64,000 nucleotides of DNA from Promethearchaeota archaeon. GTDB taxonomy: Archaea; Asgardarchaeota; Lokiarchaeia; Sigyniarchaeales; SOKP01. Position 1 is the first letter of the stretch; every line of letters begins with the position of its first letter. Shown piece by piece: positions 1-64,000 of the stretch. The stretch covers positions 64,001-128,000 of the forward strand of contig JAHPZJ010000030.1 in the NCBI GenBank assembly GCA_019058245.1, given 5' to 3'. Both the position numbers and the translations under genes were made by a program. The notes beneath the pieces were generated by a model that saw nothing but the letters and a program-made list of their open reading frames with translations, did not search any database and was not told the DNA's origin.

Positions 1-1
1 C

Positions 2-991
2 CATTATTCAGATAAAATTCAAAAGAGGTATATTTTTATTTTTATTGGATTTCTTGGGATGTCTTTTATTTATTTTTTATTGCTATTTCTGAACCAAAAT
101 TTATTCATCCTAGTACTATTAATATTCATTTTTGGTTTTTTTATGGGATCATATAGCTTATTATTAACCCTTTTCGCTGAATTAGTAGAAGATGATAAGA
201 CTTTCATTTCTTACTTCAATGCATCAGTTGTTGCTGGTTGGTTTGTTGGAGCTCAATCTGGTGGTATTTTTATTGATATCTATGGAATTGAGAAGATATT
301 CTTGTTTGCTTTCCTAGTTTTTTTACCAAACTTAATTATAATGTTTTTTATAAAAGAAAAAAGATCATTGATTTTAGAAAGTTTTAATAGAGAAACAGAG
401 AAAAACTCAAATGATCTTGTTTTAAATAATAATCAAGGAGATATTTCAATTTCTAAATCAATTTATCCCGGTTTATTTTTCAGAAATTTTAGTCTCAAAT
501 CAATTTTGCCAGTATTGGTAATTATTATGGGGATTCATTTAAGTAGTGATACAGAAATTGGATTTTTGATTGGAATAAATTTTTTTTTACAATTCTTCCA
601 GATGTTATTAATTGGAAAGATATTAACTAATGATAATCTTAAATCTTTTATGATCATTGGCTATGCTTTAAGCACAATTACAATTTTTGGATATATAATC
701 TCAACTAATTTTTGGAGCTTTTTAGTTTGCCAATTTTTAGTTTCTTTTAGCTATTCTCTGCATTGGGCAGCAACAGTAACTTACATCTCTAAAAAAACTT
801 CACCCAAAAATAAAGGAAAATATATGGCTTTTGCGAATTCAAGTGTTTTCTCAGGAAGTTTTGCAGGTGGTATATTATTCAGCTTATTATTATCTGCTTT
901 TAATTCTAATTATTATATTGTTATGTATTTTATGATAATATTCCCCGCAATTTCCACTTTTATAATTCTCCTTAAATTCAAGCCTGACTAA
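2..991 (+). CDS. MFS transporter (5'-partial; frame open from window start)
   Basis: Frame is open upstream of the ATG at 59 (HYSDKIQKRYIFIFIGFLGM, an MFS motif A-like SDK..KR); many hydrophobic helices in two halves; PKNKGKYMA loop. Confidence 0.8.
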   Translation, partial: HYSDKIQKRYIFIFIGFLGMSFIYFLLLFLNQNLFILVLLIFIFGFFMGSYSLLLTLFAELVEDDKTFISYFNASVVAGWFVGAQSGGIFIDIYGIEKIFLFAFLVFLPNLIIMFFIKEKRSLILESFNRETEKNSNDLVLNNNQGDISISKSIYPGLFFRNFSLKSILPVLVIIMGIHLSSDTEIGFLIGINFFLQFFQMLLIGKILTNDNLKSFMIIGYALSTITIFGYIISTNFWSFLVCQFLVSFSYSLHWAATVTYISKKTSPKNKGKYMAFANSSVFSGSFAGGILFSLLLSAFNSNYYIVMYFMIIFPAISTFIILLKFKPD

Positions 992-996
992 AAAAT

Positions 997-2964
997 TCAG
1001 TTCCTATACCAAAAAGGAGAGAGCTTCTGGATTATTGCTTTAGGTTTATCAGGAATTAATTCTAATTGATTTCTTATCCAATCTGAAATCCATTTATATT
1101 TTTCTTTAAATCGACTGTCCATGAAAATTATTGCCCCTTTATCCGAGATCTTTCTAATAGGTCTTCCAGAAGCTTGATTAGCTCGTTGAACTGCGGGATA
1201 TAAATAAGCAAAATTCCATCCTTGTTTTTTAAATACCTTATCATAATAATCGATTTTTGCTTCAACTCTAGGAGTTGGTAGATGATATGGAAATCCGGCA
1301 ATTATCACAGAGTTCATTAAATTTCCCGGATAATCTTCTCCTTCTGAATTTCTGCCACCACATACTCCTAATAAAACAGCACCCCCATTTAAAGCCATAC
1401 TTTTAAAGTCGTCGACCAATACAGCATTTTCAGAAGCAGATAATCCAGGTTCTTCAACAAATAATTTTTTATTATTATTTTGTACTATAATTTCTAAACC
1501 GTGTTCTACAAGCGCATTTAAAATTCTATATGAAGCACAAAAAATTCCCACGTTTGCTGGGGTACACAGCAAAACTTCATTTATTTTTTCAATCATCTTT
1601 TTAAACATCATTGGTATTCTATTATTTCTTTTTGTGTCAACTCCTTCGATTATAAGAGCTTTAATATTTTTACTACTAAATGGTGAATCTGCTATAATAC
1701 CTTTATAACTCTTTCCACACTCATTTAATCCCATTAAATTATTAAATACATAAGGATTCACTGTACCAGAGAGATTCAAACAGGTGTATACTCTTTTCAA
1801 GAGAGGAATAGAAATTTCTCTTGGATCTAATGCTACTATTTCAAGAGATATTGATCTCTTTCCTTTTATCATTTTCAGATTATAGCAATAAAAATAATTA
1901 TCCAAAGTATAGGTATTCAACCATTTCATCCAAAATTCTGCCAAGGAACCAACATAGTCTCTTGAAATTTCGCCATTAGCGATTTTTTCTTCATGAATGG
2001 ATACACTATAATCAAGTAATTCTTCAATAAAGTTTTTAAATCCGTTTAAATCTTTAAATCCCAATTTTTTATAAATTTCACCTAATAGTTTTTCAGGCAC
2101 AATCGCTACTTCTTTAATTTTGAGACTCTTTTTTTTTTCATCTAATTGATCTAATAGAATTTTCACAAAACTCTGCATTAAGATAGGAGATCTATACATT
2201 TCTAGATCTTTTAAACTGACTCTTAATGAATATGGGGTAATTTTTTTTGAATTTACTTCTGTAGCAACATCAATTATATTATGACATTCATCCAATACTA
2301 TAATACAGTTTTGAAGCTCTTGTCCAATAAATTCTAAAAAAGAATCTCGAATAAATGGATTGAAAATCCATTGATAATTACATATAATTATATTCATCTT
2401 TTCAAGCAGGAATTTACTTAAGAAATAAGGGCAAAACTTCTTTTCTTTACAAAAATTTATCAAATCTTCTGCATCGACTGGCTTATTAAATAAGTCTGGT
2501 GCGATTGATATTGGATTTTCATTTTGTCCTTTCTTTTTTAACAAATTCAAAAAGTAGCTACAATTCCTATTTTTTCTTAAATCTCCACAAACAGACATAG
2601 CTTCACTGGGATTTAGCTTAAGAGATATCAATGTTTCATTTAGGCACATCTCATTTCTCCCTCTTATAGATAAAGCGTTGAGTTTGATTCCCAGATTCTC
2701 ATCAATTACCTTTTGTGAGATTTTTACTAATTCTTTTATAATTCTACGATTTTGAGAATGAGTTCGACACATATATATTATTTTTAAATCTTTTTCATAA
2801 GCTAAAGGTAATAATCCACATAAAGCAATTATTGTCTTTCCTGTTCCATTAGGAGCTAATAATAGAGAAATTTTTTTAGATCTAGAACTTATTTCAATTT
2901 GATTAGTAATGTTTTCTTGATTTTCTCTGAATCGCTCGTAGGGAAAAAATGATGAATAGTTTAT
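997..2964 (-). CDS. xpd: XPD/Rad3-family Fe-S DNA helicase; N-terminus extends to a probable ATA start at 2964
   Basis: The in-frame extension upstream of the ORF-track start encodes FFPYERFRENQ (Q motif) and APNGTGKT (Walker A). The body has Fe-S Cys residues, DECH, SGT, SEGEDY and QASGRPIR. Confidence 0.9.
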   Translation of the reverse strand: MNYSSFFPYERFRENQENITNQIEISSRSKKISLLLAPNGTGKTIIALCGLLPLAYEKDLKIIYMCRTHSQNRRIIKELVKISQKVIDENLGIKLNALSIRGRNEMCLNETLISLKLNPSEAMSVCGDLRKNRNCSYFLNLLKKKGQNENPISIAPDLFNKPVDAEDLINFCKEKKFCPYFLSKFLLEKMNIIICNYQWIFNPFIRDSFLEFIGQELQNCIIVLDECHNIIDVATEVNSKKITPYSLRVSLKDLEMYRSPILMQSFVKILLDQLDEKKKSLKIKEVAIVPEKLLGEIYKKLGFKDLNGFKNFIEELLDYSVSIHEEKIANGEISRDYVGSLAEFWMKWLNTYTLDNYFYCYNLKMIKGKRSISLEIVALDPREISIPLLKRVYTCLNLSGTVNPYVFNNLMGLNECGKSYKGIIADSPFSSKNIKALIIEGVDTKRNNRIPMMFKKMIEKINEVLLCTPANVGIFCASYRILNALVEHGLEIIVQNNNKKLFVEEPGLSASENAVLVDDFKSMALNGGAVLLGVCGGRNSEGEDYPGNLMNSVIIAGFPYHLPTPRVEAKIDYYDKVFKKQGWNFAYLYPAVQRANQASGRPIRKISDKGAIIFMDSRFKEKYKWISDWIRNQLELIPDKPKAIIQKLSPFWYRN

Positions 2965-3135
2965 CTTTAATCACCGAATTCTAATTTATGTATTTCATTC
3001 TATTTTAACCCTTATATTGCCATAGACTATTAAAATTTATTTATTCTCAAATAAACATAATTAAAATATTAAATAGAGTAGAAGTTTGCTTATTTTCTTG
3101 AAATAAATTTAAATCTATTATATATTTATATAGGT

Positions 3136-4572
3136 CTAATCATGTAGAATAGGTTTTCTAGCAGCAGTAACCGCGTCTAATCTTTTTATTGGCATATTAT
3201 GAGGTGCTTCTTTTAAAAGTTCAGGCTGAGTTCTAGCTTCCTCATAAATCTTATTCATTACTTCAATAAAATTATCTAAAGAATGCTTTGATTCCGTTTC
3301 AGTAGGTTCTATCATCATGGCACCTGGAACTATTAATGGAAAATAGATTGTTGGAGCATAAATTCCATAATCAAGGATACGTTTTGCTATATCTTCTGTT
3401 GTTATTTCGTTTGGTATTCCTTGATCTGATAGAATAAATTCGTGTTGACAAATTCGGTTGAAGGGGAGATTATATTTCTCCTTTAAAAGAACTCGTAAAT
3501 AGTTAGCGTTTAAAACAGCAATTTCTCCAACTTTTTTTAACCCCTCAGCACCTAATGCCAATATATAAGCATATGCTCTAATAATAACCCCGAAATTCCC
3601 CCAAAAAGCTTTTATCCGTCCAATAGATAAGTCATTATTATTATTACACATAATACCTTTTTCTGATGAAAACAAACAGGGTTTTGGGAGATAAGGTATT
3701 AATTCTTCAATCACCCCTATAGGTCCTGAACCAGGTCCACCTCCACCATGGGGAGTAGAAAATGTTTTATGCAAATTTAGATGAACAATATCAAATCCCA
3801 TATCTCGAGGACGACATATACCTAACATCGGATTTAAATTAGCCCCATCATAATAACATAAGCCCCCATATTGATGAACTAAACGAGTAATTTCCTTTAT
3901 CTGTCTGTCAAATATTCCTAAAGTATTAGGATTTGTAAGCATTATTCCAGCAACATCACCTTCTTTTAATGCAAATTCTAATTGATCTAATGGAACTTCT
4001 CCAAATTCATTTGATGTTAATTCTATGATTGAAAATCCTGCCATTTTTGCAGAAGCGGGATTGGTTCCATGAGCAGAGTCTGGAATAATTATTTTCTGCT
4101 TTTTAATCCTCTTATTTTCAAAAAATTTTTTAATTATTAATAATCCCACTAATTCTCCATGAGCCCCAGCTGCAGGTTGCAAAGTAAAACCATCCATCCC
4201 TGTTATTTCCCCTAATAATTCTGAAGTATGGTATAGTAATTCAAGACAACCTTGATTTTCTTCCTGTAATGGATGGATATTTATAAAATCTGATAATTTT
4301 GCTATGGTTTCATTTATTTTAGGATTATATTTCATTGTACAAGATCCTAATGGATAAATTCCAGTATCAACTCCATAATTTTTATTACTTAAATTAATGA
4401 AATGACGAACGATTTCGATTTCTGTAACATTAGGAATTGGCAAATCTTTTCTTTGTAAATTTTCAGGAATAATTTGATTTAAGTTAGTTTGTTCTATATC
4501 CATTTTGGGTACGAAGTTCATTTGTATAGTCTCATTTTCTTTATCAAAAATCGATTGAATATTAGAATTCAT
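3136..4572 (-). CDS. gcvPB: Glycine dehydrogenase (decarboxylating) subunit 2
   Basis: YPLGSCTMKYNP, SAHGTNPASA, HLNLHKTFSTPHGGGGPG (PLP Lys). Confidence 0.96.
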   Translation of the reverse strand: MNSNIQSIFDKENETIQMNFVPKMDIEQTNLNQIIPENLQRKDLPIPNVTEIEIVRHFINLSNKNYGVDTGIYPLGSCTMKYNPKINETIAKLSDFINIHPLQEENQGCLELLYHTSELLGEITGMDGFTLQPAAGAHGELVGLLIIKKFFENKRIKKQKIIIPDSAHGTNPASAKMAGFSIIELTSNEFGEVPLDQLEFALKEGDVAGIMLTNPNTLGIFDRQIKEITRLVHQYGGLCYYDGANLNPMLGICRPRDMGFDIVHLNLHKTFSTPHGGGGPGSGPIGVIEELIPYLPKPCLFSSEKGIMCNNNNDLSIGRIKAFWGNFGVIIRAYAYILALGAEGLKKVGEIAVLNANYLRVLLKEKYNLPFNRICQHEFILSDQGIPNEITTEDIAKRILDYGIYAPTIYFPLIVPGAMMIEPTETESKHSLDNFIEVMNKIYEEARTQPELLKEAPHNMPIKRLDAVTAARKPILHD

Positions 4573-5915
4573 TTTAGATTCTCCTCTTTTTTACTATTTA
4601 ACGCTGATCGCGCCAGTTCAAGAAATTTATCAATAGATTTTTTTGAGTTCATTTCAGTAACACAAACTAATGCAATATTTCCCATTTCAGGATAATATTT
4701 TGAGAGTTTTAGGGGGGGTTGAAGATTATTTTGTTTGCAAAAATTAATTAGAGCGTCAATATTAGGGCATTTTACGATAAACTCGTTATATGTAGGCTTT
4801 CTATTTAATATTTCATATCCCTTGATTTTACTTAATTCCTTTTTTAAATAATGAGCTTTTTGAAAATTTTGAATAGCAACCTCTCTTAATCCATTCCTTC
4901 CTAACGCTAAAAGATAAGTTAATGCTGCTAAAGAACATAACGCTTGATTGGTGCAAATATTAGAACTAGCTCTTTCCCTACGTATATGTTGTTCTCGCGC
5001 CTGTAATGTTAAAATAAATCCATAATTTTTACCATTAATTTCATTTGTTTTTCCAATTAATCTTCCTGGGATCTTTCTTAAAAATTTCTGTTTAGTAGTA
5101 AAAATTCCTAATCCTGGACCACCAAAAGAGGGATTTAAGCCAAAAGATTGTCCTTCTGCAACAAAAATATCTATATCTGTCGATCCAGGAGGGTTTAAAA
5201 CCCCTAAACAGGTTGGATCTGTCATAACTTGAATAACCAAACAATTAGGAGCTTTTTCCCTAACATTTTTAATTAATTTCGAAATATCTTCAATATCACC
5301 GAAAAAATTAGGACTTTGAAATAAAACTGCTGCTATTTCATTTTTTACTTTAGTATGTAAATCTTCTTCATCAGTACTTAGAATCCTGATATTTTGACCC
5401 CAGCAATAAGTTCTAACTACTTCTTCATATTCTGGGTGAATTCCTTTAAGTAAAATAACGGAGTTTTTACGTGTAATAATCGTTGACATAATAGCTGCTT
5501 CAGCAAGAGCAGTTGATCCATCATACATACTAGCATTAGAAACGTCCATCTGAGTGAGTTGAGAAATTATTGTCTGATATTCATACATAGCCTGTAAATA
5601 ACCTTGGCTAGCTTCAGCTTGATATGGTGTATATGAAGTGTAAAACTCAGATCTAGAGATTACAAAATCTATTAATGACGGGATATAATGATAATAACAT
5701 CCTGCTCCTAAAAAAGAACTTGAGTAATTTTTATTCTTTTGAGATATTTTCTTAATTTGAAATAGAAGATCTGGTTCGGATAAACCTGAAGGTAAATTAA
5801 GTTTATCAATAATTAAATCTTTAGGGATATCTTGAAAAAGTTCTTTTAAAGATTTTACACCAATTGCTTCCAACATTTCTTTTATCGTTTCTTTATCATG
5901 AGGAATAAAATCCAA
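4569..5915 (-). CDS. gcvPA: Glycine dehydrogenase (decarboxylating) subunit 1
   Basis: EFYTSYTPYQAEASQG, NASMYDG, REQHIRRERASSNICTNQAL; 4-nt overlap with gcvPB. Confidence 0.96.
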   Translation of the reverse strand: MDFIPHDKETIKEMLEAIGVKSLKELFQDIPKDLIIDKLNLPSGLSEPDLLFQIKKISQKNKNYSSSFLGAGCYYHYIPSLIDFVISRSEFYTSYTPYQAEASQGYLQAMYEYQTIISQLTQMDVSNASMYDGSTALAEAAIMSTIITRKNSVILLKGIHPEYEEVVRTYCWGQNIRILSTDEEDLHTKVKNEIAAVLFQSPNFFGDIEDISKLIKNVREKAPNCLVIQVMTDPTCLGVLNPPGSTDIDIFVAEGQSFGLNPSFGGPGLGIFTTKQKFLRKIPGRLIGKTNEINGKNYGFILTLQAREQHIRRERASSNICTNQALCSLAALTYLLALGRNGLREVAIQNFQKAHYLKKELSKIKGYEILNRKPTYNEFIVKCPNIDALINFCKQNNLQPPLKLSKYYPEMGNIALVCVTEMNSKKSIDKFLELARSALNSKKEENLK

Positions 5916-5976
5916 ATTATGTTCCCTCTTAAGATTTTATTACTAATTAATAACGACAATATTAAAGAAAATCTTA

Positions 5977-6381
5977 TTATTTTTCTTCGTTTTGGACAAA
6001 TTGTTTATATTTTTCAGCGGATAAAAGCTCATCTATTTCATTTGCATGAGAATACTCTATCTTTAGGACCCATCCATCTATAAATGGAGACAAATTTACA
6101 AGTTCAGGTTTATCTGTGAGATTTTTATTTACATCTATAATTTCTCCCGATAATGGCATTATTAAGTCACCAACTGCTTTTACTGATTCTAATTCTGCCG
6201 CGTTACTTCCCCTTTCGAATGCCATGCCTACTTCAGGAAGCTCTACGAATACAATATCACCTAATTGATGTTGTGCAAAATCAGTAATGCCAACTATTGC
6301 AAATGAATCTTCAATTCTTATCCATTCATGAGTTAAAGTATATTTTAAATCATTAGGAAATTTATATTCCATTTTTATCAC
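5977..6381 (-). CDS. gcvH: Glycine cleavage system H protein
   Basis: HEW, GITDFAQHQLGDIVFVELP, ESVKA lipoyl-Lys motif; start may be the second Met at 6372. Confidence 0.96.
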   Translation of the reverse strand: MIKMEYKFPNDLKYTLTHEWIRIEDSFAIVGITDFAQHQLGDIVFVELPEVGMAFERGSNAAELESVKAVGDLIMPLSGEIIDVNKNLTDKPELVNLSPFIDGWVLKIEYSHANEIDELLSAEKYKQFVQNEEK

Positions 6382-6396
6382 TATTTTAAGGTTCTA

Positions 6397-7482
6397 TCAT
6401 ACATTTCGGTAAAACGGAGTAGATACAATCTCTCCTTTCAAGAGTTTATCACGAATTTTAATTTTAAGTTTTGTTCCAATTTGACTATACTGGGTTTCAA
6501 TTAATGCTAAACCAATTGTTTTTTTAAGGGTAGGTGAATATCCTCCAGAGGTAACAAAACCAATTTGATTATTATTTTTATAGATTTTATATTTTTCTCT
6601 TATAATACCGCGATCAATCAAATTAAGACCAACTAAAGTTCTTTTTGTTCCTTCAGTTTTTTGTTTGATCAACACATCTTTCCCAATATAATCAATTCCT
6701 TTTTTTGGTTTTACTAGCCAACTAAATCCTGCTTCGATAGGTGTTATGGTATCACTTATTTCATGACCATATAAAGCATAACAAGCTTCTAATCTTAATG
6801 AATCTCTTGCTCCTAGGCCTGCTGGTTTTGCTCCTGTATTTAATAATTCATTCCATATTATATCTGCGAATTCATTTTTAAAAGAGATTTCAAATCCACG
6901 TTCACCTGTATATCCTGTTCTTGCTATAAAGACAGGACTATCTTTAATTGAACAATGAGTTGAATAAAATCTTTTAAGTTTTGAAAGATCAATATCTATA
7001 AGTGGTTGAAGATATTCATCTGCTTTTGGTCCTTGAAATGCTAATCGAGATCTTTTTAATGATAAGTTAGTTATTTTGATATCTAATTCTCCAATATGGC
7101 TGATTAACCATTGATAATCTTTTTCAATATTACTCGCATTTACAATCATTCTAAAATGTTCAGAGGTTTCCTCATAGTATACAAGATCATCTACAACCGC
7201 TCCATTTTCATAACACATACAGGAATATTGCCCTTTAGAGGGTTCTAATAAATTTAAATCGTTTATCATAACATATTGAAGAAATTTTATGACATCTTTT
7301 CCTTCGAGGATAAATTCACCCATATGCGAGATATCAAATATACCTGCATAAGAACGAACTGCCAAATGTTCTTTTATTATACTTTCATATTGAACTGGCA
7401 TATACCAACCCGCAAAATTAACCATCCGTGCACCAAGTTTTAAGTGAGTTTCATAGAATGCAGTTTTTTTAAGATTATTCAT
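6397..7482 (-). CDS. gcvT: Glycine cleavage system aminomethyltransferase T
   Basis: FAGWYMPVQY, FDISHMGE, ARTGYTGERGFE, GLGARDSLRLEA. Confidence 0.96.
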   Translation of the reverse strand: MNNLKKTAFYETHLKLGARMVNFAGWYMPVQYESIIKEHLAVRSYAGIFDISHMGEFILEGKDVIKFLQYVMINDLNLLEPSKGQYSCMCYENGAVVDDLVYYEETSEHFRMIVNASNIEKDYQWLISHIGELDIKITNLSLKRSRLAFQGPKADEYLQPLIDIDLSKLKRFYSTHCSIKDSPVFIARTGYTGERGFEISFKNEFADIIWNELLNTGAKPAGLGARDSLRLEACYALYGHEISDTITPIEAGFSWLVKPKKGIDYIGKDVLIKQKTEGTKRTLVGLNLIDRGIIREKYKIYKNNNQIGFVTSGGYSPTLKKTIGLALIETQYSQIGTKLKIKIRDKLLKGEIVSTPFYRNV

Positions 7483-7669
7483 CTAATCCCTCAATATTCC
7501 CACGCTTATTTACTTTTTTAATGTGTTGAGTTATATAGTGAGATAGAATCGTATGCTTAATTAAAATTTTTTGGCTTTTAGATAAGACCTAAAAGTTTAC
7601 ATTATTAATTTTAAGATATTAGACTCAAATCGTAAAAATTTATTTATTAAGTATGTTTTAATAAAAAAA

Positions 7670-8545
7670 ATGAATGAAAAAAATATTGAGAATCAATATT
7701 TGTCATTAAAAGACTTAATCTCTGAGAGTCTTATAAGAGATTTGATTTTATTCACTTTTCTTTTTATATTAATAATTACTCAATCATGGGAAAGTATATT
7801 ACTATTGTTATTTCCTCTTATAACATTTACATTTTCTTTTTTCTTTCGGATTATAAAAATTAATAAAAAGAGGACTAAATTTGAAAATGATCTAATTATT
7901 TATAATCCTTTAGGTTTGGAAGGAAAGAATGCAAATCGGTTATTTTTTTGTTCATTATTTCAACTAATTTTAATTTTTTGGATAGGTGCTGAGTCTTTAT
8001 ATAATCCACTTATAGTAAATAATTATATCTTATATTTTATTGGTTTATTTACTTTTTTTTATACATTTGGATTTTTTTGGATTTTTATTGATTTATGGAA
8101 GTACATCGGGATAAAAATCATTACAGATATGAATGTGGACAAGAATGATCTTCAGATTTCTGGAGATTTTAGAAATATTATTTCATTTATAAAACTAAAA
8201 AATTTTAAATTGATTTCGTTAACAACATTCGTGGTTTTTATATGTTTGAATATAATAAATTTGATAATATCTTTGCTTTTAAATAATAATCCTAATTTTG
8301 GTATGAAAATTTACCTTCCAGGTCTTCAATTAATAATAATTCCATATTTTTATTATGTTGTTCTTATAATTCCACCAGTTTTATCGATACTTCTTCTAAT
8401 TTTAAATTATAGAACTATTAATAATTTTAGTAGAGAAAAATTAGATAGAATTATTGCGCCATTACCTAAAAACTTGCAAGTAAAAATAATTGAAAACCTT
8501 AAAGCATTGAATAATAAAATTAAAAAACAATTAAATACGGAATAA
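7670..8545 (+). CDS. Hypothetical multi-pass membrane protein
   Basis: 291-aa ORF with about 6 hydrophobic segments; no recognised motif. Confidence 0.65.
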   Translation: MNEKNIENQYLSLKDLISESLIRDLILFTFLFILIITQSWESILLLLFPLITFTFSFFFRIIKINKKRTKFENDLIIYNPLGLEGKNANRLFFCSLFQLILIFWIGAESLYNPLIVNNYILYFIGLFTFFYTFGFFWIFIDLWKYIGIKIITDMNVDKNDLQISGDFRNIISFIKLKNFKLISLTTFVVFICLNIINLIISLLLNNNPNFGMKIYLPGLQLIIIPYFYYVVLIIPPVLSILLLILNYRTINNFSREKLDRIIAPLPKNLQVKIIENLKALNNKIKKQLNTE

Positions 8546-8611
8546 AAATTTATTAACATCATAACTTATATTATTATAATTAATATCTTCTAAAGATTTA
8601 GGTTCTGTATC

Positions 8612-9145
8612 ATGACTCTGAGAAAATTGCTCTTTAAGGTGGTTATTGTAGGAGATGGGGGCGTAGGAAAGAGTACTATGGTGCAGAGACTAACAACAGG
8701 AGAGTTTATACCACAAAAAATTACAATAGGAACGGACCTTGCTGTTGTAAACATAGAGATTGATAATGAAATTACAGTTAGTCTCCAGATCTGGGATTTT
8801 GCTGGAGAGAGGCGTTTTCGAATATTCTTACCTAATTACTCTCGAGGCGCTACGGGATGTTTACTTTGTTATGATATTACTAGACAAACTAGTTTTGAAA
8901 GTCTGGATGAGTGGTTTAATATTGTTAATGATAACGCTGAAAATCCTGTTTTTATCTTAGTTGGAGAAAAACTTGATTTAGCTGATATTAGGAGGAGTGT
9001 AGAGTATAGCCATGGTAAAGAATTCAAAAATCAATATGATTTAGATTACTTTTTTGAGACTTCCTCAAAAAGTGGTGAAAATAATATGATGATTTTTGAA
9101 ACCTTAACTCGTAAAATCCTTGAAAAACGTAAAGTGCTTGATTAA
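8612..9145 (+). CDS. Rab/Ras-like small GTPase
   Basis: GDGGVGKS (G1), TIG (G2), WDFAGE (G3), GEKLD (G4 variant), ETSSK (G5). Confidence 0.92.
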   Translation: MTLRKLLFKVVIVGDGGVGKSTMVQRLTTGEFIPQKITIGTDLAVVNIEIDNEITVSLQIWDFAGERRFRIFLPNYSRGATGCLLCYDITRQTSFESLDEWFNIVNDNAENPVFILVGEKLDLADIRRSVEYSHGKEFKNQYDLDYFFETSSKSGENNMMIFETLTRKILEKRKVLD

Positions 9146-9210
9146 AAATAATTCTGGTATTTTAATAGAAATATAATAAGGAAATAAAAATAATTTAAAA
9201 TATGTTAATT

Positions 9211-10155
9211 TTATTCTTCAAGAATGTCTTTTAGCTCATCTACGTTAAGCTTTAAATATTTAGCTGTTACTAAATCTTTACCTAGAAGATTTAGAAAGTT
9301 TTTCTTTCGTTTTTTATTTAAGAACTTTTTCATCTCAGATAAATCTGGATTAGGATCGGTAATTTCAATCAACTTCTTTTTTACTGCTGTATCTACTAAT
9401 TTTTGTCCAATATCAGTTCTAATAATTAAAAATGACTCTCCTGAACCTTTTGGAGCTCCCCAAGGAGAGTAGGAAATATCTGAAAATTCTCCTGAAAAAT
9501 CTGTGCAGTATTTGCAGCCTGTCATTCCACCAGAAGAGCAAGCAAAAGCTATTTTTAGCGATGTACGTTCTGCTCCAGTATTAAAGTCAGAGACTAAAAT
9601 TTTGGCAAGTCCTTGTAAATGACATGGATTAGCAATAATCCCAATATCCCGCTTGTAATCCTTATAAGCTTGACCAATTCCGGTAATTAAAGGGCCAGCA
9701 TTATCCATTGTAGCATTTGGTATGTATTTTTTAGCATCCTTAGCATTATCAACTACAATAGGAAACGCAACGGGTGGTTTTTTACTTTTTGGCTCACTCA
9801 AAACCATGTGTTTCACGATGCCAGCATCAAAAGCCGCAGCAACTAAATTATATAGAATTGGGTCTTTATTTTTTGATTTTACTTGAATTATATCATTATA
9901 AACTCCAACAGCTAGATCTACACGGGTTTTTCCAAATAGTTTCAGTTCAATTTCCGATATAGGAAGAAATGATCGTGGACAAGAGTTGTAACAGAGACCT
10001 ACAGTCTCAGCACATTCATCTACTACATAAGCCTCCCCACTTTCCTTATTAAAGTCCATATGTGGACAAAAGGCATTACAAGTTCCACAGTGAATACATA
10101 ATCCTGCATAGATCACTTCATTTTCGAGATCTTGACTCGATTTTTCAATTTTCAT
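9211..10155 (-). CDS. FrhB/FdhB-family (F420 hydrogenase beta subunit-like) Fe-S protein with N-terminal ferredoxin
   Basis: CIHCGTCNAFCP and C...GLCYNSCPR ferredoxin; PCHLQG; CKYCTDFSGEFSDIS; IIRTDIG. Confidence 0.8.
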   Translation of the reverse strand: MKIEKSSQDLENEVIYAGLCIHCGTCNAFCPHMDFNKESGEAYVVDECAETVGLCYNSCPRSFLPISEIELKLFGKTRVDLAVGVYNDIIQVKSKNKDPILYNLVAAAFDAGIVKHMVLSEPKSKKPPVAFPIVVDNAKDAKKYIPNATMDNAGPLITGIGQAYKDYKRDIGIIANPCHLQGLAKILVSDFNTGAERTSLKIAFACSSGGMTGCKYCTDFSGEFSDISYSPWGAPKGSGESFLIIRTDIGQKLVDTAVKKKLIEITDPNPDLSEMKKFLNKKRKKNFLNLLGKDLVTAKYLKLNVDELKDILEE

Positions 10156-10344
10156 TTGTTTTAACCATGTTCGTTATTTTTTGATTGTGTGAAATTTCAC
10201 ACTAAGTAAAATCCAGCACTAATAAAAAGGTTTTTTATCAACTATTAAAAATTAAAATTCCTTTTTTTTAGGTTTCAATTAATTGAGTTTGTAATATTCA
10301 TATCAAAAAGAAACTAAAAACGAAAAAGAAAAACACTTTTTAAA

Positions 10345-10617
10345 TTAATCTAAAAAACGAGAACAAGTTTTATCAAGTTTTTTTATTAGATGATCTCGAT
10401 CTTTCCAAATGATCCATGTGCTTCCCGATTTTTCGAAATGAAACCCATCATATTCATCTTTAATTTTGGTTAGAGATTTCTTAATGAAACTCCAGGAAAA
10501 GCCAGTATCTTCAACAATTTTAGCAATAGCGATAGGATGATTTATTTCAAGAATTTCATTTAAATATGCTATTATTTTATCTAATCCTGTTTTAGGGGCA
10601 TTTTCTTTTTCAGACAT
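10345..10617 (-). CDS. Small hypothetical protein, winged-HTH-like
   Basis: IAKIVEDTGFSWSFIKKSLTKI resembles an HTH; followed by a beta-hairpin-like FHFEKSGSTWIIW. Confidence 0.6.
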   Translation of the reverse strand: MSEKENAPKTGLDKIIAYLNEILEINHPIAIAKIVEDTGFSWSFIKKSLTKIKDEYDGFHFEKSGSTWIIWKDRDHLIKKLDKTCSRFLD

Positions 10618-10719
10618 TTATAATTCATTTTGATTATTTGGAGTTTTTTTCATCTTTAATAAAAAAGAAGTTGAAATTATTATTTATTTTTTAATTCTAT
10701 AATATTATTCTTTGAATTT

Positions 10720-11904
10720 TCACTTATATTTAAGAAAATCTCCTGTCCGCATCAATTTAGTAGGGCGAAAATAATTTTTCCCCGATTTTTCAGCAAAGTC
10801 TTCTAATAACTTGGACCATTCTTTATATCTATCCTTTCCTAATTCAAATGGACCACGTGAACGCATTCCAGCAATCATAGTTTTATCAATTGTTTCATAA
10901 CTTGACACAATTCCTTCTTCTAAGAGCCTACAGCCTTCATTCATTTGAAGTGCCATAAAACATTCCATATTCGCTAAATTAGCTTTTTTTGCTCCATGAG
11001 TTATAGGCTTTCCATCCTCTGTCCATTCAAGAAAACCTTTTCCTGTTTTTCTTCCTAGATTCCCTTCATCAATTAGTTTGGTTAATGCTTTTCCAGTAGC
11101 AAAATCTGGAGATATATTTTCCTCAAAATATTTCACAGAATTACGTATTACATCTAAACCTAAATAATCTCTTTTAGCAAGCCCTCCCATTTGATTTGGA
11201 ACAACAAGATCTTCATTAAGATCCTTCCATGGAATTCCTTTTTCCATCGCAACATCAGTTAACCAATCTACATATGCTCCACTTGTTATAGTTAATCTAT
11301 TAACGATAAAGCCTGGACTTTCTTTTTCAATCCGGGCGACAAACTTTTTTCCTCCAATGTAAGGAAGCGATTCACCAATGGCCGCACCAATTTCAAAAGT
11401 CTCATCAGAGGTTTCTTTACCTTTAATCAGTTCAATCAATTCAAGTATAGGTATAGGTGTAAAAAAATGCATTCCGACTACTTTTTCAGGTCTACCAGAA
11501 CTAGAGGCAATTTCTGTAATACTCATTGTAGAAGTATTTGTAGCTAGAATCGTGTGTTCTGGAGCGGAATTACCTAATTTTTTAAAAGTTGATTGTTTAA
11601 GATCCATAAATTCTGGTACGGACTCAACTATATAATCGGCTTTAGATGCTTTTTCAAAATCTCTTTCTATAATTAATTTATCCAAAATACTTTTTGCAGA
11701 TTTTTCTCCTAGTAGTCCCTTAGTTTCTAATTTTTTAAGACCTGTTTCAATAAAATTGGCCGCAATGTCTAGGGTTTTCTGAGTTCTTGACCATAGTTTT
11801 ACACTTTCAAATTGATCAGACATGATCCCCACTTGGGCAATTTCACGGCCCATTGTACCAGCACCAATAACTGAAAATTCTTTATATTTACTAATATCTG
11901 TCAT
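10720..11904 (-). CDS. 3-hydroxyacyl-CoA dehydrogenase
   Basis: VIGAGTMG Rossmann motif, ESVPE, ATNTSTMSIT, GMHFF, PGFIVNR, LGRKTGKGF; second C-terminal dimerisation-like repeat. Confidence 0.92.
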   Translation of the reverse strand: MTDISKYKEFSVIGAGTMGREIAQVGIMSDQFESVKLWSRTQKTLDIAANFIETGLKKLETKGLLGEKSAKSILDKLIIERDFEKASKADYIVESVPEFMDLKQSTFKKLGNSAPEHTILATNTSTMSITEIASSSGRPEKVVGMHFFTPIPILELIELIKGKETSDETFEIGAAIGESLPYIGGKKFVARIEKESPGFIVNRLTITSGAYVDWLTDVAMEKGIPWKDLNEDLVVPNQMGGLAKRDYLGLDVIRNSVKYFEENISPDFATGKALTKLIDEGNLGRKTGKGFLEWTEDGKPITHGAKKANLANMECFMALQMNEGCRLLEEGIVSSYETIDKTMIAGMRSRGPFELGKDRYKEWSKLLEDFAEKSGKNYFRPTKLMRTGDFLKYK

Positions 11905-12033
11905 CAGAATATCTTATAATTATTATTTTTTATAAATTAAATAATTTAAGAGGATAATAAAAGTTGTTGTTAAGAATCCCTTTTGAAAAGAATTTTACTT
12001 ATAATACTCTTTGATTTATCTGAATTTAAAATA

Positions 12034-13008
12034 TTAAATAGTATAAATATACCAAGAAAATAGCATTATACTAATCCCTAGAAAAATAGATATTGGCAAA
12101 CCGGGTAATATTTTATTTCTTTTCAATCCTAAAATAGTAAGACCTGTTCCTGAAATTATAGCAATAGCAGTTAAAATCATAACTACTATATTATTTGTCT
12201 GAATAAGGGCACTTGAAGTCAACATACTATAAAAAGCTAGGTCTCCTATCCCAATTTCCAATTTGGATGTATCATACTCATATTCTCCACTTTTAATTTT
12301 TTGTTTTAATTCTGAATCAGATGGAACATTTTGATCTTCTGGAAGTGATGCAATATCAATTAATTGTTTTATAGGTCCATGTTTATATAAAACAGCAAAG
12401 AGATCCCAACAAGAAATTCCGATTAATATGGCTAGAGTTGTCCAAAGAGGCATTATAACCCCCATAGTTGCTCCAATTAATAATCCTATATATAATACGA
12501 CAAAATTTTTTGTTTTTATTGATTCTGAAGTAAAATATTGATAAATCATAAAAATTGTAAAAATTGCTACAAGAATAATCAATTCAATATCAAGGATGTA
12601 AAATAAAAGTGGTGATCTTGAAAATAATAAATAAAGTACAATTTCTCCAAAAAACCAAGTTTGAAAAAACCCGATAAAGGCAAAAGTAAATCCAAAAAGA
12701 TACTTTAGAACACCTATACCTTTTTTTTTTATTATAAATACTATAATAAATGCTGAAACTGTTGCTAATGCTGTAAAAATTATTCCATTTAAAATTCCTC
12801 CTAGGGCACCCATTTCGCTCTCTGGAAGGTAACCCCCATCTACTTGAAATCCATACTCAACGTATGTTATATAAGCTAAAATTCCTGCAACAATTACTAC
12901 AAGTATTATAGGTAATGGATATAATTTTCTAGTTATTCTATATGTAGGAAAAAAGTGAGGGATAGAATCTTTTTTAACAACTTCTTTATCTTCAGAACTT
13001 TCAGCCAT
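12034..13008 (-). CDS. Presenilin-family (GxGD, A22) intramembrane aspartyl protease
   Basis: WDLFAV (YD-equivalent), IGIGDLAFYSML, LPGLPISI (PAL-equivalent); about 9 TM helices. Confidence 0.9.
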   Translation of the reverse strand: MAESSEDKEVVKKDSIPHFFPTYRITRKLYPLPIILVVIVAGILAYITYVEYGFQVDGGYLPESEMGALGGILNGIIFTALATVSAFIIVFIIKKKGIGVLKYLFGFTFAFIGFFQTWFFGEIVLYLLFSRSPLLFYILDIELIILVAIFTIFMIYQYFTSESIKTKNFVVLYIGLLIGATMGVIMPLWTTLAILIGISCWDLFAVLYKHGPIKQLIDIASLPEDQNVPSDSELKQKIKSGEYEYDTSKLEIGIGDLAFYSMLTSSALIQTNNIVVMILTAIAIISGTGLTILGLKRNKILPGLPISIFLGISIMLFSWYIYTI

Positions 13009-13131
13009 TATAAGGATTAGTTATTTAATTAAAATATTAATTTTTCGATTATAATATAAGTATTAGCTTAAATAACTTAAAAATAAAAAATCAAATTATT
13101 CAATTTTTGATTTCAAGAAAGAAACTTCTTA

Positions 13132-13905
13132 TTGACAGTAACTTTAAATATTTTTGTTATGCCAAAACTCCAAAAATATATGAAAAAAATAAGGAGATAT
13201 AAGGAAAAATTAAAGGAATTGATTATTCGTATAGGAATTTCTTACCCGATAGAACTTGAGTTGATTGATGAGACCCTAACAAAACTTATTTTGCCATGCC
13301 ATTTAGGAATAATGTTTTTTGGAGATTTTGATGTATCTTTCTTCAAAAAAATTTCAATTAATTTAAATCAAATATTTGATTCTTTTTTTTTTGATATTAG
13401 AAATTTAGGAAGTTTTAATTTTTCTATAAAACAGTTCTATAAAGGTGTAAAAAAGGAATTTAGAGAATTGAAAAAGACATCTACCAAAATTAAAATACAT
13501 CCAACTAATAAATTCTATCAAATTTTAATTAATAGAAGGAGAGAAGAAAACCTTGGTATGATACTTGCTATAACCGATCTTCCTATATTTTCAAGTACTA
13601 ATAATAATATATTATTTTTATTTGGAGAAGCCAACTTAAAACATCGTTGTTGTATAGTATCATCATTAATATTAAAAGAAGTATTTTATAATAGACAAGC
13701 AAATCGAGTTCTAGTTGAGAAACGTATTATTAAAGAAATAATCCACGAGGTTGGTCATTTAGTTTTAGGTCCTGATCATTGTGATAATCTCTCTTGCGTG
13801 ATGAGATTTTCCAAAAATATTGAGGAAATTGACCAAAAAAAAAAGGAATTATGTAAAAAATGTAAGATTAAATTAAACAAAATAAAAGATGATTTTAATT
13901 TCTAG
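13132..13905 (+). CDS. Archaemetzincin-like Zn metalloprotease (M54)
   Basis: HEVGHLVLGPDHC-x4-CVM, C-terminal LCKKC, FLFGEA; start uncertain (ATG at 13159 possible). Confidence 0.85.
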   Translation: MTVTLNIFVMPKLQKYMKKIRRYKEKLKELIIRIGISYPIELELIDETLTKLILPCHLGIMFFGDFDVSFFKKISINLNQIFDSFFFDIRNLGSFNFSIKQFYKGVKKEFRELKKTSTKIKIHPTNKFYQILINRRREENLGMILAITDLPIFSSTNNNILFLFGEANLKHRCCIVSSLILKEVFYNRQANRVLVEKRIIKEIIHEVGHLVLGPDHCDNLSCVMRFSKNIEEIDQKKKELCKKCKIKLNKIKDDFNF

Positions 13906-13922
13906 AAGATATACAATAATAA

Positions 13923-15173
13923 TTAAAAACTAACGATTGGTAATTTATGGACAAAATCTTTAACTAATTCAACTCGTTCTTTCCTTTCCTTATTATAATA
14001 TCTCAAGGGATAAAGTTCATTAATAATAAATTTATAGAGTTTTATCCAAGTCTTGGCAACTTTGCTAATTCTATAATTTTGCGCCACCATTTTAGAGTGA
14101 ATTCCCATTTCTGCACGTAGATCGTCATCTTTAAATAATTCCACAATCCTTTTTTTGAATTCATCAAGATTATCAGCAAGATATCCTGTTTTGCCATGTT
14201 TAATTACATTTGAAATACCCACTGCATTTGCTCCGACGCAAGGTGTTCCTTGTGCCATTGCTTCAATTAGAACTAATCCTTCTGCTTCAATCCAAGACCA
14301 AAGACAAGCTAAATCGGCTGTATTGTATAATTTTAATAAATCTGTAAAAGGAACTCGACCTAAATAAGAAACTATATCCTTATAATTTTTCTTTTTAATC
14401 AACTTTAAAACTGCTGTAGATGAAGGTCCATCGCTCCCAACTAGGACTAAATGTGAATCCGGGACTTCTTTTTGAATTTTTTTAAAGGTTTTTATTACAT
14501 TCAAATGATATTTTTCAGGGGATAGCCTAGAAACATATAAAAGTATTTTTTTACTGTCTAAATTATATTTATCTCGTATCCCATTTTCCTTTACATCTGA
14601 AAAATATAAATCTGAAATTCCATTAGTTAAACATACTATTGGTTCTTTAAATCTTTGGTCTCTAAGTAAATCCTTTTTTGATTTTGTTGGCACAGAGACT
14701 AGATCATACTTATCTAAAACATGTCTTTCATACCGCCAAACCCAATCCATTCTTGCCAATAATTTGCCAAATATGGGAATATATTGTGCTGTATAAAAGG
14801 ATAACGGAGAGTTATGTGTTCCTGTCATCGGAATACCCAAATATTTTGCCCAATTGATTGCCATAGAACCAAAACTAGCATGTGTATGGATATGAGCAAT
14901 ATCTAAATAATCATGATTACAAAAAAAATATTTGTGTATTGGAAAACTTAATACTACTCCTGTTTTAGGTGAGATCTTAGCCCCAAAGAAGTTATGGAGG
15001 TGCAAATTCTTGGGAATGTTTTTAGGTTTTTCTATTCCTGGCGCATAAACATGAATGTCATGTCCGGTATATTTAGCCATTGCCTCAGCAAGGTTTCTAC
15101 AAGCAATTGCAGTACCATTTACTTGTGAATACATTGAAGTGAAAAATCCGATATTTAGCTTTTGTTTAACCAT
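13923..15173 (-). CDS. GT4-family glycosyltransferase
   Basis: QVNGTA, HIHT, THNS, YVSRLSPEK, EAEGLVLIEAMAQGTP. Confidence 0.9.
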   Translation of the reverse strand: MVKQKLNIGFFTSMYSQVNGTAIACRNLAEAMAKYTGHDIHVYAPGIEKPKNIPKNLHLHNFFGAKISPKTGVVLSFPIHKYFFCNHDYLDIAHIHTHASFGSMAINWAKYLGIPMTGTHNSPLSFYTAQYIPIFGKLLARMDWVWRYERHVLDKYDLVSVPTKSKKDLLRDQRFKEPIVCLTNGISDLYFSDVKENGIRDKYNLDSKKILLYVSRLSPEKYHLNVIKTFKKIQKEVPDSHLVLVGSDGPSSTAVLKLIKKKNYKDIVSYLGRVPFTDLLKLYNTADLACLWSWIEAEGLVLIEAMAQGTPCVGANAVGISNVIKHGKTGYLADNLDEFKKRIVELFKDDDLRAEMGIHSKMVAQNYRISKVAKTWIKLYKFIINELYPLRYYNKERKERVELVKDFVHKLPIVSF

Positions 15174-15541
15174 TATGCTTCGATAGGTAAATGATTGAAC
15201 TATCTAGAAAAAAATATTTTGATAGAAAAAACATGTTTTTTTACTATATTTTAATTAAACATATGTTTATTTAAAAAGATATAAAGTTTAATAAAAAAAA
15301 CTCGGATTTTTAATAAGATTTGTATAGTTAAATATTATGCTATTTAATGTTAATCTTATATTATATTTATTTCTCCTTAATTATAATAATATGGGGATAT
15401 AATATTACTATTTAGATAATATCAAACCACAGATTTAAAGATAAAATTTTCTATAATTCTTATTAGTAATAATTTACAAAATAAGTAAAATTGAATAATA
15501 AATTAATAAAATTTTTTTGTATTGGAATATGATTTAATAAC

Positions 15542-15721
15542 ATGGATCTGCAAAAAGAAAAGGAAATTATTGATGAAATCATGAATCAACGAAGGTTATC
15601 TTATTCTATCGAAATATTAGATATTCAAGGAAATAAATATACCGTTCGTAATAATTTCGGTTCTTCAATTGTATATGTGAAGAAGGGCGATCATTTTTTT
15701 TTAGAGGGAGAAATAGACTAA
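15542..15721 (+). CDS. Small hypothetical protein (59 aa), not in ORF track
   Basis: ATG..TAA encoding MDLQKEKEIIDEIMNQRRLSYSIEILDIQGNKYTVRNNFGSSIVYVKKGDHFFLEGEID; coding-like island within very AT-rich DNA. Confidence 0.7.
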   Translation: MDLQKEKEIIDEIMNQRRLSYSIEILDIQGNKYTVRNNFGSSIVYVKKGDHFFLEGEID

Positions 15722-15914
15722 AAATCTACATATTTTTATTCATACTATTCAATATCTCAGTTTTATTTTAAAAATTATTTATTTTTTAGGCTATTATGTT
15801 TTTAATTCAAAAAATTAAAAATATTATAATATTTATTAGTTAAGAATATAAAATAATAATTTTATAAATTAATTAACTGAAAGAAGATACTTAAATAATT
15901 TTAGTTGATAAAAA

Positions 15915-17048
15915 ATTCGAAGAAGAAGAGCAGCATCAAATGCTACGGAAGGTAAATTCATTGAAAAATTTCGGGCAGTTATAGATGATAATACCTCCCT
16001 TACTATCTATAATAAAAAAAAAAGATCATTTTGCATTATACGAAGGGATTTAGCAAAATCTTATGAAATTGAGGTTGATGCTTCTGAAGCACCAATATTA
16101 AATAAGATGTTAAGTGATCCAGAACCCTATGAAAGCTCAATTGCAGATGTTAAAATCTTAGAGGATGAAATATTCCCAATAAATGAAGCATTTCTGAAAA
16201 TATTTGGAGACGATAAAGATCTAAAACTAAACTCAATCAAATTAGCTATTGGCAGCAATTACAATGACTATGTTACAATTGAAGAGAGTGATTTAGTTAA
16301 ATTTGACGTTAAACCAACTCTTACTGGTTTATTAGATTTTATCAAAGGTAATAGGGAAAGTATTTTAGGATTTTTAGATTGTGAATATATTAGTGAAGAA
16401 GGTAATGTTATTTACTTAAATTGTGGAAAAAAGAATGTATCTGAGAATGTGTATTCTATAAAAGTCCTGATTCTAGCTTCTATGCAACAGAGAGGATTTT
16501 TTCTTCAGCAAGAACACAAATACTATGGTCTTCAGCTTTATATTATTATAGAATCAAGAACACCTAATGATAATTTATTGCTTGAGTTATTAAAAGAATT
16601 AAATATAGATTGGGAAGTAATGTTTTTTAGAAGAAAACTGGCAATTCATGATTGGACTGAGATTGAATGTGAAAAAAACTCTGAAAATCTTAAAAGTTTT
16701 CTTCGTGCTAAATATGAATCTTTAAATTATTTTGATGTGAATAATATTATTCGTCTAGTTGTTAAAAATCAATTGCCATTCAAAGTAGCAAATAAAATGG
16801 CTTCTTTATTATATAAAATGAAAAGTGAAAGATCCCTTAGATTTCATGAAAAAAAATTCCAGGAAAATCCATATGAAAATGACCCGGTACAACAAGATGA
16901 ATATTCCATAACTCTTAAAAAAGCAGAAGTAGCTGCTGCAGCAAAATTAGCATGTGCATATTTAGGAATTCAAAAGAAAATTAAATTCGATAGAGATATT
17001 TCTGTGGATGAAATACTGAAATATGAAGCAGAAATAAATAATATGTGA
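15915..17048 (+). CDS. Hypothetical protein; frame open from 15912, possible ATT start at 15915 (track start 16107)
   Basis: 65 stop-free in-frame codons precede the ATG at 16107, with no ATG/GTG/TTG among them. Confidence 0.6.
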   Translation: MRRRRAASNATEGKFIEKFRAVIDDNTSLTIYNKKKRSFCIIRRDLAKSYEIEVDASEAPILNKMLSDPEPYESSIADVKILEDEIFPINEAFLKIFGDDKDLKLNSIKLAIGSNYNDYVTIEESDLVKFDVKPTLTGLLDFIKGNRESILGFLDCEYISEEGNVIYLNCGKKNVSENVYSIKVLILASMQQRGFFLQQEHKYYGLQLYIIIESRTPNDNLLLELLKELNIDWEVMFFRRKLAIHDWTEIECEKNSENLKSFLRAKYESLNYFDVNNIIRLVVKNQLPFKVANKMASLLYKMKSERSLRFHEKKFQENPYENDPVQQDEYSITLKKAEVAAAAKLACAYLGIQKKIKFDRDISVDEILKYEAEINNM

Positions 17049-17108
17049 TTTTATTTGATTTTTAAATTAATAAATAAAAAAACTTGAGAAATTAACAAAT
17101 CATTTTTT

Positions 17109-18104
17109 TTAATTTAGCTTATAAGATTGTTTTAATAGCTCGTGATTTACTTCTCCTACTGTAATACTTTTACCTGTATTGATATTTGTTATTGTGTATT
17201 TTGCGGGAGCAAATAATCCTGGATCAATCTCATAGAAATTATAATTTACGGCTTTAAAAGTATCGAGAAATGGTTTTCCGTAACTAGAGGATGTATTTGC
17301 CGGAGCTTTTTTAGCTAATTCGAATAATTCTTCTTCTTTTTCCTTGTCAACATTAATTGTATAATATGTCGATCCCGCAGTAATAATAGAGTCATTTGTA
17401 CGTCCCATCGCACCAAGATCATCTTTAGCAATAGGTGCAATGGTAGTGGTTCCAAAACCATGACTTATTACTTCTATAGGAAATTTAATTTCGTGTAATT
17501 TATGTATACCTGTTTCTACAATTCTAGCAGCAACCTGTATAGATCCTGTCAAACAGGCAGTTGGCGCACAAGCTGCATAAGTGTAGCTAGGATCAACTCC
17601 ACATTTTTTTGCCACAATATCCATAACTTCAGTATTTGGTAATTTTGGGGTTTCAAAAACAATCACAGCACAATTAGAATTATCAGTATAATTTATTTCT
17701 TCAAAAATCTTTTCTACCTTAGCCTTTGCGCGAGCAGGTCCAGATCCTAAAGATTGAAACACAACTTTTTTTTTTAATTGTCCTTCTTTTTCTACTTCTT
17801 TTTTCAGTTTAACACTCCATCCTGCTAACTGAGATGCCATACAGGAAATTATTGGTTCGGAAGTAAAAACATTTACGCTTGGTATGTAATGACCATCTAA
17901 ATCATAAGAAGAAAACTCAATTGTACCTAATCCCCCCATACAAATCTCTCCTAGAAGTTTCCCTCCGATCCAAGAAGCATTTGCCATATCGAGAATTGTT
18001 GAGTCATTATCTAGTTTATTAACTTTTACGTTATAAATCTCCTTATTTTCTATGATTTTATCAATTATTTGCTTAGTTAGTTCATTAATTTTTATATGGT
18101 GCAC
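17109..18104 (-). CDS. mch: Methenyl-H4MPT cyclohydrolase
   Basis: ICMGGLG, CMASQLAGW, GSGPARA, APTACLTGSIQVAARIVETGIHK, AMGRTND, FYEIDPGLFAPA. Confidence 0.95.
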   Translation of the reverse strand: MHHIKINELTKQIIDKIIENKEIYNVKVNKLDNDSTILDMANASWIGGKLLGEICMGGLGTIEFSSYDLDGHYIPSVNVFTSEPIISCMASQLAGWSVKLKKEVEKEGQLKKKVVFQSLGSGPARAKAKVEKIFEEINYTDNSNCAVIVFETPKLPNTEVMDIVAKKCGVDPSYTYAACAPTACLTGSIQVAARIVETGIHKLHEIKFPIEVISHGFGTTTIAPIAKDDLGAMGRTNDSIITAGSTYYTINVDKEKEEELFELAKKAPANTSSSYGKPFLDTFKAVNYNFYEIDPGLFAPAKYTITNINTGKSITVGEVNHELLKQSYKLN

Positions 18105-18211
18105 TTATTTTCACTTTATTAAATTTACTTTTTTTAATTGAGTATTTATTATTATTTTGATAATGTAATATATTATAATATTAATTTTGCATTTATGACT
18201 TTCTTCCATTA

Positions 18212-19735
18212 ATGAAGATGAATGATTTAAAAAAAAAAATGGATAAGCTTTTTGAAGCAATTGAAATTGAAAAAAATTACTTCCTAATTAATATAAAGGA
18301 AAACAATTTATCTGTTCATATATACACTCATTTAGATTCTGATGGTTTAAGCTCAGGAGCAATTCTCGGTAAAGCATTGTACAGAGAAAATATACCGTTT
18401 CAAATTACAGTTTTACGTCAATTAGAGAAAGAAGAAATATTAAAAATAACCAAAAATGTTAGAGAATTAAAAAAATTCCTAATTTTTTCTGATTTTGGTA
18501 GTGGTCAATATCTAGAACTTCAAAATCAGCTAGTTTTAAATGAAAAATTTAAATCCTTTATTATACTCGACCATCATATTCCCCAGAAAGTATCTTCTAA
18601 AGAAGATATTGATTTGATCGAGGAAATTCATAAAAAAACTTTTCAATGGCAAATTAATCCCTATTTTTTTAATATTAATGGAAGTTCAGAAATATCTGGC
18701 GCAGGTATATGTTATTTATTTGCTAAGTCTTTAAATAAAAAAAATATAGATTTATCTTCAATCGCACTTATTGGAGCAATGGGAGATATTCAAAATCAGG
18801 GTCCAAATAAGTCTTTTTTAGGGATAAATACATATATTTTAGAAGATGCAAAAAATAGTGGACTTATTGAAATTACAAATGATTTGAATTTTTCTTCAAT
18901 AAAACCACTAAACGAAGCAATAGCTTATTCGAGTGAAATAAAATTGCCAGGATTAACAGGAGATGTTAATAGAACTCTGATATTTCTGCAAACTTTAGGT
19001 ATTTTGATGGAAGATTCAAATGGTAATATTCGCACATTAAATGAACTTAATCAAGATGAAAAACAAAAGATTTCTACTGCAATTATTGAATATGCCGCAA
19101 TGAAACTTGATGTTGAACCAAGTGCTATCGTTAAGAAATTAATTATTAACCGATATTTACTAAAAAATGAAATAGTTGGATCTGAATTTCATGATTTAAC
19201 AGAATTTTCCAATCTTTTGAATGCATGTGGACGAACCAATAGTGCGTCATTAGGAATTGCTATTGCGATGGGAGATAGAAAAAAGGCTTATCAGAAATCT
19301 CAAGAAGTGCATTCTAATTACAAAAAATCTTTATTTAACAGTATAAGGTGGATTCAGGATAATCATAAAATACAACATAAGGAATATATTCAATATTTTT
19401 TCGGAGAAGATGTTATCCCTGAAAATATTATTGGAACAGTTACATCTATGCTAGTATTCGAGAAATTTGAAGGTTTTGATATAACAAAACCAATTTTTGG
19501 TTTAGCAAAAAGAGAAGGTGAAAATATTTATAAAGTATCAGGAAGAGCACATGATAAAATAGTATCAAAAGGGGTAAATCTTTCTCAAGCTATTAGAGAG
19601 GCATGTGAACTTTCAAATTTAGATGTATTAGGTGGTGGACATCCCCCAGCAGCAGGAACAAAAATTCCTATTGATAAATCGGACGAGTTTCTGGAAAATT
19701 GTAACATAATTATTGAAAGCCAATTAAATAAATAA
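18212..19735 (+). CDS. Archaeal RecJ-like DHH/DHHA1 nuclease (GAN/HAN/Cdc45-related family)
   Basis: HLDSDG, SDFGSG, LDHH, GAMGDIQ, LLNACGR, GGGHPPAAG. Confidence 0.9.
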   Translation: MKMNDLKKKMDKLFEAIEIEKNYFLINIKENNLSVHIYTHLDSDGLSSGAILGKALYRENIPFQITVLRQLEKEEILKITKNVRELKKFLIFSDFGSGQYLELQNQLVLNEKFKSFIILDHHIPQKVSSKEDIDLIEEIHKKTFQWQINPYFFNINGSSEISGAGICYLFAKSLNKKNIDLSSIALIGAMGDIQNQGPNKSFLGINTYILEDAKNSGLIEITNDLNFSSIKPLNEAIAYSSEIKLPGLTGDVNRTLIFLQTLGILMEDSNGNIRTLNELNQDEKQKISTAIIEYAAMKLDVEPSAIVKKLIINRYLLKNEIVGSEFHDLTEFSNLLNACGRTNSASLGIAIAMGDRKKAYQKSQEVHSNYKKSLFNSIRWIQDNHKIQHKEYIQYFFGEDVIPENIIGTVTSMLVFEKFEGFDITKPIFGLAKREGENIYKVSGRAHDKIVSKGVNLSQAIREACELSNLDVLGGGHPPAAGTKIPIDKSDEFLENCNIIIESQLNK

Positions 19736-19762
19736 TAATATTTTTATTTTTAAAGAATAATT

Positions 19763-21070
19763 TTAGACTTGATATACTTCTCCCGTTTCAGGAGCTACTG
19801 AATTATAATTTTTATTAGCCAATTCACTTGCTAAGTAAGTAGTTGATTTATTGTCCCCATGAATACAAAAAATATCTCTATTTGAATTTTCTCGGAAATC
19901 TAAACCTTTAATATAATTATGGATTTGGATATTATCAGAGTGGCTTGAAAAATCGAAGTAATCATATTCACATCTAGCTTCGATATTTAAATCAAATGAA
20001 TTTTTCCGATTTCTTCTTGATTCCTTAAATTCAAAAATTCCATTGTCTAATAATTTCCTTCCTGGTGTTCCTTCTACTTGATACCCAACTAAATATACTG
20101 CTGAAAAGGGATCTGGTAAGATTGATTGGATATAATCAATTGCATTACCTCCTTTAAGCATTCCAGAAGGTGAAATAATGACACCATTTTTATTTTTAAT
20201 ATTTGCCCTAATTTTAGCTTTAGAAACAAATTGAGTTTTCTTTAAGGCTTTTTTAAATAAATCGATATTTTTTATAAAATCGGGGTAATTTAAATATAAC
20301 ATTGATATTTTTCTTGCTAAACCATCAATAAAAATTGTTCCATCATAATTATATTTTTCCAAAATTAACATTGCTTCTTGAGAGCGTGCAACTCCAAATG
20401 CTGGAATTAAAACTTTCCCACCGTTATCAGTAATATTAAAAATTTTTTCCACAAACTCTTTTTCCAATTTTTCTCTTGGAGGATGTTGCTTAAGAGCATA
20501 TGTAGATTCTATAATCAAGGTATCTATCTCAGGGATATTCCGAGAATTTGCTGAATTTGTTAAATTAGTAGTTTGCAAATTGATATCACCTGAATATAAA
20601 ATCTTTTTATTATCTACTTCAATTAAAATGGATACACTTCCAGGAATGTGGCCTGCGTTAATAAATGTTATAAAAAAATTATCATGAATCTTTTGACGAT
20701 TTCCATTTTTTAGAAAAATAGAATTTTGTACTAAAGAATCTAATTCTCGATACCCAAATGGATAATTAAAATTTGATATTTTAATCATATCTTTTATCAG
20801 AACTTCTGATACAGCTAGACTGATTGAATTTGTAAAAAAAGGGATATTTTTAGTCTTATATAAAAAAGGTAGGGCACCAGAATGATCAATATGGCAATGA
20901 GTTAAAGCAACTGCTTTTAGATTATCTATATTTGTTTCGTATGGGAGCCTTTCATCTCCATGAAATCGTATCCCATAATCCAACATACATTTAACACCAC
21001 TTTTAGATTCGACTAGAATAGCACTACGTCCGACTTCTCTACATCCTCCTAGAAATGAAATATTTACCAT
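19763..21070 (-). CDS. Metallo-beta-lactamase beta-CASP ribonuclease without KH domains (aCPSF2-like)
   Basis: LGGCREVGRS, THCHIDHSG, AGHIPGS, SGD, ESTY, SGML, GYQVEGTPG, FSSHSD, IHGD. Confidence 0.9.
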   Translation of the reverse strand: MVNISFLGGCREVGRSAILVESKSGVKCMLDYGIRFHGDERLPYETNIDNLKAVALTHCHIDHSGALPFLYKTKNIPFFTNSISLAVSEVLIKDMIKISNFNYPFGYRELDSLVQNSIFLKNGNRQKIHDNFFITFINAGHIPGSVSILIEVDNKKILYSGDINLQTTNLTNSANSRNIPEIDTLIIESTYALKQHPPREKLEKEFVEKIFNITDNGGKVLIPAFGVARSQEAMLILEKYNYDGTIFIDGLARKISMLYLNYPDFIKNIDLFKKALKKTQFVSKAKIRANIKNKNGVIISPSGMLKGGNAIDYIQSILPDPFSAVYLVGYQVEGTPGRKLLDNGIFEFKESRRNRKNSFDLNIEARCEYDYFDFSSHSDNIQIHNYIKGLDFRENSNRDIFCIHGDNKSTTYLASELANKNYNSVAPETGEVYQV

Positions 21071-21263
21071 ATTTTAATATTTCAATAATTATTATAAGCT
21101 TCTATAAAAGTAATTATATTCTTTAAACAAATTAGAAAATAATAATCTTATCAAATACAAAAATTACTATTTTGTAAATTCTTTCAAAAAATCAAAAGTC
21201 TTTTGGATATATCATTTGATCAAATTATTTTAGAAAAAAAAGAAGATCCTAAAATAAAAAAAA

Positions 21264-22025
21264 TTATTGAATTTTCTTTATGCTATTTGTTATCAAAGCA
21301 ATTACGTTACTTACATTTTTGCCAAAAATTTCTAAAATTTCTTCCCAAGTAACAGGTACTTCGTCATCTTTCCAACAATCATAATCCGTAGACATAGCAA
21401 CTGCCGCATAAGGTATAGATGCTTCATTTGCTAAAATTGTCTCAGGAGCGATGCTCATATTTATTACATCAGCTCCCCATAATCGAAACATTTCTGATTC
21501 AGCCCTAGTAGAAAACCTTGGTCCTTCAATAGTAATTACAGTTCCTTTTTCATGGTGTTTAAGATTAAGCTCCTTTGCTGTTTCAATAAGGATCTGTCTT
21601 AACTCATCTGAATAAGGATATGCCATCGCAGTGTGTTTAGCATCTCCAGGTGAAAACTGTTCAAAAAAAGTAACTTTTCTAAGTCTAGTAAAATCAATAA
21701 ATTGATCGACAATAACTAAATCCCCTCTACCAATTTTTTCTCGCAAACTCCCACAAGCTGTAGTGGCTAAGATATGAGTACACTCCTGATCTTTCAATGC
21801 TTGTATGTTAGCTCTATAATTTACATATGTTGGTGGAATTGTATGTTCTCTTCCATGTCTAGCTATGAGAACCACATCAACATTCTCAATCTTCCCAATC
21901 TTTAAAGGAGATGAAGGGTTTCCATATGGAGTATCAACTTCAATATCTACACCATCTTTTAAAATATCCGGATTATCTAATCCTGAACCTCCAATTAATC
22001 CTATTTTAACCATAAAATTGATCAA
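21264..22025 (-). CDS. mtnP: 5'-methylthioadenosine phosphorylase
   Basis: IGLIGGSG, ARHGREH, NYRANI, EGPRFSTRAES, INMS, TDYDCW; likely start at the second Met (22013). Confidence 0.9.
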   Translation of the reverse strand: MINFMVKIGLIGGSGLDNPDILKDGVDIEVDTPYGNPSSPLKIGKIENVDVVLIARHGREHTIPPTYVNYRANIQALKDQECTHILATTACGSLREKIGRGDLVIVDQFIDFTRLRKVTFFEQFSPGDAKHTAMAYPYSDELRQILIETAKELNLKHHEKGTVITIEGPRFSTRAESEMFRLWGADVINMSIAPETILANEASIPYAAVAMSTDYDCWKDDEVPVTWEEILEIFGKNVSNVIALITNSIKKIQ

Positions 22026-22111
22026 CTAAAATTTCAATTATATATTTATAATAATTATGATAGCTCAAATTTTATTTTATTATATTTTAATTAAAATAAA
22101 AACGCTATGAT

Positions 22112-22981
22112 TTGATTATGAGGAATGAAAAAGAAATTGTTGAGATAGGAATTATTGGTGGAACGGGATCTGATATAACTCTAGAAAATAAAAAAGAAAT
22201 GAAAGTATATACTCCTTATGGATGTACATCAGCAGCAATAATTATTGGTGATTTTAAGGGAAAGAAGATAGCATATTTTCCTAGACATGGTATAGGACAT
22301 TCCATTCCACCACATAACTTAAATTATCGAGCAAATATTTGGGCATTAAAAGAATTAGGTGTAAAATTTATTATCTCTCCATCAGCTGTAGGCTCTCTAA
22401 GATTAGAACATAAAAAAGGTAAATTTATATTAGTAGACCAATATATTGACCGAACTAAAAAACGTTTTGATACATTTTACGAGGGTGGACAGGTTTGCCA
22501 TATTGGACAGGCAGATCCGTATTGCAATTATTTAAATGAATTATTTTTTGAAAGTGGAAAAGATATTGGAATTGAGATTCAAAAGGGTGGGACTTATGTG
22601 TGTATTGAAGGTCCTAGATTTTCAACTAGATCCGAGTCAAAAATGTTTAGAGAATGGGGTGGGGATGTAGTAGGGATGACAACTTATCCTGAAGTGGTTT
22701 TATCTGCTGAGAAGGAAATATGCTATTGTTGTATTTCCATGGTCACGGATTTAGATGTATGGGCAGGAGAATGCCCTAAATGTGGCGTAGTAGAATATGG
22801 AAATTTATGTAAAGAATGTGGAAGTTCTATAAATAAATTGGAAGTTAATGTACCGGAGGTTCTAGAAACCATATCCAGAAACGCTGCTAACCTAAAAAAA
22901 ATATTAGAGATTACTATTACTAAAATTGACACTAAAAGAGATTGTAGTTGTTTCCATACATTATCAGATGCTATAATTTGA
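22112..22981 (+). CDS. MTAP/purine nucleoside phosphorylase paralog with an inserted CxxC-x8-CxxC Zn ribbon
   Basis: IGIIGGTG, PRHG, NYRANIWAL, EGPRFSTRSES, VGMT, TDLDVW followed by CPKCGVVEYGNLCKECG. Confidence 0.88.
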   Translation: MIMRNEKEIVEIGIIGGTGSDITLENKKEMKVYTPYGCTSAAIIIGDFKGKKIAYFPRHGIGHSIPPHNLNYRANIWALKELGVKFIISPSAVGSLRLEHKKGKFILVDQYIDRTKKRFDTFYEGGQVCHIGQADPYCNYLNELFFESGKDIGIEIQKGGTYVCIEGPRFSTRSESKMFREWGGDVVGMTTYPEVVLSAEKEICYCCISMVTDLDVWAGECPKCGVVEYGNLCKECGSSINKLEVNVPEVLETISRNAANLKKILEITITKIDTKRDCSCFHTLSDAII

Positions 22982-23094
22982 AAAATAAAAAATAATTATT
23001 ATATGTATGTTCAAAAATCTTAGTTAAAAATGGCAATTTAAACATAATAAGATTAATCTGTATAAAAATTAAAAAAGATCATAAATTCAATAAA

Positions 23095-24099
23095 GTGATT
23101 ATGAATAAAAGCAAAGTTTTGGTTCTTGGGTCGTTAGCTTTTGATTATATTATGGGATTTAAGGAGAATTTTATTAATGCTGTCTCAGTTAACCATGAAA
23201 AGGAAGAATATCAAAGCACTATTACTGCAGATAGTCGCCAACAATTTTTTGGTGGTACTGCAGGCAATATCGCTTATAATTTAGGTTTATTAAATATAAC
23301 AGAAGTATTTTTACTGGGTTCAGTAGGAAAAGATTTTGAGAGTTTAGGTTATAGAGATCATATAACACAATTTGATAATATTGAACTTGGTGTTGATGTT
23401 CATGAACAACTCTTTACTGCTGCTTGTTATATTGTAAATGATATAAAATCAAATCAAATGATCATCTTTCATGGAGGGGCATTAGATAAATGCAAGGAAA
23501 TCGATTTAAAAGATAAAATTAAAGATCCTGAAAACTATTCTTATGCTATCAATTCTACTCAGAGCGTTGATGCGATGAATTGTTTTTCAGAACAATTGTA
23601 TAATTTAAAAATACCAATTATTTTTGATCCAGGTCAAGTAACTCCTCTTTTTCCAAAAGAATTATTAATAAATAACATTAAAAAATCAGATATTCTAATT
23701 GGCAATATGTATGAAATAAGACAAATAATGAATAAAACAGGATTAAATATGGAGGAGTTAATTAAAATTATAAATGCTATTATTATCACTAAGGGATCAG
23801 AAGGATCAGAACTAATCTATAAAGACGCAAGAGAAAAGATATTTAGAACAAATATACCTATTGCCCCCCCAAATACTCTTATAGATACTACTGGAGCAGG
23901 CGATGGTTATCGAGCGGGAATATTATCAGGATTAACGTTAAATATGACTCTATTAGATTCTTGCAGATTAGGTGCTATAATTGGATCATTTGTAGTTGAA
24001 ACTAGTGGCGCTCAAACTCAGAGATTTGATATAAATGAAGTAAAAAAGAGATTTTTTAAAGTATTCGGATATATTCCTCCACAATTAGAAAGAAGATAA
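23095..24099 (+). CDS. PfkB-family nucleoside/adenosine kinase
   Basis: GSLAFD, GGTAGNIAYNL, FDPGQ, TKGSEGS, DTTGAGDGYRAG. Confidence 0.9.
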   Translation: MIMNKSKVLVLGSLAFDYIMGFKENFINAVSVNHEKEEYQSTITADSRQQFFGGTAGNIAYNLGLLNITEVFLLGSVGKDFESLGYRDHITQFDNIELGVDVHEQLFTAACYIVNDIKSNQMIIFHGGALDKCKEIDLKDKIKDPENYSYAINSTQSVDAMNCFSEQLYNLKIPIIFDPGQVTPLFPKELLINNIKKSDILIGNMYEIRQIMNKTGLNMEELIKIINAIIITKGSEGSELIYKDAREKIFRTNIPIAPPNTLIDTTGAGDGYRAGILSGLTLNMTLLDSCRLGAIIGSFVVETSGAQTQRFDINEVKKRFFKVFGYIPPQLERR

Positions 24100-24150
24100 A
24101 AAAATTAATTTTAGATAGGATATTTTTTATATTATTAGTTTAGCTTTGTT

Positions 24151-24678
24151 TTATTCTTCTACGGGAATCTCTATTAGGGTGAGAATATCATAATCCTTTA
24201 ATTTATCTCTGCCATGCAAACTTCCTGTTAATTCAATAATAAAAGCGATTCCTGCAACTTCACCAGCAGCCTTTTCAACTAAATTACATGCTGCTTTTGC
24301 TGTACCCCCTGTTGCCAATAAATCATCAAAAACTAAGACTTTATCCCCCTCTTCAATTGCATCAATATGCATTTCAATACTATCAGTCCCATATTCAAGT
24401 TCATATGTTTCACTTAGAGTTTTATATGGTAGTTTTCCTGGTTTTCTTATTAAAACGAACCCCGCACCTAAATGATAAGCAATAACGCCACCCCATACAT
24501 ATCCACGTGCTTCTATTGCTGCTACTTTAGTAATACCTTTTCCTCTGTAATGATCAATTATTTTATCACATGAATTTTTAAATGCAGCATGAACTTTTGC
24601 TAATGTGGTAATGTCTTTAAACTGTATTCCCTTAACTGGGAAGTCAGGTACATTTCTTATATAGTCTTCTAAATTCAT
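24151..24678 (-). CDS. apt: Adenine phosphoribosyltransferase
   Basis: PDFPVKGIQFKDIT, IEARG, RKPGKLP, YELEYG, VFDDLLATGGT. Confidence 0.96.
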   Translation of the reverse strand: MNLEDYIRNVPDFPVKGIQFKDITTLAKVHAAFKNSCDKIIDHYRGKGITKVAAIEARGYVWGGVIAYHLGAGFVLIRKPGKLPYKTLSETYELEYGTDSIEMHIDAIEEGDKVLVFDDLLATGGTAKAACNLVEKAAGEVAGIAFIIELTGSLHGRDKLKDYDILTLIEIPVEE

Positions 24679-24725
24679 TCTAATTCATTTTAAATTTATA
24701 AATTTAGAATTCAATTAATTAAATT

Positions 24726-24756
24726 TGATAATTAAAAATGATAATTAAAAATGATT
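24726..24756. repeat. Short tandem duplication (TGATAATTAAAAA x2 plus partial copy) in the divergent apt/Rag intergenic region
   Basis: Exact 13-nt direct repeat read from the sequence. Confidence 0.5.
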
Positions 24757-24889
24757 AATTATTCACATGATCAAATCTAAAAGATTCCAAATTTTCTTTT
24801 AATAATTAGAAAAAATTAAATAAAAATTAAAGTATAAAAAATATATTGAAGTTAAATAAAATACAAATTCTAAATCGGGTTGCATTTAA

Positions 24890-25846
24890 ATGAAAATATT
24901 ATTATTCGGTCCAGCTGGAGCAGGTAAGACATCACTAATGCGAACAACTTGTCTTGGGTATAATTTCATGAAAGTCTTAAACTTAAAACCTACCAAAGGT
25001 GTATCTCGAGAGAACTTTATTTTCCGTGGTATTATGGAACTCAACGTTTGGGATCTTGGAGGTCAAGAACGCTACATGGAACGATATTTTTCAGAATCTC
25101 AACGTGAGCTAATATTTTCAGAAGCAACAACTGCTGTTTTTATGGTTGATTCTGCTGCGATTGACCCTGAAGTACGTGAAATTTTTGAAAAATTCTTGAA
25201 ATATGTTATAGAATTTTCTCCTAAAATCAGCATGATTTATGTTTTATTGAATAAAATTGACTTAGATGATTCGAAAGAAGATGAATACTATGAAATACTA
25301 ACAAAGGATTTAAATAATGGTTTAATGGATAGAATCTCGTTTACTCCAGTATCAGTAAAAGAAGGGAGTGCTCAACATAGATTAATTGAAATTCTTGATT
25401 ACGAGATTCAAAAAAATACTTTATCGATGCAACGTTTAGGTAAGATACGCCATTTATTGGATGAGTTGAAAATTAATACTTTATCCGAATATCTTTTATT
25501 CAATCAACCCGATGGACTATTGATTTCCTCTACTTTTGGTAAGTTTGAATCAAAACCATTACAGTTTATGAAATTTGAAATTGGAACCTTAGATTCTAAT
25601 ATTTACAGTATCTATCAACAAATTATGGAACTTCAAAATGTATCAAGCCTATCTCCTTTATCTTTATCAACTGTAGTCTATGAATCAGATAATTGTTGGA
25701 TTTTAGTGAAGGAAGTAAGTAATGGAGCTGTTTTAATGGCAGTAACACGAAATAAGAGCCCAGAAGTTTTTTCTAGTGTTATGAACGCTTTAACAGGTGA
25801 AGAATTTAAAAATTTATCATTTTATTTGAGATCTGCTGATTACTGA
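24890..25846 (+). CDS. Rag/Gtr1-like GTPase with a C-terminal roadblock/longin-like domain
   Basis: GPAGAGKTS, LKPT, LNVWDLGGQERYMERYF..QRELIF (RagA-like), NKID; C-terminal LLFNQPDGLLISS...AVLMAVT roadblock-like pattern. Confidence 0.85.
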   Translation: MKILLFGPAGAGKTSLMRTTCLGYNFMKVLNLKPTKGVSRENFIFRGIMELNVWDLGGQERYMERYFSESQRELIFSEATTAVFMVDSAAIDPEVREIFEKFLKYVIEFSPKISMIYVLLNKIDLDDSKEDEYYEILTKDLNNGLMDRISFTPVSVKEGSAQHRLIEILDYEIQKNTLSMQRLGKIRHLLDELKINTLSEYLLFNQPDGLLISSTFGKFESKPLQFMKFEIGTLDSNIYSIYQQIMELQNVSSLSPLSLSTVVYESDNCWILVKEVSNGAVLMAVTRNKSPEVFSSVMNALTGEEFKNLSFYLRSADY

Positions 25847-25896
25847 ATATAAGAAATGAAAAGAAAAAATTTGAGTTTATATAATTTTTATATTGT

Positions 25897-26736
25897 TTAT
25901 TCTTCTTTATCATTCAAGCCAATCTTTGATAAGAATATTTGTTTTTTGGCATGATGAGGCCTTCTAATTACTGTATCATTTGATTTTTCAATCTCTCTCG
26001 CTTTATCACACATTAGAGCTGCATTTCTCATCATTTCATGAGCTGCAGCTAATAATGGCATATAATCCGATCTTTCTTTCAATTGGAAGCATGCTTTTGC
26101 TGTTAATCTTGATACTGTAGCTGCAATTTCAAATGCAGCAATTGCTTTAGCTCTAGCGTAAGGATTAGAGAATTTAGCAGCTTCAGTTGCCTTATTTGCA
26201 TCAATAATAATATTAGGTAAAACAGGGGTTCTGACTTCAAGCATATCTAAAATAACTTTATTTAATTCTTCAGCAATAACCTGAAGTGCTCCGGTGATAG
26301 CCAAAACCTTTAATAAATCAGAGTTGAATATACTCATTTCAATATGATCAAGAAAAGGTCTACGTGCTCCGATCATACTATCACAATTCACTAATATATA
26401 CCCCATGTTCTTTTCTTTTATCTCATCAATAGACTTTTTAGCAGGGGCATCAGAAATTACTATGGTGGGAATATTTCCCGCCATTTCTCTCGCTGCTTTA
26501 GGCCCTGGTAATGCTGCATTTGGACTTGACATAATTATTAATTCAGGCCCCCATTTCAATAAATCCTCCATAGTTTTTGTGCATATTTCTGGAGGATGCA
26601 TTTTTGCACCAGAAGTAACTTCATGGACACTTATTCTTGTAGATTCAGCACGCTCATCCATTAAGAAAGCGAGAAGTAATGAGGACCCAATAGTTCCATT
26701 CTTCAAAATTCCAATTTTAAGTACTTTTTCGCTCAT
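25897..26736 (-). CDS. mtd: F420-dependent methylene-H4MPT dehydrogenase
   Basis: KIGILKNGTIGSS, MDERAE, SGAKM, SPNAALPGP, DSMIGARR, FSNPYARAKA, AAAHEMMR. Confidence 0.95.
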   Translation of the reverse strand: MSEKVLKIGILKNGTIGSSLLLAFLMDERAESTRISVHEVTSGAKMHPPEICTKTMEDLLKWGPELIIMSSPNAALPGPKAAREMAGNIPTIVISDAPAKKSIDEIKEKNMGYILVNCDSMIGARRPFLDHIEMSIFNSDLLKVLAITGALQVIAEELNKVILDMLEVRTPVLPNIIIDANKATEAAKFSNPYARAKAIAAFEIAATVSRLTAKACFQLKERSDYMPLLAAAHEMMRNAALMCDKAREIEKSNDTVIRRPHHAKKQIFLSKIGLNDKEE

Positions 26737-27368
26737 TTTTCAAAATCTAAAGTATATCTTTCAATTATAAATTTAAATATAATACTTATCAATTTTTCAA
26801 AGTTTTTAATTTTTGTTTTAAATTTTACAAAATAATGAATCCTATTAATAAAGATTATTATTTTTATTAATAATATCAATGATTATTAAACAAATTTAAT
26901 ACAAATTGTTTACATAAAGGTTTTGCATAGTTGTTTTACTCAATAGGGCTAAAATCAGTAGCCTCTATCGAATGAGTTTTCAAATAATTCCCAGCTACTT
27001 TCCTATTCTGAAAAATATCCTTAATCTATTACGCATGAATTTTCAGCTCTAGTATCCTCCTCGTCAGATGAAAATCTTTTTTTAATTGTAAGTGTGGTTT
27101 TCAGTAAATATTAGAGTCGTTCCATTCTAATTTTAAAAAAGGTTCTTTCTTCTGATCTAACCATTTTTTTTTAATCTATTAATGTCACTCAGTCATCCTT
27201 AAGTCTTAAACAATAAGATTAGCTTGATTTATACTAATTTAACCCTTTAATCTCTTTCCTCATGAAATACACAAATTTTTTTAAAATTCTTTAATAATTT
27301 TTAATAAAGTAAATAAAAGCAATTATAATACAATTTAAAAAAAAATACAACTTTAAGGTATAATCAAA

Positions 27369-28280
27369 ATGGAGATTAATGGTGTAGAGATTGAAAATAC
27401 CTATTGTGAAGCGTTTGGAACGGTATTTACTCGAGTTTTAGTGACCGCAAAGAATAAGAAATGGGCTACAATAGCTGCAAAGGAAGTAACTGGTTATGGG
27501 ACATCAACAATTGGTTGCGATGCTGAAGCAGGAATTGATATGTTTGTATCTGCAGAAAATACACCAGATAAACGTCCAGGCGTAATACTAATGTTTTTTA
27601 AAAACAAAAAGGATGAGATGAGTATGGTTTTAACTCATCGAATTGGGGAATGTATTTTAACCTGCCCTACAACTTCATGTTTTGATGCTCTAAATGAATC
27701 CCTTGATGCAACTAAGGAATTTGAAATTAAATCTGGTAATAATTTAAAATTCTTTGGAGATGGATTCCAAGAAATGCTTGAGGGTGTTTATCCATTTGAG
27801 GCATTTAAAATTCCTGTTATGAGCGGTGAATTTATTGTTCAAAGCTCTTTTAAAGTGGGAAAAGGAATAGCTGGTGGAAATTTTTTAATTATCGGCAAAG
27901 ATCAAGATTCTACATTAGAAGCTGCAGAAAAAGCAATTGATGCAATTAATGCTGTTCCTAATGTAATTACGCCTTTCCCAGGTGGTATTGTACGATCTGG
28001 ATCAAAAGTTGGATCCAAGTATAAATTCATGCGAGCTTCTACGAATGAAAAATATTGTCCAACTTTGAAAACAAAAATTGAAGATTCACAATTAAAAGAT
28101 GAAGATAACTGTGTTTATGAGATTATTCTTGATGGTGCTACAGAACTGGCAATTAAAAGCGCTTTAAAATTGGGAATTGAAGCAGCAGTCACAGTTCCAG
28201 GGATAAATCGTATATCTGCAGGTAATTATGGAGGAAATCTTGGCAAATTTCAATATAATCTTTTTGACATTTTAGGTTAG
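27369..28280 (+). CDS. ftr: Formylmethanofuran-H4MPT formyltransferase
   Basis: INGVEIENTYCEAF, TPDKRPG, RIGECILTCPTT, FFGDGFQ, GGNF, FPGGIVRSGSKVGSKY, SAGNYGGNLG. Confidence 0.96.
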   Translation: MEINGVEIENTYCEAFGTVFTRVLVTAKNKKWATIAAKEVTGYGTSTIGCDAEAGIDMFVSAENTPDKRPGVILMFFKNKKDEMSMVLTHRIGECILTCPTTSCFDALNESLDATKEFEIKSGNNLKFFGDGFQEMLEGVYPFEAFKIPVMSGEFIVQSSFKVGKGIAGGNFLIIGKDQDSTLEAAEKAIDAINAVPNVITPFPGGIVRSGSKVGSKYKFMRASTNEKYCPTLKTKIEDSQLKDEDNCVYEIILDGATELAIKSALKLGIEAAVTVPGINRISAGNYGGNLGKFQYNLFDILG

Positions 28281-28328
28281 ATAAAGATATAAAAAATCAA
28301 AAAATGAGTTTGAAATTATATACTTAAA

Positions 28329-30056
28329 TTATAATTTTCTTTTTATTTTTCGTGTAGAAACTCCATCTTGCTCTTCTTCTTTTTCATCCTTTGTTTCTAT
28401 TATTTCCTCATTCTTGGATTTCTCATCAATAGTTTCGACTTTTACCTTTTTCTTTTTAATTGATTTTTTAGATGGAATTGTCTTTTTATCGGCAGATATA
28501 GGTTGACGTCCAATAAATTTCGATTTATAATATAGAACTATTATCCCAATACCAACTAATACTCCAATACTTATTCCACTAAAAAACACGATCCATGGTA
28601 TATAATTACTTAAAATATCTGGAACAATTCTTATCTCTTGAGGAGCAATATTATAATCATCAATAAGACTTGTTACTGCTCCATCAGTATCTATCACAAA
28701 TATATACACCACCCATATTCCGCTAATTAAATCTTGAGTCCTGATGGTAATTTCAGTATCTTCTCCTATATACTCTCGCGTTATATTGAACCATTCATCA
28801 TAATCATTTAGAAGGGCAACTTTTACAGCCGAAACACCTTTCTCATCTGATACATTAAAAGTAAATACAAAATCACCACCATAAAATACAGAAATGCTCT
28901 CGTTCATAGACAATCCATTAATTTTATAACTATGTATTTTAGGAGGCATATTTTTAACCTCTAAATAAGCGTCTTTCGAATCAATTCCACCAGCATCATC
29001 TTCGACAGTGACAACGACTCTAAACCTTCCAATTGGATTGTTAGCAGAAGGCGCATAAGAGTATGTAAAAAGATCATTCCCCATATAGTCCATAAAATTA
29101 CTAGCAACAAGATTCCCTTCAGAACTGTAGAGATCTGTATAAACAGCGAGATCATCAGCAGCAGTTTCTAAATCCGTTATATTTGCTGAAATTTCAAACC
29201 TCTCTGTTCTAAAAATTTCCTGGGGAGAGAGAGAAATCTCGGAAGTAATAATTGGATCAGAATTTTTAACGTAGAATGGAAAATAAGCTGCTGCCTTTTT
29301 ATTATTGAGTTCATCAGTCATATTTATTTTTAAATAATACATTTTATTTATTTGTTGGAAAGTCTCATTATCAATTAGAAGGGTGAAATAATAGACATTA
29401 CTTTGAAGATTTAATAAGTTATTTTGCGTAGCTTCATCCATACTATCAACAATTGTAAGATCCCATTGAAAATTATAAGTCTTTCCGTTGTCACTGTCGA
29501 AAGTATCTACATTCACTTCAGCTGCTAATGTTTTGTTAATAAAATATTCAGTACTAGAATCCCCATCTAATGAAAGGCTCGCATCGTAATTTGAATCTAG
29601 TTTGAAGTTTGTATAGGTTGTGTGATCATTCAATAGAACATTAGTATTATTATATATTAAAAAACTGACGTTATAAATTCCAAGCAGATTATTATATTTT
29701 GGTTTGAATTCATATGTAAAATTGCCATTACCCATAGAAGTCATATTATAATTTATAATAGTACTATTGGGAAATTTTATCTCCATAAGTACATAATTAG
29801 CATAAGGAAAATTGCTTGTTGTATTAATTGTAAAATTTACAGATTCAAACAATCGATATATTTTAGTGGCATTTTGAAATATGTCAGAATAATTTAAGGG
29901 GATTGTTGAGAGTTTAGGGGCAAGAGGTCTTTCTGTTTCATAAATTTCTTTACTAATTGGTTGATGTTTATTTATAGAAAAAAAATTTGAACATGAATTA
30001 ATTCCAAGAAATAAAATTGAAAAAAGGATTATGATTTGGTATCGTTTCTTTATCAT
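28329..30056 (-). CDS. Secreted, C-terminally anchored surface glycoprotein with Ig-like beta repeats
   Basis: N-terminal signal-like helix, many N-x-S/T sequons, beta-rich repeats (V.V.D.DG), C-terminal TM and charged cytoplasmic tail. Confidence 0.7.
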   Translation of the reverse strand: MIKKRYQIIILFSILFLGINSCSNFFSINKHQPISKEIYETERPLAPKLSTIPLNYSDIFQNATKIYRLFESVNFTINTTSNFPYANYVLMEIKFPNSTIINYNMTSMGNGNFTYEFKPKYNNLLGIYNVSFLIYNNTNVLLNDHTTYTNFKLDSNYDASLSLDGDSSTEYFINKTLAAEVNVDTFDSDNGKTYNFQWDLTIVDSMDEATQNNLLNLQSNVYYFTLLIDNETFQQINKMYYLKINMTDELNNKKAAAYFPFYVKNSDPIITSEISLSPQEIFRTERFEISANITDLETAADDLAVYTDLYSSEGNLVASNFMDYMGNDLFTYSYAPSANNPIGRFRVVVTVEDDAGGIDSKDAYLEVKNMPPKIHSYKINGLSMNESISVFYGGDFVFTFNVSDEKGVSAVKVALLNDYDEWFNITREYIGEDTEITIRTQDLISGIWVVYIFVIDTDGAVTSLIDDYNIAPQEIRIVPDILSNYIPWIVFFSGISIGVLVGIGIIVLYYKSKFIGRQPISADKKTIPSKKSIKKKKVKVETIDEKSKNEEIIETKDEKEEEQDGVSTRKIKRKL

Positions 30057-30063
30057 TAGGATC

Positions 30064-32859
30064 TCATCTTGTTAATTTCTTATGTTTTATTTCTCTATTT
30101 TTAAAAAATAAAATTAATCCTATGGGGATTATAATTGGTAAGACATAGAATAGAACTAAATTCAAAGCAGTGAGTTCTAAGTTAGTTTCAAAACTAAATC
30201 TTTCAATTTCATTATTAGAACTATCTTTTAACACAAATTTAAAGTTTTTAGTCCCAAATTCATAAGGATTTATAGTAGGGTTTACTTTTGCTACAATTCT
30301 ATTTTCTCCAGAATCTAATTCATCTAAATTAGTTGATATAGACTTCCCATTTAAATATAAAGAAAAATTTTCTGAATTTTCTTGGTTATTCTTAATTATT
30401 AATATTAAATAAGCTGGTTTACCTTGAGGTACTTCATCTGGAAAATTAACACTGATTAATTCAAATTTAGGGAGGATATTTACTTCAAATAACTCAGAAT
30501 AATATTCTGTGTTATATATTGAAATACTCATTCTAATACTAATTGTTTCTCTATTTATATTATCTAATGATTTTAAATAGTAAGAAACAGTCTTTATTTC
30601 ATTTTCCATAAGTACTTCCTCTTGAATAAAATCCTCAATATAACCCTCTTCACTTCCACTGAAGCTTACATTACAAGTTTGAGCTATATCAGGAAGAAAA
30701 TTCTTTAAAACCATTGATACCCTTATAGAATCGCCACTAACAATTTCACCTTGATATAATAAGTTACTATACTCAAAAGGATATCCAATTTCTATTGATT
30801 TTTTTATCTCTAAGTATATTACATTACCACTCTTAATTCTAAAATATATATCGGTATCTCCTGGAGTAGCACCTGATTTAGCAGCAAGATTAAAATCTAT
30901 TCGTTTTTCTTCAAAAGCAATAAAATCTATTTGTTGAGGAGGGTATACAATTAATTGGTCTCCCTCTAAGGAGGCTGTTAAATTTAAATTATTACTACGA
31001 GTATAATTTATGAATAAAGACACATTTATTACTGTTCCTTGAATTAAATTACTCACTAATCCCTCAATTGATAAATCATTTACTCCAGATATCACATTAA
31101 ATCGTTTTAAAGATGATGTTAATTTAAAGTAAGATGTATTAGCCCATATATATAAGTAATATCCATCTGTTATAGGGAAAGTATCTAGAATCGGATAAGT
31201 AAAAGAAAATGATGCTGTACCGTTAGTTAAGTTATTAAATTGGTTGAGTAAAACTTCATTTTGATCCTTAAAAATATGATTAATAGTATAATTAGTTATG
31301 TTATATTGTACTGTAAAAGGCAAATATTCTTTATTACTTGTATTATAATATTTTCTATTTATCTTAAAAGAATAAGTTGTTGTTAAATTCATTACATCTT
31401 GATTAAAAATAAAATCTGGTACATCTCCCGATTCATTGTAATTGCATTCCAAGGCTGTACTATTATAAATATTAAAAGCATCTAAATAAGCTTTACATAA
31501 TTTTATATTTGCATTGAATGATTTATCACTATCAGTTAAAGAATAATTATATGCATGGTTAATTTTATCATAAAGGTTAGATTCTATGGATTTGGACATA
31601 TTCACAGCTCTATCATAGTATGTTACATTTCCTGTAACTTCAAATAATTTCAAACATGCTCTCATCATCATGGCATTGCTATCAAGATTTATGTTTTTTT
31701 CTATATTATTCCAACTTTGGTCACATGAATTATTATAAAGTTTACTCTCAGTATCATATAGGTTTTTATCTAAGCTATTGTATAACTGTTTAGCCATAGT
31801 AAGATAATTAGAATCATTTTGCATTCCTGATGCGATCCAAAATTCTAATAATGTAATTATACCTAAAGCATTCGTGCTTAAGTGGTAATACGTTGACGTT
31901 GCTCCGACACTGTTCCATAGTATATTTGCATCATAGTAAAAAGCATGCTGACTACCATCCCACATCTTAGTATCAATTTTGTTCATAGTTAGATTTGCGA
32001 GTTGTAAAGCTCTATCTCTTAGAGTGTCATCTGATCTGAGATCATAAAAAGTGCGATGAAGTAATAGGTTTGCTAATATACTATAAAAGTTGCTTTCAGT
32101 ATATTTTACGTGGTCTCCTGTAGATGAAGAATTGGAATTATAGAATCCATAATTCACGTCATCCCAAAATTCCGAGGAGTTTATTAAATAAAAAATTTCT
32201 TTAATAGAATCAATTACGGATTCTTCACCAATAGATATACTTTCAAGATCATCAATTCCAATATTTTCAATTAGCAGAAAAATTGGTAAAAGATTATCAG
32301 TAAGGTATCTATTAGATTCCTTTACTTCTCCCGTTGTACCATTGATTGATTTTACAAACCCATACTCATAATTACTTATATTATCTTCAAACCAAAGAGT
32401 ACTGTTTTTTAGATTTAGATAAATTGAAAATGTCTCTAGATCATCTATTTCCGTTTTCATTAGAGAGTTATAATAGAGTAAATTGTCTTCTGAAAAAGTT
32501 GTATTATCAATAATAGCACCATCATTATCACCATATCTATAATAAGTAGAAATATCAAAATCTAAACTTGAAGTATAATTAATCTCAAAAAAATCTCGGA
32601 TTAAATCGAAATTTTTAGTGTATGGATCTTGCAGTAAAGATGTTGTAGAAGATGACTGCAGTTTATTAACCAATTGTTCAGAAGTGTTACTATTGTTTGT
32701 GTTGGAAAAATTATTTGAATATTCAGTTAAATAAGTAACATTGTTTATATGAATGAAATTAAGTAAGAGTAGAAATAAAAAGACGAAGCATATTATTATC
32801 TTTAAACCTTGGTTTTTCTGACTTCTTTTTGTGAAGTTGAACGGATTTGAAAATTTCAT
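30064..32859 (-). CDS. Large membrane-anchored extracellular protein with an (alpha/alpha)6-barrel-like N-domain and beta-sandwich C-domains
   Basis: N- and C-terminal TMs; repeated N-helix units (ESNFY, STNALGI, DSNAMMM) and W/Y-D...Y segments reminiscent of six-hairpin glycosidases (LFEVTGNVTYYDRA). Confidence 0.65.
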   Translation of the reverse strand: MKFSNPFNFTKRSQKNQGLKIIICFVFLFLLLLNFIHINNVTYLTEYSNNFSNTNNSNTSEQLVNKLQSSSTTSLLQDPYTKNFDLIRDFFEINYTSSLDFDISTYYRYGDNDGAIIDNTTFSEDNLLYYNSLMKTEIDDLETFSIYLNLKNSTLWFEDNISNYEYGFVKSINGTTGEVKESNRYLTDNLLPIFLLIENIGIDDLESISIGEESVIDSIKEIFYLINSSEFWDDVNYGFYNSNSSSTGDHVKYTESNFYSILANLLLHRTFYDLRSDDTLRDRALQLANLTMNKIDTKMWDGSQHAFYYDANILWNSVGATSTYYHLSTNALGIITLLEFWIASGMQNDSNYLTMAKQLYNSLDKNLYDTESKLYNNSCDQSWNNIEKNINLDSNAMMMRACLKLFEVTGNVTYYDRAVNMSKSIESNLYDKINHAYNYSLTDSDKSFNANIKLCKAYLDAFNIYNSTALECNYNESGDVPDFIFNQDVMNLTTTYSFKINRKYYNTSNKEYLPFTVQYNITNYTINHIFKDQNEVLLNQFNNLTNGTASFSFTYPILDTFPITDGYYLYIWANTSYFKLTSSLKRFNVISGVNDLSIEGLVSNLIQGTVINVSLFINYTRSNNLNLTASLEGDQLIVYPPQQIDFIAFEEKRIDFNLAAKSGATPGDTDIYFRIKSGNVIYLEIKKSIEIGYPFEYSNLLYQGEIVSGDSIRVSMVLKNFLPDIAQTCNVSFSGSEEGYIEDFIQEEVLMENEIKTVSYYLKSLDNINRETISIRMSISIYNTEYYSELFEVNILPKFELISVNFPDEVPQGKPAYLILIIKNNQENSENFSLYLNGKSISTNLDELDSGENRIVAKVNPTINPYEFGTKNFKFVLKDSSNNEIERFSFETNLELTALNLVLFYVLPIIIPIGLILFFKNREIKHKKLTR

Positions 32860-32995
32860 TATTACACTACTAGAGCAATTAAATAAGTATTTACCAAAGT
32901 TTCCTTATTAAATTATATTTGTAAAATATCCTTCTCTTTAAAATTTTTTCTGAAGATATCAAATAGATCAAAATATTTAGCAAAATTGTAAGTAT

Positions 32996-34489
32996 TTACT
33001 CTTCTTGCTTCTTTTTTATTATATTAGCAAGTTCCGAGATGTTTAACCTTTTTTGATCCATTGAATCACGTTCTCTAATGGTTACTGTATTATCTTCTAA
33101 TGATTCATAATCAATAGTTATGCACCATTTTGTTCCTAATTCGTCTTGTCTTCGATATCTTTTTCCTATAGAGCCCGCAGCGTCAAAGAATGAATTAATA
33201 CGATTTTCTAATAATTCTCTATGGATTTTTAAAGCTAATTTTTTAATATCTTCTTTATTTTTAACGAGTGGAAAAACAGCTACGGTATTGGGCGCTAATC
33301 TTTGATTTATCTTTAAATTAATTCTTCCTTGATCTATTATGAAATTAGTTTCTAAGAGTGTATATATTATTCTATCAATTCCAAATGCAATTTCGAGAAC
33401 TTGTGGTACTTCTTTAATTTTTGAATCAGAACCCATACTAACTTCGAAATTTTGTTTTGAATATTCAGCATGCCTTTTTAAATCATAATCAGTTCTATCA
33501 TGAATACCACAAATTTCTACCCATCCAAATTGCCTTGTTTTAATTTCTAAATCCCATGCATCATCAGCATAATGAGCTCGCTCATTAATAGAATGCTGTC
33601 TAAATCGTATTAATGGTTCTGGAATACCTAATATTTTAGTTAAGTGATAACCTATAAATAAACAATAAGCATAAGCTGGTTTTTTAAGAATTCCATTTTT
33701 TATAGCATTGTCAAGCGATATCGCATTAATTTTACTGTCATCTTTTTCTTGTTGTTTCCAGTCTAGGAGGGGTAATTTTTCATTTTTAACCTCATTAAAT
33801 TCTTCAAAGTTCATTTCCAATTCCTTACTTATAAAAATTTGCAGTTCGAATTGATCAAAAGCTCTCATTCTGAGGACTCCTTGCCTTGGTGATATTTCAT
33901 TTCTGTAAGCTTTGCCAAATTGGAAAATTTTTATAGGATATTGTCGTCGAGCATCTTGATTTAATCGATTAAATAATAAATAAGTAGTTGTAGCTGTTTC
34001 TGGACGTAGATAAGCAATTGTATTATTTCCTACAGAGGTTTTTAACATCAAGTTATATTCTTCTATTCTCTCAAATGGTATATCACATTTAGGGCAAGTT
34101 AAGTTATATTTTTCAATTAAAATTTCCATTTCTTTAAACGATAATCCCTCTCTTACTTGATCTGGTAAATTTTCTTGAAGAAATTTATCTGCTCTATATA
34201 GGGTTTTACATTTATTACATCTTATTACAGGATCGATAAATCTTTCTAAGTGCCCTGAGGCTTCCCATACAATACTGGGCATAATTGTTGGGCACTCAAC
34301 CTCCCCAAATCCAAAATAACGACATTCTCGTCTGAAAATATCTAATATATTATTTTTAAGAGCCATCCCTGCTGGACCATAAGAATAAAACCCTGCAAAT
34401 CCTCCATAAATTTCTGGTGAGGGGCCCCATATGAATCCCCTTCTCCTAAGCAATGAATTAAAGGTTTCTATGTTATCTTCGATCTTCAT
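32996..34489 (-). CDS. glyS: Glycyl-tRNA synthetase (archaeal/eukaryotic homodimeric type)
   Basis: RRGF, EIYGG, WEASGH, YLRPETA, GKAYRNEISPRQG, RAHYA, FGIDR, GSIGKRYRRQDELGT. Confidence 0.96.
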   Translation of the reverse strand: MKIEDNIETFNSLLRRRGFIWGPSPEIYGGFAGFYSYGPAGMALKNNILDIFRRECRYFGFGEVECPTIMPSIVWEASGHLERFIDPVIRCNKCKTLYRADKFLQENLPDQVREGLSFKEMEILIEKYNLTCPKCDIPFERIEEYNLMLKTSVGNNTIAYLRPETATTTYLLFNRLNQDARRQYPIKIFQFGKAYRNEISPRQGVLRMRAFDQFELQIFISKELEMNFEEFNEVKNEKLPLLDWKQQEKDDSKINAISLDNAIKNGILKKPAYAYCLFIGYHLTKILGIPEPLIRFRQHSINERAHYADDAWDLEIKTRQFGWVEICGIHDRTDYDLKRHAEYSKQNFEVSMGSDSKIKEVPQVLEIAFGIDRIIYTLLETNFIIDQGRINLKINQRLAPNTVAVFPLVKNKEDIKKLALKIHRELLENRINSFFDAAGSIGKRYRRQDELGTKWCITIDYESLEDNTVTIRERDSMDQKRLNISELANIIKKKQEE

Positions 34490-34616
34490 ATAGTTTTAAA
34501 AAGTGTTTGATTCTATTTGTATTTTAAGAATTTGAAAAAATAAAATTAAATTTTTATAAGAGAAATATAATAATATTATTATTATTTCTTAAAAGTTAAA
34601 AAAAAATTGACTTGTC

Positions 34617-35483
34617 ATGTTATTTCAAGATAACTTCCAGTATTTTGGATTTTGGGACGCTATTGAGATGGGCCTTTATTTTGTGATCGTTGGCTATTTT
34701 CTTTTACTATTTTTCTACTTCTTATTTCTTAGATATAGGAATTCTAAGAAGCTATATTGGTTATTTTTTAGTTTGTTTTTCTTATGTTTTGGCATTGCAA
34801 GAGTTTTTTTTATTATTTATTATTTTTTCGGTCCAGAACTATATGATGGAACGAATGGTACTAATGTGGTTGATTTTTTAATGTTAAATTATCGTTTAGC
34901 TACATTCTTTACGTGGATGGGAGTAACATGTATGGTCGGTGTTTTAGGAATTCTCCTATTTCCACCTGAAACACAAGAGGTAAAAAAAGGAGAAAAATCT
35001 GTTATAGAATGGTTTAAGAACAGGAAAAACATCGAATTACTTGTTCGAGTAGGATTATGTGCTCTTCCTATTATTATAGGAATTCTATCTTTAACACTGT
35101 CTGAATGGCTTTTTATGGATCCTGATTTTGTCTTGTCGCCTCCTGATGGTTATGGTATACCTGATAATATTATTAAAATTCCAATAGGATCATGGGAATA
35201 TCCTCTCGGCAGGTTTCTATTTAATTTTATTTTTATGCCATTGTTCCTCGTTTTGATTCCTTTTATCTTTTTATATTTAGCTTGGAAAACTTTTGGAGTA
35301 TTAAGAAGATCCTATGCTTTAAATGCTATTGGGCTTATTCTTTATTTTGGTGGGGGAAGAATCTTACAAGGTGCTCTGGATGTCGCAATATTACCTCATT
35401 TAAGAGCAATAATGCCTCCATTGATAATATTACTTGCACTTCTTATTTTGGTAATCGCAAATAATTACGAACAGCTTAAATAA
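34617..35483 (+). CDS. Hypothetical ~7-TM membrane protein
   Basis: About seven hydrophobic segments; no retinal-binding Lys in the last helix. Confidence 0.7.
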   Translation: MLFQDNFQYFGFWDAIEMGLYFVIVGYFLLLFFYFLFLRYRNSKKLYWLFFSLFFLCFGIARVFFIIYYFFGPELYDGTNGTNVVDFLMLNYRLATFFTWMGVTCMVGVLGILLFPPETQEVKKGEKSVIEWFKNRKNIELLVRVGLCALPIIIGILSLTLSEWLFMDPDFVLSPPDGYGIPDNIIKIPIGSWEYPLGRFLFNFIFMPLFLVLIPFIFLYLAWKTFGVLRRSYALNAIGLILYFGGGRILQGALDVAILPHLRAIMPPLIILLALLILVIANNYEQLK

Positions 35484-35671
35484 AATGGTTTTCCTTTTTA
35501 CTATTATAATATTTTTTTATTAAGTGATTTTTATATATTAGCTAAGAAATAATCTTTTAAATTAAATTGATTAAAATAAAAAAGATTAAAAATTTAAAAT
35601 TGAACCTATTTAAATTTAATATAGAAGATATATACATTAAAGAGTTTAATTAAAAATTCAAGTTAAAATCC

Positions 35672-37306
35672 ATGACAGTACACGGAAATCAGTATTTATT
35701 ACCATTTTTTATAAGAAAAGACTCACGTCCTCTTTCAATTCAAGGAAATGAGGAATTATCTTTAGCATTTTATCTTTTAACTAAAGATTTAGGAAAAAAT
35801 CAAAAAATATTATCTTTTTCTAGGCTTCTTTGGCCTATTTTAAGTATTCAAGGTGTTATAAGTACTCACATCATGTTAGATGGATTAAATATTTTTAAGA
35901 ACAAAGGCAGATATTCAAATCCACCTCGTCAACCTTTAATTGGACATATTCTAAGAAACATAGATAATAAATCTACATTTGAAATATTGCAAAGGATTAT
36001 TGATGTTTTAGGATATAAAGATAAAGAAGCCGAAGAAATTGGCGAAGGGGAAGAATCTGAATTTCACACACTAAAAATCGATGGTTTAATTAATCCTTCA
36101 TTTCTTCAATTATTATTAAAAATAATTCCATTAATTGAATATAAGCCGATTGGTGACTATACCGTACTAGATTCTAGTATTTCAACTGAACTTGCTTTAA
36201 ACATTTCTGAGGGGTATCGTCAAATAATCAATACGATGAAAGGAAATGCCTTAAGATGGAAAACTCAAATTGAATTAATAAATAAGGAAGTAAATAAATG
36301 GCTAATCGAAATTAATGTTCAACTTAAAGATATTGATTCGCGTTATTCTAGCCAAATAACCAAAACCTCATCATCAATAGATACTTCCCAAGTTGATGAA
36401 CAGACTAAAATAGAATATGATAAAATCGACCAGTGGAGTGTGAATGAGAAGAAAAAAATAATTGAAAATATCACTACTCTATTTAAAACTTCGGAAAGAC
36501 AACTAGAAGAAATAATAAAGAAAAACAAATTCTTTACTAGTGGAGATTCTCTAAAGAGTAAAGTATTCACAGATATTCTTCCTCATTTTGAAAATCAATT
36601 CAATTATTTAAAAGAGGAAGGAAAGAAATTTTTGGAATCTCTTGACAGTCTTCATCATAAATTTATTGAAATGAAAGAACAAGGAGTCCAAATCGATATT
36701 CAAGCAAAACAAAAATTAGAACAAATTAAAGATTCATTACACCTAAAACTCAAAGATAGGAATAAACAGTTAGCTGAATTTGAAAGTGAAAAAGAAGTTA
36801 AAATTTCTAAATTAGAAAATGTAAAATCTGAATTAGAAGATTCAATTTCAAATATCAAGAGAATTATACAAAATAAACAAAATACATGTTTACAAGAAGC
36901 TCAAAAGTTAATTGAATGGTCCCTCAATGATAATCAATCTGATTTATTTTCCCGCCCCATTCAATGGATTTATATGCCGATATATACCATGTTTATTGAA
37001 GATGAAGATAATCTGGAAGAATATATGAATATTATATTTCCTGGGTATATAACTAATAATCCAGAGGAATTATATGAAGATATAACTGATGCTTTTATTA
37101 GTCTGAAAAATATGGTAAATGAAAGAGTAGAAACAGACATGGCTACACGATCAAATTTTGAATTTTCTTGTGAACGTAAGAATTTAATTAAAGATCCTAA
37201 CCTTAAAAAGAGAATTCAATTAGGATTATCAAAATTAAGAGAAAAAAATTTACTTAATGAAGATATAGAAAAAAGTATTCATGAAATTTTGAATCTTATT
37301 ACCTAG
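35672..37306 (+). CDS. Hypothetical protein with a long central coiled coil
   Basis: 544-aa ORF with an E/K/Q-rich heptad-like region flanked by globular segments (RLLWP...IYMPIY). Confidence 0.75.
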   Translation: MTVHGNQYLLPFFIRKDSRPLSIQGNEELSLAFYLLTKDLGKNQKILSFSRLLWPILSIQGVISTHIMLDGLNIFKNKGRYSNPPRQPLIGHILRNIDNKSTFEILQRIIDVLGYKDKEAEEIGEGEESEFHTLKIDGLINPSFLQLLLKIIPLIEYKPIGDYTVLDSSISTELALNISEGYRQIINTMKGNALRWKTQIELINKEVNKWLIEINVQLKDIDSRYSSQITKTSSSIDTSQVDEQTKIEYDKIDQWSVNEKKKIIENITTLFKTSERQLEEIIKKNKFFTSGDSLKSKVFTDILPHFENQFNYLKEEGKKFLESLDSLHHKFIEMKEQGVQIDIQAKQKLEQIKDSLHLKLKDRNKQLAEFESEKEVKISKLENVKSELEDSISNIKRIIQNKQNTCLQEAQKLIEWSLNDNQSDLFSRPIQWIYMPIYTMFIEDEDNLEEYMNIIFPGYITNNPEELYEDITDAFISLKNMVNERVETDMATRSNFEFSCERKNLIKDPNLKKRIQLGLSKLREKNLLNEDIEKSIHEILNLIT

Positions 37307-37326
37307 GACAATATTTTTCCAATATT

Positions 37327-38010
37327 ATGGCAAAATCAAGATTCGACTATAAGAAAAAATTAGATCTTAAAAAAAGAAAAATTAGAGCTTTTTTTTCATC
37401 TATTGAAACAAAGAGGAAAAGAAAAGAAGAAATTGACAGCGAAGTAGAGGAAATTTATCAAGATGGGATGGTTTATATTCAAATGAAACTTCCTGTCGAG
37501 AAAATTACTGATCAATTTGCAGATAGAATTAAGGAAAAGATAGAACATAGCATTATTAAGGCACAGATCCGAGAAGCTAATAAAGCAGATTTAGACAGTT
37601 TAAAAAATATCTATAATCGTGCTTGGTTAACCTCTAACACACCATATCGTCCTATAACAAAAACTGAACTTCAAAAAATCCTTGAGTATCCTGAAACTGT
37701 ATTCCTCATTGCAAAAGTATATGGAACTGATGCTGCTTTTGTTCTTTTAGACTTTGAAGGGAAAAATAAAGAAATTGCGATAATAGCTGCCTTAGGGGTA
37801 ATTCCTAGATTTCAAAGAAAAGGTCTTGGATCGGTTTTAGGTACAGCAAGTTGGCAATACCTTAAAGAGAGATATCCTAATCTAAAAGAAATTCGATGTG
37901 AAGTTTATAAAGATAATTTTGTCTCATACTCTTTTATAAAACAAATAGGATTTGAAGAGTATGGTAGAAAAGTCTATAGAAAGCAAGATTTCGAGTTATC
38001 TGAAAGTTAA
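37327..38010 (+). CDS. GNAT-family N-acetyltransferase
   Basis: IREANKADL, LGVIPRFQRKGLGS (motif A), N...F...GF; basic N-terminal extension. Confidence 0.88.
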   Translation: MAKSRFDYKKKLDLKKRKIRAFFSSIETKRKRKEEIDSEVEEIYQDGMVYIQMKLPVEKITDQFADRIKEKIEHSIIKAQIREANKADLDSLKNIYNRAWLTSNTPYRPITKTELQKILEYPETVFLIAKVYGTDAAFVLLDFEGKNKEIAIIAALGVIPRFQRKGLGSVLGTASWQYLKERYPNLKEIRCEVYKDNFVSYSFIKQIGFEEYGRKVYRKQDFELSES

Positions 38011-38061
38011 ATTAATACAGCAAAATTGAATAAATCTCCTTTACATAAAGTCTACAGAATA

Positions 38062-39495
38062 TTAATAATTATTTTGATTCTTTAATGAGTTTATTTTTTC
38101 CTTTAATAAGTTCATATTATATTCATCTTGGATATTTTGATAATGATCCTTGGCACTTTCGAAATTGGATATTGCCATATCAGTCATACCTTTAAAAAGA
38201 TAAATATCACCTAATTTGTGATAAATTATCGCACATTCTTTAGTATATTCTAAATCTTCATAAATATTTAATGCTTCTTCAATATACTTTATAGCTTTAA
38301 AAGTATCCTCCTCATATTCTAAAAAAATTTTACCTATTTTATATTTAAGTTCAGCATTTTTCATTTTATCTCCAAATTTATAAAAAATTTCACATGCTAG
38401 ATTATAATAATCAATTGCTCTTCCAATATCTCCCTTAGATATATTTAATTCTGCTAAGTTTTCTAAAATCTCTCCTTCTTTAATATTATCACCAATTTCA
38501 TATAAACGCACTGCCTCTAAACTTTGGAGAAAAAGATTTTCAGCTTTGGTAAGATTATCCCATAAACGATAAATTTTTCCTAAATAAAAAAAGCATTCCC
38601 ACTCTAATTTTGCTTTAATATAAACATTGATATTTTCTTTTAGACCTTCAATTATCTCTAAGGCCTTAGTTAAGTATTGATAAGATTCATTATAGTCTTC
38701 GCCCATAAAATAATATAACTTTCCATATTTAAGCTCTGTTGTAATAAGCCCATAGAGATCCTCATTATCTTTAAAAAAACTCAGATTTCTTTCTAAAATT
38801 CTTTTAATCTGGTCATAATCTTTTAATAAAAAAAGAACTTCAACCAAATTACTAGATGATTTTGCCTCTTCAAAAATAAGATTTTCTTGTTGAGAAAGTT
38901 TATAAGCTTCTTGATAATAATGATAGGATTGCTCTAGGTCTTTAATTAAGAAATATACATTACCTAAATTATTAAAAATTTTGATAATTTTTGATTTATC
39001 CTTTAATTTATTTAAAGTCTCGAAAGCCCTATTAAAATGATATATTGCTTGGTCAAAAAATCCATTATCCTCTTGAATAATTCCTAATTCATTATGACAA
39101 ATAGCTACATTAAGTAAATCATTTTCCTCCTTAAAATTATCAAGTGCTAATTCTAAGGTTTTCAATGCCTTTGGTATGTCTCTTTTTTTATAATATAAAC
39201 TTGATTTTTCTAATAATAAGGATCCAGGAATTGGTTCTCCTATAACTTCTTTGTTTTCTAAAGTTGAATCTATTTCATTTATCTTTTGATCAATTTCTTC
39301 ATCATTAATAATTATATCATCATATGCATTATCATTTTCTTCCAGATCTAAGTGATAAATCTCAGGTTCATTATAATTAAATCTCACATTTTTCTCTAAA
39401 GCATTCTCTAGATTTGCAATTAAAGGTTTATTACAATTTCTACAGTAAGACCAATAATCCTCAATAGGGCTTTTGCAATAAGGACATATCTTCAT
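38062..39495 (-). CDS. Zinc-ribbon plus tetratricopeptide repeat protein
   Basis: CPYC-x10-CRNC N-terminus; repeated LG..Y....A...Y..AL TPR units. Confidence 0.88.
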   Translation of the reverse strand: MKICPYCKSPIEDYWSYCRNCNKPLIANLENALEKNVRFNYNEPEIYHLDLEENDNAYDDIIINDEEIDQKINEIDSTLENKEVIGEPIPGSLLLEKSSLYYKKRDIPKALKTLELALDNFKEENDLLNVAICHNELGIIQEDNGFFDQAIYHFNRAFETLNKLKDKSKIIKIFNNLGNVYFLIKDLEQSYHYYQEAYKLSQQENLIFEEAKSSSNLVEVLFLLKDYDQIKRILERNLSFFKDNEDLYGLITTELKYGKLYYFMGEDYNESYQYLTKALEIIEGLKENINVYIKAKLEWECFFYLGKIYRLWDNLTKAENLFLQSLEAVRLYEIGDNIKEGEILENLAELNISKGDIGRAIDYYNLACEIFYKFGDKMKNAELKYKIGKIFLEYEEDTFKAIKYIEEALNIYEDLEYTKECAIIYHKLGDIYLFKGMTDMAISNFESAKDHYQNIQDEYNMNLLKEKINSLKNQNNY

Positions 39496-39623
39496 AAGTA
39501 TAAGCGAATTAATTTTATGAAGTGAATACTCTTAAAATAGAAATACAAATGAATTTATTTATAATTAATTAATATCAAAACCTAAAAAAAAACAAGAAAT
39601 TCTTAGCAACTTTAAAGCACTAA

Positions 39624-40334
39624 CTATTTAAATTCTTTTATTATTTGAATTATTTCAGTAAATTTGCATATCTCATAATCAGGTTCAATATTTTCTAATT
39701 TTGGTAATTTTGATTCATTAAACCAAATAGTATAAAAATTACAATCTTTAGCTCCTTTAATATCGGTTTCTAGATTATCTCCAATATGTATTACATTCTG
39801 AGGCCTACATTTTAAGTGTTCTAATGCAGTTTCAAATAATATCTTATGTGGTTTATAATAACCAATTTCATCGGAATAAATCATTGCTTTAAAATATTTA
39901 AATATTTCATATCTCTGAAAAATTTTATTAATAATACGTCCGGGTGTTACTCCTGTATTGGAAATAAGACCTAATTTATAATTTGAGGATAATTCTTCTA
40001 TGGTTTTTATTACTCCCATTTTCAATAATGGTGGATCTCTCAACATAGCTCCTTCAAATCTATTTTTAATTAAATTTATATCAATTTCACTTAATTTAAT
40101 TTTAAGATTTTTTAGTAAATTGGTTATACGTTGTTCTGTGTAAATATGATTATTCTTTTTATAGTTACGTTCTGGTAAATAAAATGCTAAATGAAAAGCC
40201 TTTTTTATCTCTTCCAAGCTTATAGCAATATGTTTTTTTTCTAAAAACTGAATAAAAAAATCTAATCGAAAATCTGAATAAGATTTATTATTAAATATTG
40301 TATTCCAGAGATCAAGAGTAATAGTGTAAATCAT
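39624..40334 (-). CDS. HAD-superfamily hydrolase
   Basis: DLWNT, ISNT, KP, HIGDNLETDIKGA. Confidence 0.9.
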   Translation of the reverse strand: MIYTITLDLWNTIFNNKSYSDFRLDFFIQFLEKKHIAISLEEIKKAFHLAFYLPERNYKKNNHIYTEQRITNLLKNLKIKLSEIDINLIKNRFEGAMLRDPPLLKMGVIKTIEELSSNYKLGLISNTGVTPGRIINKIFQRYEIFKYFKAMIYSDEIGYYKPHKILFETALEHLKCRPQNVIHIGDNLETDIKGAKDCNFYTIWFNESKLPKLENIEPDYEICKFTEIIQIIKEFK

Positions 40335-40497
40335 TTATTATTTAATTTCTAAAACTATATGTTTTTTAAATTATTTCTTTCTCTTATAAAAGAATTTTTT
40401 ACAATTTAGTAACATATAAATTTCAAATTTGAATATTATTAATAATCCAATTTTAACATAATCTAATTATAATAATTATTTTAATGGAGATTTTATT

Positions 40498-40803
40498 ATG
40501 CCAAAATTTCTAGTTATTCATCCTGTATCAAGGAAAATGATGGAAGCAAATCTAAATATACCTCCAGAAAAAAATAAACTAGTTATCGATTTGCGTTCCC
40601 ATTGTTCTAATGATGCTTATTGGATTAGATCTATTAATGTACCAGAATTAGAAAAGATGTTCTGTGAATGGAATGCTAAAGATGCTGAATCAATACAGAA
40701 AATACTCGATGCAGCTGATTGGATGACAACCGAAGGAATTTATGAAATGCAGATAGTAGATGCAGAAAGTTTTAGAGAGAAATTAGAAGAAATAACTGTA
40801 TAA
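40498..40803 (+). CDS. Small protein, DUF4242-like
   Basis: MPKFLVIH...WIRS...KMFCEWNAKDAESI pattern. Confidence 0.6.
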   Translation: MPKFLVIHPVSRKMMEANLNIPPEKNKLVIDLRSHCSNDAYWIRSINVPELEKMFCEWNAKDAESIQKILDAADWMTTEGIYEMQIVDAESFREKLEEITV

Positions 40804-40994
40804 TTTATTTCACTTTTTACTATTTTTTTTTTATTTTTTTACATTTTAATGGATCAACTGTGTGATTTATTATTAGTTATAATTTTATCTATTTATCAAG
40901 ATACCTTGACACTTTTTTGGATTTATCAAAAATAATTAAAGGGATTAAAATTTTCATTATTAAAAAATTTCGATTTTGTAAAAAGTGAATAACA

Positions 40995-41153
40995 TTGGAT
41001 GCTAAATTATTTAAAAAAACTTTTAAGTTCATTTGCAATGAATGTGGAGAATTTGCCCATACACTTAATGAATACTGTGATAAATGTGGTGCAAAAGCTT
41101 TAAGATATACCAATAAAGAAGATTATAAGAATCATAAAAATTCTAAAGAATAA
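40995..41153 (+). CDS. 52-aa CxxCG zinc-finger microprotein, not in ORF track
   Basis: TTG start after an AGTGA RBS-like site; MDAKLFKKTFKFICNECGEFAHTLNEYCDKCGAKALRYTNKEDYKNHKNSKE. Confidence 0.75.
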   Translation: MDAKLFKKTFKFICNECGEFAHTLNEYCDKCGAKALRYTNKEDYKNHKNSKE

Positions 41154-41179
41154 ATAGGTTGTAATAGGAAAAATAACAT

Positions 41180-42115
41180 TTACTTTTTTGTAGTAGATAA
41201 TTCTCCATTCTTTTCTATCTTTTTTAATTCTTCTGTTATATCTCTATCTTGTAATCCAAGAGATTGTAGAAGAACCCTGATTTGAATTATAGCATTTTTG
41301 GCATTAATTTGCTTGGCAATATGCAATGCTTTTATGAATTGGTTTTTTGCTTCTTTAAGTTTTCCAAGATAAAAGAAAATCTCACCAATATAACCGAGAC
41401 CTTTTATTATTTGTTCTACATAATTTACATCAATCGCTACATTAGTACCTTTTTTAAAATATCTAAGAGATTCTTCAAAATCATCGTTTTTCTTTTGTAA
41501 AATTCCTAAATTAAAATAGGATGTTATAATTCCTTTATAATCCTTAATTTCTTTAAATGCTTTTAAAGTTTTTTTATATAATTCAAATAAAACGTCCCAT
41601 TTTTGATTTATTTCATTTATATAGATTAGATTCCCTAAACAATCCAATAAATTATAAATATCATTGTTTTGTGAACAAAATGTACTACACTCCAGCAAAA
41701 CATCACAAGCTTCATCAAATTGGTTTAATTTTATATGTACATTTCCAATTCCTTTTAAACACATGATTTGCTCTTCGGTTTGGTTTAGATTTTCATAAAT
41801 ATCATAAGCCATTTCATAGAATTCTATAGCTTTCTGATAATTATTTTTTTTAAAATATAAAGTAGCCAAAATCCCATAAACTGAAGCTTGTCCTAATCTA
41901 TCTTTTTGTTTTTTGAAATGGTTCAAACAAATAATAAAATTTTGTTCTGACTCTATAAAATTTCCTAATTGAAGTTGGATTAAAGCAATATCACTTAATT
42001 CTTGAATATAATTAGAGTCTTTACCAATTTCTTTCAATATTCGTAAAGATTCTAATTTTTCATCTAATATTTTAATTAATTCCTCTTTTGTAGATTCTGT
42101 TTCATTCTCTATCAT
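41180..42115 (-). CDS. Tetratricopeptide repeat protein
   Basis: Repeated TPR-like helical units of about 40 aa. Confidence 0.85.
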   Translation of the reverse strand: MIENETESTKEELIKILDEKLESLRILKEIGKDSNYIQELSDIALIQLQLGNFIESEQNFIICLNHFKKQKDRLGQASVYGILATLYFKKNNYQKAIEFYEMAYDIYENLNQTEEQIMCLKGIGNVHIKLNQFDEACDVLLECSTFCSQNNDIYNLLDCLGNLIYINEINQKWDVLFELYKKTLKAFKEIKDYKGIITSYFNLGILQKKNDDFEESLRYFKKGTNVAIDVNYVEQIIKGLGYIGEIFFYLGKLKEAKNQFIKALHIAKQINAKNAIIQIRVLLQSLGLQDRDITEELKKIEKNGELSTTKK

Positions 42116-42155
42116 AGATATTTTGCTTGAAAATAATTTTGTTTCGATAACCCTC

Positions 42156-42590
42156 TTATAATAATTCCTCTAAAATCTCTATCGCATTTTTAACATAATA
42201 GAAACATTTTTTTTTGAATAACTCATTTTGATTAAAATATTCTCTGCCTTCAGATGTGCTAAGATCACAACCGATTAATTCTTTACAAATTTCGGACCCA
42301 TGTATTTTTTGAAATCGTTTGGAAAATTCTTGTATAACTTCATATGTTTTTTCTTTCATTTCTACTTCTTCATTTGAACCCATTCCATATCTTAATCCTA
42401 TAACCATATAGGACCCACTCACAGCACCACACGTTCGACCAAAACGAGCCATTCCACCTCCAAAACCCGTAGCAATTTTTAATGTAGTTTCTTTATTTAA
42501 TCCAAAATCAGTGCTGAAAGAACTCAATACTGATTGAGCACAATTGCAATTACCCTCAAAATTTGAGATTGCTTTTTCTATTCTTGACAT
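42156..42590 (-). CDS. C_GCAxxG_C_C family putative redox protein
   Basis: NCAQSVL, GFGGG, TCGAVSG, ICKEL, KKC. Confidence 0.9.
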   Translation of the reverse strand: MSRIEKAISNFEGNCNCAQSVLSSFSTDFGLNKETTLKIATGFGGGMARFGRTCGAVSGSYMVIGLRYGMGSNEEVEMKEKTYEVIQEFSKRFQKIHGSEICKELIGCDLSTSEGREYFNQNELFKKKCFYYVKNAIEILEELL

Positions 42591-42707
42591 GTCTATTCCA
42601 CTTTTTTTGAAAGATATGATTTGTATCTATAAGAAATATAATATTTCATATCTATTATATATTTAGAGATAAAATATGTATATTGTCATATAAAAAAGGT
42701 TAGCTAG

Positions 42708-43820
42708 ATGAAATTAAAAGCAAGATTATTTGATAAACTTGAAGATAATAAAGTGAGATGTCATGTGTGCGCTAATGAATGTATAATCTTACCTGGTAAA
42801 GTAGGAATATGTAGAACAAGAAAAAATTTTCAAGGAGAGCTTTTCACTCTTATTTATGGATCACTTATTTCTTCGGGAAGTTTAGATCCAATTGAAAAGA
42901 AACCACTGTACAATTTCTGGCCGGGTGCCACCGCATATTCCATTGCCTCGATTGGTTGTTCTTTTAAATGTCAGAATTGCCAAAATTGGAATATATCGCA
43001 GGCAAATCCAACAGACAATGGAAAAAATGGATTCTATGATATTCAAGGTTATGAAGATCGTGGAATGCCGTTAATTGAAATGACTCCTGACCAATTAGAA
43101 AAGAAAATTGTAAAGAGTGGAGCAGAAACTATCGCTTATACTTATAATGAGCCATTAATATGGCATGAATGGATTATAGACACAGTTCCTCTTATGAAGA
43201 AATATGATATTAAAACAATTTTAGTAACAAATGGTTTTTCGACTCCAGAAGCTGCAAAAGAACTGATTGAAGTAGGAATTGACGCAGCAAATATTGATAT
43301 TAAAGCGATGTCTGATGAATTTTATAAAAAGATATGTGGAGTTAAATCTGTTCAACCCGTTTTGGATACTGCAAAGAGATTTAAATCGAATGGAGTTCAC
43401 ATTGAAATTACCAATTTAATCATCCCTAATTTAAATGATAGTAAGGAAGATATTAAAAAACTATGTGTTTGGATCGTGGAAAATTTAGGAAAAGATACAC
43501 CTACTCATTTCTCAGCTTACCATCCTGATTTTAAAATGCCTTCAATGAAACGTACTCCTTACGAAACATTAGATATGGCTTATAATATTGCTAAAGAAAC
43601 AGGTTTATATTTTCCTTATGTCGGAAATATAAGTCATGAAAAGGGTGGAAATACATACTGTCCAAACTGTAACTCTATCTTAATTGGGAGAAGGGGTTAT
43701 ACATTTAAAACTATTGAAGTGACTGATGATAAGAAATGTCCAAATTGCTCCTATGATCTAAAAAATGATATTATAGGAGATATAAATAAGCACCCATCAC
43801 ATAGATTCAGTTTTTTTTAA
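42708..43820 (+). CDS. AmmeMemoRadiSam-system radical SAM enzyme
   Basis: CHVC..EC...GICRTR, DPIEKKPLYNF, CSFKCQNCQNWNISQ (CX3CX2C), YTYNEP, YVGN, TYCPNC. Confidence 0.92.
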   Translation: MKLKARLFDKLEDNKVRCHVCANECIILPGKVGICRTRKNFQGELFTLIYGSLISSGSLDPIEKKPLYNFWPGATAYSIASIGCSFKCQNCQNWNISQANPTDNGKNGFYDIQGYEDRGMPLIEMTPDQLEKKIVKSGAETIAYTYNEPLIWHEWIIDTVPLMKKYDIKTILVTNGFSTPEAAKELIEVGIDAANIDIKAMSDEFYKKICGVKSVQPVLDTAKRFKSNGVHIEITNLIIPNLNDSKEDIKKLCVWIVENLGKDTPTHFSAYHPDFKMPSMKRTPYETLDMAYNIAKETGLYFPYVGNISHEKGGNTYCPNCNSILIGRRGYTFKTIEVTDDKKCPNCSYDLKNDIIGDINKHPSHRFSFF

Positions 43821-43883
43821 TAAGATATTTAGAAGACCTTAAAAAATAATGGTTTTAATAATATGATTTTAATTTATATGCAT

Positions 43884-44369
43884 TTAATCTAGACTCTCGT
43901 TGATTTTCTTACCAAATTTAATAGCATTTTTAGTTCCAATCCAAAATAACTTTCTGAATTTGAATTGGTCAATTAATTGGACACGTTTTTCCTCAACTTT
44001 AGTTTTCATATATTCAAGTGCCTTTCCACCAGTAAAACGAGCTGTGTTAAATACTACAGCTTTTTTCCCACTTAGATCTCCTATTCTAGCTATAACTTCA
44101 TCAAAAGCTTTTGGGGGTTTATCTCCATAAGTAGGCATTCCAAAAATAAGTAAATCGTAAGGGAGAGCATCAATTGTATTTAGTTCAGGTTCTATTACTG
44201 AAAAGTCATCATTCTCGAATTTATCTAACATTTTTATTTTTTCTACAAATTTTCCAGTTAATTCTATTGGAAAAAAGTCTACTTCATAGTTAGTTAAAAC
44301 ACTTGCGATAGCTTCAGCGGTTTTTTTAGTTCTTCCTCCCATTGTAAAATATGTAATTAGTGCTTTCAT
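43884..44369 (-). CDS. Flavodoxin-like protein
   Basis: YFTMGGRTKKTAEAIA, FGMPTY, LSGKKAVVFNT. Confidence 0.85.
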   Translation of the reverse strand: MKALITYFTMGGRTKKTAEAIASVLTNYEVDFFPIELTGKFVEKIKMLDKFENDDFSVIEPELNTIDALPYDLLIFGMPTYGDKPPKAFDEVIARIGDLSGKKAVVFNTARFTGGKALEYMKTKVEEKRVQLIDQFKFRKLFWIGTKNAIKFGKKINESLD

Positions 44370-44489
44370 AATTTTAAAATAATTTTACGTATTAAATAAC
44401 TTTTATTTTGATTGTATATCGAAAACAATAAAACTTCTTACTTGTAAAGTTTAAAAAAGATAAAAAAAATTATAAAATTTTTAAAAATA

Positions 44490-45155
44490 TCACAAAATAC
44501 TAATGCCAACCACTAGTAATAGGATTCCTTGGATTATACATACAATAGCTACAATAAAGGCAAAGGGAGGCCAAGATAGTACTTTTGAAATACCCATTAT
44601 TCCCGCAATGTAGAACTTAACAAATATAGCAACTACTGCCAAAATAATGATGAATAAAACGATGAAAAACCATTTTGGATCAAAATGAATAGCAATATGT
44701 TCAACTACCCAATCTGGTATTAAAAGACAGACAATAATACCAACCGCAATAGCGAGTACTAGTCCTACAATACTAGAAATTGGAAGGTCATTTAAAGGTT
44801 TTAAAAGGGTAAAAGCTCCAAAAACAATCAGTAATATAGCAGAAAAAAGATTTCTTCCTGCTCCAGGATTTTCTGTAGCATACGCTACACTTGGGGGTTC
44901 ATCTAAAATTAAAGCTCCAACTCCACTTATAATACTGAAGATTCCTACTAAAATTCCAATATAAGTTAATGCTTTAAGAAATTTGGTTATATCAAAATCC
45001 CAAGATTCAACTTTTCGTTTTTTGAAAGAACCTCTCCTTTTTGTTTCGTATATGGCATAAATAATCCACATAATGCCTAAAATTAGAAAGAAAAATCCTC
45101 CCCATTTTGATAGAGGGCGCATAAAATTATCTGTAAAATCCCATGCGAAAATCAA
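44490..45155 (-). CDS. Hypothetical membrane protein
   Basis: About six TM segments; TTG start after a GAGTGA RBS-like site. Confidence 0.7.
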   Translation of the reverse strand: MIFAWDFTDNFMRPLSKWGGFFFLILGIMWIIYAIYETKRRGSFKKRKVESWDFDITKFLKALTYIGILVGIFSIISGVGALILDEPPSVAYATENPGAGRNLFSAILLIVFGAFTLLKPLNDLPISSIVGLVLAIAVGIIVCLLIPDWVVEHIAIHFDPKWFFIVLFIIILAVVAIFVKFYIAGIMGISKVLSWPPFAFIVAIVCIIQGILLLVVGISIL

Positions 45156-45263
45156 TTATTTTCACTCTTTAATATATATTTAGATTTGTTATTATATTGT
45201 ATATTATTTTTTAAGAATATAATTCTAATGGAGTCCAATTATTAAAAATAAAATCTGAAAGGA

Positions 45264-46958
45264 TTAAGTAATAAATGAGACTGTTTTTTTTATGTAATCC
45301 ATATACATCTCAATTTCTTTACTCTTTTTATTTTCATCCCATGAATATTCGTTTGTCATGATTTCAGCGACTTTTTTCGCTGCTTTTAGAGTCATTCTGT
45401 GATCAATCCAAAGAGACATTTCTGTTCTTCTGCAAAATACATCAATTAAATGAGGTGTATGCTCATATCTTAGACAATAAAGAATTTCTGCTTTTATGAA
45501 ATCATTATCTTGATTTATTTTTTCATTTAAAGATTCATCATTATCTATCATTTCAAGAATTTTAATAGCACCTTTACCATATTGTTGGTATAAATGATCT
45601 AAAACATCAGGATCTATATTATGATGATGTTCTTTTAACACTATTGACCAATCTTCCTCGGTAAGTCCTATAATGAAAGGTTGTCTACTAAAATGCTTCT
45701 CTCTTTTAATATTTGGGAATAATTTTCTTTCTTCTAATTTATTAAATAAATCTTCAGCCATAGCACGCCATTCTGTTAATTTACCTCCAGCTATTGTTAA
45801 TAAACCATCATCAGAGAAAAAGATGGTATGAGTTCTCGATACTTCACTTTCAGATTTCCCCTTTTGCATTACTAATGGTCTTATTCCAGCATAAGTTGAC
45901 AATATATTATCATATTCTAATTCTGCATTTGGGTAAAATTTTTTTGTTGATGTGATTAAGTAATCCGCATCATCTTTAGAACAAAAGGGATTAACTAAAT
46001 CTCCATCATAATCAGTATCAGTCGTACCAATAATTGTATAATTTTTATCTCTAGGTATAACAAAAAAGATTCTATTATCAATTGGAGAATAGAGAACATC
46101 AGCCATTTTATTTTTAATATGTTTTCGTCGATATTGTAAATGAACACCCTTAGTAGGACGAATAAGAGGTTTTAAAACGTCATCAGGATATCGTTCAAGT
46201 AAGTTATCTGTCCAGATTCCTGTTGCATTAACAAATAGTTTTCCTCTTATTTCAAATTGATGATCCAATTCTAAATCTTTACATTTGACACCAATAATTT
46301 TATTATCCTTCCTAATATATCCGATCACTTTACAGTAATTTACTATATCAGCACCTCTTATAACAGCTTCTTTTAATGTTTCAATTGTTAATCTGGCATC
46401 ATCAATATTATTGTCATAATATACAGCACCTCCTAAATTTCCATCTCTTAAAAATTCAGGTTCTAATTCAAAAATTTCTTGTGGAGAATGCCATTGATGT
46501 TGTTTAAAATTTTTAAATTCTGATTTATCGTCACTTAGGAAATCATAAATTTTTATAGCCGAAGCTAATTCTCGCTTTTTGTATTTTCCTCCTTCGATAA
46601 CAGGTAGATAAAATGGTACTGGTCTAACTAAATGAGGGATATCTATTCGCATCCAATTTCTTTCTCTTGTAGCCTCTTTAACTAAATCCATCTCCCCATA
46701 ATTTATGTATCTTAACCCTCCGTGAGCTAGTTTTGAACTTCTTGATGAAGTCCCTGCTGAAAAATCCTGCATATCAACACATGCAACTACAAGTCCTCTT
46801 ATTGCCGCTTCTCTCGCGATACCAGCCCCCGTTATCCCTGCTCCAATAATCACAAGATCATAATTTATCTCTTTTAATCTTTTAATGATTTTATCTCTAC
46901 TTTTATAATTCCATGACTGACTGAATAATTTCTTTTCTAGATCTTTCATATATATCAT
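45264..46958 (-). CDS. glpD: FAD-dependent glycerol-3-phosphate dehydrogenase (GlpA/GlpD family)
   Basis: IIGAGITGAG, GTSSRSSKLAHGGLRY, DDARL, NATGIW, KGVH, GTTD, AGIRPL, GGKLT, RRT. Confidence 0.92.
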   Translation of the reverse strand: MIYMKDLEKKLFSQSWNYKSRDKIIKRLKEINYDLVIIGAGITGAGIAREAAIRGLVVACVDMQDFSAGTSSRSSKLAHGGLRYINYGEMDLVKEATRERNWMRIDIPHLVRPVPFYLPVIEGGKYKKRELASAIKIYDFLSDDKSEFKNFKQHQWHSPQEIFELEPEFLRDGNLGGAVYYDNNIDDARLTIETLKEAVIRGADIVNYCKVIGYIRKDNKIIGVKCKDLELDHQFEIRGKLFVNATGIWTDNLLERYPDDVLKPLIRPTKGVHLQYRRKHIKNKMADVLYSPIDNRIFFVIPRDKNYTIIGTTDTDYDGDLVNPFCSKDDADYLITSTKKFYPNAELEYDNILSTYAGIRPLVMQKGKSESEVSRTHTIFFSDDGLLTIAGGKLTEWRAMAEDLFNKLEERKLFPNIKREKHFSRQPFIIGLTEEDWSIVLKEHHHNIDPDVLDHLYQQYGKGAIKILEMIDNDESLNEKINQDNDFIKAEILYCLRYEHTPHLIDVFCRRTEMSLWIDHRMTLKAAKKVAEIMTNEYSWDENKKSKEIEMYMDYIKKTVSFIT

Positions 46959-47154
46959 TTACCAAAATTTTCACATCTAAATTAATCTTTCTTGAAAGAG
47001 CAAAATAATTCATTTTATTTTATCAATTAATTTCTGAAATTTTAGTTATTGATATTATTAATATAAAACTTTGCGAAATCAAAAGATTTAAAATAAAAAA
47101 TTTAGTTCATATATAAGGAAAGCTAATTTTTGAATCAAAATGGGATAGATAATA

Positions 47155-47535
47155 ATGCCAAAATCTGAAAAAAAAAAAATTCTAATTGTAGATGATGCTC
47201 AATTCGTAAGAAATAGGATTAAAAAGGTAATAGAAAAAATGGATTTTGCCGAAGTTATTGGTGAAGCCTCAAATGGAGATGATGCAATATCTTTGTACAA
47301 AGAATTAAAACCAGATTTAGTAACTATGGATCTTGTTATGCCGAATACCGATGGAATTAAAGCAATTGAAGAAATTATGAAATTTGACAAGAGCGCTATA
47401 ATTGTTGTAGTAAGTGCAATGGGTCAAGAACTATCCATACTCGAAGCTACGGAAAAGGGAGCAAAAGATTACATTAAAAAACCCTTCAAGGAGGAACAGA
47501 TTTATCGCGCTATAGAACGATTCTTAAAGCCTTAA
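47155..47535 (+). CDS. CheY-like single-domain response regulator
   Basis: ILIVDDA, PDLVTMDLVMP (phospho-acceptor Asp), VSAMGQ, GAKDYIKKPF. Confidence 0.92.
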   Translation: MPKSEKKKILIVDDAQFVRNRIKKVIEKMDFAEVIGEASNGDDAISLYKELKPDLVTMDLVMPNTDGIKAIEEIMKFDKSAIIVVVSAMGQELSILEATEKGAKDYIKKPFKEEQIYRAIERFLKP

Positions 47536-47553
47536 ATAAAAAGAGGGGTCTCT

Positions 47554-48525
47554 TCAAATATTTTTCAATAATGTTTTTAGAATCAATGGCATCGAATAAA
47601 TATCATAATAATTATGCTCAATAATTTCTTTAATTAAACCAATATATCTCTTAGGATTTTCTCTATATTTCCGATAACAAAAACCTACTAGCTCACTCGG
47701 TAGAGAATTTTTTCTTATCCAATTCAATAGATTTTCTTCTATATTCGCTAAAGAAAAATTATGAAATTTTCCTTTAAATATGCGACGACAATGATGAAAC
47801 AAATCAATATGATGAAATTTGGTATTAATTTTTTCATGTGGTTGATCTTGTTCTGAAATCATTGGATTTTCATCGAAAAAGTACAAAAATCGATTTGCTA
47901 AATATGGAATATCAAAGGTTTTTCCATTATAAGTTATAAAGCATTTATAATTTGGGAATATCTTTGTTCTAAGATGTTCATATATTGCTATTTCTTCTTT
48001 ATACTCTCTAGCAAAAAAAATATGTATTTTAAATTCATTATGTTGATAGAAACCAATCCCTACAATTATAACAGGACTATCAAATATGCCAAGTGTTTCA
48101 ATATCCAAAAACAGAAAATCTTCGAGCCTAAAACAAAAAATCACATCTAAATCATTAATATATTTGTTTTTTGTGAGAGTTTGAAAATTTTTTTCTTTCA
48201 TCAAATTTAAAATCTGAGTTGCTGAACTACTGAAATGTAAATTGTATTTTAAATCTATTAGAGTCGTAATTCCTCTCTGATTTAATTTTTTTTCAATGAA
48301 TTCTCCAACATAATTAACAGTTTTAAGATTATTTATCAATTTTTTCCGAGGTTTATATATATCAATTTCATTTGGAATATCATTTTCCTCCCAAACGAAT
48401 TCAATGAATTCACCCATCGTATTTTTGATAATATGATAGTTTTGATATAAATCTTCTAATTGCTGTCCATGGTATTGTTCTATTAAAGGTGTTATATCAA
48501 AGCTAACGATTTTGTAATTATCCAT
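47554..48525 (-). CDS. RNase H-like (YprB/DnaQ-type) exonuclease domain protein
   Basis: FLDIET, TYNGKTFDIPYL, HIDL, HNYYDI. Confidence 0.85.
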   Translation of the reverse strand: MDNYKIVSFDITPLIEQYHGQQLEDLYQNYHIIKNTMGEFIEFVWEENDIPNEIDIYKPRKKLINNLKTVNYVGEFIEKKLNQRGITTLIDLKYNLHFSSSATQILNLMKEKNFQTLTKNKYINDLDVIFCFRLEDFLFLDIETLGIFDSPVIIVGIGFYQHNEFKIHIFFAREYKEEIAIYEHLRTKIFPNYKCFITYNGKTFDIPYLANRFLYFFDENPMISEQDQPHEKINTKFHHIDLFHHCRRIFKGKFHNFSLANIEENLLNWIRKNSLPSELVGFCYRKYRENPKRYIGLIKEIIEHNYYDIYSMPLILKTLLKNI

Positions 48526-48694
48526 TATCTATAAATAATTAAGAGATTTTATTTAATAATGTATCCTCTTAGGATTTATAATAAAACTAAAGTGTTAGAA
48601 CAACTACTTTTAAGTTTTACATATTTAAATAGATTAATGATTAAAAAATACTCTAATAAAAATAGATATCTTTAGAAATTTTTTGGATATTTAA

Positions 48695-50011
48695 TTAGTA
48701 ATTTCTAACTTTAAAGTATCTTCTTGATTCCGCATCTTCCAGTACATAGTGACTCCCTCCACCATGAATCATGCAATAAGAATCAAGAAGTCCCATTTGA
48801 TTGCAATATTGTTCAGTAAATGCACGTCCTCCCATAGTTCTAAATAAATCAACTGAACACTGAAATGCTAATTCAGCAGTTTGAACTTTTAACCCCATTG
48901 CTTGAGAAGCGATCATTTTAGAATTAGATGGTTGAGGATGTTTATCAATCTCTCGGGTATAATTTATTAATGCTGATAGAAGTAAATTAGTTTGACGTAT
49001 ATTTTCAGCAATTGGAAATCTAATAATCTGATAATGATGTAATTTATGTTCAAACTGCTCACGTTGGAGGGCAAAACTAAGTGAAAAAAATAGTTTTTTA
49101 ATACAGTCGCCTATTGCTTCAGCACTAATAACTAATCTTTCCTCATTTAGTTGATGAAACATAAGATCTAATCCATCAGCTTCGAGAAGATTTTCTTTGG
49201 GAATTTCTACATCATTAAAAACTAAACGACTGACAAATGCATCATTCATTCCATAAGTTCTAACTCTTGAAGATTCGAAATTTTTCAATTGTTGGTGTTC
49301 AGTATCTACTATTATTCCCCCTATTTTTCCATTATTCAATCTGCCATAGAGAAGAATATAATCTGCCAGCATCCCATTCGTGATAAAGAGTTTTTTCCCA
49401 TTTGCGATTATAGAATCGTATTTTTCATCTAGTTTTAACTCAATTTTAACAATATCACTACCTATTTTAAATTCAGTCATAGCAGAAGCTGCCATCAAAC
49501 CATTTTTAACTACAGGGATAAGAAATTTATCTCTTTGAAATTTATTGGCTTTATAATTCAGGGGATTACAATAAAGTGTTCCCCCTGCCAATCTACCCAT
49601 CTCAATACTCCAGTTGCCATTTATATATCTTTCACTATTATTAGACCAAAAACCACCAGATAAGGTTAATGCTATGAGAGCATTTTTAGTTACACTTCCT
49701 ACGTCATTATCTTCAAAACCTATTGATGTGCTATAGTAACCTTTTTCTGCTAACTTCTTCATAAAATTAATAACAATTTCACGTTTCTTATCTTGTATTG
49801 GTACTTCTGCAGAATAATTTAATTCTTCTAAAATTTTCAAATCTTTTTCAAGATATTCTTCCATATAATTGTGAAAATTAGACAGAAATGTTTTTTCTTC
49901 GGGATTAAGTAAAGCGTTATGGATTAAGTCAAATTCAGGCAAATTTCTGCTAATTTCTATTTTTGGAAATTCTGGGACTCTTATATCCATAATAAAAAAG
50001 ACAAGTTTCAA
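48695..50011 (-). CDS. Acyl-CoA dehydrogenase family protein (divergent)
   Basis: AMTEFKIGSD, NGKKLFITNG, FNDVEIPKENLL, ERL, REQF, MGGRAF; start may be the ATG at 49990. Confidence 0.85.
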   Translation of the reverse strand: MKLVFFIMDIRVPEFPKIEISRNLPEFDLIHNALLNPEEKTFLSNFHNYMEEYLEKDLKILEELNYSAEVPIQDKKREIVINFMKKLAEKGYYSTSIGFEDNDVGSVTKNALIALTLSGGFWSNNSERYINGNWSIEMGRLAGGTLYCNPLNYKANKFQRDKFLIPVVKNGLMAASAMTEFKIGSDIVKIELKLDEKYDSIIANGKKLFITNGMLADYILLYGRLNNGKIGGIIVDTEHQQLKNFESSRVRTYGMNDAFVSRLVFNDVEIPKENLLEADGLDLMFHQLNEERLVISAEAIGDCIKKLFFSLSFALQREQFEHKLHHYQIIRFPIAENIRQTNLLLSALINYTREIDKHPQPSNSKMIASQAMGLKVQTAELAFQCSVDLFRTMGGRAFTEQYCNQMGLLDSYCMIHGGGSHYVLEDAESRRYFKVRNY

Positions 50012-50180
50012 AAATATAAATTTTAGTTAAAAATTAATAGGAATTTTTTCCCACCATAGCTTAACGTTTAATCAGAAAGTTTTTAATCAAAATTATTCAT
50101 AAAAATAAAATATTGATTCATTATGAAAACTATAAAAATATAAAACAAAAATATATAAAATTTTCAATGGTGAAATTTTT

Positions 50181-51602
50181 ATGATTAAATTTAGCGAAAA
50201 ACAATTAAGAATACCGAAATTAATGCGCCCAGTCTATTTAGTTACAGTTGGAATGTCAAAATTCGATAGAGCCTTTCCAGAAACCAGAACTGAAGAATTA
50301 TGTGTGGATGCTCTTACTGCTGCAGCTGATTTTGTAAATATGACTCCGAGTGAATTGAAACAATATATTCACACTTGTTATTATGGTCATTTTGCTGATC
50401 ATTTTGGAGATCAATTACTTGGAGAAGCAGTAGTTCATGATAGACTAGGATTAGATCCATTAGGTAATATTGGAGTAAAAACAGGTGGTGCTACAGGAGG
50501 TTCTACTATGTGGGAAGCTGTAAAAGCAGTAGCTTCAGGTTATAGTGATTGTGCTTTAGCGCTAGGATGGGAAAGAATGGATGAAGTCCCTACAGATGAA
50601 GGAAACCATCTTATTTCATGTGCTGCGGATAAAGATTGGGAAACACCCTTGGGACATATCTATACGGGGTATTATGCTGTCATGGCTCAAAGATATTGGA
50701 AAATATTTGGTAAGGAAGAAGATTCTTTTCGAAATACTATGGCAGAAATAGCTGTAAAAAATCGCGGTTATGCTAGAATGAATCCTCACGCTCATGGACC
50801 TATGAAAATTACTGTTGAAGATGTTATTAAATCCCCTATAGTTGCTTATCCTCTACGTACTTTAGATTGTTGCCTAATGAGTGTTGGATCTGCTTGTGGA
50901 ATTGTGTGTGATGAAAAGACAGCATATGAAATAACAGATAAACCACTTAGGATATATATTGCTGCTGGAAGCCATACATTACGGGTAGCCGATCGAAGAG
51001 ATATGAAAATCCCTCTCTTACCAAATGAGAAACCGAATCAATATGATAATTTAGGAAAAAAATTTCCAGGAGGAGATCGTTATCCAGGCTTCACGAGCTT
51101 CTTAGCAGCAAGAATATCTGCTTATTATGCATATCATATGTCAGGAGTAGTTGATCCGACAGAAGATCTTGATATAGTTGAACTTCATGATGCGTTTACA
51201 ATCAGTGATATTCAGACTTATGAAGACATTGGAATTAGACCTTATGGAGAAGGAAGAAATTATATTGAGAGTGGAGATGCATATGTTGTTAATCCACACA
51301 CTAAAAAACCAGGAAAACTACCAAGTAATCCCTGTGGTGGTTTAATAGGGTGTATGCATGCTGTAGGGGCAACAGGTTTAATGCAGATTGCTGAGATTGG
51401 CTATCATATATGGAATCGATGGGATGAAATTCATGAGTCTGAGGAGAAGTGGAACTCGTTTGGAAGAAAAAAACCTAAAGATTGGACAAGCCTCCAAGTT
51501 AAAGGTGCGAAAAGAGGACTTGCAATTTCTCACGCAGGTGTAGGCTCTCATGTTACATGTACAATTTTAATGAATCCAAATAATTTAATAAAGGAGGATT
51601 AG
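50181..51602 (+). CDS. SCP2-type thiolase-fold protein lacking the canonical nucleophilic Cys
   Basis: GMSKF, KTGGATGG (at the CAS position), ELHDAFT, NPCGGLIGCMHAVGATG. Confidence 0.88.
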   Translation: MIKFSEKQLRIPKLMRPVYLVTVGMSKFDRAFPETRTEELCVDALTAAADFVNMTPSELKQYIHTCYYGHFADHFGDQLLGEAVVHDRLGLDPLGNIGVKTGGATGGSTMWEAVKAVASGYSDCALALGWERMDEVPTDEGNHLISCAADKDWETPLGHIYTGYYAVMAQRYWKIFGKEEDSFRNTMAEIAVKNRGYARMNPHAHGPMKITVEDVIKSPIVAYPLRTLDCCLMSVGSACGIVCDEKTAYEITDKPLRIYIAAGSHTLRVADRRDMKIPLLPNEKPNQYDNLGKKFPGGDRYPGFTSFLAARISAYYAYHMSGVVDPTEDLDIVELHDAFTISDIQTYEDIGIRPYGEGRNYIESGDAYVVNPHTKKPGKLPSNPCGGLIGCMHAVGATGLMQIAEIGYHIWNRWDEIHESEEKWNSFGRKKPKDWTSLQVKGAKRGLAISHAGVGSHVTCTILMNPNNLIKED

Positions 51603-51606
51603 AAAA

Positions 51607-52209
51607 ATGCCTAAAGTAGAAGAAGAAAAAGGATTTGTAGAGATACTTAATAGTAGATATAAACTTCGCGGATTATTTCACATAATTGAAGCAAATCAAC
51701 CCATTTATAATAAAGACACTGGAAAATTAGCTGGTGTGACAAATCCAAGAGATGTGACATATATCCACTCATACGGTGGAGAAGCTATATTTTTCGAATC
51801 TCTTAGTAAGGGGAAACTTATGGCTTCAAGGTGTGATAATGAAAAATGTGAATCCAAAGGTTCAATCTATGAACCATTTCGAATATTCTGTCCAGACTGC
51901 CTAAGGAAAAATACTATTGTAGATATCACTGAAAAAGCTCAAAAAACAGCTAAAATCCACTCTTTTATTATTACTCATCGTTCTGGAGCCTTTAATATAT
52001 TACCAAAACCAATTAAATTCATAAATGTCGAATTTGATGAAGAAGTGGTTACAATTCTTATGAGTGTTTTAGTTGTAGGAGAACCTGAAATTGGAAAAAG
52101 AATAATACCAATTTTTCGAATAAAAAGCCCAACTTATACAATTATGGATTTAATGTTTGTTGTTAAAGGTACAACTGAATCAGAGTTACCTGAGAAATTT
52201 AGTTTCTAA
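51607..52209 (+). CDS. DUF35 Zn-ribbon/OB-fold partner of the thiolase-like protein
   Basis: FFESLSKGKLMASRC...C...P.RIFCPDC followed by an OB-like region; 4 nt downstream of the thiolase gene. Confidence 0.88.
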   Translation: MPKVEEEKGFVEILNSRYKLRGLFHIIEANQPIYNKDTGKLAGVTNPRDVTYIHSYGGEAIFFESLSKGKLMASRCDNEKCESKGSIYEPFRIFCPDCLRKNTIVDITEKAQKTAKIHSFIITHRSGAFNILPKPIKFINVEFDEEVVTILMSVLVVGEPEIGKRIIPIFRIKSPTYTIMDLMFVVKGTTESELPEKFSF

Positions 52210-52221
52210 TATTTTCTATAA

Positions 52222-52237
52222 CTTTCTTTTTTTTTTT
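52222..52237 (+). terminator. Oligo-T archaeal terminator-like tract
   Basis: CTTTC plus a long T run 13 nt after the DUF35 stop codon. Confidence 0.45.
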
Positions 52238-52398
52238 AATTTATAATTGAAATTCAATTAAAAATTCAGAGTTAGTAAATTTTATGCTTCAATACAAAAG
52301 ATAATTAATTATTTTTTTTTTAAAGTTAGGAAAGAAATAATTTTTTTATCAAAATATAACTATAATACTCAAAAATTAAATTTCAAAAGTGAAAAAAA

Positions 52399-53223
52399 TT
52401 GTCGGAAAAAATTGTATTAATAGAGGAAAACGAAGATAAGAGTATAATCACTATAAAAATGAATCGATTAGACAAAAGAAATGCGTTAAATTATGGTTTG
52501 ATGAGAGGTCTTCAAGATGCAATTGATAAAGTTGAACGAACAAATGCTAGAGTTGTTATTATAACTGGAGGAGATGAATTCTTTAGTTCTGGTATTGATT
52601 TAAAATTTTTAACAGGGCAAGAAAAAGATCCTGAAGGTCGTATTCCTGATATCAGAGTCCCTAGGAATTTTAGATATTTTGCAAATACATGGATTCATCC
52701 AATTTTTATTAAAATTGAAAAAATGGAAAAACCTGTAATTGCTAAAATTAATGGTTTTTGTTTTGGAATGGCATTTGAGTTAGCTTTAGCGTGTGATTTT
52801 CGATTTTGTACCGAATCTACTAAATTTTCGATGTTAGAAACTAAAGTTGGTATAACACCTGACGTAGGAGGTACCTGTCGTTTAACTCGATTAGTAGGGA
52901 TTCCAAATGCAAAAGATATCATTTTAACTGGACGCCAATTCGATGGAAATGAGGCATATAGACTTGGAGTTGTAAATAGAGTTGTAAAAGACCATAAAGA
53001 ATTAGATTCATTAATCAATATGTACTCAGATGAATTAATTGATTCTGCACCACTAGCAGTAGGACTTGGCAAAAAGTTAATAGATGATTGTTATGGAAAA
53101 GATACTGCTTTTGGATTGGAATTAGAAACTCTTGTAAGTTCACAATTATTTCAAACAAAAGATGCTAAATCAGGAGGACTTGCTCGTCTTCAAAAAGTCA
53201 AACCAAAATGGCTATGGAAGTGA
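52399..53223 (+). CDS. Enoyl-CoA hydratase/isomerase (crotonase)
   Basis: NRLDKRNAL, FSSGIDL, KPVIAKING, ELALACDFR, ETKVGITPDVGG. Confidence 0.92.
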   Translation: MSEKIVLIEENEDKSIITIKMNRLDKRNALNYGLMRGLQDAIDKVERTNARVVIITGGDEFFSSGIDLKFLTGQEKDPEGRIPDIRVPRNFRYFANTWIHPIFIKIEKMEKPVIAKINGFCFGMAFELALACDFRFCTESTKFSMLETKVGITPDVGGTCRLTRLVGIPNAKDIILTGRQFDGNEAYRLGVVNRVVKDHKELDSLINMYSDELIDSAPLAVGLGKKLIDDCYGKDTAFGLELETLVSSQLFQTKDAKSGGLARLQKVKPKWLWK

Positions 53224-53292
53224 TACTGCAGAATTATATTATTTTCTAATTTATTTATTCTTTTTTTAAAAAAATTGATGTCAAATCAATGT

Positions 53293-53330
53293 ATTTATTC
53301 AATTAGATTCAATCAATTTATTCAATTAGA
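53293..53330. repeat. 15-nt direct repeat ATTTATTCAATTAGA x2 in a convergent intergenic region
   Basis: Copies at 53293-53307 and 53316-53330. Confidence 0.5.
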
Positions 53331-53386
53331 GAAATTCGGAGTAAAGAAAAAAAAAAAATTTAAAATATTATTTATAGTTATGTAAT

Positions 53387-54124
53387 TTACAATCCTGGAA
53401 TCTCTGTTCGTTTGTGAAGGGTGTCCAAACCTTTAGAGATAATTGCTATAGTGATTAGAAATATAATAGCGACAATAATGTAGGTTGTGAGTGATATAAA
53501 CGAATCTGCAACAATAGATTTTGCTTGTCCAAAGAGTTCAGTAGCTCCAATTAATGAAACAACAACAGTATATTTCGGTAAATATGCTGCTTCATTTGAC
53601 CACGCAGGAATTACACGACGTAAAGCTTGTGGTAAAATTATATGACGAATTCCCGCTACACGCGACATACCTATCGATTGAGCAGCCATTAGTTGCCCGG
53701 CACCAATAGACATTATTGAACTACGCAAATATTCAGCTTGATAAGCTGCACTATTAAGACTTAAGGCAATGATTCCAAATAAAATTCGGTGATTTAAGAA
53801 AATAAAAGTTATATTTTTATCAAATATGCTAAATCTAGCTAACACGTTCCATGTTCCAACTGGTATATTTAATCCATAAAATATAAAGAATAATTGTGCA
53901 ATTAAAGGAGTACCTCGTATAAACTCAATATATCCTCCGGATACTCTTGAAAGTATTCTACCTCCATATTGCCGGAAAAGAGAAAGTAAAAGTCCTAAGA
54001 AGAATCCTATCATAAGTGCCCATACATAAAGCCACATTGTAGTAAGAAAACCAGATAAGATTCGGTCCCAGTATCCTAATATAGTGAAAATTTCCCCTAT
54101 TGGATTGTTTTGTTGAAAAATCAT
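53387..54124 (-). CDS. Polar amino-acid ABC transporter permease
   Basis: RGTPLIAQLF, SAAYQAEYLRSSI, GQLMAAQSIGM, ILPQALRR. Confidence 0.93.
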   Translation of the reverse strand: MIFQQNNPIGEIFTILGYWDRILSGFLTTMWLYVWALMIGFFLGLLLSLFRQYGGRILSRVSGGYIEFIRGTPLIAQLFFIFYGLNIPVGTWNVLARFSIFDKNITFIFLNHRILFGIIALSLNSAAYQAEYLRSSIMSIGAGQLMAAQSIGMSRVAGIRHIILPQALRRVIPAWSNEAAYLPKYTVVVSLIGATELFGQAKSIVADSFISLTTYIIVAIIFLITIAIISKGLDTLHKRTEIPGL

Positions 54125-54900
54125 TATTTTTCCTCCTCTTCTAATAAGTCTATCATTTGTTCATGAGTCCCATATAATACTTCAAGCTGTTTTAGAAATT
54201 TTCTTACACGTTCAGATTCTGGTTTCATGAAGAAATGTTTAGGTGTACCACGTTCAATAACTGCACCTTCACTAAGAAAGATCATTTCCGTCGCTACAGC
54301 TTTAGCAAATCCCATTTCATGGGTTACGACAACCATTGTTGTGCCTGCTTTAGCGATGTCTAACATAACTTGAAGTACTTCACCTATTAGTTCAGGATCT
54401 AAAGCAGAGGTAGGTTCATCAAATAAAATTATATCTGGTTCCATGGATAGAGCTCGAGCGATTCCTACTCTTTGTTGTTGACCTCCAGATAGCTGAGCAG
54501 GATAATGGTCTGCCCATTCTGCCATTTTAACACGTTCTAGAGCTTCAAGAGCTTTTTCTCTAGCTTCTTCCTTGGAAAATCCTTTAACTCGACGAAGTCC
54601 AATACTTACATTATCAATTGCTTTAAGATGGGCGAATAAATTGAAATGTTGAAATACCATCCCTATTCGGGTCCGGATTTCGTTTAGGTTAACCCCAGAT
54701 GCCGTAATATTTTTCCCGTGAAGAAAGATTTCACCTTTATCTGGTGGATTTAACATGTTAATACATCGAAGTAATGTACTTTTACCAGAACCGCTTGGTC
54801 CAAATATAACCTTTACTTCTTTTTCAGCTAATTCAAAGGAAACTCCTTTAAGTACTTGTAAGTCTTCATACGATTTCCACACATTATTCACGCTTAACAC
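54124..54900 (-). CDS. Polar amino-acid ABC transporter ATPase (GlnQ/ArtP-like)
   Basis: GPSGSGKST, MVFQHFNLF, LSGGQQQRV, FDEPTSALDPEL, VTHEMGFA. Confidence 0.95.
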   Translation of the reverse strand: MLSVNNVWKSYEDLQVLKGVSFELAEKEVKVIFGPSGSGKSTLLRCINMLNPPDKGEIFLHGKNITASGVNLNEIRTRIGMVFQHFNLFAHLKAIDNVSIGLRRVKGFSKEEAREKALEALERVKMAEWADHYPAQLSGGQQQRVGIARALSMEPDIILFDEPTSALDPELIGEVLQVMLDIAKAGTTMVVVTHEMGFAKAVATEMIFLSEGAVIERGTPKHFFMKPESERVRKFLKQLEVLYGTHEQMIDLLEEEEK

Positions 54901-54923
54901 TGGTTCGTATTTAACCTCTATCC

Positions 54924-55610
54924 TTAACCACCCCCCATTCCTAATTTTTTAAGTTTCTTGGTTTGGTGTTCACCAAATAATTTTGTTATCGGATATGTCA
55001 ATAAAAAATAGAGAATTGCTAGTACACCAATAGAAACTGTCCAAAATCCTCGAAAGGCATATGAAAAATTATATGCAGCTCTGGTCAACTCGACAATTCC
55101 AACTGCATAAGCAAAGGAAGAATCCTTAATGACTACTGAATACTCATTGGACCAACTAGGCATAGCTAGTCTTAATGCTTGGGGTAGAACAACGTGTCGA
55201 AAAGTTTGAAGCCCACTCATCCCCAAAGCACGTGCAGCTTCAATCTGTCCTGGATTTACAGATAAAATAGCACCACGAAAAATTTGAGATTGATATGCCC
55301 CACTTCGAAGTCCGAGTGCAAAAATTATACTTGCTAAAGGTCTTTGAAGAGGATCTACATACCAGAATAACTCTGGAACTCCAAATGCAAATATATAAAT
55401 TAGCACTAGAATAGGAATACCTCGGAAAATCTTCTCATAGCCGCTTGCTAACCAATTAAGCTCTTTCCCTGCATAAACACGCATGAGAGCTAATATAATA
55501 CCTAAAACAAATCCAATTAATAAGCCCAGTACTGTCATAAGCAATGTTTGGGCTAATCCCTTTGTGACAATATAAATTAAAATGTCAGCTAGGTCCGGCA
55601 TATTACTCAT
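54924..55610 (-). CDS. Polar amino-acid ABC transporter permease
   Basis: FRGIP, GAYQSQIFRGAI, GQIEAARALGM, LPQALR, KDSS. Confidence 0.93.
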   Translation of the reverse strand: MSNMPDLADILIYIVTKGLAQTLLMTVLGLLIGFVLGIILALMRVYAGKELNWLASGYEKIFRGIPILVLIYIFAFGVPELFWYVDPLQRPLASIIFALGLRSGAYQSQIFRGAILSVNPGQIEAARALGMSGLQTFRHVVLPQALRLAMPSWSNEYSVVIKDSSFAYAVGIVELTRAAYNFSYAFRGFWTVSIGVLAILYFLLTYPITKLFGEHQTKKLKKLGMGGG

Positions 55611-55617
55611 CCTTTAA

Positions 55618-56439
55618 TTAACCAAACCATTCATCCATTAAATCAAATATTGATCCATCCTGATAACTGTCAAAAATAACTTGATTCATAGTATACAATA
55701 GTTTTGGTTCCCCCAGCCTAGTCCATAAAGCAAGAGGTTCCGTTCCTGTACTATATATTATCTTTATATCGTATGTATTTGCCCAAGCTGTAAAAACTGG
55801 CTCATCTACATATGCAAGCTGTATAGCTCCACTATCTAATGCTAACATTAGATCATTTGCATTATCATATACTAATAAATCAGCCCCTACAGTCATATCT
55901 AAACCATCGGGACCTAGCTCCTCATACATAACAGTTCCAGTTTGAACACCAACAGTATAATCTTCGAGATCGTTTATAGTTGTTATTGTGATTCCTGACG
56001 CATTAGGAGCAACTACAGCTTGACTCACAGTAATATACGTAATGGATGGTGCAAGATTTTCTGCTCGTTCTTCTGTATATGTCATAGCGGCGGCAATCAT
56101 ATCTATTGTTCCTGCTCTACAAGCAGCAATCAGAGAATCAAAGGGTATATTCTGCATCACAAGGTCAACACCTATTTCGTCTGCAATCATCTCCGCTACA
56201 TCTATATCAAAGCCTACAATAAGTCCTTCAGGATAAGTTAAATTTTCAAAAGGCGGATAATCTGCACTTGTTCCCACAATTAGTTCTCCTCGAGCAACAA
56301 TTGTATCAAGTAATGGAGTACGAGCAGCCTCTGGAATAGGTGAAGGTATAAACCATCCACCAATTAATCCAACTCCAAAACCAACTATAATTGCTATTAT
56401 TGCAATTTCTCTTCTTATTACTGGTGATTCTCTACTCAT
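55618..56439 (-). CDS. Polar amino-acid ABC substrate-binding protein (family 3) with an N-terminal membrane anchor
   Basis: VGTSADYPPFE, GFDIDVA, FDSLI, MTYTEER, VGVQTGT. Confidence 0.93.
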   Translation of the reverse strand: MSRESPVIRREIAIIAIIVGFGVGLIGGWFIPSPIPEAARTPLLDTIVARGELIVGTSADYPPFENLTYPEGLIVGFDIDVAEMIADEIGVDLVMQNIPFDSLIAACRAGTIDMIAAAMTYTEERAENLAPSITYITVSQAVVAPNASGITITTINDLEDYTVGVQTGTVMYEELGPDGLDMTVGADLLVYDNANDLMLALDSGAIQLAYVDEPVFTAWANTYDIKIIYSTGTEPLALWTRLGEPKLLYTMNQVIFDSYQDGSIFDLMDEWFG

Positions 56440-56844
56440 TTAATTATAACCTCATTTTTTATTTTTTTTAATAATTCATTAATGGTAATTTTTGGATAAA
56501 TTTTGATGTGGATATATTTTTAAGTAAATATATAAACATTTCTATCCAATTATGATTTAAAGTAATTATTCCGAGATTTAAAATCAACATTTAATATTCT
56601 TCAATTAATAGGTATTACTTCTAAAAAAGTTTAATATAAGGTTTTTGTCAAGGAGTTCTTTTTGTAATTTAATATAACTCTTATCTTGTTTGGAAATAAT
56701 TCTCTAAATTTAATCAATATCTTAATAATTCGAGATGTATTTTTTTAAATTTATAATGTCTATAATTTTCATTAAAACATTAAAAATTATAGCAATAAAA
56801 GATCAATATTTAAATAATATATTATAAAATGTTAGAGATCAAAA

Positions 56845-58329
56845 ATGAGAAAAAATTTATATAGGATAGGATTAGATATTCCTCTCAACAATGATGCGCT
56901 TAAGTTTATCTCATCTTTAAAAGAAGATTTTTGGATTGTTGAGGAAGATATAATTGGTACTCAAGTCCATAATATTATGCTTTTTGAGCAAAAAATCCTT
57001 GATGAAACTGAGATAAGGAAAATCTTATTTGCCCTTGAGCAAATAAAAAATAAGATTAAGAGTAATAAAATTGAGATAGATGATAGTTTTGAAGATATAC
57101 ATCCATTTATAGAAAAAAGTGTAATTGATACAATTGGGATTGAAATTGGAGGTAAATTACATACTGGTAGATCTAGAAATGATCAAGTATCAGTTGATTT
57201 AAGACTAAAAATCAGAAAGGAGTTAAATAAGATTTCTGAAGGATTATTTGCTCTCATTGATATTTTACTTAATCTTTCTAAAAATAACATAAGTTCATAT
57301 CTGCCATTATATACTCATTTACAAAGAGGACAATTAGGGGTTTTTTCTCATTATATCAATAATTATATTGCTCAGTTTTTAAGAACTCTAGAAAGAATAG
57401 AAGAAATTTATAATAGAGTTAATAAGAATCCACTCGGAGCATGTGCAATAGGAGGAACAAGTATTAATATCAATAGGAATAGGACATCAGAATTACTAGG
57501 ATTTGATGGATTAGTTTATAACTCTATTGATGCTATAAGTTCAAGAGATTATATTTATGAAACATTAATGGTTTTTTCTTTACTAGCTATCCAATTTTCG
57601 AGAATTGCTGAAGATTTAATAATTTGGGCGACTAAAGAATTTAACTTCATAGAATTAGCTGATGAATACTGTTCTGTATCAAGTGTTATGCCACAAAAAA
57701 AAAATCCAGATACTGTAGAATTAATAAGGAGCAGAAGTTCAAAAGTAGTTTCAAACTTATTTAGTACAGCAATGATTATTAAAGCTATTCCAACAGGTTA
57801 CTTTAAAGATTTCCAAGATTTAAAGAAGAAATTGATAAGTTCGATTAATATAATACTTTCAATAATTACAATGTTTAAAGGTATATTTTCAACAATATCC
57901 ATTAATAAAGACAATATGCGACACGCTATTGATGATAGTTTTATTCTTGCTTTAGATTTAGCTGAACTATTAGTACAAGACTATAACATCCCTTTTAGAC
58001 AATCGCATGAAATTGTTGCATTACTAGTAAAGAATTTAGAAAAGCCAGAAGATATGTTAAATAGAGAAAAAATTGAGAAATCAATTTTCAATGTAATAAA
58101 AAAGGAAATAAATTTATCAGAGAAAGTAATTCAAACAATAAAAAATTTGGATCTTTGTTTAGAAAGAAGAATTAGTCAAGGTTCTCCATCTGGAAAAGAG
58201 GTAAAACTTAATATTGATAAACTAGGAAAATGGAAAGATTCATTGTACACTTTATTTTTAAACAGAATAGAAAAAGTAAAAAATGCTAAAGTTCTAAGAA
58301 ATAGACTTATTGAGAAATTAATCTCATGA
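56845..58329 (+). CDS. argH: Argininosuccinate lyase
   Basis: EDIH, LHTGRSRNDQV, YTHLQ, PLGACA, SSVMPQKKNPD, PFRQSHEIV. Confidence 0.95.
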   Translation: MRKNLYRIGLDIPLNNDALKFISSLKEDFWIVEEDIIGTQVHNIMLFEQKILDETEIRKILFALEQIKNKIKSNKIEIDDSFEDIHPFIEKSVIDTIGIEIGGKLHTGRSRNDQVSVDLRLKIRKELNKISEGLFALIDILLNLSKNNISSYLPLYTHLQRGQLGVFSHYINNYIAQFLRTLERIEEIYNRVNKNPLGACAIGGTSININRNRTSELLGFDGLVYNSIDAISSRDYIYETLMVFSLLAIQFSRIAEDLIIWATKEFNFIELADEYCSVSSVMPQKKNPDTVELIRSRSSKVVSNLFSTAMIIKAIPTGYFKDFQDLKKKLISSINIILSIITMFKGIFSTISINKDNMRHAIDDSFILALDLAELLVQDYNIPFRQSHEIVALLVKNLEKPEDMLNREKIEKSIFNVIKKEINLSEKVIQTIKNLDLCLERRISQGSPSGKEVKLNIDKLGKWKDSLYTLFLNRIEKVKNAKVLRNRLIEKLIS

Positions 58330-58419
58330 AAAATAAATTATTGACAATGGTTAAAAGACCTTAATAATCAGAAATTTTCTCTAGTAAATGATTAATATAT
58401 TTATTATTTATTTGTTCCC

Positions 58420-58434
58420 TAAACTTTTTAAATA
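58420..58434 (+). promoter_or_regulatory. Putative BRE/TATA promoter of the arg leader transcript
   Basis: AAAC-TTTTTAAATA; archaeal spacing would put the TSS near 58459, at the start of the structured leader. The AT-rich background lowers confidence. Confidence 0.4.
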
Positions 58435-58504
58435 GCGCTTCCTATTATAAAATTATTAATAATTTTGTGTTGGTGTTAAAAGTTTGATTTCACTTGATCT
58501 TAAT

Positions 58505-58591
58505 ATGAATTATGAAATTGATAAAATTCAATTTCTGAGAACACCATACAAATTAAATCTGGCACGTCGCCGTCGTCTGCTAATTTATTAA
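58505..58591 (+). CDS. Putative arginine-sensing leader peptide (28 aa, MNYEIDKIQFLRTPYKLNLARRRRLLIY)
   Basis: ATG 58505 to TAA 58591; CGT-CGC-CGT-CGT at 58565-58576; ends 112 nt upstream of argJ. Confidence 0.8.
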   Translation: MNYEIDKIQFLRTPYKLNLARRRRLLIY

Positions 58592-58661
58592 TAAATATAA
58601 GAATTGAAGTATAATTCTTATTTCTTCACTTCTTCAAATTTATTATTTTTATAATTTTTTT
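58589..58661 (+). terminator. Putative attenuator: hairpin ATAAGAATT/AATTCTTAT followed by pyrimidine- and U-rich tracts
   Basis: Perfect 9-bp inverted repeat 58597-58605/58613-58621, then TTCTTCACTTCTTC and TTATTATTTTTATAATTTTTTT. Confidence 0.55.
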
Positions 58662-58703
58662 AAAATATTAATTGATACAAAAATTTTTAATGGTTTATAA
58701 GAA

Positions 58704-59945
58704 ATGGAAAAAAAGAATGCAGGAATAAAGAAAATTAATGGAGGAATTACAAGTCCAAAAGGATATCATGCTACTGGAAGTCATATAGGGATAAAAGAAT
58801 GCAAAAAAGATTTAGCTATAGTATATAGTGATGTTCCAGCCAAAGCAGTAGGTGTCTTTACTACAAATTTATTAAAAGCATCTTCAGTTTTATGGAATCA
58901 GAATCTTATTAAAAATCACAATATGATACAAGGTATAGTTGTTAATAGTGGAAATGCTAACGTTTGTACAGGAGAAATAGGGGATAAACATACAGAAATG
59001 ATGGCTGCTGAGTTAGCTTCTTGTTTGGGATTTAATAAAAATCAAGTAATAGTTGCTTCTACAGGGGTTATTGGAAAACTTCTTCCAATTGAAATTATAA
59101 TTAAGGGTATTAAAAATACTTGTAAAACCCTAGGAATTACTGAAAATGATGCTAGATTGGCTGCTGAAGCAATAATAACGACAGATACACACCCAAAAGA
59201 GATCTCGGTTGAATTTATTATCGATAATAAGAAAATTAGAATTGGAGGTATGGCTAAGGGTTCTGGAATGATTCATCCAAATATGGCAACTATGCTTTCA
59301 TTTATTTCAACGGATATAAATATTTCAAGAGAATTATTGGAAAAAGCTTTAAAAGAAAGCATTGAAGAATCATATAATATGATCTCTGTAGATGGTGATA
59401 CAAGTACTAGTGATTCAGTAATTCTTTTGGCTAATGGAATGAGTAATAACTCAGAAATCTTGGATGAGGGTGAAGATTATCTCACTTTTAAACAAGCTCT
59501 TCACTATGTAAATTTATATTTAGCTCAAGAAATTGTAAGAGATGGAGAAGGAGCAAATAAATTTATTACAGTCCATGTTAAAGGAGCTGCATCAAAGCAA
59601 GATGCAAAGATCTTAAGTAAATCTGTTATAACCTCAAATTTAGTTAAAACCGCATTCTTTGGAGAAGATGCAAATTGGGGTAGAATTATTTGTGCTATGG
59701 GATATTCTGGAGCTAATTTTGATCCTTCAAAAGTTTCAATAAAGTATTTAAATAGTGGTAATTCAATTGAGGTTATGAAAGATGGTATGTCTTTAGAATT
59801 TGATGAAGATTTAGCATTAAAAATATTAAAAGAAAAAGAAATTATTGTAGAATTAATTTTAAAAGATGGAGAAAGTGAGGCAATCGCATGGGGATGTGAT
59901 TTAAGTTATGATTATGTCCGAATTAATGGTTCTTATAGAACCTGA
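58704..59945 (+). CDS. argJ: Bifunctional glutamate N-acetyltransferase/ornithine acetyltransferase
   Basis: GVFTTN, NSGNANVCTG, ASTGVIG, TTDT, AKGSGMIHPNMATML (autocleavage site), VDGDTSTSD, DGEGA, DANWGR. Confidence 0.97.
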   Translation: MEKKNAGIKKINGGITSPKGYHATGSHIGIKECKKDLAIVYSDVPAKAVGVFTTNLLKASSVLWNQNLIKNHNMIQGIVVNSGNANVCTGEIGDKHTEMMAAELASCLGFNKNQVIVASTGVIGKLLPIEIIIKGIKNTCKTLGITENDARLAAEAIITTDTHPKEISVEFIIDNKKIRIGGMAKGSGMIHPNMATMLSFISTDINISRELLEKALKESIEESYNMISVDGDTSTSDSVILLANGMSNNSEILDEGEDYLTFKQALHYVNLYLAQEIVRDGEGANKFITVHVKGAASKQDAKILSKSVITSNLVKTAFFGEDANWGRIICAMGYSGANFDPSKVSIKYLNSGNSIEVMKDGMSLEFDEDLALKILKEKEIIVELILKDGESEAIAWGCDLSYDYVRINGSYRT

Positions 59946-59958
59946 AAAGGTGGAAAAA

Positions 59959-60819
59959 ATGATTGAAAATATTGGAAAAGCAAAAATTTTGATAGAAGCA
60001 ATAAAATACATCAGAGCTTTTTACAGAAAAACTTTTGTTATTAAATATGGGGGTAGTGCAATGGTAAAACCTGAGCTTAAAAAGAGTTTTATTGAAGACC
60101 TCATTTTCCTCAATTTCGTAGGAATAAATGTAATAGTTGTGCATGGGGGTGGAGCTTCAATTAACACCTTATTAGACAAATTAAAAATCGAGTCAAAATT
60201 TTTTAATGGCCTTAGAATTACCGATGAAGAAACAATGGATGTTGTTGAGATGGTATTAGCTGGTAAAATAAATAAGGGAATAGTAAATGATATTCAAACT
60301 CAAGGAAGTAATGCAATAGGACTAAGTGGGAAAGATAGCAATTTACTGAAGGTCAAGAAAAAAATGGTTGAAGGAGAGGATTTAGGGTTTGTTGGCGAGG
60401 TAACTGAAGTAAATACTCAATTTTTAAAAGGGATACTAAAAAATTCTTTAATTCCTGTTATTGCTCCAATAGGTTCAGATCATATAGGAAATACATATAA
60501 TATCAATGCTGATGAAGTGGCACTAGCCATTTCAAAAGCATTAAATGTAGAAAAGTTAATCTATATAACTGACGTTTTAGGAGTACTTCTTGATGTAAAT
60601 GATAAGAATTCTCTAATATCAGAATTGAGGACTGAACAAGCTTTATCTTATATTAGAGAAGGTAAAATTACAGAAGGGATGATTCCAAAAGTAAGAAGTT
60701 GTATAGAAGCAGTAAATAGTGATGTAAAAGCAGTACATATTATAGATGGTAGAATTGAACATAGTCTTTTACTTGAAATTTTAACTCCTCAAGGGATTGG
60801 TACAATGTTTAAAAAGTAA
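59959..60819 (+). CDS. argB: Acetylglutamate kinase
   Basis: VIKYGGSAM, VHGGG, GLRITD, GLSGKD, NINAD, GMIPK, HIIDGR; ATG at 59959 follows an AGGTGG RBS and avoids overlap with argJ. Confidence 0.96.
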   Translation: MIENIGKAKILIEAIKYIRAFYRKTFVIKYGGSAMVKPELKKSFIEDLIFLNFVGINVIVVHGGGASINTLLDKLKIESKFFNGLRITDEETMDVVEMVLAGKINKGIVNDIQTQGSNAIGLSGKDSNLLKVKKKMVEGEDLGFVGEVTEVNTQFLKGILKNSLIPVIAPIGSDHIGNTYNINADEVALAISKALNVEKLIYITDVLGVLLDVNDKNSLISELRTEQALSYIREGKITEGMIPKVRSCIEAVNSDVKAVHIIDGRIEHSLLLEILTPQGIGTMFKK

Positions 60820-60863
60820 AATTATATAAAAAAAGTATAGAAATAAAAGAGAGGAAATTAATC

Positions 60864-62066
60864 ATGAGTGATTGGATTGAAAGGGGAACTAAGGTTATAA
60901 TGAACACTTATAAACAGTTTCCCATTGTATTAGAAAAAGGAAATGGCGTTTATCTCTGGGATAGTGAAGGAAAAAAGTACCTTGATTTTGTTGCAGGGAT
61001 AGCTGTAAATGCTTTAGGTTATAATGATTCTGACTATATTCAAGAAATTACTACACAATTAAAAAAAATGCAACATTGTTCAAATTTATACTGGATGATA
61101 CCATCAATAGAATTAGGCGAGATTTTAATTCAAAATAGTTGTTTTGATAAAATATTTTATTGTAATAGTGGAGCTGAAGCTGTTGAAGCCGCAATAAAAT
61201 TGAGTAAGAAGTATGGAAAGAAAGTCCATGGAAATAATTGTAGTAAAATTATTACAATGAAGAGATCGTTTCACGGAAGAACAATGGCAACGATCACTGC
61301 AACAGGTCAGACTAAATATCAAAAGGGATTCGATCCATTAATGCCTGGATTTTCCTATGTTGAATTTAATAACTATAATGAGTTAAAAGAAGCAGTCAAT
61401 GAAGATACCTGTGCTATTATTATAGAACCTATACAGGGAGAAGGAGGAATTCATCCTGCTGAGAAGTCATTTTTAAAAGAAGTACGAGCTCTGTGTGATG
61501 AAAAAGATATTGTACTTGTATTTGATGAAGTTCAATGTGGAATCGGAAGAACTGGCGAATTATTTGCATATCAATTATTTGATGTAAAACCTGATGTAGT
61601 TTCATTAGCAAAAGGTTTAGCTGGAGGTATTCCCATAGGAGCAATGCTGGCAGTTCAGAGTAAAGCGGATGCTTTTCAACCTGGTGATCATGCATCAACG
61701 TTTGGAGGCAATCATTTAGCATGTACAGCAGGTAAGGTAGTACTAAATAAATTATTAAACGGTGGGATTCTTGAAAATGTACGAAAACAAGGGAAATATC
61801 TAAAAGAAAAGTTAATTAATTTAAAGGAAAAATATGCGATGATTAAAGAGGTAAGGGGCTATGGTTTAATGCTCGGTCTTGAACTAAATATTCCTGTCAA
61901 GGATATAATAGAAATATGTATGGAACAAGGTTTACTTATTTTAGGTGCTGGAGAAAACGTAATAAGATTTGTTCCACCGCTGATAATTAACAAAAATGAA
62001 ATTGATGAAGGAGTAACTATCCTTGATGGGGTACTACAACAATTCAAAAATAATAAAGGTTTATAA
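60864..62066 (+). CDS. argD: Acetylornithine aminotransferase
   Basis: YLDFVAGIAVN, NSGAEA, SFHGRT, EPIQGEGG, DEVQCGIGRTG, LAKGLAGG, HASTFGGN. Confidence 0.95.
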   Translation: MSDWIERGTKVIMNTYKQFPIVLEKGNGVYLWDSEGKKYLDFVAGIAVNALGYNDSDYIQEITTQLKKMQHCSNLYWMIPSIELGEILIQNSCFDKIFYCNSGAEAVEAAIKLSKKYGKKVHGNNCSKIITMKRSFHGRTMATITATGQTKYQKGFDPLMPGFSYVEFNNYNELKEAVNEDTCAIIIEPIQGEGGIHPAEKSFLKEVRALCDEKDIVLVFDEVQCGIGRTGELFAYQLFDVKPDVVSLAKGLAGGIPIGAMLAVQSKADAFQPGDHASTFGGNHLACTAGKVVLNKLLNGGILENVRKQGKYLKEKLINLKEKYAMIKEVRGYGLMLGLELNIPVKDIIEICMEQGLLILGAGENVIRFVPPLIINKNEIDEGVTILDGVLQQFKNNKGL

Positions 62067-63112
62067 TGATGATTAGAGCAGGTATAATAGGAGCAACTGG
62101 ATATGTAGGTTCAGATTTAGTTAGAATTTTATATCATCATCCTGAAGTAGAATTAAAATTATTAACTTCTAAAAATCATAAAAATCAAAGTTATAATTCA
62201 GTATATTCAAACTTCAACAAAATATGTGAGATGATATGTGATGAGGATGATCTTGATTCTGCAATAAACCAACTTGATATAATTTTTCTATCATTACCTC
62301 ATGGAGTAACTTCAAGTATATTAACAGATAAGATTTTAAAAAATGTAAAGGTTATTGACCTCAGTGCTGATTTTCGATTAAAGAGTGTAGATGAATATGT
62401 GGAATGGTATAACATTAAACATAGTAATGCTAATCTGTTGAAAAAAGCAGTCTATGGTCTTTCTGAATGGAAAAGAGAACAAATAAAAAATTCAAAATTA
62501 GTTGCTAATCCTGGTTGCTATCCAACTTGTGCTTTATTATGTTTATTACCTCTTATCAAAGAAGGGATTTTAGAAGAAGAACACATAATTATTGATGCAA
62601 AGTCAGGAGTGTCAGGTGCAGGAAGATCTTTAAATCTTGGAACTCATTTCTCAGAAAGTAATGAATCAACTAAGGCATATAACGTTCTCTCTCATCGACA
62701 TACTCCAGAGATCGATCAGGAATTAAGTGAAGTAAATGGAAATGAAATATCAGTTATTTTTACACCCCATCTAATCCCAATGAATCGAGGAATATTATGT
62801 ACTTGTTATGGGATTCTTAAAAAGTCATATAATTATGAAGATATCAAAAAAATATATGAAGATAATTATGAAAATGAATTTTTTATTCGTCTAATGAAGA
62901 AAAATGATTTACCTGAAACGAGATGGGTTAAGGGTTCAAATTATTGTGATATTGGTTTTAGTCTAGATGAAAAAGCTAATAGAATAATTATAGTTGGAGC
63001 AATTGACAATCTAGTTAAGGGTGGAGCAGGACAAGCTGTTCAAAATATGAATTTAATGTTTGATTTAGAAGAGAATATAGGGTTAAAATCAATTCCTATG
63101 TTCCCTGTTTAA
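62066..63112 (+). CDS. argC: N-acetyl-gamma-glutamyl-phosphate reductase
   Basis: IIGATGYVG, LPHG, IDLSADFR, ANPGCYPT, SGVSGAG, HRHTPEI, IDNLVKGGAGQAVQNMN. Confidence 0.97.
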   Translation: MMIRAGIIGATGYVGSDLVRILYHHPEVELKLLTSKNHKNQSYNSVYSNFNKICEMICDEDDLDSAINQLDIIFLSLPHGVTSSILTDKILKNVKVIDLSADFRLKSVDEYVEWYNIKHSNANLLKKAVYGLSEWKREQIKNSKLVANPGCYPTCALLCLLPLIKEGILEEEHIIIDAKSGVSGAGRSLNLGTHFSESNESTKAYNVLSHRHTPEIDQELSEVNGNEISVIFTPHLIPMNRGILCTCYGILKKSYNYEDIKKIYEDNYENEFFIRLMKKNDLPETRWVKGSNYCDIGFSLDEKANRIIIVGAIDNLVKGGAGQAVQNMNLMFDLEENIGLKSIPMFPV

Positions 63113-63160
63113 AGAAAAATAATAATATAATAGGCAATAATAAAAAAAAGTGAGGGATTA

Positions 63161-64000
63161 ATGAATCAATTAGGACCTAAAAAAAATAAATACAATAAAA
63201 TTTTATTGATGTATTCTGGTGGTCTGGATACTTCTTGCATGATAAAATGGTTACAAGATAAATACAGTTCTGAAGTTTATACCTTTACAGCCGATCTCGG
63301 TCAAGAATTCGTAGATCCATCCAGATTTGAGGAAATAGAAGAAAAAGCATATAATTTAGGGGTTAAAAAACATTACACCATTGATTTAAAAGAGAAATTT
63401 GTATGTGATTATCTTTTTCCAACTATTAAAGCAAATGGTTTGTATCAGGGAATATATCCTTTAAGTACGGCAGTAGGAAGACCCTTAATAGCTATTGAAG
63501 CGATAAAAATTGCAAGACAAGAAAAAATTGAAGCAATAGCTCATGGATGCACAGGTAAAGGAAATGATCAAATAAGGTTTAATGTTACAATGAGAGCTTA
63601 TGCTCCTAATATTGAGATATTGCAACCAATAATAGAATGGAATATGGGTAGAGATGAAGAAATTAAATATGCTCAACTCCATGAAATTCCTATTCAAAAA
63701 CAAAACAAAAAATATAGTGTTGATGAGAATCTTTTTGGACGAAGTGTAGAATGTGATGTTTTAGAATATCCAGAAATTGAACCCCCGGAGGATTGTTATT
63801 CTTGGACAGTATCACCAGAAAATGCTCCTGATAATCCGGAATACATTCAAATTCATTTTGAAAAAGGAATGCCAATCCAATTAAATGATAAAAGTTTAAA
63901 TTGTGTTGATTTAATTAGAGAACTTCATAATATTGGTTGTAAACATGGAATTGGTAGAGTTAATCATATGGAAGATCGAGCAATTGGATTAAAATCAAGA
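63161..64000 (+). CDS. argG: Argininosuccinate synthase (3'-partial)
   Basis: ATG at 63161 after GAGG; YSGGLDTS, DLGQ, YPLSTAVGRPLI, AHGCTGKGNDQIRF, YSVDENLFGRSVEC, HGIGR; open to the window end and missing from the ORF track. Confidence 0.96.
   Translation, partial: MNQLGPKKNKYNKILLMYSGGLDTSCMIKWLQDKYSSEVYTFTADLGQEFVDPSRFEEIEEKAYNLGVKKHYTIDLKEKFVCDYLFPTIKANGLYQGIYPLSTAVGRPLIAIEAIKIARQEKIEAIAHGCTGKGNDQIRFNVTMRAYAPNIEILQPIIEWNMGRDEEIKYAQLHEIPIQKQNKKYSVDENLFGRSVECDVLEYPEIEPPEDCYSWTVSPENAPDNPEYIQIHFEKGMPIQLNDKSLNCVDLIRELHNIGCKHGIGRVNHMEDRAIGLKSR

Follow-up and report, generated by a model that had tools for sequence, protein, structure and literature searches.

In leader-peptide attenuators of the trpL type the cognate codons are placed about 12-15 nt before the stop codon, and an arm of a helix begins a few nt past it. 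In tnaC, mgtL and the Rho-dependent leaders of actinobacteria, the position of the ribosome gates a G-poor, pyrimidine-rich tract for a termination factor. The fungal arginine attenuator peptide (AAP; CPA1 and arg-2) is encoded by a uORF on which the ribosome stalls in high arginine by virtue of the peptide sequence, and scanning is thereby blocked. Archaeal terminators are U-rich and do not require a hairpin. Reportedly, Xie and Reeve proposed in 2005 that a Met-Trp mini-ORF affects translation of trpY, a possible archaeal precedent.

TrpY of Methanothermobacter is a repressor (PMC6737238). In Salmonella, the speF leader ORF orf34 relies on two Arg codons to sense arginine (PMC6386406). With respect to termination, a Loki aCPSF1 orthologue terminates at U tracts and functions in Methanococcus (PMC8716108), and FttA binds to U-rich RNA at a distance of 30-36 nt behind the polymerase (PMC11616081). 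Direct evidence that archaea couple transcription and translation is scarce (PMC13681488). For archaea, no leader-peptide attenuator was found described in the literature searched, in which most subscription papers were not covered. The locus described here, from comparison of sequences, is most likely a bacterial-style ribosome gauge of arginine supply that would switch the arg operon in an Asgard archaeon and its relatives.

The arg operon and its homologous loci

The window analyzed is a stretch of 64,000 nt from a Promethearchaeota genome of 3.09 Mb (76% complete). It carries argH (56845..58329, plus strand, TIGR00838) and, 3′ of a 374-nt gap of 20% GC, argJ (58704..59945, plus strand, TIGR00120 above cut-off), then argB, argD, argC and argG (59908..64000, plus strand), with argG continuing beyond the window end. 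The six gene names are supported by NCBIfam. The leader lies within the gap; argH, 5′ of it, is probably transcribed from its own promoter, and argJ is the first gene under putative control. An Arg leader was looked for in the gap 5′ of argH and none was found. The size of the argH-argJ gap and the Arg codons of argJ (AGA six times, CGA once and no other) are as given in the initial annotation, whose assignment to an Asgard-like host agrees with the labels of close ArgJ homologs, Promethearchaeota or Lokiarchaeota.

Two further observations concern arginine genes nearby and elsewhere. An amino-acid ABC transporter cluster (window 53387-56439, minus strand) is divergent from argH; the transporter binding-protein gene also adjoins argH in loci L178 and L179, and may serve to import arginine. 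The ornithine carbamoyltransferase gene is outside the arg operon, beside a carbamate-kinase-like gene (G000 C17:57595-59503).

Upstream DNA was collected by similarity of ArgJ, not of the leader, and extra homologs were obtained by protein search and contig look-ups; a metagenome scan for argJ returned distant bacterial argJ only. The resulting 18 loci, i.e., the window, eight other genomes and nine further contigs, represent one ArgJ clade in Promethearchaeota and are kin to one another, not independent. An argJ of this clade was detected in 5 of the 54 genomes in the genus; the corresponding counts are 9 of 135 for the family and 12 of 154 for the order. The leader is conserved across two genera and metagenomes, in 18 of 18 loci where the argJ of the clade begins an operon; in L194, argJ directly follows argG and the leader region is absent. 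Strong matches to the leader DNA are located solely immediately 5′ of argJ.

A second ArgJ lineage has unrelated ORFs of 22-24 codons, each led by a Shine-Dalgarno (SD) sequence, about 255-180 nt before argJ in L183 (Promethearchaeota) and 218-149 nt before argJ in L193. These encode five and three Arg, respectively, have a helix beside the stop that spans a pyrimidine tract, and may constitute an independent Arg leader. A weaker candidate Arg leader is present in L004.

Start, frame and stop of the leader ORF

A TATA-like box (TTTTTAAA) found by pattern match at 58425..58432 (plus strand) is the predicted promoter of the leader. By the same type of match, a TATA-like box is situated 40-50 nt 5′ of the SD in 13 of the 18 loci. 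Transcription of the leader would start at about 58450-58460, roughly 30 nt before the SD-led ORF. The SD-like sequence (58471..58477, plus strand, with GGTG at 58472-58475) doubles as the 5′ arm of a helix termed P1. GGTG is present in all 18 loci at 8-9 nt ahead of the start codon; genome-wide it clusters 5-11 nt before ATG, and the leader spacing falls within this SD peak.

The ORF extends over 58484..58591 (plus strand) from a TTG start, with 35 codons in the window copy and 27-31 in homologs. An ORF at 58505-58591 had been annotated initially, and this segment does read as 28 codons plus TAA, but the conserved start is TTG 58484 and not ATG 58505. The conserved start column shows TTG in 15 loci and ATG in three. 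The column of ATG 58505 was rejected as a start, as the homologs display ATG (2), TTG (8), AGG (2), ATA, CTG and AAG at this position. The frame is open in 18 of 18 loci, and the remaining two forward frames carry stops in 17 and in all 18 of them. Its length is 31 codons in 14 loci; two others have 30 codons, and L179 has 27, a 12-nt in-frame deletion having removed four codons there. The stop position is fixed among the homologs. The window copy is atypical at 58577-58591, with a 4-nt insertion, one extra Arg codon and a stop shifted 8 nt into the adjacent helix. A minus-strand reading of the CGN run was also rejected, as SD, start and stop are conserved on the plus strand only. The 5′ leader of this amino-acid operon has, in the manner of attenuators, a translation start of its own (SD plus TTG or ATG at fixed spacing).

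Upstream regions of the genome hold 2196 short ORFs, and a single leader, when shuffled, remains open in 7-32% of cases, as might be expected were the frame a chance ORF in AT-rich intergenic DNA. However the sole genomic (CGN)4 precedes an arg operon, the ORF is conserved, and cognate parallels are found elsewhere in the genome. As far as the compared loci can tell, a chance origin is refuted by conservation and can be virtually dismissed.

Arg codons and selection on the ORF

The proposed sensor consists of four tandem Arg codons, CGT CGC CGT CGT (58565..58576, plus strand), within a small GC hairpin. The initial description of this run as a GC-rich patch of rare codons holds: the best 20-nt window at the Arg codons is 75% GC vs 20% for the gap, and CGT, CGC and CGG together make up 67% of leader Arg codons vs 19% genome-wide. 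(CGN)4 is found at this one site only in the 3.09-Mb genome, on either strand, coding or not; about 0.18 sites are expected anywhere in the genome from the CG frequency. Over the 18 loci, 66 of the 144 codons in the last eight positions are Arg, vs 13 of the 390 codons before them. Codon 28 is Arg in 15 of 15 gap-free rows, as CGT, CGC or CGG, and Arg positions are also kept by AGA and AGG besides CGN. A cluster of rare cognate codons near the end of the ORF is thus present, as in trpL-type leaders.

Codons 25-31 display a synonymous (third-position) bias, with values of 0.23, 0.19 and 0.38 by codon position, which is absent from codons 2-24 (0.23, 0.25 and 0.27). The bias is confined to codons 25-31, so selection targets the start, frame, Arg codons and stop, not the peptide; the lack of codon-position bias over codons 2-24 indicates a peptide that is otherwise unselected, again as in the trpL type. 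It had been proposed at the outset that a conserved Arg-run ORF with synonymous variation should be found upstream of argJ in relatives, and it is found in 18 of 18 loci. The core of that proposal, an Arg-codon leader that senses Arg-tRNA, passes this conservation test, and sensing of Arg-tRNA by the ribosome on a translated leader is considered very probable.

The nearly fixed length of the ORF and the conserved appearance of E11, I12, Q16, F17, A20 and P21 could also suggest an arrest peptide of the fungal AAP or SpeFL type, which would bind free arginine or ornithine while still nascent in the exit tunnel. However these residues overlap hairpin A and helix P1, described below, the codons that encode them lie in the segment without synonymous bias, four codons are missing in L179, and the N-terminal halves of L092 and L180 are divergent. 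A conserved peptide under protein-level selection, as in AAP, SpeFL and TnaC, is not seen, and an arrest peptide is extremely unlikely.

RNA helices and pyrimidine tracts

The leader helices are AU-rich, and MAFFT and RNAalifold applied to all 18 rows recovered only P1. RNAalifold lost the downstream helix through register shifts, thus per-sequence folds were used. The 3′ arm of P1 (58540..58546, plus strand) pairs with the SD and joins it to codons 19-21. By per-sequence pairing, a 4-bp core is present in 17 of the 18 loci, one with a G-U pair, and a fifth pair appears as U-G, C-G or U-A with pairing always kept. The apparent conservation of Ala-Pro is attributed to the P1 pairing of codons 19-21. 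The folding suggests that closure of P1 over the SD would bar a second ribosome, with roughly single-round loading.

Hairpin A (58514..58535, plus strand) is within the ORF at codons 11-17 and accounts for the conservation of these codons. RNAalifold gives it 8 bp with a G-U wobble, and it is dispensable. As a possible operator its palindrome was rejected: it has no second copy in the genome, does not occur ahead of argH and has been lost by deletion from L179. The hairpin formed by the Arg codons folds with -4 to -10 kcal/mol at every locus, and this GC hairpin is possibly a pause element.

The dual use of these sequences, GGTG as helix arm and Arg codons as hairpin, together with a conservation of leader nucleotides that in five comparisons out of six is higher than at the third positions of argJ (0.28-0.33 vs 0.40-0.44), would be compatible with an untranslated element, i.e., a structured RNA or a DNA operator (palindrome 58514-58535) that a protein would recognize and beside which the ORF would be incidental. 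Such an element does not account for the interchange of TTG and ATG at fixed spacing, the deletion that keeps the frame, the fixed stop, or the retention of Arg through AGA and AGG as well as CGN. In addition, Rfam covariance models gave 0 matches at E <= 1, cognate-codon leaders are found at four other operons, and a search for ArgR (PF01316) found nothing either here, in a genome 76% complete, or in five operon-bearing relatives of 98-100% completeness; the locus is assigned neither to the T-boxes, riboswitches or other Rfam leaders nor to an ArgR/AhrC regulon. An untranslated element is very unlikely.

A helix adjacent to the stop codon (58589..58645, plus strand) pairs a purine-rich arm with a pyrimidine tract, and is proposed as an anti-terminator mask. 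A conserved U tract follows (58646..58661, plus strand), a candidate archaeal terminator signal; the initial annotation was correct in placing a hairpin and then a U tract at the stop codon. In the window copy the helix has -10.9 kcal/mol and a z-score of -2.9. The z-score is <= -2 against dinucleotide shuffles in 13 of the 18 loci, and in L092, L180, L182 and L186 the helix is rebuilt from differing, compensated sequence. It begins 0-12 nt past the homologous stop in all loci. Its pyrimidine side takes in the beginning of a U tract and includes a C/U-rich, G-free tract (58615..58635, plus strand) that is conserved in alignments and, by inference from PMC8716108 and PMC11616081, is a candidate loading site for aCPSF1/FttA. 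An aCPSF1 is present in the genome (profile above cut-off), and the leader thus has both the pyrimidine-rich, G-poor tract (58615-58661) and the termination factor of a factor-dependent leader.

A second, competing helix between the last codons with the stop and the purine arm surpasses shuffled sequences in 6 of the 18 loci (clear in L180, L088, L089, L090, L091 and L184) and is borderline in five more. In the window copy, the least clear of all, it is weak (-2.7 kcal/mol), weakened by the same 4-nt insertion that displaces the stop. Pairing of the U tract with the purines 3′ of it, as a 3:4 hairpin, was rejected, since it is present in some loci and not conserved.

Proposed mechanism

In the proposed mechanism the first ribosome would load co-transcriptionally, and P1 would then close over the SD. 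With scarce Arg-tRNA the ribosome would wait at the rare CGN codons, which precede the homologous stop by 12 nt (the stop of the window copy by 24 nt). A ribosome at codon 28 would cover the competing stop region and leave the purine arm available for pairing with the C/U and U tracts, which would then be hidden from aCPSF1/FttA and from the polymerase, and transcription would proceed into argJ. With plentiful Arg, the ribosome would reach the stop and cover the start of the purine arm, or would depart, whereupon the stop region would pair with the purine arm instead. The unmasked U-rich RNA would be single-stranded, and transcription would end early near 58630-58675. Translation, stalling, termination and the polarity of the switch are what we infer here.

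The helix is assigned to the ON state because stalling would free its arm and the operon is biosynthetic. Archaeal terminators are U-rich and do not depend on a hairpin, and for this reason, and from PMC8716108 and PMC11616081, the helix is read as a mask over the terminator. The geometry thus suggests that the stop-adjacent helix fits an anti-terminator better than a terminator. The modeled exposure of the pyrimidine tract is 0.51 with a stalled ribosome vs 0.58-0.62 with a ribosome at the stop, a modest change that is in part a trivial consequence of removing the arm. In equilibrium folding the masking helix wins in both ribosome states, thus the switch would have to be kinetic. A termination switch of argJBDCG by the masking helix and aCPSF1 is given a slightly better than even chance.

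The initial annotation had the hairpin itself as the termination signal, i.e., hairpin and U tract terminate after the ribosome finishes, and an Arg stall prevents the hairpin. The topology, a hairpin and then U6-8, agrees with this, and archaeal termination can be enhanced by hairpins (PMC13675443). However the helix starts at the stop, and a ribosome at codons 28-30 extends no further than the first few nt of its arm. A ribosome at the stop covers more; a terminating ribosome would block the hairpin and an Arg-stalled ribosome would free it, which is the wrong sign for a biosynthetic operon. Moreover the GC-rich stem of a terminator is absent, no conserved helix is found that could serve as antiterminator to such a hairpin, and a scan for canonical intrinsic terminators gave 0 sites. 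A terminating hairpin is quite unlikely.

The same Arg sensor might have as its output mRNA cleavage or stability, or initiation of argJ translation. Since aCPSF1 is a ribonuclease, the sequence cannot separate termination from decay, and speF offers a precedent in which a ribosome pause at two Arg codons leads to the selection of an RNase G-resistant fold (PMC6386406). On the other hand, the layout of TATA box, leader and U tract resembles a short transcription unit, and the consensus fold leaves the ribosome-binding region of argJ unpaired. Outputs of this type are unlikely, though less so than a terminating hairpin.

Cognate leaders at other operons

The search for analogous leaders before other biosynthetic operons, suggested initially, found His, Leu, Trp and Ile leaders in the genome. 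A His-rich leader (G000 C30:141160-141324, minus strand), with four His in the last seven codons, is directly before the his operon. A Leu-rich leader (G000 C10:40915-41016, plus strand), with a run of six Leu, is directly before leuACDB, and a Trp-rich leader (G000 C6:120951-121004, minus strand), with three Trp in five codons, is directly before the trp operon. Each of these ends in its cognate residue and has a helix near the stop, which starts 4-6 nt past the stop in the His and Leu leaders. The Ile leader (G000 C31:10547-10621, minus strand) has 24 codons, four terminal Ile, an SD and a stop-adjacent helix, and precedes an IleRS-like gene and then a CysRS-like gene. Patterns as strong as those of Arg, His, Leu and Trp are found in 3, 1, 1 and 2 of 1547 upstream regions, respectively, with thresholds that were set after the data were seen. 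No Phe-rich ORF was seen before pheS, where the region is partly N.

A second Trp-rich leader (G000 C6, about 112169-112246, minus strand) precedes a gene of 385 aa just 3′ of the trp operon, and its end resembles the trpD leader. The His and Leu leaders share an in-ORF SD-like GAGAGGT about 14-17 codons before the stop.

A Lokiarchaeia suite of Arg, His, Leu, Trp and Ile leaders, in which a stop-adjacent helix hides U-rich RNA from the CPSF73-like aCPSF1, is advanced tentatively, at somewhat less than an even chance. If true, attenuation would have been rebuilt on the archaeal cleavage-based terminator and added to an arg operon of bacterial type once this had arrived, and the suite would be functional evidence that the closest relatives of eukaryotes couple transcription and translation.

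Origin and significance

A quick unrooted tree of query-similar sequences, a sample without the canonical archaeal ArgJ, places the leader-bearing ArgJ clade among Bacillota, next to the Tissierellales-type and apart from Melainabacteria. From this placement and its patchy presence, the operon may have been transferred; the sequences fit an operon that acquired a host-style leader. Bacillota loci L034, L039, L042, L053, L065, L079 and L082 have ARG-box-like palindromes before the first arg gene and no leaders.

An archaeal example would extend leader-peptide attenuation to another domain and to arginine biosynthesis, and would bear on the origins of eukaryotic uORF control and of CPSF73-type premature termination. 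A 200-nt leader with start, stall site, helix and U tract would also be a portable reporter for ribosome gating of aCPSF1/FttA.

Comparison with known systems

The Methanothermobacter trpY/trpE system is similar in that an archaeal amino-acid operon is controlled, but there a DNA-binding repressor dominates, and the ORF, reportedly of two codons, differs from a leader that has many codons and alternative helices. In the fungal AAP a uORF likewise governs arginine-synthesis genes according to arginine; in contrast, the archaeal peptide is not conserved and the stall would come at low arginine.

The initial annotation had considered bacterial arg genes to be typically under ArgR or T-box control. 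Arg-codon leaders exist, however, in Salmonella speF and in Melainabacteria. In the latter, three or four CGN codons are found in leaders of 20-28 codons before argC (L027, L030, L036, L040, L043, L047, L084, L017, L061, L018, L010 and L012), which are about 90-240 nt before argC and are followed by GC-rich hairpin-U terminators. No paper on these was found, and from their sequences they look like classical arginine attenuators. They differ from the archaeal leader in their canonical terminators, share no sequence with it, and have their ArgJ elsewhere in the tree.

The speF leader ORF orf34/SpeFL (PMC6386406) has 34 codons, consecutive Arg codons that alter RNA folding, and factor-dependent termination, all of which resemble the archaeal leader. 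It differs in its target, ornithine decarboxylase, in its use of Rho and RNase G and in the conservation of its peptide, and there is no evident sequence relationship between the two. The gating logic of tnaC, mgtL and the Rho-dependent leaders is the same as that proposed here, except that the archaeal factor would be the ribonuclease aCPSF1/FttA, acting via Spt4/5, and not Rho.

With trpL-type leaders (E. coli trpL, hisL, leuL, thrL and pheL; Deinococcus, PMC4007540) the archaeal leader shares a short SD-led ORF before a biosynthetic operon, the geometry of codon cluster and helix arm, and a peptide that is otherwise unconstrained. It differs from them in its amino acid, arginine, in its archaeal host, in its TTG start and in a helix that sequesters the SD. 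It also is without the GC-rich 3:4 intrinsic terminator, the signal appearing to be an unpaired U/C tract, and because this terminator feature fails it is not filed as a classical attenuator. By analogy with the described systems, the sensing half is trpL-like and the output is likely similar to that of tnaC and speF.
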